Assembly (NCBI RefSeq): GCF_024521635.1
Contig: NW_026250425.1
Span: 434,001-498,000, forward strand
Origin: Tricharina praecox
Lineage: Eukaryota
Reading direction: 5' to 3'
DNA: 64,000 nt
The translations under genes and the position numbers were made by a program. Below, one piece after another: positions 1 through 64,000 of the stretch. Numbering within the stretch: the stretch's first letter is position 1; each line of letters opens with the position of its first letter. The notes beneath the pieces were generated by a model. The model saw nothing but the letters and a program-made list of their open reading frames with translations, ran no database searches and had not been told where the DNA came from.

Positions 1-27
1 TTCCGGTCGTATCTCGGCCATGAAATC

Positions 28-2686
28 ATGTGGATAGTCACCACCGCTGCCTTGGCAGTCCTTACCATCCGGCGGTATGTGCTTGCCGGTCATCGAAACG
101 GAAACACCAGGTCTGAGGGAGAGACTGCCCCGAGCATGCCGGTGGTGGAGAACGAACCGGTGACAAATGACGACGAAGAGAAGAAGGAGGAGGCGTTTGA
201 GAAGTTCCTGAAACGGCACATCTGCTTGCCGGATTACGAAGAGATCGTCAGGAGGGTCTTGAGAGAAAATGAAGCCCAGAAGAGGGAGGACGCTCGGAAG
301 AAGTCTCAGATGCTTCTGCTCCAGCAGGAGAAACGCTCGGAAGAAATCGAGGAGAGAAAGAAGAAGCTGGTGAAAGTAGAGACGATCAGAGCAACCTCCA
401 CGAAAGTCTCGAGCGGGTTCGAGGAAGAGAAGGAGGCCCAAGAGAATTTTGAGATAGAGATGGCCAAAAAAAGGAATATGCATAATGTGGTCGAGGTGTG
501 GAGTAGAAGAACCTTGGCTACGAAAGAGGTGGGGGGAGAGGAGAGGGAGAGGCTTTTGAAGAATATCGTGGCCGACAAGTGGAAACTGAAACTCGCCGAG
601 AAAAAGAAGATTGAGGAGAACAACAAGATGCTGATCGAGAAACAAAAGGCCGCCGAGGAAGAGAAGGTAAACAAGAGAAGGGTACACGTCCAGGTGGCGG
701 CCAATAAGTGGATGATCAAAACGGCGGAACGCAAGCAGGCGGAGGACAAGATAGATGTTGAAATCGCGTCAAGGGCCGCCGAGGAACAGAGAACGAGGGA
801 AAGGGTGGTAGTAGAGCTGGATGTAGCCGAAGAGAGGAATAAGAGAAGACAACGTGAATGGGTTGAGGAAGAGCGAAAAAAGGAGTGGGCGAGAATTGCG
901 AGTCAGGGTAGAGAGGTTTGTCGATCCTCTCAATTGCGTCCTTTCTGGTGATCAATTGTTAACCTTTGTGCAGGACAAGTCCGGGGATACCAAACGCACT
1001 CAGCCACAGTCTGATGGAAAACAAACGGTCCTTACGGTCGAGCAAGCAATGGAGCCTTGCAAGCAGCTTGGAGAAGGGCAACTCCTATCGAAGCTCAACA
1101 TCGCGCTACATACTCAACACAGCGTCAACACGATCGAGGGTCTTACGGAAGCCCTTCGTTATTGCATTTCCCACGATTACGACTTCGGTACAGCATATGC
1201 CCTACTCCGGAATGGTTGGGAACGGCTCGGCGATGCGCATAGCAGCTTGACGGATAGACTCGCGGTCGAAGAGATCGATAACCGGAGACGAAAAGGGGAC
1301 AGGGACATGCTGAAAAGCGATGAAGACGGCCACCTTGCCATCATCGACCCAGTCACGGTTAAACCGAGAAGGATCTGGGATCTTTTGGCGCATCGGGTGG
1401 TTCCATACGACTCGGTTGACGCTTTTAAGACCAAGAAGCCATGGGCCATATCACATAGCTGGGTGGCCGACATAGAGACGGTGATGACGTCGGTCAACGG
1501 ATTCGAGTGGCCGGTACCCCTACCCAAGGACGTAACTCTCGAAGCCGTTCGAGACGAACTGTTGGATGCCGGCGCCGAGTACTGCTGGCTCGACATTCTT
1601 TGCCTGAGACAGGTATCCGATTCCAAATCATTCGAGCATCTACGGAGTTTGGAATGGGAGATCGACGTGCCGACCATTGGAAACGCGTACTTGGGAAACG
1701 GCAAGGTGGTTCGATATTACAACGGTCTCGGGAGGCCGTTTGAAACTTCTGGATGGGGCGACGTTCACCACTGGTCAAACCGCGCATGGACTCTCCAAGA
1801 GTTCAAAAGCGAGTCTATTGTCGGAGGGGTGGCTAATCCGGCGGGACTTCCTACACGCAAGATCGCCGATGGCCGATTCAGTGGCCAGTCGATGAAACAA
1901 TACGAAGCCCATTGGGACAGCATCTCGAAGCTCTTGGAGTACCGGACGCCCACTACTCCCCACAGCGGTCTCAATGAAAACCCAAATCGGGCAATCAGAA
2001 CCACCTGTTGTGGTTTTTTCGGGCTGCTCAAGGAAATGCGGGAACGCTATGCTAGCAACGAGGTCGACAAAGTTGCTGGGATCGGCTTCCTCATGTTGCC
2101 CGCGTCGCTGCCAGCATTCTCAGAGCGCACCACGCCCGAAGAAGCATGGACTCGCTGTGTTCATCACATGAGTTCAGCGATGAGGGACGAGCTTCTGTTC
2201 CGGTTCCCCGCTCCCGGAGATGGAGGTCACTCGTGGTTTCCATCGTGGAAGCAGATTCAGGACAAAAGGTACGTGCTGCCCGAAGACCGCCCGGGAAGCT
2301 TGGACGATATTAGTGATCGGCGCTCGGGCTTGACAAACCATGTGCGTCGTTCCGCCACCAGTTACACGTATTTCGGACATCTCATCGAGAAAGGCCATCT
2401 CGTGGCGCAGCCGACCGGCGATAGGATCGATGGTCCGAGACGGTGGGCCGTGACGGTGGAGCACGGTGGACGGAAATTGAAATTTTTCGTTTCTGCGAGA
2501 CACCATGTTGAAATTCCTGATGGCGAATACTCGCTGGTGGGCCGGGTCGGTTCCAAAGACTTCATCGTGTGTCGGTATGATGAGACCGCAACTGTCCCCG
2601 GGCTGCAGAAGGTTTCTGTCGTATCGATGGATAGCGACAAGGTTGACCAGTCAATCTTGTTGAACAAGCCGTGCAGATTCGTGTAG
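28..2686 (+). CDS. HET-domain (heterokaryon incompatibility-type) protein with N-terminal hydrophobic segment and E/K/R-rich coiled coil; exons 28-915 and 974-2686 (~866 aa; frame is open back to base 1, so it may start upstream of the window)
   Basis: ORFs 28..951 and 854..2686 are joined in frame by a 58-nt intron 916-973 (GTTTGT...TTAAC...TGCAG), giving ...SQGRE|DKSG.... HET motifs: PRRIWDL, AISHSW, YCWLDILCLRQ, DVPTIGNAY, WSNRAWTLQE. Confidence 0.85.
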
Positions 2687-4565
2687 TGAACGATACGGGA
2701 ATTCCTTTCTATTTGCATGTGTTTTCTTTTCTCACCTTTGTCACGACGATCTTGAGAGGTGGAGTCACTTTATGTATGGACGTTCTATTTGGGTTCCTTC
2801 TGGTTGTTAAGCGTGCTTACATAAGTTGTGCTTTTCCTTTTCTGTTTGAGCTAGATCGAATGCAATATAGAGTACATAGAGTTCCGCAACCGACGTCCCA
2901 GCTCCTCGATGCTCGAGCTGGTTAGAGATGGGATGATATGGGCTGCAGACAGGATTAGGAAGCGTGCATGTACATATACCGCCATAGTCTAGATACAGTG
3001 CTGCACGTATGAATCAAGAAATAACAAGCCAGATCGCACTGGACATCTGGGCCCGGGAATATTTCCACTCCGGCCGCCCGGCGCCATCTCGTCTCAGTGC
3101 ATGCAAACATGCCAACACGGCTAAAAAACTGTCCGTCCTCCACCACCATACTCGGTAGTAGGTATATGCTTTCCCCGCGTTTCGGCACCACATGTGAGTT
3201 CTTGATGATCACTGGTAGGTTTCCGCGGGATCCGGGGGTGCCGCAGGTATGTAACGTCTGTGCGCTGCGTGAAGAATCCAGGATGAAGCCCGAGCTCTAT
3301 GTATATACTACCTACCGTACTACCTGCCAGGTAGGTAGTATACTCCACCGGTAACTGTACCATACCTACCATGCCTTACCAATACCAATACTGAAACCGT
3401 AGCACATACATACCTCCCACTCCCGGAGTACAAACCTAGCACTTATTCTGGGAACTTCCCACCGGAGGTTATTTAGAAGTTGGAACGCTCATGTTCTTGC
3501 GCTTCTTCGTGGCGGGAATGGATGCACTGCTTTTGGGAACTTGGGAAGTTGGGATAGCGGTGTCAGACGTTTATTTGGGCTGTATGTGCGTAACTACTAC
3601 CTAGGAGGTGGGTAATCTATCTGGAGTTCCGTGGCCAGGGGGGTGGGTTGTAGAGTATGTATGTTCACACCTGATGTTGATATGCAGGATTGATCATTGG
3701 TTGGAACTTGGCGTGCTCGCTGGAATGGTGGGATTGCTCTGTGAAGTCCGTGTACTCCACGACACTCTACGATATACGATACTCTGCTATGCACTGCACT
3801 GCACCGCTCTGCTCTGCTGGTACACAAGCGAGCACAAACAACTTCGAATTCGTATCTCCAGACTCCCGTGCCGTCAACTGCTGGTGGTTTGTGGGTTGCG
3901 GGTCAATGGTGGGATACTGGTGCCGGTAGATAAATCTCAGAAATCCCAGAATCCCAGACCACATGTCTACCCCTCCCTCCCTCCCTCCCTCCCTCCCTTC
4001 CTCGGTTTGGTCGATGAAGGACAACCAACTAGCCTCCCCGACGTCTCAGTTACAAGAGTGCAGAAGTGCAGGAGTGCAGAAGCCAGGTGCCAGGTGCCAG
4101 GCCGGTGGGGTGGTGTGACGGAGATGCGCGCGCTGGCTGGCGCATGCTGTGTAGAGTACTCCACATATATACTCACTCTGGTTAGCACCATTATACCATG
4201 TCATACAACAGTACCCCGGATCGCGTGCTAGCCGAGTTGCGGTTACAGTTAGCTACTACTACTATATAGACGCCACCGGTATTCCCGGATCCGAATGCTG
4301 CGGCCACGAATCGACAGAGTGTAACAAATACTTACCTGGTAGTAGGTGGAGTAACTATGGATGGGGACGAAACGTAACCCACTAACTATGATGGACGGCT
4401 GTTAATCTATGTACTCGGATTTATGGCGGCAACGGGAATCACTAGTTACCTACCGATAGTGTGACAATCCTGAATCCTGGCCGTCGGTAGTAACGGTGCA
4501 TGTAGCGCTGGTGATGGGGGCTCGAGGGGTAGTGGGGAGGGGGGAGGGGGGAGGGGGGGAGCTCG

Positions 4566-4577
4566 TATATATATAAG
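4566..4577 (+). promoter_or_regulatory. TATA-like element upstream of the P450
   Basis: TATATATATAAG about 100 nt upstream of ATG 4677. Confidence 0.5.
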
Positions 4578-4676
4578 GGCATTTCGCACCACCGAGAAAG
4601 CTCACCGGGCCCTGTCGTGAAAAATATATATATACGGTATATACTTACATAAGTACGGATATCTGTCGATATCGAT

Positions 4677-6604
4677 ATGCTGCTCTCTACTCTTCCAGGG
4701 CTGGCGTTGGCCCTCACCCTCGCCGGGATCCTGACCTTTGCGTATGCGCGCATCGTCGAGAGCAGGAAGATCATGAAGCTTGGGAAGCGCGGGAAGAGTG
4801 TTAACGGTTCATGGTTCGGTATGGCACTCCGCCCCCACCCTCGCGTTGGCTAGAGTAAATGCTGATTCCTCTGGATAGGTATCTCCGAGACGTTGGAGTC
4901 GTTTAGGTATGCGAAGAAAAATATGAATAGAGAGTTTTGGGAGATGAGGTTCAGGCAGCTGGGATCGCATACGCTGGAGACGCAGATACTGTGGAAGAGG
5001 GTCATCTTGACGGCAGATCCCGAGAATATCAAGGCCGTGCTCGCAACGCATTTTCACGATTTTGGTGGGTATTGCTGAGCTTTTTTTCTCTTCCTCTCTC
5101 TTGTGAAGCTCCGCTGATGATGGCTTGCAGGCAAGGGAGAGAGCTTGTGAGTGTCCACTGGCCGCCCACTGATACGATTCGCGGGGGTTAACGGCAGCAT
5201 GTGACTTCCCAGCCACTCGCAGTGGCAAGATTTCCTAGGCGACAGTATCTTCACCACGGACGGCAAGGAATGGTCTGCGTCACGACACCTGATCCGTCCG
5301 CAATTCGTGCGGGACCGGGTGTCGGATCTGCACATATTCGAGCGGCACATCCAGCGGATGATGTCGGTGATCCCTCGCGACGGGTCGACGATCAACATCG
5401 CGGACCTGCTGTACAAAGTAACTCTCGACTCGGCCACCGACTTCCTGCTCGGCGAGAGTGTAAACTCCATCGAACACGGGAGCCACGCCTTCGCCCTGGC
5501 GTTTCAGCAGATCCAGGAGCACATGAATAACGTCTCCCGTGCGGGACCGCTAAGACACTTCTTGAAGACTAAGCAGTTCAAGGAGAATCTGAAGATTTTG
5601 AATAATTTCGTTGAACCGTTCGTAGAGAAGACGCTGCATATGAGGCCGGAGGAGCTTAAGGGAAAGAGCGAGAGTGACTATAATTTCCTCCATGCTCTCG
5701 CGGAATTTACGCGGGATCCCAAGATGCTCAGGGACCAGCTGGTCGCTGTGTTGTTGGCTGCGAGGGTATATTCCAATCCATTTCAATATTATGTGGTTGT
5801 GGTGGTTGATATCCGGAGCAGGATACTACGGCCGGGACTTTGGCCTGGGCGCTATACGAACTCGCCAAACGCCCAGAGTGCGTGGAGCGCCTTAGAAGGG
5901 AGATCCTCGATACTGTCGGACCGGCCGGACCACCCACCTACTCGGATCTGAAGGGAATGAAGTATCTCCAACACGTCATCAACGAGACATTGAGATTGTA
6001 TCCTGCCGGTGGGTACTCCCGCAACAAATTACGACAAAAGAGATACTGATCCTTGTAGTCCCGTTCAATGTCAGAGTCTCACTTACAGATACAACTCTTC
6101 CCACGGGTGGTGGACCGGACGGACTTGAAGTACGACTCTGTTCCCAGCCGCTTCCTATTTCATCGATGCTGATGATGTTCGCCTCCAGCCCATAGGTGTA
6201 GTCGCCGGAACGCCAATCGCATACTCCGCCCTAGTCATGCAACGCCGTACGGACATCTTCGGCCCGGACGTCGCCGAGTTCAAGCCCGAGCGCTGGGATT
6301 CATGGTCGCCAAAGGCGTGGCGCTACATCCCGTTCAACGGTGGCCCGAGGATCTGTATCGGCCAGCAGTTCGCATTGACGGAGATGGGATACATCCTCTG
6401 CCGGTATGTTGCGTTTCAATGAATGGTTGCGAGCGAGCAAGCGAGCGATCAAGTTGACTGACCCGACCGTTTTTGGCTAGACTCTTTCAGAGATTCGAGA
6501 AGGTGGAGGATAGAAGCACCCAGAAGCAGTTTGAGCGGTGCGAGGTGACCATCAGTCCCGGAGCGGGAGTCAAGGTTGCGTTCACTCCTGCCGTGAACTT
6601 TTGA
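4677..6604 (+). CDS. Cytochrome P450, CYP52 clan (alkane/fatty-acid hydroxylase-like); 8 exons
   Basis: N-terminal anchor MLLSTLPGLALALTLAG; GDSIFTTDGKEWSASR; I-helix AARDTT; ETLR; PERW; heme motif FNGGPRICIG. Introns about 4819-4878, 5065-5130, 5147-5212, 5766-5821, 6009-6057, 6130-6188, 6404-6480; stop TGA 6602-6604. Confidence 0.92.
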
Positions 6605-7387
6605 GGGCTTAAGGTGGCAGACGGATCTGTGGGATTGTTTTTTCGAATGTGTATCCCTTAATTTGGTTGCATATGATGATGACATGATGTATTTATGCTC
6701 GGGATGAAGATTCTCCCCTCTACCTACGCGTGTACTCTACGTCCAGAGTTCTTTGAGCACCGGTCACCGACCGTCTGGTGTTGCGGTGACCTGCTCGTCT
6801 CGTCAAAGGAGCGCCATCTCGAGTCAGATATTCATGAGATCTCACTCGTCACCACTTGAAACCCCATAAACCGATGAGGGCTACACGTGATCAAGCAATT
6901 AGATAAGTGGGCTCTGATGACTCCTCACGCCGTGATCAACCGTGAATGCTGCCCCTCTGCTCGAGCCCTAGAAGTTCGTGCCTTCCGTGCTGAATCTATG
7001 CATGTAATTTTCTCCAGTCGGCTAGTGCGTTTGTCAGCAGTTTAAATGGGAGCTTGATCGCCTCGTCGTATCTTGTGTTTGTATCGATTGTATCTTGTGT
7101 TTGTGTTTGTTGTCTCCTATATCAACTTGAATAGCCTCACGCTCACAGACGCCGTTGAACGTGGAAAGTCTTGGCTTTCACTAGTGCGGCTGACTGACAT
7201 CTTGAACTTGGTTTAGCAACCTTCCTCCTCCTCCTCTTCGCTACTTACGTCGTACCTATTCCACCTTCCCTACCACTTCTTCTCTTTCTACTGCGGCAAC
7301 CAACCAACTCCCGTAACTACTCCGACACCACAACACCTTCTCTGCTGCAGCGTCCGACCGACCAACCACATAACCTCTCTTCCATCC

Positions 7388-7436
7388 CTCCTCCTCCTCC
7401 TCCTCCTCCTCCTCCTCCTCCTCCTCCTCCTCCTCC
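7388..7436 (+). repeat. (TCC)n microsatellite in the NAB2 upstream/5' leader
   Basis: about 16 tandem TCC units. Confidence 0.9.
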
Positions 7437-7775
7437 CCTCTAACCACACGACACCCACCATTCTATTACCACAACCGACAACCACGCACCGACTCTGACA
7501 AACACGCAACACATTTCTACTTCCCCGCCAGTTTTTCTTAACAGCAGCAGACAGTGTCGCGTCGCTTCAAAGAGCCGCACCTGCCTGCTTGCTTTTTTGC
7601 CTCCCGAACAACCACTTCATCCGGCTGGAACCCTTGTGACAGACAACACCGCCTCCTCCTCTCACATTCTACCGCGCCCGATAATCACCAACAAAAAGCC
7701 TATTCACCCTCGCAACTCTCTACTTCCCTCACATACACCCACCCTCACCACTTAAACACCATACACTACAACACA

Positions 7776-9515
7776 ATGAAGCTCGTACTAAATACTCCGT
7801 TCTCGGATGCGTTCACCAAGCACATCCAGATGCAGATCGCCGAGGTCGGTTGGGCGAACGGTGACGAGAAGTCGCCCCTTGGAGAGTACATTTGCCTTAT
7901 GATCGCCAACGGAAAAGACGAGGAGCAGATCGCGGCGGAGTTGTCGACCGACTTGGTTTCTCCGGTACCCGGCGGCGCGACACCGGCTTCATTCGCGCAG
8001 TGGGTCTTTGCCGAACTGGACAGGCTGCTGAAGAGAGAGGAGGAAGAGGGTCAAGGTGCCAAGGCGGATGACAGCGCAACATACGGAAACGAAGATGCTG
8101 ATATGATGGATATGGGAGAGCCGACTGAGGAGGGAGTGTATGTTCACCTTCGCCCCCCCTTGTCTTCCTGCGGAGAAGCGCGTGCTGACAACTGTTGTAG
8201 ACCTACAGCGCCGAAGGCGATGCGACAACCCAATCCCCGGCGGATGATGAGCCAGATCAACAAGTCGATGGAGAGGAAAATAGACGACCCTCTGCACCGG
8301 GTGCGGCCGAACCAAGAGAAGTTCAAGAATCAGCAGCCTCCAAAGGGCCCCGGCGGTATACGTCAGAACGGCTTCCGCCACAACAATAATAACGGTCCAA
8401 TGCACAATGGCGGACATATGAACCACAGGGGAGGAATGCACCAGAACCGTATGAACGGTGGCCGTCCATTCAATGGTCCGAATCCCAGCATGCTTGCGAA
8501 TCTCACCCCTCAGCAGCAGATGGCGTTCTACCAGATGTACCAGCAGCAATCGCAGATCATTGCTCCCTTCGCGAACGGTCCCGGCCCCGTCAATGCCCCT
8601 CCATTCCCTCAAGGCCAGATGGGTGGACCGCAACACCGCAATAACCACAACCATAACCACACCCACAACCGTAACATGCCGCCCATGCGAGTGAACGAAG
8701 ATGCGTATTCCAACAATTTTTCACAGCCGCACCGCGTTGGTGGAGGACCTGGTGGTGGTGGCGGCGGTGGTCCGAATAGTGGTGGCAGCCTTTTCGAGAG
8801 GATTCAGTCGCCACCTGATCTCAGCACCGAGGGCGAGATGGAGATGCACGACGGTCCGGAGGAGGGTGGCAAGGCCGAAAAGTTAGAGGAAGTGCCTTGC
8901 AAGTTCGGAACGGGATGCACCAAGGTGGAGTGTGCGTTCGGACATCCGACTCCCGCACAGCTCGGCGGCAAACTCACCCACTACGTCAGTGGCGAGAAGT
9001 GTCCATTTGGAATCGCGTGCAAGAACAGGAAGTGCACCGGATCGCACCCATCTCCCGCTTCGTTGTCCAGCTTCCATGCTCGGCCCAAGCAGATTGAGCA
9101 GGACTGCAAGTTCTTCCCCAACTGCACCAACCCCGTGTGCCCCTTCAAGCAGTATGTAACCTCTTGAATGATTGATTGCGTGTGGATTTGCTGACGATAG
9201 GTTTCTAGTCCCGCTATGCCGATGTGCCGTAATGGAGCCAGCTGCACCCGGCCGGACTGTCACTTCACCCATAACGAGACGGCCTGCAAGTTCAAGCCCT
9301 GCTTGAATCCGAGCTGCATCTACAAACACGAGGAGGGACAGCAACAGGCTCCCACTCCCGGAGAGAACCCGTTCGGCAACAAGGTCTGGACCGCTAAGGG
9401 ACGCGGCGAGCACGTCAGCGAGAGGAAGTTCGTGACCGGAGACGACTACACCGAGGAGTTGATTATCCCGGGTGGCGGCGACCACGAGGATATCGCTCCG
9501 CTCGATGCCGAGTAA
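7776..9515 (+). CDS. NAB2: Nuclear polyadenylated RNA-binding protein Nab2 (PWI-like N-terminus, low-complexity middle, tandem CCCH zinc fingers)
   Basis: LGEYICLMIANGKDEEQIAAEL N-terminal domain; repeated CX5CX4H fingers (CKFGTGCTKVECAFGH, CPFGIACKNRKCTGSH, CKFFPNCTNPVCPFKH, CRNGASCTRPDCHFTH); HVSERKF tail; introns about 8137-8200 and 9152-9208. Confidence 0.88.
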
Positions 9516-10205
9516 GTGATACCAACTCACTTCCGGCGACCACCAGAGGCCTGGTAGGTTTGTTGCGATGAGTTACTGTAATGAGATGAGAATGAGTTTT
9601 GCTATGATAATTTTACCCCTGGCTTGTTGATTTTGTTAAGGCATGCTTTCTTGGGAGGCTTTTTTTACTCGAGTGAAGGGGGAGATTCCGCATATTCTGC
9701 AGTTGAGTATATTCGCTGGCAGGTCATTTTTTTTTTTTTGCAGTTTGTCTCTTTACTGTATTGAGGAGTTACGTGGTCCTTTTGCATGCATTTTGATGCC
9801 CCCTTTTATATGCATCTACGTTTTCTTCAGTTTAGTTTCATGTGTTCTCTTTATAGACATGGCCTTCTCACTTCACCTCCCCTCCTTCCCCTCTTTCTCT
9901 GTGTATGTGTATCCGAGGAAAGAAGTGGAGAAGGGAGCGGACTGTAAATATTTATTGTTTTGGGCAGGTGATAATGCGGTGCACCTTTTGAATGCTTGAT
10001 GTCACCTTGTGAATAAGTACATGGGATGGGATTAAATGAAATGGGCATGATCCGCAACATGGATCTGAATTGGACAATTGAAGCTGGTTTGCAGGAATAG
10101 CACCGTCATGTGGATTTGTATTATAGGAGTGAAGTAGAATGTCTCGCTCCCAATGTGGTATTCCAACAGAAGGATAGATGTGCAGTATACTAGTATAGAC
10201 TACTC

Positions 10206-11105
10206 TCACGACATATCCATCCGGTCTACGGCGGGCATCACCTGAGAAGGCGGCGCATCACCCAGCTCCACATCGTCGTCCTCCTCTCCTTCCTCCTTCT
10301 CATCGACCACAGGCTGCGGCGTGGCACCCCCGCCAACACCAGGCGTACCCGGTCGCGGCGTGCCCACCACCGGCAGACCCAGTCTCGCCTCGGCCGTGGC
10401 CCCACCCTGTGCGGGAGTCGCGCCACCACTCTTAGTAGCCGCGCCCTCCACCTCCTCGCCCTCCTCCTCCTCTTCACTCATCCCCTCCCTCCTATCCTGC
10501 TCCTCCTTATCCTCCTTGATTTGCGCGCTCATGAGCTCGAGCTGCGTGACGATCTGCTCGAACTGTGCGCGCCTCGCAGCCCACACAACACCGTACTCAT
10601 CGCGCTCCCTCTGGAGCTCCGCAATCTCATCGTTCAGCCGAGCCAGATTCTGCTCCTGCTCAGCGCGGGGCTTGAGCCGCGGCACGGCCTCGAGGATGTC
10701 CGACGCAATCGCATCGTACTCGAGGCGGTGCGCCTTCTCTTGCTGCGACGCGGCAAGCGTCGCCCGCAGCTCCACTAGCGTGTCCCGTGCGCTCGCGGCT
10801 GTCTCCTCGATGTGCGACTTCTCAACGCTGTACCGCGTTATCTCCCGCTGTGTGGTTGCGAGGTGAAGCTGGATACGTGTGATCGCAGAGGAGAAGTACG
10901 CGAAGTCCAGGTCGATCTCGCCGTGGTGTTGGGAGGGTGACGCGGTCTCGGGGAGCGTCTGCAGCGTCGTGTTCCGCTTGTTCAAACGGGTGAAGGGGCG
11001 CGTCTCGAACAGCAGAGGCCGCGACTTGATCAATTCCTCTGCTTCGTTGTTAGCTGGTGGTGCTCATGATGGTGGGAGGAGCAGCGTGCCTTCGTTGATC
11101 GACAT
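10206..11105 (-). CDS. THO complex subunit 7 / Mft1-like protein
   Basis: MSINE|EELIKSRPLLFETRPF, then IDLDFAYF, EYDAIA and coiled coil typical of the THOC7 family; start exon 11105-11090 joined through a GC-AG intron 11089-11039. Confidence 0.8.
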
Positions 11106-11616
11106 TGTTGTGGTATATGTGGTTGTATGTGGTTGTATGTGCTGGTATGTGCTTATATGTGGGGGTGGTGGGTCGAAGAGGGCGTTGTTGGTCGTGAAGA
11201 TGGAGCAGGCGCGGTTGTTTGTTCAGGCTTGAAGATGTTCGACGTGACGATCCTGATGCCTAAGTCAGTCTTTAGTTAGGGCTAGCTCACATCTGTGTAT
11301 TCACTAGTGTTGGTGCCGCTCGTAGTTTCCGACAGGGGTTAAGTTGAATGGGTGCGGGTTCTATGCGACGACAGCCTGACAACCTTCATTCAAACTCACA
11401 ACCTCACCTCCACCATTCAACGTAACTTGCTATTCCGACACCACCTTTGATCTCCACCAGCAATAAACCTCCTTTAAGCTTCACGCTATTTTCTCTATTG
11501 ATATACTCAGATTTCCGCAACCACATCTACGCGATTCCCACGAACTACATACGCGCACCTCAAGCTACTAGTGGTTCCCCCACATCTCCATAGCTTCCTA
11601 CGCAACATCACAAGCT

Positions 11617-12713
11617 ATGTCTCACAAAACATATGAGCCCGCCAGCTTATACACATATGCCAAAAATGTGCTCATCAAGTACATCAACAGTACGTTCTCA
11701 CCTTCCCTCCTGTCCTCCACCGCTAACGGCGTCGTGCAGCTATCGAAGATGTCGGAGACATACCCTACCACATCCTCGAGCCAGTCCTCAAGAAGATCAG
11801 CTCCCCGCATCAGCTAGTATATCCCATCTTCCCCTCGGTATCAAGGTTACGCAACTAACACCGTCCAGAAAAAACTGGAAGCAAACTCGCCGCAGATCGC
11901 CGGCGAAGACGAGGACCTCTGGAAGAAGTTCATCGCCCGCGATTTCGGCCTGGACGCAGTCGACAAGTGGGTTCCTAAGAACCCTTCGAGCTGGAGCAAA
12001 GTCTACGACGTACGTACCCCTCCCCAGATTCGAGTTTGGTGTGGTGTGGTGCTGATGGGTGTGCGTAATAGAAACACCAGAAGGAAGCTTCTGCCGCCCA
12101 GGAGCGCGCCGCCCAGCTACTAAAGGCACAGTTCGAGGGTCTCAATTCGTCCAAGGAGTCCGGCCGCACCCGTCTCGTCGAGGCGAAGTCGCTGCCGCCT
12201 CTTCGTCGCCCGAAAACTGGTGGAAGCGGATGGGGCAATAGCACTAACTCGTGGAATCACGCTGCTGGATCGAAGACCAAGAATATCATCCAGAAGGCCC
12301 GCCGCGAAGCAAAGGAAATCAGTATCTACTCGGGATCGAGGAGTCGACTCGCTGCCGACACGTCGACCCTCAGGAGGGGAGGCGTCAGTGAGACCCTCCA
12401 GAGGAGGATCCGTACCGCTGAGGAGGTCAAGAAGATGGCAGAGGTTAGCAGGAGCAACGGTCGCGCCAGCGGCGCTTCCGCGTCGTCGAAGGATCTGAAG
12501 AGGAAGGCGGAGGTGGTCGACGAAGAGGACGACGAAGATGATGAGGAGAAGAGGCTGAAGATGGAGGATAAGTGGAAGAAGGCCCAGGAAAAGAGGGGAC
12601 CCATCGTCGGTGGCCCGAGGTTGAAGGTGCTGCCCGGCAAGAAGGCGGCTGAACCCTTCATGAAGCCTAAGAAGGCGAATCCCCTTGCGTTGCCGCCTCA
12701 GAGGAAGAGGTAG
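11617..12713 (+). CDS. ELA1: Elongin A (RNA Pol II elongation factor SIII subunit A / Ela1-like)
   Basis: BC-box-like PASLYTYAKNVL; IEDVGDIPYHILEPVLKKI; LEANSPQI..LWKKFIARDF; introns about 11690-11739, 11817-11868, 12010-12071. Confidence 0.82.
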
Positions 12714-14720
12714 AAGTGGTATGGGCGATGCATATGGACATCTGAGATGGACAGTTGAGATAAGATGGGTGGATTGTTGTGCTTTCGATGTTTGCGCGGG
12801 GTTTTCTGACATATTGTCACCATCTTGATATGGGCAAATGCTTCATAGGGTATGGCACTCGACGGGAAGCGAGTGAGCACCAGAGATGGTTGGGGGCTAC
12901 GGTTGCAACATGAACTTTTTCTTTGCTCTTTTTCTTTTTGCATTTAGCATTGCAGTATTATCACTTTGTTCTTTTTTTTGTTGAATCATGATTGTATTCG
13001 ACCTTAGTGTAGATCATGGCAGAATTACATGTCCGCTTCCGCCCGGCTGTCACCGACCGCTGGCCACGAGCTCGATACCGGTTCCCTTTTGCTCTCCGCT
13101 CAGCCCTCCCTACAGTATTATCACTTGATATGCGGTATGGTGGTCCTCGGGTGAGAGCACCCCGTACGAGTGATATCTACGATGGCACCACACGATGGCA
13201 CCAACGCCTCAGCAAAACCAGCATTGGAATACCGGTATGTAAGAGCTCAATAAGCAAGCAGAGGAAGAAGCAGTCGATGATTCCCTTCGCCATCTCACAT
13301 GCCTAACCCGCACAGCCAACTAAGTAATGAGCCAAACCACCGTTCCTCCCATCCCCACGTACCTAAATACAAACCTTTCCACTCGACTTCTCAACGTTAT
13401 AGTTTCCACGTGCGGTAGGTAGTCCAAGCTCTTGTTGAATACTATTAACCTCAAGCATCAACCCCACATCCCCCTTGATAATAGTACACTACATAGCCCG
13501 GAACTTTGAATAGCGTCTGGAAGTATATCGGTATGGCCACGCCGCGGTCCCTTTACTAATGGCATTTGCCACTCCTCAGCTGTGGAGCGTTACATTTGTT
13601 AGTCAACGGTTGGTGGCTAGTGGTGGGGGACGAGGCACGAGGAGCGGGACGGAGGACTCTTGTTGACCTACCATCTGTACCGAGACCAAGATCATCATCA
13701 ACAATCAATCGTTCACCCATCATCAACCCCATCGTCACGATTTATCAAACAAGCCGCTCACCGCCCTCGGCTCGCGGGGACATCATACGCACCGGGTAAT
13801 AGTTGGAACTTAGGGCATCGCGTTGGCCAAACCTTCCAAGCCGTGCTCGACTCTGGGGCGAACTGAGGACACATCGCGAGCACGTCATGCTTCTTCAGTG
13901 AACCACGTGTTTGACGGGCACCTATCACTGCAAAGTCGTCTCTTACCTACTGATTCTCCGCTTCCGCCAGATCATCATGGCCCCCCATGATAGTAGATCA
14001 AGTACCGGTAGGACTCGCGTAGTCCTCCGGTTGTGGACTGAAATGCTCGCTCGCTCGTTTGTTGCATGTGCTCCGAGGGGAAGCGGGTTTTTTGGAGTGA
14101 CCCATGTGGCAAGGAGAGGTTATCTACAATATAAAGTTCCAATGAAGTGAGGGTGTCCGAAAATTACAGCGCTCGGCGCTCCTCAGATGCTGGAAAAGAT
14201 TCTCCGCCGCAAACCCAGATTTGCCGAACACACCACGCCGTCCTCGACTCGAAGAGGGAAATTCGAGACGTAAAATAGAGTATATAGGAGCAGCTTCCCG
14301 CCTCTAAGAGTCTAAGAGGAAACTTTAAAGGTAAACAGCCAGCGGAGCAAAATCCGCGTCACGAAAAATCACATATGACCGCCGCCCGCTCATACAAACG
14401 GCCACCCTTTTCGAGTCCGCTGGAGATGCTCGGTTTGGCCTGTCATCTCGAAGTCCCCCCCCCCTCCCGTCCATGTGACTGGAACATTCTCCCCTAGACT
14501 ATCTGTGGTCTTCATGTAGTACTACCAAGGCACCGCCTGCTTTCGAGTTGGCCACGCTCATAAGAAGAAGCTTCGGCACGCGAAGGTCGATGGGAGGCCG
14601 CGTCGACCCGTGCGAAGTATTTATGCTTGTCCGTTGATGGTGGAGCGGCATCACGGAATCCCACTCGCGCATACCTATAGGTAGCACACAAACAGCATAT
14701 TGCCACATCACTTGCTCAAA

Positions 14721-14908
14721 CAGCGAGTGGAGGGCCAGTGCTGCTGGTGCAGTCGGGCCAGGCAAACCCTGGAGCACCTATATAAGAACCGCTCCTGATG
14801 GGAGAGCAGCAAGCGGGCTTATGGGCGCGAGTGAGGAAAGATACGGGACGAGAGCGGCGCCGCTGGAGCATGGCCGGGCTCCTCGCAGACGAGTGCTGCA
14901 GCAAATTT
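14721..14908 (+). mobile_element. Decayed non-LTR retrotransposon (LINE) zinc-finger relic
   Basis: Translates as QCCWCSRARQTLEHLYKNRS*W / frameshift / QQAGLWARVRKDTGRERRRWSMAGLLADECCS, which aligns by eye with HCWWCNRPTKQSREHLFKNCSRWRSQQKALWAKVVKETERRKERWSIAELFADERCS of the LINE at 42.1-43.1 kb. Confidence 0.75.
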
Positions 14909-17900
14909 GTGGTCTGTTACTCGCAGCGTCTAGTTGTACATATGTAGTTCACTGTGGCAACTGGCCTAGGGCTAGGCGAGCATATACTAGGAGTTCAGTC
15001 TGGTCCATAGAGCTCCCAGGCAGGCCTGGGCGCGAACAGTTGTGGAGCGGGCGGGCCCGTAGAACGGACCACAGGGACCGAGCAACGAGATGCTTCCACT
15101 ATCACTCGTCCCGGGGTTGGTGCTCCGGGGCTTCGGGCCCCGAGGAGCGGTCCTTGGAGGGTATGTAGGAGGAGTGGTTCCTCACGCCACCGGGTCTGTT
15201 CAACCGCTCGTCAGGCTCGACAAATACATCATACTACATCTGGACTGGGACAATGTGAGGGCCAGCAAGTGCGGAGAAAAAGAGACAAATGACGTCAAGG
15301 AAGGAAGAAAGTGGACATGGAACACACGAGCGCGGTAGGGGTGAAGTACTCTACTGGGCTTCCTGGGCTTCCTGGTAGAGTCGACAGGAGGCTGGGCGGG
15401 ACGGGAGGTGCAATAAAACGTGGTGGAAACCTCAGGAAGGACGGGGACGAGCCGTTGTCATTTCATTTCCTTCGTCTACGGTACTCGACATGTGACTTCC
15501 TTGGTACGAGCAACGGGAGAGGGCTCAGGGCTGGGCGGAGAGCTCACGGCCAGCGGTCGGAGGCTTGGGGAGGAACAGGCAATATGGTCGAATGCAATGA
15601 TGGATCCACCAGAAACAAAATACGAGCAATTCTTGATCGAGATCGAGTGGACTGTGAACATGCAAACGACATGTGTATACGGTATTACCATAATCCGGGA
15701 TACTCTACCTGCCTAGGTCGCAAGCAATAAATACTTAATCAAATAAACAAAAAGAGGAGCCATTCATACTTTACTAATGTACGCATGCAAGTCTACAGTG
15801 CATAGAGTACTTGATACCGGTATCGCGATACGAGGAGTACGTACTCCATGTAGAGATCCGAATCCGACTGAATGTGGGGGAAAAACATCGGCCCGATGTC
15901 CGAGCCGTACTCGTACATAACCCCACAGAACGGCCATATGTAAAGTCCGGGGAGACCGCGGGGAATAACTTTCGAAGAGGCTGGGTCGCTAGCTTCCACT
16001 TGACTCGCGTGGTCCACGTTATGTGGATACCCTGCACAGTGGAGTGATGACGGCTGGTCAATTAACCCCCGAAGAAGGGTATTCAAGTGACTATGTACTA
16101 GGTACTATATAGCTAGTAGTTCGGTGGTCTGCGCCGAGAACCTGGTCCTTAGTTACTTGGTTATCCGTTCCGTATGTAGGTGTCGGAACATTATTTCACC
16201 GCAGCGAACGGAACTGAAGTTCGGACAGAGCGGAGGATTCGTAGATGGTATGAAGTATGTATAGTATTATGTGTGGACTTGTGTTGATGCCGCTCCATAG
16301 GCATACCTAACTATGTAGATATCGGTACTCGGGGAGTCGTAACTCGCACGTAGAAGTACGTACGGCATCCGGAGCCTTCGTAGAACGATTCCCACTGATT
16401 CGGATCGAGAGCGGTGTGATACCTAGTGCTAGAATAGTGGCGAGTATACCTTCCGGAGCTTTCTACCGCCAGCTGCGGCACCCGCGTCTCATGAGAAAAA
16501 TGGCCAGGCGGTTCCCGCGGGGTGGCCAGAAAGGGTGTGACTGTGAGTAGAGTACATATAGAGTAGAGTACCTACCGGTACCGTACTGTTGGCACGGATT
16601 GGTTAGTGCACTGAGGGGAATGTTCTCACCGAAACAACGGATGTGGATACAGAGTTATATGTGGTAGAGACATGGGCATAACTATCGGTACGTTTGTTCA
16701 CCCGGAATGCAGTCCATGTCCCAGAAGCGGGGAAGCAAGAGCGGGGAAGCAGGTGCCACTTCCCGCCGATCGGCAGGGGAGAGACGGCCGCAATCGTGTC
16801 GGGATCCTCTGATCGCTGTAGGTACTCTACATATATACGGCCAGAAAGATTGACATTGTTGATCCTGAACGGCTGCGGATATATCTAGGTGCATACTTCA
16901 ATCAGTTCCTTCTCGCCATGCTTTGCAACCTCCCGTTTTAGAGGACATACGGTAGATATTCGACGAACCATCGGACTTTTACTCCTCGGGTCGGACGAGA
17001 GGCAGAGTGCTCAGAACAAAAAGTGAATGGTACTATTAGTACATATGACCGTTCCAGGCCCCTCCCTAAGCCTTACCAGACCCACCAGAGACAAAATCCG
17101 TCTTGGTATATGTCCTAGCCCGTCCAGAGAGATATATAGGCCAGCTGCCTATGCCGTTGTAAACCTGCGGGGCTCAGTTTCGGGACTATGAATGGCCGTC
17201 AAAAGACTTGCTCGGGCCGATCGCTTTCGAGCGATAAGTTTCGGGAATCTCATCGGCTCTCCGACGACAACTCTAAGAGTGATATCCAATGATTGATGCT
17301 GACATCGATACCAAAAGCAAAACTCCCAGTTGCAAAGCCTCACTGTTCCCGGTTTTTCTCTCTGACAACTGCTGTGCACACTGCACTTCCATCTTTGTCT
17401 AGCCGGGACGCTATTTCCGCAGAAGCACGGTTCGCCTTTCACCGTTCACGACCTCAACGGCATTTCTGCCGGAGCCAGTGGCAAAAGCCAAAACCAAAGA
17501 TGGATGGTCCACGGTGGAGTTGGGGGGATCCTGGGGAGGGGAGTGGGGGATGCCACTCGAAGTGTGGCACGGTGTTCGTACCACACACTGTAGCGGCTTC
17601 CCAATTGCGTTGAGTGCATCGTCAAAACCTTGTGTGGCCTGCGGATTTTCCCCAGAAGTCCACGCGAGCTTTTCCCGAGTGTTAGCACCGGGAAGTGCCG
17701 TGGCATTTGGGTCTTCCCCGAATTGGTGCAGAGGCGTTCAACCGATCGAGGAGAAAAAACAATAAAAAAATGCGGAGAGCAGACCGGTTACGCAAGATCC
17801 CAATGGCACGCTATGACGTACCGAGTATAACGCGTCTCAGTGGCCCGCAGTTTACGCCTCTTCTCCACCACCATCTCTGCTTCGGTCCGAAGGAGGGAAT

Positions 17901-18004
17901 TTATGGCCAGCCAAGACCCGCCCCGGATATCTGCATGGTGGATGGAACTATCATGACGACAGGGAGGTGCATCTGCTCGGCCATGTCCCGGGGCTCCCCT
18001 CCTG

Positions 18005-18034
18005 CCCCAGTGCGGAGAACACTCGGTAGTGGAG
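18005..18034 (+). promoter_or_regulatory. Putative CGG-N8-CGG Zn2Cys6 site flanked by two CreA-type SYGGRG sites
   Basis: CCCCAG 18005-18010 (reverse complement CTGGGG); CGG-agaacact-CGG 18013-18026; GTGGAG 18029-18034; about 120 nt upstream of the GH32 ATG. Confidence 0.45.
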
Positions 18035-18152
18035 ATACCGCCAACGACCAGCCCCCAGCCCCCAACCCATCCGTATATCAATCAGATCGCCCCACACTCG
18101 CAATGATATCACACCGTCTTCAGAGCGCTCTTGAGCTTCGTCCGTCGCCAAC

Positions 18153-20205
18153 ATGCATATCTCTTCCTTCCTAGGTCTCATCTCGGCCGCCCTGCTCGTC
18201 GGAGCTCAGGATATCGATCCCACCGCGGACTTGAACTCCTTCGGGAACAACACTCTCTTCAACCGATGGCGTCCCCAGTACCATTTCCTCGCTCCTGCCG
18301 GCTGGATGAATGTTTGCACCCCCCTCAAGCTGCCTCTTCGGTGACGGATCGGTGCTGATGCTGATGCAATCGACAGGACCCCTGCGGAGCTGTTTACGAT
18401 CCCAGCCGTGACCTCTACCACTTGATGTACCAATGGCACCCTCACCACGTGCAATGGGGTAACATTTCGTGGGGCCACGCCGTATCCAAGGACTTGGTGA
18501 CTTGGACGGACATGCACGACTGGCGCGGAGACGCGGCCACCTCTCTCGCTCCCGGCCCAGGTGAGTACGACGAGCTGTCCGTATTTACCGGTACCATCCA
18601 GCCGGTCAACATCACCGGTGGAAACGATGGCACACTCCTCGCCTTCTACACTTCGATCCGTGCCCTCCCCACGAACTGGAGGCTGCCGTACATTCCCGGA
18701 ACCGAGAGCCAGAGTTTGGCCACTTCGGTGGATGGCGGAAAGACGTGGCAGAAGTACGAGGGAAACCCCGTCATCGAGGGACACCCCGAGGGCTGGAATA
18801 TCACCGGTCTGAGGGATCCGTTCTTTGAGGCGTGGCCCGAAATGGATGCGCTGCTCGGACAGGAGGAGGATCACTTCTACATGGTCATGGGATCGGGAAT
18901 CAAGGACGTTGGCCCTCGCATCCCGCTGTACTCGGCAAAGAAGAATGATCTCACCAAGTGGACATTCCTGGGTGCTCTCTGGGAGCCGAACATGAACGAG
19001 ACGTTCGGGGATATTGAGGTTACTGGATCTTTCGGGTATGTAACCACTTACCTCCGTGTGCTTGGTAACCCCCAGCAATACCACGAATACCGGCTAACTC
19101 GGACAACAGCTTCAACTTCGAAGTCTCCAACTTCTTTTCCCTGAAGGACAGCACTGGCAAGGCCCACTACTACGTCACGATGGGTGCCGAGGGAGGCAGC
19201 ATCCCCAGCCACGGCCGCTGGTCCCTCTGGAGCGAGGGCCAGGTCACCCGCCGCCAAAACGGTTCTGCCGAGTTCGACGTCCTCTCCTCCGGCGTTGCCG
19301 ACTGGGGTAACCTCTACGCCTTGACCGCCTTCAACGACACCAAGAACGACCGCCGCGTGCAGTGGGGTTGGTCCGAAGAAGGTAACTATCTCACCACTCT
19401 TCAACTTCTCTGTCCACACTCCCGCTAACTCCCAGCAGACATGGGCAACTACGGTGTCCGAGCCCAAGGCTTCCAGGGTGCTTTAGGTCTCCCACGTGAA
19501 GTCTTCGTAAAGGAGACCCACAACATTATCTCGGAGCCCGGAAACCCCATCGCCGCCAAATCCGACAGCTACCTCTCCCAGCACGCCAACGGCACGTTCA
19601 CCGCGCGAACTCTCGGAGTCCGCCCCCTCCCCGATGTCGTCGCCGGTCTCCAGCGCGGATGCAAGCCGCAGCGCTTCCACCCCGCCATCACCAACGGCAC
19701 CGCGTACCTCCCCCTGCGCTCCGCCCACTTCCATCTGCACGTGACGCTCTCCACCTCCGCCCCCGCGGGTCTCACCATCCTCTCCTCGCCCACCTCCGGC
19801 GAGGAGACCCGCATCATCTACGATCCCAGCGCACACACCATCTCCGTCGACCGCACCAAGTCCTCGCTGATCGCCGAATTCGGCAACACCACCGCCTACG
19901 GCCACTACTTCGCGCCGCTCCTTGCAGGCGGAAAGCGCGAGGGGATCACACTCGACGTGTTCGTGGACGGCTCGCTGATCGAGATCTTCGCCAACGACCG
20001 CTTCTCGCTGACTACTCGTGCTTACCCCTCGAAGGAGGATGCGCAGAGAGTCGCTGTCTGGGGCAATGGCGCGGCTTGGTCCGATATCGTTGCTTATGAT
20101 CAGCTCAGGAATGCTTTCCCGCAGAGACCAGCCAACTCCTCCGCCGAACTGGTCTGGGACGGGCCGGAGAACAGTGGGAACTTCACTTACTGGCCTGGCT
20201 GGTAA
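18153..20205 (+). CDS. Secreted glycoside hydrolase family 32 (beta-fructofuranosidase/invertase)
   Basis: Signal peptide MHISSFLGLISAALLVGA; WRPQYH...WMN|DPCG nucleophile motif split by an intron; WGHAVSKDL, FTGT, RDP, FNFEV; C-terminal VFVDGSLIEIFAND; introns about 18312-18376, 19037-19109, 19382-19437. Confidence 0.93.
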
Positions 20206-20689
20206 ATGTGTATAATGTATGCGAGTAATGGCGGATGATTGCGAGTCTGTAACATGAGTTAATGTTGGTAAATACATGTAATGAAATTCATCAAGAGACG
20301 AGACAATATCCGAGTTGTGTGTATAACTGCATGGGTGCGAGACTTCAATGGCAATGACGTAGTGATCCTATTCTGTTGGGTATGTATGGAGGGGCCAAGC
20401 AACGCGCGTTGAGACACCGCCGTCAACGTTCGAGCACTCCCCATCCGTGCAAGCTATGCATTTTTCAAGTTAAATCACTCCACATCACGAGCAAGTATCT
20501 AGTGCCGCTATGGGACGCACCCGCCCGCACCTGGACCTACCTCCACCTCCACACCCACCCCATCCCCGTCCGCCCCCTTTCTGCCCTTAACCCATAACCC
20601 ACAAGCGATAGACAGACAACTCACGCGTCCCCCCACCCCGCCTTCCGCCCTCCCGCCCTTCCACCATCTACTCCCGCCGTTAATCCAGC

Positions 20690-22276
20690 ATGTCGACGCC
20701 CCCTCCGCACGCGGCCGTAGTCGCCGTTCGCACCTCCACCTCGACCGCGACGACGACCCGGCGCACGCGCAAAGCAGTGGTGTACCAGGAGTCCTCGCAC
20801 GACTCTGACGGCGACGAGTCGGCGGACGAGAAGCCAGCGAAGGCAAAGGCAAAGGCAAAGGCAAAGGCAAAGGTGAAGGTGAAGGTGAAGGCGAAGCCAA
20901 AGGCAATCGCAAAGCCGAAGGAGGCGGGCAGGAGAAAGCGTAAGCCGGCGGACGAGGACGAGGATGAGGATGAGGATGAGGATGCGGACGCCGACGCCGA
21001 CGAGGATGACGTCAAGCCAGCGGTGATCGCCGCGACCGCCACGGCGAAAAAACGAAAAACTACGTCTGCCGCCGCGACCACCACCACGAAGACCGCGACC
21101 AAGCCCACGACCAAGCCGACTCCCACGACTACGGCCTCGGCCACGAAGACGAAGACACGCGCACCCCCATCGAAAGCCAAAGTCAACGCCAACGAGATGC
21201 TCGCGACCCGCCTGCTCAACCCGCGACTGCTGATCGGCGCGCACGTCAGCGCCGCCAAGGGCGTCCAAAACGCGATCACGAACTCCCTCTCTATCGGCGG
21301 CAACTCACTGGCGCTGTTCCTGAAGTCGCAGCGCAAGTGGGCGTCGCCCGCGCTGTCGGCGACCAACGCCAGCCTCTTCCGCGCCGCCTGCATAGAACAC
21401 AACTACAACCCCGCCACGCAGATCTTGCCGCACGGCAGCTACCTGATCAACCTTGCGCAGCACGACGCCGTCAAGGCCGAGCAGGCGTACGTGTGCTTCC
21501 TGGACGACCTGCAGCGCTGCGAGACCCTCGGCATCGGCTTGTACAACTTCCATCCTGGCAGCACGCTCGGCGAGCCAAGGGATGAGGCGCTGGGCAGGAT
21601 CGCCGCCGCCCTCAATAGGGCGCACAAGGGCACGACGATGGTCAAGACGGTGGTGGAGAACATGGTTGGGGCCGGTAACGTCGTCGGCAGCAGCTTTGAG
21701 GATCTCCGCGACATCATCGCGGGGGTCACGGACAAGAGCCGCGTCGGCGTGTGCCTCGACACGTGCCACCTGTTCGCCGCCGGGCACGATATCAGCACGC
21801 CCGCGGGCTACGACCAGGTCATGAAGAACTTCGACGACATCGTCGGCCGCCAGTACCTGTGCGCGCTGCACCTGAACGACTCCAAGGGCCCGCTGGGCAG
21901 CAAGAAGGATCTGCACTGCAACATTGGCCACGGATTCCTGGGGCTCGAGGCGTTCCGGCTCATCGTTAACGATGCGAGGCTGCACGGACTGCCCATGGTG
22001 CTCGAGACGCCGAACGGCGAGGATCCGGGGGTCTGGGCCAAGGAGATTAAGCTGCTCGAGAGCCTGGTGGGCATGACGGGCGAGGAGGCCGAGTTCAAGG
22101 CGTTGGTCGAGGAGCTGCAGGAGCTGGGACGCAGCGAGAGGGAGCGCGTGGCGAAGGTGGTCGAGATGAAGGCTGGCAAGAAGGAGAGGAAGCCGGCGCA
22201 GTGGAGGGGGAGGAGGAAGAAGGTCGAGACCGAGGAGGAGGGCAGTGAGAGCGAGGGCTCGGGATGTACCCATTGA
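20690..22276 (+). CDS. APN1: AP endonuclease (endonuclease IV family) with low-complexity basic/acidic N-terminus
   Basis: IGAHVS, PHGSYLINL, YNFHPGS, ENM, GVCLDTCH, HLNDSK, DLH, LETP motifs; intronless. Confidence 0.95.
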   Translation: MSTPPPHAAVVAVRTSTSTATTTRRTRKAVVYQESSHDSDGDESADEKPAKAKAKAKAKAKVKVKVKAKPKAIAKPKEAGRRKRKPADEDEDEDEDEDADADADEDDVKPAVIAATATAKKRKTTSAAATTTTKTATKPTTKPTPTTTASATKTKTRAPPSKAKVNANEMLATRLLNPRLLIGAHVSAAKGVQNAITNSLSIGGNSLALFLKSQRKWASPALSATNASLFRAACIEHNYNPATQILPHGSYLINLAQHDAVKAEQAYVCFLDDLQRCETLGIGLYNFHPGSTLGEPRDEALGRIAAALNRAHKGTTMVKTVVENMVGAGNVVGSSFEDLRDIIAGVTDKSRVGVCLDTCHLFAAGHDISTPAGYDQVMKNFDDIVGRQYLCALHLNDSKGPLGSKKDLHCNIGHGFLGLEAFRLIVNDARLHGLPMVLETPNGEDPGVWAKEIKLLESLVGMTGEEAEFKALVEELQELGRSERERVAKVVEMKAGKKERKPAQWRGRRKKVETEEEGSESEGSGCTH

Positions 22277-23092
22277 GCGGTTTTACGCTGTATCGTACCT
22301 TCCATTTTTTTTTCATCTTGTACCATAGTTAGGAGCATTATGGGGAGTCTACTGTCTTTCCAACCTGTTGGTGCAATTCACTGCACACTGCACACTCAAT
22401 GCACCGTCCGTCCTTCAATCATGGGCTTGAAACACAATATAGTAGTATGTATGCATCTACACCACTCACCACTCACTCACTCCTCACAGACAGTCCAGCA
22501 GCAGTCCGAGTCCGAGTCCGAGTCCGCGTCGTAGTCAACCACAAAAAAAAATCCAAAATGCGAAGAAGAAACCAACCACCAACAACTCCATAAAACAAAA
22601 AACAAAACAGCAGAAATGGGAAAAGAGAAGAATAATAAAAAGGCAAAAAAAAAGAAATCCAAAATACACCCCCAATCGACAAGTCAAACAAACGATCAGG
22701 ATCAGGATCAGGTCAGGATCAGACGGAGAAATCCCACCAGCCCAAGCCCCAGCCCCACTATCATCCCCGCATTTTCTCTATTCCACCCCACCACCACCCC
22801 ACCACAGCACACCCCAGACGCGCGCCCTACAACAACAGCAGATACCCAGCCCAGCACCACCCCATGAAAGTCCTCATGATAATCGGAGGGGAAATAAGAA
22901 CAAGAGGAGGAGGAAGAAGAAGAAGAAGAAGTAGACCGGTGATAAAACGATAAGAAAAAATCGAGGAGCAAATCGTCCAAGTCCATAGCTACAAGAGCAT
23001 CCATCAATCGTCACATTGTCGCCCGCCCGCCCGTCCGCACCGTGTACACGGCCCTCCCGGCCTCCCACTCGCCGCCCGCCACCACCCCGCCC

Positions 23093-24529
23093 CTACCGCG
23101 AAACCTTTCTAACGACGACACTAGCGGCCTTGCCAAGGCGGTTCATGACAGCCAGGCCCTCCTCCGTCTCCTCGATGCCCTCGACATGGATGACATCGAC
23201 GCCGATCTCGTCGAGCTCTCTGAGCACAGCGAACAGGCCTCGTCCGATATCCTTCCCGTCGCTGCCGAGATTCCGCTCGAAGATTTCGATCTGCAGTGGG
23301 CCGTGCTTCTGGCAGTAGGCCTTCACCTCCGCCTGTGCGAAGCCCTCTTTCCACGTGCGTGTGCGAACGATGCCGACGCGGCAGACGTACCGCGCCGAGC
23401 TGAAGATGTCGCGGCCGGCGGGCGGGTTCGCTCCAACGTCGTAGAGGACTACGCCCGCGCGAGGTGAGTAGTGCTTGTACTTCATCCCCGGAGCGCGCGG
23501 TGCCGTGTCGCCGTCGTCGGCATCCCGTTTTGCGACCACCACCTTCTCCCAGATGCCACCGCATGCGCGGAGCTCCTCTGCACTGATACCGCCGGGGCGT
23601 AGCACTACGGGGGGATCGTGGAGTCCATCGACGACTGTCGATTCGAGTCCCACATCCGCTGAACCACCGTCGATGATCAGGGGGATTTTTCCGTTCAAAT
23701 CTGTGTAAACGTGTTGCGCAGTAGTTGGGGAGGGTCTCCCGCTGGCATTTGCGGAAGGTGCGGCGAGTGGCAGGTCGGAGATCGCCGCAAGCGCAAGCGC
23801 GATGGGGTGGCGGGGCATACGCGCGGCAAAAGTTGGTTGGGTGGAGGTAACATAAGGGCTGAGAGGGCTGGGGATCGGCAAGGGCAGTAAGATGGTAAGA
23901 GGACCTGGCCAAAACTTTTCGATCAGCGGTAGATATACTGCTGGGATTGTTTCCTCCTCGATCGGTTCTTCTTCAGGCGTGACCATTGGCAGCGGCAAGC
24001 GGGCGGGGGAGAATGGGCGGGGTAATAGCCTGCGCAGCTGTTTCAAAGACGCAATGTGAACGATCAGCGGGTTATCTGCGGGCCGGGACTTGGCGGAATA
24101 GATCGATCGCACGGCGGTGTTGCAGGTAGCATCCGCGCCGAGACCGTAGACTGTTTCGGTGGGGAATGCCACGCACTGCCCATTCCTGAGCAGCGCCGCC
24201 GCCGCCTCCAGAGCACTCCGTGTCTCATCGGAAGAGATTGTAATCGTAGGATCCTCGTATGGGTGCTCTCCCGGTTTCGTCGACGCCGGCGTGAAGGTGA
24301 TCAAGTTCGAGTTGACCTTCTGTATCGTGGTGCGGACAGTGCGTCGATATGGGTTCAGAGGCGGGGTAGTCGTCGACGACGGCGATGAAGTATCCGAGTT
24401 ACTGTGGTATGAGTCGCTGCAGCATTTCTGGGATTCGGTGTCGGGGGAGGCTAGAGGGGTATCGACTTGGTCGGTTTCCAGGGCGTTCAGAGTAGGCCTG
24501 TCGGGCCTGGTCTCGCGTACACCGTTCAT
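23093..24529 (-). CDS. SUA5: Threonylcarbamoyl-AMP synthase Sua5 (t6A biosynthesis); first AUG at 24529, frame open upstream to 24931
   Basis: VAFPTETVYGLGADA, KSRPADNPLIVH, FWPGPLT, APSANASGRPSPT, GLESTVVD, PGMKYKHYSP, AVMNRLGKAA. Confidence 0.95.
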   Translation of the reverse strand: MNGVRETRPDRPTLNALETDQVDTPLASPDTESQKCCSDSYHSNSDTSSPSSTTTPPLNPYRRTVRTTIQKVNSNLITFTPASTKPGEHPYEDPTITISSDETRSALEAAAALLRNGQCVAFPTETVYGLGADATCNTAVRSIYSAKSRPADNPLIVHIASLKQLRRLLPRPFSPARLPLPMVTPEEEPIEEETIPAVYLPLIEKFWPGPLTILLPLPIPSPLSPYVTSTQPTFAARMPRHPIALALAAISDLPLAAPSANASGRPSPTTAQHVYTDLNGKIPLIIDGGSADVGLESTVVDGLHDPPVVLRPGGISAEELRACGGIWEKVVVAKRDADDGDTAPRAPGMKYKHYSPRAGVVLYDVGANPPAGRDIFSSARYVCRVGIVRTRTWKEGFAQAEVKAYCQKHGPLQIEIFERNLGSDGKDIGRGLFAVLRELDEIGVDVIHVEGIEETEEGLAVMNRLGKAASVVVRKVSR

Positions 24530-26240
24530 GACCGACGCTGTGCCAGAGGAGCCCCTCAAGGCGGGGCTTGAAGACGATATATCGGCGCAGCAGGGAGCGG
24601 GGTGGATGAGTCTGGTGGTGAGGTTGGGGGCGGGGGATCGGATTCTGGTTGGCCGAATGGAGCGGAGAAGAGGGGTCAGGGAGCAATTAAGGAACGACAG
24701 CGTGGAAGTGGGCGACTGGGGAAGCAGATTAAACCACCGAAGTGTGATTGAAGCCGAGGAAGCCGATTCAAGCGCAGAGGGCGGTGTTATTAGAGGGTGT
24801 AGGGTTGTGAGTGGATCGTGATTCGTGATATGTCGAAAAAGAGAGGAGGCGATAGACAGGGCAGGGCTGGGGGGTTTTGGTGGTGTTGGTTGGGTTGTTG
24901 GTGGGTGGGGGCGGGGGGGGAGGGGAGGGGACTAGACAAAAGCATAAACTAGCGGAGATAGCCTGTTGGCCGTTGGGATTCTTCTTCTCTTCTTCTTCTT
25001 CTCTTCTTCTTCTTCTCTTCTTCTTCTTCTCTTCTTCCCTTCTTCTTCCCGTCATCCCTTCCTGCCTTCTCGATCTAATTACCCAAAATGGAATGTTCTG
25101 GCTGATCCGACTTTGGAGTGAGAGTTCCATGACTTTTTCCTATTCGGTTCCGATATCTGAAGAGACTGAATAACCAAGCAAGTGGTCTAGAAGTATGTAA
25201 GCAATGAGGGACCAGCTCGCACTGTAACTAATCGACTAGTGGGAGGAGTATCTATGTGTAAATCAATTCGCTGTTCGAAAACGCATTCGGATCACGGTGA
25301 GACCCAATCAATCGCTAGTCGACCAATCCCATCGACGGAAGTGAAGAGGAAAAAAAAAACAGGAAACCCTCGTGAGGAGTTCCAGCTGTGCCATGCCAGC
25401 CAGCCTAGCCCATGCAGCAAGCCTCCCCAGCAACAACACTTCCCTTGCCTCTCGTTCCTTCCCTTCCCTTCCTCTCTCCGCCCCGTCAATCAGATCACAT
25501 CATTCAAATCACGTCACATCCTTACGACACACACACATGCTCGTTCTGCTGCTGGTATTTGACTTCCTTCCCAGCCCATATCTACCTACCGTCCGATTTG
25601 CTTCCCGTTCCCGTCAGATAAGCGAGCTCAGAACGGTTTTCACGTGCCAGAGAGTTGATTGTAAAAGTGAGACACTTCTTTGTTCGGCAAGATCTCTTGT
25701 GAGGAAAACGAAGAAGTAAGAGGCCGTGGCAGAAACGTTTGGTATTTGAAATCTTAAAGAGCAAACAACGAGGAAAGCCAGCAAACATTCGACAAGGAAG
25801 AAAAAAAAGTGCGAGACACGCGGGACAAACCCCCAAAACCAGTGCCAAATAAAAAAAGAAAAGTCCATGAGAAAGGTCCAAAAACAAACACAAAAAAAAG
25901 GTCCAGAACCCGCCACCTATTGTACAGAAAAGGTGAACTTTTTAAACAGGAGACATGCGGGCCTTCCCGTCCGCCAAAGCAGGCGAACGTCGTGTGCACA
26001 AACTTAGAACTCCAATTAAACAGGATATCTGGAGGGTATTGTTTAGGAATTATCCCACTTCCCCGCCCCGGCTGAACCCGACTGGGCTCCGTCACAAGGC
26101 CGTAATAAACAAAGGAATAAAAAACCAAGAAACGTGGACGATATCCCGACCCAAAATAGAAGAACTCCTCTAACTCCAAGTCCCCGATCCAACCGCACAC
26201 ACAACCCAAAGCCAGTCGAGTCGACGAGTGGATGGATTTC

Positions 26241-28442
26241 TCAGGCTGCAGCAGTAGCTTCTCCAACAGTTCGGCCCGTGCCTACGATGATCATTGATCG
26301 GCCGGCTTCCTTCTCCGCATCGCGAGCCCTCTCCTCCTCTTCGGCAATCTCTTGCTCATCCTTCTCCTCTGCCCAGGCGCCCCACAAGGCTTTCTTCTGC
26401 TGGATATCGATCTGTCCGAATCCCTTTGACTGCTTGACCTTGATAGCGTCCTTGGTGGCGAGGACCAGGACTTCGAAGAACATCTTGGTTGCATCCATCT
26501 TGGTTGTCGTCTGCGCGGGGAGGAGCTCCTGGAAGACAACCGTCTTCTTCGGATTCGCCTCAAACTGCTCACGAAGAACATGCACGGCATGTCGAGTTTC
26601 ACGGGACACGACCTGTGGTACGGAAGGCATGTCCTGCTCCAGCATGGGCTCGCCCATGGCCTCCTGTTCTTCTTGGCTGACATCGCCTTGAGGAATAATG
26701 TCGGGTTGTGGTGAAGTAGACCCTGCGAATATTAGCAACGAAATGAAACGTAATGTAAGAGACAATCATACCACCGCGGCCCTGGTGCAGATCATCAAAG
26801 CACACTTGCTCGCCCATGAACGGCATTGGCGAAGCATGGCTGTCTTCGGGAAGCTCCATCATTTCTTCCATAACCACCTCTTCCTCCTCCTCTTCGGGAG
26901 CTGCGGAATGTCGTTCAATGTGCTCCTCCTCCTCCTCCTCCTCGATCTCAAGCCTAGCTTGCTTGGACGGGCTGGGCCTTGTCTCCTCACCCTCCTCCTC
27001 AATCGACTGTGCAGCATCGCGCTTGCGCTTCTTTTCCGCCATGCGCTTGACGAAGTCAGGTGCAAGCAGGCTCGCCAACTCTGGAGCAATGTTTCTGGGA
27101 TAGAAGATGGAGCGAGCTAGACCTCCACTCTTGGTCAAACTCATGAGAGAAAGAACGGCGGGGTCGCGAGGCAGGTAGCTGGGCTCCTTCATCAGACGAC
27201 TGCGATCAGCCTGTTGCGCTCTGATGACCTTGGCTTTGATTTCGGTGACCGCGTCAACAACAACCCTGCTACGCTTGCGAGACTGCTGCTGGTGAGCAGC
27301 ATGTACTGACTCGACATCCTCGCTCTCCCGGTTCAGGTTGAAGGTGTTGTCTCCGGCTTCGCCTTGAGGTACTTCCAGCTCCTCGGGGAGGGTGGTCATC
27401 TCAGCCTCCTCGTTGACGTGCTCAACGGGGGTGGGGGCATCGACGACGGCTGGCGCGACCGATGCGGTGCGTTCGCGGCCGGCTTCCTCGGCGGCTACCA
27501 CTGAGGCCGGAGCCTCAGGTAGAGGTGTAGCTTCGTGATCCGGGAGAGGTTGGATCGTCAGGTCGGAATCCAGATCGATGTCCATGCCGCGAGCAAAACC
27601 GGTATTGTCGTCATCCAGACCCAAATCCAAACCACCATCGTCGAACCCAAAAACGGGCGTGGATTCACGATTCGCCTTGGGTGTCAGGTCTCCAAGGTCC
27701 AAGCTCAAACGAGACTCGTCGAAAAGGTCGCCGTCGAGGTCGCGGCCAAGAGGCGCGTCTCTGCCGATTTCCAAAGAATCGGAGCCCATGATCAGATCCT
27801 CCAGCCCGCCCATCGACATGTCGCGGTCCTCTCCGATATCGATGTCCAAAATCTCATCCTCCAATTGTAGACCGTCGTCGTGGTCATAACCGCGGGGCTG
27901 TTCGAGCGAGCTCACAAAGGAATCGGGATCCAGTGTGATATCCACATTGCGCTTCTGGTGTCCCGACCGCAATGGGAGATTGCCCAGTCCGCCGAGGTCG
28001 AGAGTCGGATCGGGAAGAAGCAGATCGAGCTCGGTAATAACGTCGGGAAGGGTCAATTGGGCGGAGGTATGCGAGATGGCACCGGCCGGAAGATCCACAT
28101 TTCCTGGACGGAAAGCCTGATGAAATCAGTCGTTAAACGTCTGCTGTATATCATCCGTGCGAGTGAGGGTTGACCGACCATCTTAATCTTCATTAGAGCC
28201 TCATTGCAGTCCTCCAGCAGATAACGCGCTTTGCGGGAGTAAATTCTGACGACACCGAGCAGCAGCTGGCCACTCAACCGCAGTGCCATCGGTGCCTGGT
28301 CCTGCCCGACAATTGCGCCGACCGAGGTTTCAATATTTGATTGAAGGATATGAGTTTTCGAGAGCTTGCGCTCGAGGTTAGCACTGAGCCATACTCGCGC
28401 GAGCGGACCCGTCTTCGAGAGAAGGGTCTCCGAATAGAACAT
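26241..28442 (-). CDS. RAD21: Cohesin kleisin subunit Rad21/Scc1
   Basis: MFYSETLLSKTGPLARVWLSANLERKLSK, ALRLSGQLLLGVVRIYSRK; separase-type site SLEIGRD; C-terminal ATKMFFEVLVLATKDAIKVKQ; introns about 28178-28116 and 26771-26723. Confidence 0.95.
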
Positions 28443-29801
28443 GGCTGCTACTGCTGCTGCTGCTGCTGCGCTGTCGCGACCGACGCGTCAGTGTGGAAGC
28501 GAGCTGTTTTCTAGCAAATACTGTGCGAAGAACGATGGTTTTTTCGCTGACGATTATGAACCTGTTGGTTTTTGTAGTAGTGGTGGAGGGGAGGTGAGGT
28601 GGGGGGTTGGGGTTGGCAGGGAGGAAGCGCGTTGTTTTATTGATGGTATGTAAAGTACGTAGAGCGGTGATGGTGGTTATGGTAGTGGTGGTGCTGGGCT
28701 TGCGTTGCGTTGCTTTGCTGCAGGGGGAATTGGAATGTGGGCGATGGCCGGAGTGATGCCGATGGGGAGGGGGGTTGGGTTTGGTTTGGTTTTTGGCTGG
28801 CAACAACGCAACGGAAGAGCGAGTGACCAGCGACGGAGGTATCGCCGCGTTGCCCCGACAGGAATCTTATGAAAGCGGACAAAAACGGACCACCGGACGA
28901 GCCAAAGAAGGTGGAGACGATGATGTAAACACGATGGTGGTGAAAATACTAATGGCAGTAGAGGGTCCAGGTGTACAGCAGAGGAGTGGCTTCGGCTTTA
29001 CAGTTTCCGTTGTTTTGTCGCGACTCCTCTTTTCTCTTGCTTCCGCGGTTCACTACGAAAAGTCGGGAGGTTGGGATAAAGAATGAATGACTCGGACAGA
29101 GCACGTGATATGCACCCTGATAAGATAAGATGCTGCTGGTGGATCATATCTGATTGTTTGTGAGCCAGCTACCTATGCCAAGCCATATTGCCATCTTATC
29201 AACACGACACGTCTCTGCTATCCGATCATCTCGGTGGCCTTTGTGCGTCTCCTCCGCCCTTCCGATGGCACTATCCCGCTTGCAATCAGCCGCCAGGTTT
29301 TGTTCCTGAAGACTGGGTTCAACGTAGGAACGTCGTCGTAAGCATTCGAGAACTCCGATTCCCGAACCCCTCGGAAATGAAGATTCGGGATCTCAGCTCA
29401 TCCAAAGAGTCTCCTGAAAACCGACAGAGCTGACGAAATATAAAGTACGTACTTCGGCAGAACCTCATCTGCCAGCTCATCGCATAGCCAGAACAGAAGT
29501 CCCAAGAAGTACTTATTCAAGTACTCAATAGCAGCAGTAGCACTCGTGACTAATCCGTCCGATAGCTTTGCTCCACTCTCCTTTTTATTGCTTTTTCCAC
29601 TTAACTGCTGGAGGCCAGCAAAGCCCAAAAGTCCCCATACCAACGACGACCTCGCCTCACGTCCACAGCAAAGGATTCCTCGCCTCCTACGAACGACATT
29701 CCAAACGTTTCCAGTCCTACATGCACTGATTGCAGTCATTCCTTTGCCGGTAATCAGCTCTTTTTGTCTGGTTCTCGTATCTTGGTGGATCGGTTCCCAT
29801 C

Positions 29802-32800
29802 ATGTCGAGGGTACACACTCCTCGCGGCGGCACTCCGTTACGCAACCTTGGCCCTTCCTCCTCTTCCTCCCCCTTTGTTGGATCAGCATCCGTGGCCAGC
29901 TCCAGTAGTGCGTTCATCGCCGCTGTATGCCCTTCGATCCCGCTTGCGATGAAACCCTTACTTACGGAGTTCGTGCGATCGCCATAGCCTCCCTCCGCCG
30001 TCTTCGCTACACTCTCCCCCAATGAGACCGCCTCGCGATTGGAAACCAGCTTAACCCACGGCATCTCGTCCTCACGCGAAGTCCAAGACCGACGGGCATT
30101 ACACGGCTCCAATGAACTACCCCAGCCGGAACAGGACTCGATCTACGTGCGGTTCTTCAAGCAATTCGTCGAGTCGCCATTGATCCTCCTCCTACTCGGC
30201 AGTGCGGTGGTCTCGTTCTTAATGAAAAACTATGACGACGCGGTTAGTATAGCGGTCGCGGTGCTCATCGTCGTTACGGTGGGGTTCGTGCAGGAGTACC
30301 GGTCGGAGAAGAGCTTGGAGGCGTTAAATAAGCTCGTGCCACACTTTGCACACCTTCTACGAGGACAATCGGCAGGCGACGATGACCTGTCGGCAGTGTC
30401 AGGAACAGCACACTCACATGTGGTTATGGCGGGGCAGCTCGTGCCCGGAGATTTAGTTGTCTTTGCTACTGGCGACCGCATCCCAGCCGATTTACGGATA
30501 ACGCACGCTGCCGACCTCGAGATCGACGAATCCAATCTTACCGGAGAAGCTGAACCTGTGCGAAAGACGACGGAAGCTGTTGCGCCGCGTTCGATGAACC
30601 CTACACTCGGTGAGATTCCGGTGGCGGAACGCACCTGCATCGCGTTTATGGGAACTCTAGTTCGCAGTGGGCATGGCCGGGGAATCGTCATTGCTACCGG
30701 ACAGAAGACCGAGTTTGGATCGATATCGGCAATGCTGGCGGAGATCTCGACGCCGAGGACCCCGCTGCAGAGCTCCATGGATAAGCTGGGGAAGGACCTG
30801 AGTTATGCTAGTTTTGGTGTCATTGGGTTGATCATTCTGATTGGACTGTGGCAAGGCCGCGCGTGGATGGATATGTTTCAGGTTGGAGTATCGTTAGCTG
30901 TTGCAGCTATCCCCGAAGGTCTTCCTATCATCGTCACCGTAACGCTGGCTTTGGGTGTACTAAGGATGGTCAAGAGAGGCGGAATCGTCAGGAAGCTCCC
31001 CAGCGTTGAGACTCTGGGCTGCGTGTCCGTTGTATGCAGTGACAAGACCGGCACGCTCACCATGAACCACATGGCGGTGACAAAGCTTTGGAGCTTTGAC
31101 TTTCCAGGCCCCGTCGAGCGGTCAACGCTCACCTCCAGCGCGCCGGATCAGGCGGTACGTGCTTTGATACGCACGGCCAATATGTGCAACAACGCAAGAC
31201 TCTCCGGCGCGACTACTGCCGCGACTTCCACTATTGGTATCAACGAAGACCCCTCCAGCAACAACTCTCGATGGGTCGGCCAACCCACCGACGTAGCACT
31301 ATTGGACATGATGGATGCTTTCGGCTCGGAAGAGGATGCTCGCGATCACTTCCATCGTATCACGGAGACACCCTTCTCCTCGGCAAAGAAGTGGATGGGT
31401 GTCGTTGCAAGCGACAATTCTCAGGACTCTGGTGTTGCGTCGGTGTACATCAAGGGCGCATTGGAACAAGTTCTCTCCAAGTGTGATACATACCTGACCA
31501 AAGATGGACGGGAGGTTGTGTTGGACGATGCACGTCGGAGTACTGCACTTGCAGCCGCCGAATCAATGGCCGAGGAGGGTCTCCGAGTCCTCGGATTCGC
31601 AAAGGGAACAACCAAAATCGCCAGGAATGACACAAACAACGACGAGGCTTACACGGGATTGACGTTTACCGGCTCGGTGGGAATGTACGACCCGCCGCGG
31701 CCGGGAGTCGAAGACGCGATCCGCCGGCTCATGCGCGGCAGCGTCAAGGTCATCATGATCACCGGCGACTCGGAGATTACCGCCACCGCAATCGGACGAA
31801 AACTCGGAATGCCGCTGCTTCCCAGCGGGCAAGGTCCCAACGGCATGGTCAAATCGGTCCTGCGTGGGGAAGACATCGACCAGATGTCGGACTCGCAGTT
31901 GCGACAGGTTATGGGAACCACCAGTATCTTTGCTCGCACTAGTCCGGAGCACAAGATGAGACTCGTTCGGGCTCTGCAGGCTAACAAGGAGGTCGTCGCC
32001 ATGACTGGAGACGGTGTTAACGATGCTCCGGCGCTCAAGATGGCGGATATTGGTATCGCAATGGGAATCATGGGAACCGATGTTGCCAAGGAAGCGTCGG
32101 ACATGATCCTTAGCAACGACAACTTCTCGACCATACTTGCCGCCATCGAGGAGGGAAAGGGCATCTTCTACAACATTCAAAACTTTTTGACATTTCAGCT
32201 CAGCACTAGTGTTGCCGCGCTGAGTTTGGTTCTCCTCAGCACGTTCTTTGGTCTCAAGAACCCGTTGAACCCCATGCAGATCTTGTGGATCAGTACGTTT
32301 TCCCAGCATCACCCCAGGGAGTAGAGTAGTCACAGCTAGCTAACGGACGATGCAGACATCCTAATGGACGGGCCACCCGCGCAATCTCTCGGCGTCGAGC
32401 CCGTAGACCCGATCGTAATGACACGTCCGCCGCGGTCCCGCGACGCACAAATCCTCACGCGGCCGGTGATCACGCGAATCTTCACGTCGGCGGCCATAAT
32501 CGTAATCGGCACCATGTTTATCTACATCAAGGAGATGGCGGCGGACGGGATCGTCACGGCGCGCGACACCACCATGACCTTCACGTGCTTCGTGTTCTTT
32601 GACATGTTCAACGCGCTCGCCTGCCGCTCCGAGGGCAAGTCCATCCTCAAGGGCGAGGTCCCCCTGCTCGGGAATAAAATGTTCAATGTCGCGGTCGCCC
32701 TCAGCTTGCTCGGGCAGATGGCTGTCATCTACGTGCCCGGATTGCAGGGCGTCTTCCAGACTGAGGCCCTGAGCGTACGCGACCTGGTCGTCCTGGTGCT

Positions 32801-32894
32801 GCTCACCAGCACCGTCTTCCTCGCCGACGAGGCCAGGAAGATACTCGGCCGTAAGGGCAGGGATTGGAACACCGGGTACAGCTCGCATGTATGA
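29802..32894 (+). CDS. PMR1: Golgi/secretory-pathway P-type Ca2+/Mn2+ ATPase
   Basis: [77 protein letters not shown]; introns about 29908-29987 and 32293-32355; start codon approximate. Confidence 0.95.
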
Positions 32895-33472
32895 TTTTTT
32901 TCTTCTAGATCTTATGGATTCTTTTTATTTTATTTATTGTTTTCTTTTTTCTGTTTTTCCTTGTGGATCTTCTCATACTATAGACAGCGGGCGGGCGGAG
33001 TAACTACTAAGGGGCGGGGCAGGGGTGGGGGTGTATGAGTGGGGCGGATGTATCACGATTGCGTGTTTCTGGCGAATGGGATCGGGATAGGATGGCGATG
33101 TCGGCGATGTGTATACCGTACTCGACTCGACTCGATTTGAAGTGCTGCTTGCTTGCTTGCGTATCGATCAATGGTCTCTTGTTTGTGCGGTACGGCGCGG
33201 GTTGGACGGGGAGGGGGAGAGGGGGAGGGAGATATGGAGGGAGGGAGAGATGCAGGGAGTAGATACCATAATGACGCTCTTTTCTGCGTGTTCGGGTGGT
33301 CGTTTGCCGTGATGGGGCTGTGAATTTGTGATGGCGGAGAATCGGAAGGGCGGAGGCTCCTAGATGAATGTTTCGTGAGGACGGACGGGGAGGGCGGACG
33401 GTGGACGGTAGTGTGCGTACCACGGTCTCAGTGCTAGGAATAGGTGGTTGGTCCTCTGGACAAAGAAGCCGG

Positions 33473-33570
33473 TATGTAGGAAGAGAGTCGGTGGGAAGAG
33501 AGACGGTAGGAAGAGACGCCAATAGGAAGAGAGTTATGTGGAAGAGAGTCCGGTAGGAAGAGAGTCCGGT
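33473..33570 (+). repeat. Degenerate ~15-17 nt tandem repeat (GTRGGAAGAGASKC)
   Basis: GGAAGAGA core recurs five times. Confidence 0.7.
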
Positions 33571-34110
33571 GGGTGGGTAGGACGACGAAGACCGGATGCG
33601 AAGGGGCCTCTAGGTGTATCCTCCAGTGGGAATGGGAATCAAAATTCAAGGAGTGGATAGACGGATGTATGGATGTATGGATGTATGGAAGGAAGCATGG
33701 GAAGGAAGAGAGGACGAGCAGGTGAAGGTCAAGGACCAGGAGGCAGTGAGCCCGCCCCCCGCTCCCCTCCCTTCGCCCTTCGGCTATAGCAAACAAGCAA
33801 GTGAGTTGTTCAGTTACCTACTACCGTAGTCTAAGACTCTAACATAGTACCCACGCGACGGATTCCTGGCGATCCCCTGGCGATTCCCTGGACAGAGCGG
33901 AGATTCCCTAACGATTCCCTGGAGCTTCTCTAGCTTCTGCGGGTAGAGACCGAAACAGACTGGCAGACAAACTGACAAACTGGCAAACTGACAAACTGAC
34001 GGACTGACGGCGGGGGAAAGCCACATGGCACTGGGTGAGGGGTATGTTCATATGAATCTCCATGCCACGTGCTTGTGACAGCGGTCTGCGCCGTCTGCCC
34101 GTACCTGCCG

Positions 34111-34161
34111 TGCTGGGACTGGCTGGGACTGGCTGGGACTGGCTGGGACTGGCTGGGACTG
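34111..34161 (+). repeat. (GGCTGGGACT)5 minisatellite
   Basis: direct inspection. Confidence 0.9.
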
Positions 34162-34293
34162 AGCTTCTAGAAGATCTGCCTCCTCTTCCCTTGGCCTTCT
34201 CCTCCTCCCTTGGCCTTCTCCTCCCTTGATAGTACCCAAGACCGAGGTGGATAGAGTATCGTATAGTACGCAACCACCCAGTCGACGAAGTTA

Positions 34294-34381
34294 TACCCAC
34301 CTGTCTACCCACCTGTCTACCCACCTTTCTACCCACCTGTCTACCCACCTGTCTACCCACCTGTATACCCACCTACCTACC
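34294..34381 (+). repeat. 12-bp tandem repeat (TACCCACCTGTC) x about 7
   Basis: direct inspection, minor variants. Confidence 0.9.
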
Positions 34382-35556
34382 CGGCCCACGTGTGCTCTGC
34401 TTGCTTCTGCTTGCTCTGATTGCTCCGGCTTCTAGAAGAAGAAGCCTATCTGCCTGTCTGCCCGTCTGTCTGTGATTGCAACTTGCAGTACCCAGGAATG
34501 ATACCTACTCTATCCTAGGTACTCTATTTTCCCGCCGCATAGTACCATACATACCGTGCCTATGCCACGTTGTGCGTACCGTACATACATCCATACGCCG
34601 GACTCGGGTTGTGCTGCGGGGGGGTGTGGGAGGCGGCTGCATGGAGGTGGAGGTGGCGTGGAGTGGGGGTGGAGTGCCTGAGGGAATTTGATGTCTGATC
34701 TTCTACATATGTACGGTATCGTACTATGGACTGGTGAGATTTTGGTACGGATTTGGTGCAATATGGGGTTGTGGGGGATGGGGTGAGGGGGTGTTAACCT
34801 GGGGCCCCGGGGGGAGGGGGATTGGTGATTGGAGATTGCCATTGGCGGGGTTCAAGGCCTGGTATGGAGGTAAGAAGAAGCCCCTATGATATGTACCGGT
34901 AGATACATACGGTACCAGCCACAACAGACGAACGGACGTGTAGACGGACTTGTAGACGGACTTGCAGACGGACTTGTTCGGGAGGGCCGCGGTATCTATG
35001 GGGAAGCACATGGGTTCTTGGTGTGTAGTAGTAATTGCTGATAGCAGGCACGGCATTCTACCGGTACCTAGTAGAGATTCGGAGGCGGGAGGTTGGTTAA
35101 AGAGTACATGCCGTATTTGCTTCTTCTTTCACGACATCGTATTCGCCATGCCCTCGTTCGCCAGCCAGCCAGCCAGCCGGTTAGAAGCCCGCTCGAGTCT
35201 CCACAGGATCGTCGCAGCCACCACTTCTCGTCTGGTCTCGTCTGGTCTCGTCGAGACAAAAAAGATAGACAGACATTTCTCATTTCTCATTCACGCCTGT
35301 CAGCGCAAGCAAGCAAGCATCACGATGACGGCGGTGCCAATGCCAATTCCAACACCGGTACCGGGGTCAGCTGTATGTCGTAACTGTCGTTCGTTCGTTA
35401 TTTCGTGCATTTCTTTGTTCTTTCGTTCGTTCTTTCGTTCGTTCTTTCGTTCGGTTCGCTGCCCACACACACCCACACACACCCACACCCACACACCCAC
35501 ACACCCACCTCGCACACACGCGCACACATGCCCATGTGGAGTCCACGTTGTTTCGA

Positions 35557-35745
35557 CATACATATCATACATATCATACATATCATACATATCATACATA
35601 TCATACATATCATACATATCATACATATCATACATATCATACATATCATACATATCATACATATCATACATATCATACATATCATACATATCATACATAT
35701 CATACATATCATACATATCATACATATCATACATATCATACATAT
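35557..35745 (+). repeat. Perfect 9-bp tandem repeat (CATACATAT)21
   Basis: 189 nt of identical units; produces the spurious SYI/HTY/HII ORFs. Confidence 0.95.
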
Positions 35746-48152: not shown

Positions 48153-49395
48153 TATGTGCGTCTGTTGAGGTTTATGGAAAAGGTGTATTATGTCGCGATA
48201 TGATTGTGGATGTTGATGCAGAGTGGTGGTGCTGTTGATGGTAAAGATGTTGCAAAGGAGTGAACGTGGGGTGGGAGATAAAGTCGGGGGAGGGAGGGAG
48301 GAAGTAGAATATTGTCGGACGGACAACACGATGGAATTAATAAGTCTGTATTACTGCTCTTGAAATGGGCAGGACGGATGACAGCAGACCTCGAGTGAGA
48401 CCAAGCTTTATATACCCACTCTCAGGCCTCGTTGCACGGCAGCCTGTTTAGAGTTGTCGCGCTGCGCAGTACATGCCTACACGGCATCCCTGGAAACCTG
48501 CACTCAGTCCCTCCGTTCGACTTGCCTGCTAGATACGTGGATGTCTCACAACCATACCACCGACACCTCCGGGCTCCCTGGATCTCAACTTGTTCTACAA
48601 ATCCGCTCCCGCTCCTGTCTGTGCTGTCGCACGCGGAAAGTGCCCGTGAACTCCAAATACTCCCGCCTCTCCTCCCACCTTCACCCCTCACCTCTCACCT
48701 CCCGCCTCCTCCCCCACCGCCGGATAGAGCCCGAAATTACAACACCCCAATCGCTCCCTGCCCGTTTCCGGGGAGGTGTAAATTCCAACGTGGAAACAGC
48801 ATTTCTTCTTCCCTTCCCTTCTTCGCAAGCTATTTTCGTCCGCCGTGCGTACATGCACTCTGCATGCATGCGGTAAGTATGGATCTCCGCCCGACACGAG
48901 CCCAACCACCAGCACCACCACCACCACCAGTGACCACCACCACCACCAACCGGTTTGAACCTTCGCTGAAAGCCGCCCCCGTTCGAGAGAGGAAAGACAG
49001 TCGAGTTCAGGTTCAGCCTTGCTCTGCTCTACGCGAGATAATTTTACATACATACTGATGTGTATGTAGGTAGGTACCAAAAGCAGTGGCATGGTGCGGC
49101 CGTCTTGCCGTTCGGTTCCGGTTGGCATGGCATCATTGGCATGGCATGGGCAACTCCGAGCTTCAGGCAGTCAGTCACTGAGCCCCGACGCCAAAGTACA
49201 TGGTATGTACCTACATATCTAGAGTATGTACCCTTGGCTTACGGGCTCGTGTGGAGTAGAGTGGCTCTGAGTGGGTACTTACACTATGTACGAATGCATG
49301 CATACCTTCGTAGGTATGTAAGGAGGAGAAGTCGGCTGAGGGCTCTACAAACGTGCGCAGGGAATACTACGAATATCTACATTCGTAAGGAGTAG

Positions 49396-49590
49396 TCGGC
49401 TCTACGTGCGCAGGCAGGCTTCTCTATGCATCACCAATCTCCCAGTCGGATAATACGCACGAATTTTTGGTCTTCATGGGGAACATATGGAGAACTCGGC
49501 TCTACGTGCGCAGGCTTCTCTACTCTATGCATCACCAATCTCCCAGAGCCCCAGTCGGATGATACAAATTTTCAGTCCTCATGGAGAAAA
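49396..49590 (+). repeat. Diverged ~95-100 bp tandem duplication (2 copies)
   Basis: TCGGCTCTACGTGCGCAGGC...CTATGCATCACCAATCTCCCAG...TCATGG at about 49396 and 49497. Confidence 0.85.
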
Positions 49591-52143
49591 GACCCGGAAT
49601 CAGGCAGCAGGATCACCTAAGTACCTAGGCAGGTACATGGAGTACATACCTACGCTCCGAATTCCCGTCAGGTTCGCCAGGCCAACAACTCACACACACA
49701 CCGGTGCCCACTACCCACTTGAAGAAGGATATCGGAGGTTTCTATATTGGGACATGATCTGCGCGACATCCGACGGGTACCTTACCTATAGAGTACTCTA
49801 GCTTTAGGTGAGGGTATATACCTATTCTGGGTATGTATAGGTACATAGGTGAGTAGATGAGTATCTCTTTAACCTATGTAGGCACTATAGTACTGCGCAC
49901 GTCTACATAGGGACATAGGCACATAGGTAGGTATCGATGTCTGACGCTGGGTGGGTGGGCAGTGTTGCATAGCCCAATGCTCTACACAGGTAGGTACCTA
50001 CGCTAAGTACCTACCTGCTACCTCTATGATGACAGGTGCGATGCATCACTCACGAAGCCTGAAGAATCCATACTGAGTGTAAAGAATCCATTTGCTGACT
50101 CCTAAGAGTGGGAGCCGAGACCAGATGTCGAACCTCGCTTCGGGCTGTCGCACCAACTATCACGCAGTGCGAGCGTGCGAGCGTCGTCAAAGTTTCCGGG
50201 GAAGGCGGATGTATCGATACTTGAGGTCGGTAGCTGGCCTCACTGCTCAGCCGTGAATGGCTGGCTGGAATGACTGCCAACTCTGTGTCTGTGCGCTCAG
50301 AAGCACAGCGTCAGCGCTGCAGAATCGGCTCCAATTTTGGATTCACGTTCACGATCTGGTTTTTTTTGATTCATGTTCACGATCTGTTTTGGCACGGGAA
50401 GTGAAGCTTGGGGAGTCGCGGTGCTGTAACGACCGTTGGCTTTGCTTCCTCCAGCATCTCCTCCACCTCCACCATCTCCTCCTTCACCACCAAACCCGGC
50501 GTCTCCACCGGAGCAGCCATTCCGGTCCGGCCCGTAAGACGGTAAGAGGAGAGGCCCGCTCCATCAAGCCGTAACTCGCCGTAACTCACTCTCGGAGTAC
50601 CTAATACATAGCGACCACAACCGGTACCGGTACCGGCGCGCAACCCGGAACAAACCTTGGGCCTTGGACACGGCTCGAATCTTCCGATACCCAGGTATCA
50701 GTTTACGCTCCCGAACTCTGACGGGACTGCAAGCCGCGCCGACACCGCGGGACGCCGGGAAACGATAACCGTGCCAGCTTGGTATCATACACAGGATAGT
50801 CTTTCGGACATTCTAGTGTTCCAGTGTTCCTGGGGAATCGGGACAGCAATACCGAGCGGATTTTCGGTACTATCAATCCAGCCCTTCCGAGACCTTCCCC
50901 ATGACCTTCCCCAAGACCTTTCCCAAGACCTCACCCGGAACCTCCACCTCCACCTCGCACTCAAAACCTCCCGACATGTCACATCTCTTGCTAAACGGGA
51001 GCGGAAGAGCAGCTAGCAATGCCGCATGGTCAAGACTCAAAACAAAGATCTATCCGCTTCCTTTCCTTCCTTTCCTTCCCAGCAAGCAAACATCCGATCC
51101 GGAGCCGAGCCTTGAATCTGTCGTTTCACGGTTTGATTTTGCGTTTGTTGAAATATTTGGATAGACAGGAAGAGATAATCCATTCGATACATACCTACAG
51201 CAAAAATACCAGCGGCAGCAAGGTCTCTCTTATATACAGACGAGTTCGGACTTGTAGGTTCACCTCCCCGACTCCTCCACAGCAGAACCTTATTGGAGCC
51301 GACGGCTCCGGGCGGCCAAAGTTTGACAGTGTTATTGCGGCCGTTGGGGCCGGACTTCGGGGGGTCGGGGTCTATTGTACGTAGGAGGTATGTAGCTCCA
51401 GCAGTCGCCCTCACAGCTGGAGGCGCAGAACGGTGGTCTCGAGATATACGGTGCTCTACGATACTCGGTCCTGCACACCTACACCAAACCGTCTAGCATC
51501 TTCACCTTCATCACGATACCTATTCTAGCCCTAGTGGAGCGGAGCAAGAGTTGACCACGGATGGATGGAAGGAAGAGCGAGCAACACGACATGACGACGA
51601 TGACAGTACATCACAACTCTCAAAACCCAAATCCCAATCATTCACAAGAAAAGCAACCATCAATATGCGTAAGACCTCCTCCTCCTCCTCCTCCTCCTGG
51701 ACATCGGACGACCCGACAAAGAAAAAACGCACACAAGAAACAAGAAAACACTTTCCCCCCCTCCATCCAGAGCAGAGGTTGAGCGTTTTTTTTCTTTTCT
51801 TTATGTAAGTTGAGTGTACTGTATCCGAAAATCCCCAATCCGATTCACATGATGTTCGTATCATTACAAAACACAAAAACACACAAAAAAAAGAATATCA
51901 CCCCAGAAGATGAAAAAAGAACGAGAAAAAAAAAGAAAAAAAAAGTTGAAGAAATACAGCGCCCTTAAGGGAGTAGTAGAAAAGGGAAAACTGTCAAAAA
52001 ACAACCGAAGAACCATGACAAACAGCAAAACAGCAAACATCGACGACACAAACAAACACAAACAAACAAACAAGTGCTCAAGTGTGTGTGAAATTTCCAA
52101 GTTCGGGCGTTAATGGCAGGTAGGTGGTTGTGGAGATAGCCAT

Positions 52144-53645
52144 CTAGATTCGGTGCTTTTCGCTCTCTGTTGTGGATATTAGCATGAAGTCTTCAAAACG
52201 GGGCGACGGAGGATTCTCTCAACGTACCGAGTCTAGAATACAGCATGTAGAGCGCCATCTGGTTGCACTCCTGCGTTCCCGTGATCGTGACCAACCGTTC
52301 ATTACTATTGTCCTGTGGTTCATTAATCTTGATAACACTTCCGGAGAGCTGGCGTATTTCGTTGATCTTTGCGCCTCCCTTGCCGATGATCGCGCCGACC
52401 ATGTCGTTAGGAATAAAGATTTGCTGAGTGAGGGGCTGGCCGGGAAGCATAGCCATCGGGTTCGCAGCTGCTCCAGCCTGGGGGGCGGGTCCACTGTGAG
52501 TCTGGCCGGGCTGGTGAGGTCCAGCGCCAGAGTAGCCGGCAGCGTCCTGGGGGTTGGGGTAGTGGATGGGGGCCTGGGGAGCCGGCGCCGGCGCCTGTCC
52601 GTGGAGGTAGGGGACACCGTAGGGGTTGGCCGGCGAACGCTGCGAAGAGTTCGTGTGGCGCTTGTAGGTCTCCGGGTGGCCGTAGTTTCCGTGGAGAGGC
52701 TGCGGCTGGTACGGAATGACCTGCATTCCCCCGGGAATAGGTCCAGCTGGTCCGCCGGTTCTAGTAGCGTACGCCGATGCGGCCGGTCCTCCATACCTCT
52801 CGGTGAGCTGTTCCACAAGGGTGTTCGCGATGTAGTAGGTGGCGATGTGAACGGCATCGGCGACACCGGTCACAACTAGGGAACGCTCAGTCGACAAGGG
52901 CAAAGTGGATCCGGACGCATTAAGTCTGGCACCGGAAGCTTCCTGAATCTCGCGAATGCGAGAACCAGCCTTGCCGATGATCGAGCCAATGAGGATATGG
53001 GGGACTAGCAATCTCAACGGATAAGTCTTGGACTGGGGAGAAGACGCCTGGTCGAGAGGCTCATTGTTGAGAGTGCGGATGATCAGGCCAAACGCCTATT
53101 AAACTTCGTTAGCGACAACCATCCCTGATCGAACAAGATGTCTCTTTCCGCAGATCCTTGATAATTACCTTAGCAACAGCATCGACAGCGCCACTGACGG
53201 TCAAGATGCGCTCCCCAGCACCGCGCTGGTAATCCGACACGGTGCACTTGGCCTCGGCCATCTTGCGAATCTGCGTGACATTCTCACCACCCTTTCCGAT
53301 CACTGTAGCAGCTTCAGCAGAAGTAATCAGCGCACGGATATGGATCCATTGACTCTCGTCAACCGGAGGGTGCTGGCTAGCCTGCTGGGGGGCATCGGGG
53401 ACGTGAGTGTCGATATCCTTGGTGTTGTCTGGAGTGGCGTCCGACGGTCCTTCGGTCTCGGTAGCGGGTTCCTCGTGGGCCGGCTCAGACTTGACCACAG
53501 CAGCAGGGGAAGGAGAAGGCGAGCTCTCCTCACGAACCGACTTGTCGAGGGCGGGCCTCTTGGAGTCGTGTTCATCCTTCACATTAGGGGACGAAGAATC
53601 CTCGAGCGGACGCTTAGTGGCTCCGGATGCGCTTGGGGAGGACAT
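52144..53645 (-). CDS. Triple KH-domain RNA-binding protein (Pbp2/Hek2/Rnc1-like)
   Basis: Three KH cores: VIGKGGENV, IIGKAGSRI, IIGKGGAKINEIR; C-terminus LYSRL|ESEKHRI*; introns about 53168-53096 and 52227-52168. Confidence 0.92.
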
Positions 53646-54579
53646 TATCTTTCTTTTTTCTTTTTTTCTCAACTGGTGGTTCTTCAAACTACGAGTTGAA
53701 AGTGTAGACGCGAATTGTTATTTGTCCAATTAATTATATTCGATCTTGTCCTGCTGTGTACACCTGAAAGAAAACGCTCGGTGGTGGTGGTGGATGGGTG
53801 CAGATGACGGGGGGAGCGTGGTATCGGTGCAGATGGTAGGTGGATGGTGGTAGGTGTAAAATGTGTGGTAGGTGTCAAGACAGGAAGATGCGGTCGGGGG
53901 GTCGGGAAAGGCGGGAGGAGCGGGCGGGAGAGTATTAAGATGACTTTTTTTCTTCGTGGCTTTTGGGTTGGGGACTCAGGAGGACCAGCAAGCCAACAAA
54001 TGTGTGTATGTGGCCGAGTGAGGGTAAGTTGACAGAGATCACTGTCTGTAACCCGGGGGAAAGGCTGGATTGGTGGTGATGGATTGGTTGGTGAAGGGGA
54101 TGGAGGAGGTTGGTGGAGTGGAGGAGGATCTTTGATCGATGGGGGTGATGAAGATGACTGTGAAGGGGGGAAACAGAAAGAGAGGTGTCGGAGGGATGGG
54201 GGGGGGTTGGAGGTTTGGAGTGTGGAGTGTTGTGGTCGGGGAGAAGGAGAAGAGAAGGGGGAAGGAAGGGAGAAGGAAGGGAGAAGGCTCTGAAGAGACG
54301 AGACAACGTCGCTAACTAAAACCCTCGCGGCAAGAGTCAAGTACACGCAAACTCGATGCGTGCGCGAGTGAACGTAGGCCGCCAGCAATGCCAAGACAAC
54401 AATGCAGAGGCGCTAGTGGTCCCTGGCCGGACTGGCTCACGTGACTGAGCGACTTCGTTAGAGGTGGGTGTTGTTAGAGCAAAGCCACGATCCTCGCGAC
54501 GAGAACACAACCATCACAACCACCATCACCGTCATACGACCAGCGATTCCGTACTGCATTCCACGGCACGAACAACACG

Positions 54580-56180
54580 ATGAACAACGCCCAGTTTCGG
54601 AAGCTGCTCGAGACCCCTCGATCGGAGCGACCTGCGAGCTCCAATTCCACCAACGGGCCGCCATCCGCGACGCCCGCTTTGGGCTCCAGAATGCGATCCT
54701 CGATACCCATGACGCCGTACGGTTCTTTGACACGATCATGCACCGTTCCACTCGCTGACCGTGTCGTTACAGGCGCTCTTTGACAGCCGGCAACAACGAC
54801 TTTGCGCGTCAACTCGCCGCACATCGGGCCGCACAGCAGCCGGCCAAGAAGTTCAGGTCGTCGGCGGCTCCGAAGGGCACCCAGTTCGGCGAAGGCTACA
54901 CGGACCGCGCAAAGATGCTGCGGGAAAGCGATGAGATCGAGGACGAGCGCGTGCAACGACTGGAAGCCCTAGCACAGCTGGCGAAGGACGGACATATCGA
55001 CCACGAAGAGTATGTGCGGCAGACGAAGCTGCTCGGTGGCGACGTCAGTAGCACACATCTGGTCAAGGGTCTCGACTTTGCGCTGCTGGAGCGAGTCAAG
55101 CGCGGCGAGAATGTCATGGACAAAGACACACCAACGCAAGAGGAGGCGGAAGAGGAGGAAGAAGACCTGGAGGAGAAACTGGATAAAGTTCTCGGACAAG
55201 AGGTGGCTACAATCGAGCGGAAGAAGGAGAAGAAGCAAGGACAGATGGCGCCGCCGCCGAAACCAAAGACACGTGCGGCAATCTTGGCGGAGTTGAAGAG
55301 GAGTCGGCAAGCCGCGAAAGAGGCAGCGCAACCGAGCTTAGGAGACAAGTTCAAGAAGATTGGAGAGCCGAAGGGAAAGGAGAGGATAGAACAAACGGAA
55401 GGCGGTGCCAAGGTGAAGCTTGTGGTTGGGGCAGACGGCAAAGTGAAGCGGAAAGTCAAGCGGAGCGACAAGGAGCGGAAACAAAAAGCAGAGTTGTCTC
55501 CTCCACCGGAACGCAGGGTGATGGGGATGATTCCGCCGCCACAAAAACAACAACCTGAAGAAGAAGAGGACGATGATATTTTTGCCGACGCTGGAGACTA
55601 TGACCCACTGGCCGGCCTCGGAGACGAAGACGAAGATACCGACACCGACGACAACACCGAGGCGTCGAAACGACACAAGAAAGAAGAGGCCACACACGAG
55701 GCACCACCGAGCGCACCGAAAGAAAACATGGCACCACCGAGCACACCGAAAGAAAGCATAGCACCACCGCCCCCATCGCAACCGACAATCAACTATTTCA
55801 ACGAATCCCCGGCAGAGACTGACTCGGACACATACAAACCACCCACATCCGCCAGCGACCTCCTCAACTCCAACCCCGAGCTTGCCGCAGCTCTCGCAAA
55901 AGCATCCAAACTGGCAGCGGTCCCCACAAAAGAGGAGAGCGAGAGGGAGAAGCGACGCAAAGCATTCGTCGATGCACACGAGCGTGATTCGTATGACATC
56001 GACATGGGCTTTGGCGGAAGCAGAAACTTTGCGGACGACGACGAAGAAGACGACGTCGTGGACAAGAAGGGTGGTGGCGTAAAGCGGAAACGTGGAGGCG
56101 GAAAGAAGAAGAAGGGCGATAAGAACAGTGCCGATGTTGTGGGCAAGATTGTCGAGGAGAAGTATGGAAAGGGGAAGTAG
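54580..56180 (+). CDS. RED/IK-like spliceosome-associated protein (RED N-terminal domain)
   Basis: MNNAQFRKLL, YTDRA, LGGDVSSTHLVKGLDFALLERV, DDDIFADAGDYDP; intron 54717-54772. Confidence 0.85.
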
Positions 56181-57473
56181 ATGGCTGCTCGCCGTGCTGT
56201 TGGTTTTCTTTTGGCGTTCACTGGTCCCGTAGCTGTGGGGTATGTAGAATAATCGTAAAAGCGATAGAGATGGAGTCTCTGCTCAATGCTCCTTTGCATT
56301 CTGTGGGAGCTGAACAACCTGCCATGAAGAAAAGCTTGGGCATCACCACGTTGGTATCACTAGCGTGCCGTTGATTTAGACGACTCATCATCGCTTCCAG
56401 AGAGCGGGGACAGCCTTAAACGTTGACTGCCGACCTCGTTTTGCGGGCGCACGGCACAGACGGGTGATTTTCTCCCGAACAAGCTGTCACTCGTCTTTTC
56501 GGGGCCAACATGAAGATTCTAGGGCTGCTGGCAAAGCTGAGGCACCACCGCCGTCGTCCACTCAATTGCACACGTCCTCCTCCTCCTCATCTCTTTGAGG
56601 CGGCAGCTGTAATTAGTACATACCATACCCAACACCCAGCTCCCGGCGATCGATCTTCCAGGTCAGCAGCCTACGTAGGTATGCACGCAGCCCTGCAATA
56701 CCCAGGTACTCTATGATATGTATGATAGATCCTGGAGCACCTACTGCCTTGAATTCTGCTCGCAAAACCGACAACGCAACGTGACTTCATCCTCAACCAC
56801 TACTCGTGGATCCAAGTACTCTTCACACTCTAGTCAGTCATCCGCAGCTCCCAGACAGCTCCAGGCACCACCACCACCATCACCATCCTCACCGTCGGTT
56901 GTACAAACCGCCGCCAATCCACCCACCCACCCACACACGAGTACAGGTGACAGGGATGGGGAAAAGCTGCGCCATATGATTGGATCATGCGTGCGAAACA
57001 GACGTCAGTCAGTTGTAAGTTGTATGTGACTAGGCCGGCGGTGGATGATTCGTCTGAAAGTTCGCGACCCATAACGTAGGGGAGATGAGTTGGCCGGCTT
57101 CATGGGTGAAACGCCGCGAATCACACTTGGAATACCAACCAACGATGCAACAGTGCAGCCTGCTACATACGAGTTTCATGCCTACGCAAAGGGTGGACAC
57201 TGGAAATTCCGGTCAGTGATGAGTCGGGCGTGCAAGGTGCTGGCTGGCTGGCTGGCGGACAGGCCGCAGTAGATCATCATCGCCCGCCACAGGCAATGAT
57301 ATGGGCTAAAATTCCAAACAACCAACCCCAGCTTCCCCGCCCGATCGTATCCCAGCTACCCAGCTACCCAGCTACCAGTTTACCTATATCATCCCATATC
57401 CCCCACCCATCCGTGCATTTCCACTCTCTGCACAAGTACATACACCAAAAACTCACCCACACACATCCGCACC

Positions 57474-58691
57474 ATGGCGTACACGCTCTCCAAGTCCGTA
57501 ACAGCATTCACCTTCCTGGACTGGCCGCCGTTGATCTCCGGTTTCCTACGGAAGCTTCACATCCTCCCCCCGCCCAAGCCGACGCCGCTACAGTCCAGCG
57601 ACGTCCTCTGGCTGTACGACAACATCGCGTATCCCTCCTCGTCCTCACCATCCGGCTGGACCGCCGAATTCATCGGTGCCTACTTCCTCGCCAACAGCGG
57701 CCGGGACGTGGCCGCGGTCGTCGCCGACATCTCCGAGAAGCTGGGGCTGGCGAAGGGGGATGCCGCCGAGGCGCGAATCGCAGAGCGCGTGCAGATGTTT
57801 TTGGACTTGGTCCTGGAGGCCAGGACCGTCGAGGTCGAGTTTGCGGGCCAGGGGAGGATACTACTCGGCCCCTCGGGCGCTGGGGGCGTCTCGGTCAATG
57901 ATATACCCCTGCCAGGTGGGCCGTATAGTGATGGCGAGGAGGTGGTCTCCACGGCTCTGCTGCCGCAGGGAATCGATGAGGCGAAGGTCCTGGGCGCTAT
58001 GAGGACGAGGTTCGCGGGGAAGGACGGGTGGGGCGTTGTTTCGGGTGAGTTGTTTCCTCCTCCCTCCTACCTTTGTTCCTCGCAGACTTGACTGACTCGT
58101 CCGGCAGACATCGACGACACGATCAAAGTGACCGAAGTGCGAGACCGGCTCAAGCTTCTGCGGCACACATTCGCGCTCGAGGCGGAAGCGGTTGCGGACA
58201 CACCTGAGCTGTACCAGCACCTTAACAGCGTCTTGCGCCCGGCATGGTTCTACCTGTCCGCGTCACCGTACAACCTATACCCAACGCTCACCCAATTCGT
58301 GCACTCTCACTACCCGCAAGGACAGCTCCTTCTGCGGGAGATGACGTTCCAAGAGCTCGAGAGCTTCGTGCTCTCGCTCACGGTGGGCACGCAGCAGTAC
58401 AAGGAGAAGGAGCTGGCGCGCCTGCTCAAACACCTTCCGGAGCGCAAGTGGGTGTTTATTGGCGACTCCACACAGAAGGACCCCGAGTCGTATGCCGCCA
58501 CGTATAGGAAAAGCCCCCACGCTGTGAAGCGCATCTGGATCCGCGTTGTCGAGGGCGTTAATTTGGCGGAGGAGAAGAAGTTGAACTCCGAGGATAGGTT
58601 CAGGAAGGCGTTTAAGGGCGTTCCGGCCGAGGTCTGGAGGACGTATAGGCATGCGAGGGAGCTGCAGGACTTGGTGGGCGAGATCGTGTAA
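57474..58691 (+). CDS. App1-family phosphatidate phosphatase (DUF2183-type)
   Basis: Splicing of intron 58045-58107 gives GWGVVSDIDDTIK; FYLSASPYNL; FIGDSTQKDPESY. Confidence 0.85.
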
Positions 58692-59210
58692 ACGTGGGAC
58701 CGTGGGATGGGATGGGAACTGTAGGAGTCTTTGGGTATAGCGGCGGGGGTCGGTATCGTTTCGTTATTGTTTTGTAGCCTTTTCGGTGGGGGTGGGGTTT
58801 TGTTTGGTTGGCTGGTTGGCTGGCTGGCTGGTTGGTTGTGCGGTTTGGCGCTTTGTATTGTGAGTTATAACTTATGTATGAGTGCTATAATGAAGATATG
58901 ATTGATGATCACTGTATACTTACCTGTTCAATAATCTACAGACTCCAGAGAGGCCACCAGTTGGTGTTCAAACTTCAGGCAGATGAAGGGAGGGGACTGG
59001 CCTAAAACCAGTACATACACACCTTGACAGGCTGATACGGAATATGCACGAGATTGATGAAGCCCATGACATGGCATGGTAGGTCACTCGCCCACCAGCC
59101 GTACGGAGAAACTTCTGGGAATCTAGGATCATGGAACAGAGCCGGAGTAGGACCAAGACACATGTCTTAGCACTCCCGTCTAACCTAAGCTCCAGCCGGT
59201 GGATATTCCA

Positions 59211-59405
59211 AGCTTGAGCTTGGAAAGGTTACCGCTCGTCGAGCCATTCAGCGTTTGAAGTTTCTAGTCTTCAACTGAATGGATATACCCAGGTATGTGT
59301 GTTGAAGCTAGCTTGAGCTTGGAAGAGTTGCCGCTCGTCGGGCTATTCTGCATTGCTAGTTTCCAGTCTTTATTTGAATGGACATCTAGGTGGTATGTAT
59401 GTTGA
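59211..59405 (+). repeat. Diverged ~99 bp tandem duplication (2 copies)
   Basis: AGCTTGAGCTTGGAA..TTRCCGCTCGTCG...TGAATGGA..GGTATGTRTGTTGA occurs twice. Confidence 0.85.
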
Positions 59406-60469
59406 CACTCGCAGGATGGCGTCTATCTACCTTGGTAGGTATCAGACGGCTGTACTTCACCCCCCTGCCCCAGAGTAAAGTCCAGACAAACAGACAGCGT
59501 GCCCCATCCTGTACATAGGCCGTCGATGCTACATCTCACACCACGCAAGCCACTAGGTACCCACTTTCGCACGTCCAAATTCACAACTGGCTCACCGCGA
59601 TTTCCGTCCCAGGTTCACACATCCACACATCCACACATCCATAACCAAGTAAGTGAGATGTAAGATGTAAGTACTTAAGTATCCAGAATCATCCACATGA
59701 AATTTCCATCCATCTACCGAGTACCCAACGCACCCAACCTTCCCCCCTCCTTCCGTCCCTCCTTCCGTCCTGCTGGTTACAAAGACAGAAAACGACTCAG
59801 CGGCGATACCACGATACCCATACAACCCATACAATCCATACAACCCATTGAATCCATACAATCCATACAATCCATCCATTCGTTCGGGGGAGGAGGTAAT
59901 ACAAAAGGCAAAGGCAAAGTAAAGGAAAGCAAAGGAAAGGCAAGAAAAGAAAACGAAAAAGAAAAACTCCTGATTACGCCCAAGTAAGAAAAAAAAACAC
60001 AATACACATCAAAAGCGAACAGACAGGCAAGCAAGTGGGCTGAGTCGGAGCCACGTGGGGAACGGAACAAGCAGAAAAGACGGAAGCCATACGAGTGTTG
60101 TTGGAAGGGAGCAGCAGCTGAATGTACAAGAGAAAGTGGAAAGAAAAGAAAAGAAAAGAAAACTACAACACCAGCCAGCGCAGAGAGCGAAAGTCGCAGA
60201 GAGAGCTACATAAATATAAAAAATAGTAGATAAAACAAAAAAGTATTAGGAAAGGGAAGATAGATAAAATAAGATAAAATCCGCATGAGATAACTGAACT
60301 GAAAAACAAGGAAGAAACCCGTTTGGCGCCGTGAGAGAGAAAAATTCAACACCCGTGAAGGAAAAGGAAAGAAATAAAAATAAAAAAAAGGTCCTAGCCC
60401 GGACAGTACGCCGTCCGAAAAGAAAACCCCCCTGATTTGCAAGGAACAAGCATTAAAGAAGATGTACCA

Positions 60470-63400
60470 TTATAAATCCGGTATGTTGAGTGACGACCCG
60501 GATGGCTCAGTGCCGGTGGGGAGATTCAGCTGTATGTACGACTTGCGGGAATTGCTCGATCGTGTAGCAGTGGTGGGCGATACAGCGGCAGATGAGGATG
60601 TCGAGGCGGATGAAGAAGTACAGATATCCTCCAATGCCAGACGCTCCGAATCCTCGGCGTCAGCAGCGGCAACAGCGGCAGCGGCAGCGGCAGAACCGCT
60701 TATTTTCACCCCAAGTCGTGCCTCAAGGTGGTCAAGGAGATCGCAGAGGGGCGCAGAGGTCGGCTTGGCCAACGGATTCGAGGATTCGGGGACCAACAAC
60801 CTCCGGATGTACAGGACGCTCATGCAATTCTCTATCCTCGTGACGATTTGCTCAAACACCGGCATCATGATCTGGTCCGTCAAGAGTTCCGGAGTGACCT
60901 CACGTAGCTTCGCGATCATATCAGTGGGATGCACCCTATGCCCCGGAATCTCCGCTGTGAGGGAGGAACACAACATCTCGAGTCGAATCGAGAGTTCCCA
61001 CAACTTCCACAGCTCCTCAGGATTCACACTAAGTTTCGGCTGAGAAACCGCCTTCTGCGCGCTCTTCGACTCGAGCCGGCCCGCAAGTTGAGCCGGGTAC
61101 ATGAGACAGACAAATTCCGGATTTTCGAGGCCTTTGAGTTTCCGTTCACCAAGCTCTTTGATCTGGAATCCCTTGTTGCTCAGGTCTCTAAGATCCTTGA
61201 TGACCGAACGTGCCAGCTCCGCATCGCCAAAGATCTCTTCGGCGGCCTGAGTGGTCTGTTCCCCTCGTTGCTGGTAGGCCGAATAGCAACTGACGCATCT
61301 GTTGATCTCTGCAACAAAGTCCGAACTGACGGTGATCTCACCTCCATCCGCCACGGAACTGATACGGGAGGCGCGGTTGACCATGGGACCAAAGTAATCC
61401 ATGCGTCCGGTAATTGGGTCGGGTTCGCACACGGGAGCACCCCAATGAATACCCATCCTTACCGACAGGCCTTTGTAAATGACCCTGCCTTCGGAATCCT
61501 GTATCTCGCGTCCATTCTCCGAGTCGAGAATCTCGTCCGGCCACTCCTGATCGAGCAAGTCTCTCTGAACGTTGAAGCACCACAGCAGCGCGGCTGTAGC
61601 CGTCGGAAAACTGACCATGAATGCATCACCTTCTGTCTTGACTTCGTATCCGCCAACTTGTCGTAGCTGGCGTCGCATGACCGCGTTGTGAATCCTGATA
61701 CCGGATCGCATGGCAACAGAATGATTTTCCCACATGACCGTCGAGTTCTTGATATCCGTAAAGACCATGGCAAGGTCGCCGTCTGGCGCTCTGACCTCGT
61801 CGCCGAGTCGACTGAGCTATACCTGGTGTTAGCGACATTCAACGAGTAGGTAAACCGGAATATATATCCTACCGAATTGTCTGTTTCCTTCCCGCGCTTG
61901 CGCGTAACCCTGATGGTTGGGAAATCATCGTCCGTGAAACCGGGACCCACCGACAGATGCGCCTTCGGATTCCGCTTGGGCTTCTTCATGTCGCCAATGC
62001 CCAGGACCATCACCATAATCTTGTTGGTAGCACCGTACGCGATGGCGATGTCTCTGAGTTTGTGGGCTGCTCGCATGAGATCGGCCTTTTCTTTCCTCGC
62101 GATGTCGACTGCGGTTTGCACCGAAAGATATTCCCACAGCTCCTTGCTGGCAAGGATCAGCATCTCCTCGTGGCCCTCCAATGGCATCTCCTGAATGTCG
62201 GGAGCCGCATTGACAGCTGGCATCAGATGAAAGTACCCAAAGGCACGGGAAGTATCCAAAACATCATTCAGTTTTCCCGTTCGTGACACCCAGCCACCAG
62301 CCTCTCGGATACGTTCCAGTTCCGTGGCATTCCCCGAATCATGCTTCTTGGTAAGAACATGGTGCGAGCTATCCGTCCGGGTCAGTACCGCTGTGGCATC
62401 ACCCACGTTTGCCACGTAGAGCTTGTTGCTGGCATTGTAGATGACAGTGGCCACCCCTCCGGAATTCAAGTCGATGGGTCCGAGCATCGCTCCACCACCA
62501 GTAGAAGGATGTCTGGTTGCACCCTTGTCATCGAGAGGCTGCATGGCCGTTGAGGCTAGCTCCTTGTTGAGGTTCAGGAATGTTCTGCGCAGTGCGGTCG
62601 CCGGTGTCTCGTCGCCCTTGAGTTTGTTGAGTTCCTCCTTGAAGAAGAACTCCAGTGACTCGTGTAGGAACTTGGAGATCTTGCTACCTCCTGTCGACAA
62701 TGCTTGTCCGTCGAAAAGTCCAACCAGCCACTCATCCCGAGAAGTCCGGAAATCGGGCACCACCATATCGATGAGCGACAGGTGCTCGCTCCGTCCGAGA
62801 GAATCAGCCATGCCGTAGGACATCGATCTTATCATGGACCCTGACAGTCGCACTCTGCGGTCTTCCGTTTGATCGGGCGTGTTGCTCATGAGGGTGACAT
62901 CCATGAGACCCAGGACGCGAAGCTTCGTCATCTGACTGAAATCCGTAATACTCTTCTCACGCGAAGCTCCCATCTCGCCCCTACTAGGTTTTATTTCCAG
63001 TCGCTTGTTTCCAGACAGGTTGAGGTACTTGAGATCCAAGTTCCAGTTCCTGCGAACCAGTGTTAACAAAGCCTCCAAAAAAACTCAAGAAGGAAAGAAA
63101 GGCGGTTGCATACCAATTCCAATCGTACGGCCAATTGGAGATGTTGTACTTGAGCGCGTTGTTTCCAACATCCAACACCAGCAGCTTGCGTATCTTCCCG
63201 AGCTCCGCGGGCAGTGTTTGGAACTTGTTCCCGTTCAAGTGCAGGACTTTGAGATAAGGAATATGCTCCAGGTCTTCCGCCGGCAAGCTCGTCATCTCGT
63301 TGCCAGAAAGGTACAATTCACTGAGCAATGGCATCCTGCTCAAGGCACGGGGCGGGATGTCGTACAGATCGTTGTACGAAAGGTTGAGAACCCGAAGTTC

Positions 63401-64000
63401 GCCGAGCAATGACAATTCCTCAAAGCACTCATCTCCGAGGATGTTGTCTGCCAGATAGAGGTACTTCAAGCTATACACGAAGGTATTGGCCAGCTTGCCC
63501 GACGACGAAGAGTCCTTCCTGGAGGCAACCGTCGGGGCGATCGTCATCGTATCGGAGCTTGCCCTGGAAATGACGGAGGCTTTCCTGCCACTCTGGCCGT
63601 AGATGCTCGGCGAGTTCTTGACTCCATTCGGTGGCGCGGGCAGGTTGGCAGCCGTCAACAAGCCTCCAGACTGCTGTGATGGTCTGCGATCCGCGGTTTC
63701 TGGCCTTTCGAGTGCGTCTGCCGCCGCTTCGTTGGGATTCTCCGGAATACTCTTCTCCTTGACGGTATTCTCACTGAAAGTTGTGCCAAAGGCCGGGCCT
63801 GCGACTGGTTGGGGGAAGGTCTTGATGATGTTGGAAGAAAGATTCAACGTGATCAGACTGGCCATCTGCCAAATCTCTCCGGGAAGCGTCTTGATGTTGT
63901 TGTAATGCAGATCGAGATACTTGAGTTCCGATAGCTGGCCGATCTCCTTCGGTATCGTGGCCAACTCGTTCCTACTGCAGCTCAGATGCTCGAGCTTGCG
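60470..64000 (-). CDS. CYR1: Adenylate cyclase, 3' part (LRR, PP2C-like and class III cyclase domains); 5' end lies outside the window
   Basis: LRRs; YNISNWPYDWNW|NWN; PP2C-like LFDG, LYVANVGD; VFTDIKNST, YEVKTEGDAFMV, GLSVRMGIHWG, MDYFGPMVNRASRI; introns 63113-63050 and 61872-61817. Confidence 0.97.

What the first reader, a model, noticed from the sequence alone, without database searches (positions are those of the whole stretch)
28..2686. Hydrophobic anchor + coiled coil + HET protein with no NLR domain
Seen: two overlapping ORFs splice into one ~866-aa protein. It has a short hydrophobic N-terminal stretch (WIVTTAALAVLTI), ~270 aa of E/K/R-rich coiled coil, a helical pre-HET block (LLSKLN..HDYDFGTAYALLR), a HET domain and an unknown C-terminal domain. 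Known: HET domains are TIR-related cell-death effectors in fungal allorecognition, often on NACHT/NB-ARC NLRs. Inference: here a tethered coiled coil could replace the NTPase/repeat module as oligomeriser or sensor, which would be an unusual fungal immune architecture.
Basis: partly seen in the sequence, partly recalled or inferred. Interest (0 to 1): 0.7.

Follow-up and report, generated by a model that had tools for sequence, protein, structure and literature searches.

The report
Fungal HET protein with charged N-terminal stalk
This is one real, spliced fungal gene that puts an unusual N-terminal piece (a short greasy helix followed by a long, highly charged helix) in front of a common type of HET cell-death protein; lacking an NLR module is normal for such proteins, and the charged part does not look like a true coiled coil.

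Summary
The two ORFs are one gene. Contigs from two public runs skip exactly the predicted 58-nt GT..AG intron (916-973) with no other difference. A syntenic ortholog (L001) keeps the same two-exon layout.

The gene is cut by the window edge. The frame is open to base 1, the contigs run 323-342 nt further upstream, and the ortholog starts 8 codons earlier, so ATG 28 is probably not the start.

Exon 2 encodes a compact 550-aa body (AF2 pLDDT 85.8): pre-HET helices, HET core, a helical subdomain and a small beta domain. This body belongs to a large non-NLR HET family with 889 representative clusters. Pfam HET is sub-threshold for this protein (16.3 bits against 22.5), but 15 of 30 relatives pass.

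Exon 1 is 44% charged and predicted helical. It shows no heptad periodicity and has no homolog other than the ortholog.

The hydrophobic segment is conserved, borderline in length (15 residues) and followed by a basic cluster.

HET proteins without an NLR module are the norm in print, and coiled coil plus HET is on record for TOL.

Verdict: an ordinary HET family member with a lineage-restricted N-terminal extension that may be a membrane tether. Interest is modest.

The parts
1..915 (+). Exon 1 (coding). It is cut at its 5' end by the window edge; ATG at 28 is probably internal.
   Evidence: The frame is open from base 1. Contigs run 342 and 323 nt beyond base 1. It aligns with the ortholog's exon 1, L001:4779-5639.
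25..75 (+). Conserved hydrophobic helix IMWIVTTAALAVLTI followed by RR: a candidate membrane anchor of borderline length.
   Evidence: Kyte-Doolittle 15-mer 2.25 and 19-mer 1.61; in the ortholog 2.23 and 1.45. AF2 helix at residues 7-31. Conserved W..V..A....L.IRR.V.
94..165 (+). Low-confidence, probably disordered linker. It is longer and acidic in the ortholog.
   Evidence: AF2 pLDDT below 50 for residues 31-53. There is an indel-rich alignment here.
166..906 (+). Highly charged alpha-helical region of about 250 aa, with no heptad periodicity.
   Evidence: AF2 helices 56-73, 77-172 and 179-302, with pLDDT above 90 over much of it. 49% E+K+R+D. 0 of 223 windows are heptad-like. There is no 3.5 or 7 periodicity.
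916..973 (+). Intron, 58 nt, GT..AG, phase 0.
   Evidence: It is skipped by one contig in each of X1 and X2. The ortholog has a 61-nt phase-0 intron at the matching place, L001:5640-5700, GTTAGT..CAG with a CTAAC branch site.
974..2686 (+). Exon 2, 570 codons plus the TAG stop.
   Evidence: It is 58% identical to L001:5701-7389.
1034..1309 (+). Pre-HET helical block (LLSKLN...YDFGTAYALLR), an integral part of this HET subfamily.
   Evidence: AF2 helices 29-45, 57-66, 71-82 and 92-112 of exon 2. G72 is invariant and N42, D70, F71, R79 and W82 are at least 90% conserved in 93 sequences.
1310..1873 (+). HET core (alpha/beta) with blocks WAISHSW, YCWLDILCLRQ and NRAWTLQE. The Pfam HET match lies at 1445-1624.
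   Evidence: invariant H161, W163, W205, L206, D207, C210, R212, R270, W272, Q275; E276 at least 90% conserved. It is 70% identical to the ortholog.
1874..2323 (+). Helical subdomain of the HET body.
   Evidence: AF2 helices 307-324, 348-373, 388-410. It is conserved in the family.
2324..2683 (+). C-terminal small beta domain (7 strands). It has no significant match to a solved fold and is the most divergent globular part.
2687..2960 (+). 3' untranslated region as far as the contigs reach.
   Evidence: The contigs end at 2893 (X1) and 2960 (X2).

Best explanation
A single, expressed, two-exon gene of a filamentous ascomycete. The closest named relatives of the product are in Pezizomycetes. The protein is at least 875 aa, or about 883 aa if it starts where the ortholog does.

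Its C-terminal 550 aa form one compact body: pre-HET helices, a HET core with the three HET sequence blocks, a helical subdomain and a small beta domain. This body is a member of a large, non-NLR HET-domain family of Pezizomycetes and Agaricomycetes.

By inference from the HET literature, this body is the active part. HET is a TIR-related cell-death or signalling module. The fast-evolving C-terminal beta domain is the likeliest recognition or regulatory part, as the variable C-terminal domain is in Podospora BH1.

The N-terminal 300 aa are a lineage-restricted addition: a conserved short hydrophobic helix flanked by acidic residues before it and a basic cluster after it, then a flexible linker, then about 250 aa of highly charged helix. 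I read this addition as a localisation device. The hydrophobic helix would act as an N-out/C-in membrane tether. The charged helix would act as a stiff spacer, closer to a single alpha helix than to a coiled coil, holding the HET body in the cytosol away from the membrane. I do not read it as a substitute for the NLR nucleotide-binding oligomerisation module.

Shown here: the gene model, the splicing, conservation in an ortholog, family membership and the absence of heptad periodicity. Inferred: the cell-death function, the membrane tethering, the topology and the spacer role.
For: Gene model:
- The intron is skipped exactly in contigs of two runs from two studies, with 0 mismatches over 2.8-2.9 kb. 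The contigs end 207-274 nt past the stop.

Ortholog:
- L001 is colinear with the window across at least the next 5 kb, with neighbouring genes 58-90% identical.
- It has the same hydrophobic helix, a charged exon 1, a phase-0 intron and a HET body.

Family:
- 992 of 8000 scored candidates have E<=1e-3.
- There are 889, 686 and 434 representative clusters at E<=1e-3, 1e-10 and 1e-30.
- 30 of 30 relatives hit only Pfam HET, and 15 of 30 reach the curated cut-off.
- The AF2 model of exon 2 has pLDDT 85.8 and pTM 0.88, so it is one rigid body.

No NLR parts:
- 0 of 50 long-N-terminus family members carry NACHT or NB-ARC, while 20 of 50 carry ankyrin repeats.

N-terminal region:
- AF2 predicts long helices.
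- It is 44-49% charged.
- i/i+4 opposite-charge pairs number 808 against 645+-95 in shuffles, with 6 of 200 shuffles reaching the observed value.
- RR..HR..R follows the hydrophobic helix, or RR.R..R.RK in the ortholog, and H/E/D residues precede it.

Rates:
- Identity to the ortholog is 70% in the HET core, 49% in the C-terminal beta domain and 33-42% in exon 1, against 80-90% for the better-conserved neighbouring genes.

Literature, passages read: PMC10890737, PMC10197012, PMC12881547, PMC3778014.
Against: - The direct Pfam HET score of this protein (16.3 bits) and of its ortholog (16.6) lies below the 22.5 cut-off, and only the first 63-70 of 146 profile positions match.
- The hydrophobic core is only 15 residues, or 11-13 in the ortholog, which has an Arg near its start. 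The 19-residue hydropathy is 1.61 and 1.45, at or below the classical 1.6 threshold. No dedicated transmembrane predictor was available.
- The excess of i/i+4 salt pairs is not seen in the ortholog (449 against 475+-91), so the single-alpha-helix reading is weak.
- The true N-terminus lies outside the window and was not seen.
- The runs that show splicing are labelled RNA only by a guess.
- No function was tested.
Confidence: 0.55

Rival explanations
1. One reading: the membrane-tethered N-terminal region is a coiled coil that oligomerises or senses. It would replace the NACHT/NB-ARC plus repeat module to bring HET domains together and fire them.
For: - TIR-type domains generally act on self-association (established knowledge; reviewed in PMC10197012, passages read).
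- The region is long, helical by AF2 and kept in the ortholog.
- Blocks such as SQMLLLQ..KR.EE.EER.K.L and EIAS..A..QR.RER..VEL.V..ER.KRR are conserved.
- A coiled coil accompanies HET in N. crassa TOL and HET-6 (PMC1325252, passage read).
Against: - 0 of 223 windows (window) and 0 of 205 (ortholog) are heptad-like, which is below the shuffled means of 4.3 and 1.9.
- Power at periods 3.5, 7 and 2.33 does not exceed shuffles. The best case is reached by 49 of 500 shuffles.
- Only 24% of residues are core-hydrophobic and 49% are charged.
- Most family members (162 of 255 with an N-terminal extension of 50 aa or less) have no such region, so the HET body does not need it.
Confidence: 0.15
2. The N-terminal 300 aa are a fast-evolving, largely unstructured or merely helical appendage with no tethering role. 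The hydrophobic helix would be a targeting or degradation signal, or would pack on the protein, and the product would be a soluble cytosolic HET protein like most of its family.
For: - The hydrophobic stretch is short.
- Exon 1 is the least conserved part, at 33% over 207 aa by tblastn and 42% over aligned columns, with large indels and a duplication in the ortholog.
- It has no homolog anywhere else.
- The AF2 pTM of exon 1 is 0.26.
Against: - The reading frame, the intron phase and several sequence blocks of exon 1 are kept between two species whose HET bodies are only 58% identical.
- The hydrophobic helix plus the IRR.V motif is among the best-kept parts of exon 1.
- The acidic-before, basic-after charge pattern fits a signal-anchor (inference from the positive-inside rule).
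Confidence: 0.25
3. There are two separate genes, a charged 307-aa protein and a 545-aa HET protein starting at ATG 1049, with no fusion.
For: - Many relatives, such as the Pyronema 516-aa model P0007, begin right at the pre-HET block.
- ORF 1 has its own stop at 949-951.
Against: - Contigs of two runs join 915 to 974.
- Sequence upstream of ATG 1049 is conserved in the ortholog, where that Met is Leu, and in Terfezia P0010.
- The ortholog has the same phase-0 intron.
Confidence: 0.02

Closest known systems
Non-NLR HET-domain proteins (Pfam PF06985), the large stand-alone class; nearest named members are hypothetical proteins of Pyronema omphalodes, Terfezia boudieri, Tirmania nivea, Kalaharituber pfeilii, Ascobolus immersus and many Armillaria
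   Same: The whole 550-aa body (pre-HET helices, HET core, helical subdomain, beta domain) aligns end to end at 33-49% identity, or 59% to the ortholog. The same three HET blocks are present, and there is no NTPase or repeat module.
   Different: The window's protein carries a 300-aa N-terminal extension (hydrophobic helix plus charged helix) found in none of the other 255 members held. Its own Pfam HET score is sub-threshold.
Podospora anserina BH1 (het-B): HET + HET-associated domain (HAD) + C-terminal lectin fold (PMC10890737, passages read)
   Same: It is a non-NLR HET protein in which HET is followed by a beta-rich domain and the most divergent C-terminal part is the candidate recognition domain. 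Here the C-terminal beta domain is 49% identical to the ortholog against 70% for the HET core.
   Different: BH1 has HET at its very N-terminus and a fruit-body-lectin fold at the C-terminus. Here HET is preceded by 400 aa, and the C-terminal domain gave only weak, non-specific beta-barrel or lipocalin-like matches. Homology of this beta domain to HAD could not be tested because no reference sequence was on hand. No PII-like partner gene lies nearby; the neighbours are P450, a Nab2-type zinc finger protein and THOC7.
Neurospora crassa TOL / HET-6 (coiled coil + LRR + HET; PMC1325252, passage read)
   Same: They are non-NLR HET proteins described with a helical or coiled-coil element in addition to HET.
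   Different: No LRR is found here. The helical region here shows no heptad pattern.
HET-ankyrin proteins of the same subfamily
   Same: They have the same HET body behind a variable N-terminal module. 20 of the 50 long-N-terminus members examined carry ankyrin repeats.
   Different: The N-terminal module here is not a repeat domain and has no Pfam match.
HNWD NLRs of Podospora (HET-E/D/R: HET-NACHT-WD40; PMC12881547, passages read)
   Same: They have a HET effector domain.
   Different: There is no NACHT and no WD40 here. In those proteins HET is N-terminal and the sensor is C-terminal.
Membrane-attached TIR proteins, for example plant TNLs with N-terminal signal anchors or SARM1 on mitochondria (recalled, not checked in any call)
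   Same: The idea of a TIR-like effector held at a membrane by an N-terminal hydrophobic segment.
   Different: There is no homology in the anchor, and membrane attachment here is only inferred.

Membership tests
HET domain (Pfam PF06985) | Homology to the HET profile, directly or through close relatives, in the same region | tested here: met
   The direct match is sub-threshold: E 0.013, 16.3 bits against the 22.5 cut-off, profile positions 3-63 of 146. Relatives found at E 1e-70 to 1e-148 hit HET and nothing else in the homologous region in 30 of 30 cases, and 15 of 30 reach the cut-off.
HET domain (Pfam PF06985) | Three conserved sequence blocks. The motif definitions are recalled from the literature and not taken from a call. 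| tested here: met
   WAISHSW, YCWLDILCLRQ and NRAWTLQE are present. H161, W163, W205, L206, D207, C210, R212, R270, W272 and Q275 are invariant, and E276 is at least 90% conserved, in 93 sequences.
HET domain (Pfam PF06985) | Induces cell death when overexpressed (PMC12881547, PMC10197012) | not testable with these tools
   This needs an experiment.
TIR-like fold / NAD-cleaving TIR enzymes | Flavodoxin-like alpha/beta fold superposable on TIR | tested here: inconclusive
TIR-like fold / NAD-cleaving TIR enzymes | Catalytic glutamate | tested here: inconclusive
   E276 is nearly invariant, and the literature says HET shares the important Glu with TIR (PMC9153377, passage read). However, I made no alignment to a TIR sequence.
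Fungal NLR (STAND) receptors | NACHT or NB-ARC NTPase domain | tested here: not met
   There is no such Pfam hit at E<=1 in either exon product, and 0 of 50 long relatives have one.
Fungal NLR (STAND) receptors | C-terminal WD40, TPR or ankyrin repeats | tested here: not met
   There are no repeat families. The C-terminus is a 120-aa beta domain.
Coiled coil | Heptad periodicity of hydrophobic residues | tested here: not met
   0 of 223 windows have at least 75% hydrophobic a/d positions (shuffled mean 4.3). Power at periods 3.5, 7 and 2.33 is within the shuffles. These are crude home-made tests, not COILS or Marcoil.
Coiled coil | Self-association of the helices | not testable with these tools
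   This needs solution biophysics. See Tried and rejected for the one modelling attempt.
Single-pass (signal-anchor) membrane protein | Hydrophobic helix long enough to span a bilayer | tested here: inconclusive
   The core is 15 residues. The Kyte-Doolittle 19-mer is 1.61 (window) and 1.45 (ortholog) against the classical 1.6. No TMHMM-type tool was available.
Single-pass (signal-anchor) membrane protein | Charge asymmetry across the helix (positive-inside rule) | tested here: met
   H/E precede the helix in the window and D/H/E in the ortholog. RR..HR..R follows it in the window and RR.R..R.RK in the ortholog.
BH1-type HET-HAD-lectin architecture | HAD domain and fruit-body-lectin fold after HET | not tested
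   No BH1 sequence or model was on hand. The fold searches listed galectins and lipocalins only at Foldseek E 0.04-0.2.

The most novel reading that the evidence does not exclude
A membrane-tethered HET (TIR-like) effector. A reverse signal-anchor would put a few N-terminal residues in the lumen. A 250-residue charged single alpha helix would then hold a complete HET body about 30 nm out in the cytosol. That would be a fungal way of stationing a death or signalling domain at an organelle surface, where clustering in the plane of the membrane, rather than a nucleotide-driven oligomeriser, would switch it on.
Probability: 0.2. Interest if true: 0.5.

Novelty: new variant of a known kind. Interest (0 to 1): 0.3.

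Why it matters
HET domains are among the most abundant and least understood domains of filamentous fungi. How they are activated outside NLRs is an open question (PMC10197012, PMC10890737). A HET protein that is naturally tethered and spaced from a membrane would offer a handle on whether localisation or clustering controls HET activity.

As it stands, the case mainly shows three things:
- This HET body is a self-contained 550-aa unit that accepts many N-terminal add-ons. Ankyrin repeats are the commonest.
- Gene callers that ignore introns split such genes. The database holds only a 596-aa read-through ORF of this gene, P0003.
- Calling a region a coiled coil from E/K/R richness alone can be wrong.

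Tried and rejected
- Whole-genome look-up: no genome is held for this window, so the upstream start codon and any paralogs could not be read.
- The look-up of sequencing runs: no RNA holder is listed. X1 and X2 are 'RNA?' by a guess. The soil metatranscriptome runs X3 and X4 gave no cover.
- Exon-1 homolog searches: no hit among 7999 longer candidates or 4710 near-length candidates. The Atlas gave no usable hit. blastp and an hmmsearch of the two-sequence profile against the 256 stored proteins gave only self or noise.
- Metagenome scan with exon 2 as the query found no relative. The second scan, with P0004, gave L001 and L002. L002 is a distant paralog-like HET gene without a comparable upstream region.
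- PDB sequence searches with the protein and with the family profile found nothing at E<0.1.
- The Atlas search on the C-terminal domain gave a lead only: a cluster with PF26640 DUF8212 at score 0.89. Pfam gave no such hit at E<=1.
- Complex prediction with two copies of exon-1 residues 77-305 gave no verdict (score 0.00, controls not run). It counts neither for nor against self-association.
- The search of earlier findings turned up nothing relevant.
- Literature searches for a membrane-anchored or transmembrane HET-domain architecture and for HET plus coiled coil found no description of this N-terminal arrangement. Only listings were scanned, plus passages of six papers, and supplements were not opened.
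- Considered and rejected: a second intron (the contigs show a single joint); a second copy in the window; and a linked partner gene as in het-B (the neighbours are a P450, a Nab2-type zinc finger protein and THOC7).
Full report
**1. What is in the sequence**

On the + strand, frame 1 is open from window base 1 to a TGA at 949-951. The first ATG is at 28. A second ORF in another frame runs from ATG 1049 to TAG 2684-2686.

Removing 916-973 joins the two in phase 0 and gives 296 + 570 = 866 residues counted from ATG 28. This stretch is 58 nt and runs from GTTTGT to CAG, with a TTAAC-like branch site.

**2. Is the splice real?**

No genome is held for this window. A search for sequencing runs found two holders from two studies. 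The tool labels them RNA only by a guess.

One contig from each run was laid on window 1-3200: X1 at 3177 nt and X2 at 3225 nt. Both match with 0 other letters and 0 gaps, and both skip exactly 58 nt with GT..AG ends. The tool reports the joint as 913/972 and says it fits equally well two bases to the right, which is 915/974.

The contigs end at 2893 and 2960, which is 207-274 nt past the stop. They also continue 342 nt (X1) and 323 nt (X2) beyond window base 1. Their size and ends fit an mRNA. At the least, an intron-less form with exactly the predicted borders exists. Only one joint is seen, so there is no second intron in the part covered.

**3. An ortholog keeps the architecture**

A metagenome scan with the closest database relative (P0004, 59% identical) returned locus L001. 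Downstream of the HET gene, L001 is colinear with the window: L001 8486-13389 matches window 4586-9512 at 58-90% amino-acid identity. I therefore treat it as the ortholog from a related species.

The L001 gene has these parts:
- an ATG at 4779, with an in-frame stop 27 codons upstream;
- exon 1 at 4779-5639;
- a 61-nt phase-0 intron at 5640-5700 (GTTAGT...CTAAC...CAG);
- exon 2 at 5701-7392.

Its exon 1 begins MDATRFSIFGPYLDHETGWRVAAAVAIALVIRRLV. The window's first nine codons, FRSYLGHEI, align with FGPYLDHET at 5 of 9 identical positions. The window's Met at 28 corresponds to Gly in L001. Together with the upstream reach of the contigs, this makes it likely that the window cuts the gene and that the real start lies about 8 codons upstream of base 1. 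The product would then be about 883 aa.

The Met at 1049 is Leu in the ortholog, and the residues before it are conserved. So 1049 is not a start either.

**4. The C-terminal 550 aa: a common HET body**

- **Pfam:** The only hit on exon 2 is HET (PF06985), and it is below the curated cut-off: E 0.013, 16.3 bits against 22.5, residues 158-217 on profile positions 3-63 of 146.
- **Family size:** 992 of the 8000 scored candidates have E<=1e-3. In the 50%-identity representative library, 889, 686 and 434 clusters have E<=1e-3, 1e-10 and 1e-30.
- **Named relatives:** Hypothetical proteins of Pyronema, Terfezia, Tirmania, Kalaharituber and Ascobolus (Pezizomycetes), and of many Armillaria and other Agaricomycetes.
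- **HET in relatives:** All 30 relatives scanned hit HET and no other meaningful family in the homologous place. 15 of them reach the cut-off.
- **Conserved residues:** A 93-sequence alignment shows invariant or nearly invariant residues in three blocks: WAISHSW, YCWLDILCLRQ and NRAWTLQE. I recognise these as the classical HET blocks from recall, not from a call. The pre-HET helices also carry conserved residues (N42, D70-F71-G72, R79, W82).
- **Structure model:** With this alignment AlphaFold2 gives one compact body, with pLDDT 85.8 and pTM 0.88. It has helices at 22-112, an alpha/beta core at 113-300, helices at 301-450 and a seven-stranded beta domain at 464-569.

**5. The N-terminal 300 aa**

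- **Homologs:** Exon 1 has no Pfam family at E<=1. It has no database homolog among 7999 longer or 4710 near-length candidates, no usable Atlas hit, and no similarity to any of the other 255 family members I held. Only the ortholog matches: 33% over 207 aa with E 1e-10 by tblastn, and 42% over aligned columns.
- **Conserved blocks:** These include W..V..A....L.IRR.V, AR..SQMLLLQ..KR.EE.EER.K.L.K..TIR, AN.W..K and EIAS..A..QR.RER..VEL.V..ER.KRR.
- **Structure model:** AlphaFold2 with a two-sequence alignment predicts a helix over the hydrophobic stretch (residues 7-31), a low-confidence linker (31-53), and long helices at 56-73, 77-172 and 179-302. pLDDT is above 90 over much of 90-120 and 200-300. 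pTM is 0.26, as expected for an extended shape.
- **Composition:** From residue 56 on, the region is 49% E+K+R+D and 24% core-hydrophobic.
- **Coiled-coil tests, both negative:** 0 of 223 28-residue windows (0 of 205 in the ortholog) have at least 75% hydrophobic a/d positions in any register, against shuffled means of 4.3 and 1.9. Hydropathy power at periods 3.5, 7 and 2.33 lies within 500 shuffles, and the best case is reached by 49 of 500.
- **Single-alpha-helix signal:** Opposite charges spaced i/i+4 are enriched in the window (808 against 645+-95, with 6 of 200 shuffles reaching it). They are not enriched in the ortholog (449 against 475+-91).

I therefore describe the region as a highly charged helix, possibly like a single alpha helix, and not as a coiled coil. 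My tests are crude, and a dedicated predictor should be run.

**6. The hydrophobic stretch**

The core IMWIVTTAALAVLTI has 15 residues. Kyte-Doolittle means are 2.25 over 15 residues and 1.61 over 19. For the ortholog they are 2.23 and 1.45. That sits on the border of the classical 1.6 criterion.

The stretch is preceded by H/E (D/H/E in the ortholog). It is followed by a basic cluster: RR..HR..R in the window and RR.R..R.RK in the ortholog. By the positive-inside rule this pattern fits an N-out/C-in signal-anchor with the HET body in the cytosol. This is inference, and no transmembrane predictor or experiment was available.

**7. How unusual is the architecture?**

I scored 256 stored proteins with the family profile, and 255 matched. 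That count includes the window's own two entries, P0001 and P0003. N-terminal extensions beyond the profile fall into these bins:

| Extension (aa) | Members |
|---|---|
| 0 or less | 97 |
| 1-50 | 65 |
| 51-100 | 38 |
| 101-200 | 21 |
| 201-400 | 23 |
| over 400 | 11 |

Many of these are intron-blind ORF calls, so the extensions are lower bounds.

57 members have an extension of at least 100 aa, and I gave 50 of them to Pfam. The 7 left out to stay under the size limit were P0127, P0234, P0180, P0064, P0115, P0078 and P0159. The results:
- 20 of 50 have ankyrin repeats;
- 1 has DUF7514;
- 1 has a ribosomal L18 C-terminal piece, probably a fused gene model;
- 1 has a near-threshold DyP_N match;
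- 27 have nothing beyond HET;
- 0 have NACHT or NB-ARC.

Only P0162 matches the 44% charge of exon 1. A few members have hydrophobic N-termini: P0145 and P0143 have a single segment, and P0247 has a multi-pass-looking 300 aa. The HET body is therefore a cassette that accepts many N-terminal add-ons, and this particular add-on is private to the window's lineage.

**8. What is in print (passages read, not whole papers)**

- **PMC10890737:** Podospora has 132 HET-domain genes, of which four are incompatibility genes. BH1 is a non-NLR HET protein with a beta-rich 'HAD' domain and a C-terminal lectin fold that sets specificity. How HET kills is unknown.
- **PMC10197012:** HET is often the sole identifiable domain. 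The four N. crassa HET incompatibility proteins are not NLRs.
- **PMC12881547:** The HET domain is about 220-240 aa and is sufficient for cell death.
- **PMC1325252:** The N. crassa HET proteins carry a coiled coil and LRRs, and there is a HET-ankyrin subfamily.
- **PMC3778014:** None of the 15 Pyronema HET proteins has WD, NACHT or LRR.
- **PMC9153377:** HET shares remote similarity with TIR, including an important Glu.

Searches for a membrane-anchored HET architecture listed nothing relevant. Supplements were not opened.

**9. Reading**

The finding is a correctly spotted gene model. The protein is a member of a known, abundant family, so the absence of an NLR module is the rule rather than the exception. 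The coiled-coil oligomeriser idea has no support from the sequence.

What remains of interest is the conserved hydrophobic helix plus the charged stalk in front of a complete HET body. I read it as a probable membrane tether and spacer, with about 0.4 confidence for that part alone.

The gene evolves faster than its neighbours, at 58% identity against 80-90% for the better-conserved neighbouring genes. It evolves fastest at both ends, which is typical of HET-family genes. The neighbours are housekeeping genes: a P450, a Nab2-type zinc finger protein and THOC7. There is no linked partner gene.

Noticed in passing
window 4586-11063; L001 8486-13389: Downstream of the HET gene lie a cytochrome P450 (5205-5948 fragment, PF00067), a Nab2-type CCCH zinc finger protein (7542-9164) and, on the minus strand, THOC7 (10209-11063). 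The first two and their surroundings are colinear with L001 at 58-90% identity. About 1.9 kb after the HET gene (2700-4586) has no counterpart in L001.
   Followed up: partly
L001:5100-5300: The ortholog's exon 1 carries a tandem duplication of the block Q-M-(P/L)-L-L-Q-L-K-x-R-E-E-E-L-E-E-R-R-K-x-L-T (two copies 33 residues apart). The window has one copy, so the charged region changes by block duplication.
   Followed up: no
P0123 (1753 aa), P0127 (1428 aa), P0016: Some database proteins contain two or three complete copies of the HET body in tandem. They are either merged tandem genes or true multi-HET proteins.
   Followed up: no
P0247 (932 aa); P0145/P0143: Other members of the same HET family have hydrophobic N-termini unrelated in sequence to the window's. 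P0247 has about 300 aa that look like a multi-pass membrane region. P0145 has a single N-terminal hydrophobic segment followed by an acidic 220-aa linker. Membrane attachment of this HET body may have arisen more than once.
   Followed up: partly
P0003 (596 aa): The only database entry for this gene is an intron-blind ORF that reads through the intron from a TTG at window 896. The spliced full-length protein is absent from the protein collection.
   Followed up: yes
L001:615-1043 (-), L001:1978-3100 (+): Upstream of the ortholog lie an acylphosphatase gene (PF00708) and an ORF with hydrophobic stretches and no Pfam match. These probably show what lies just outside the window's left edge.
   Followed up: partly
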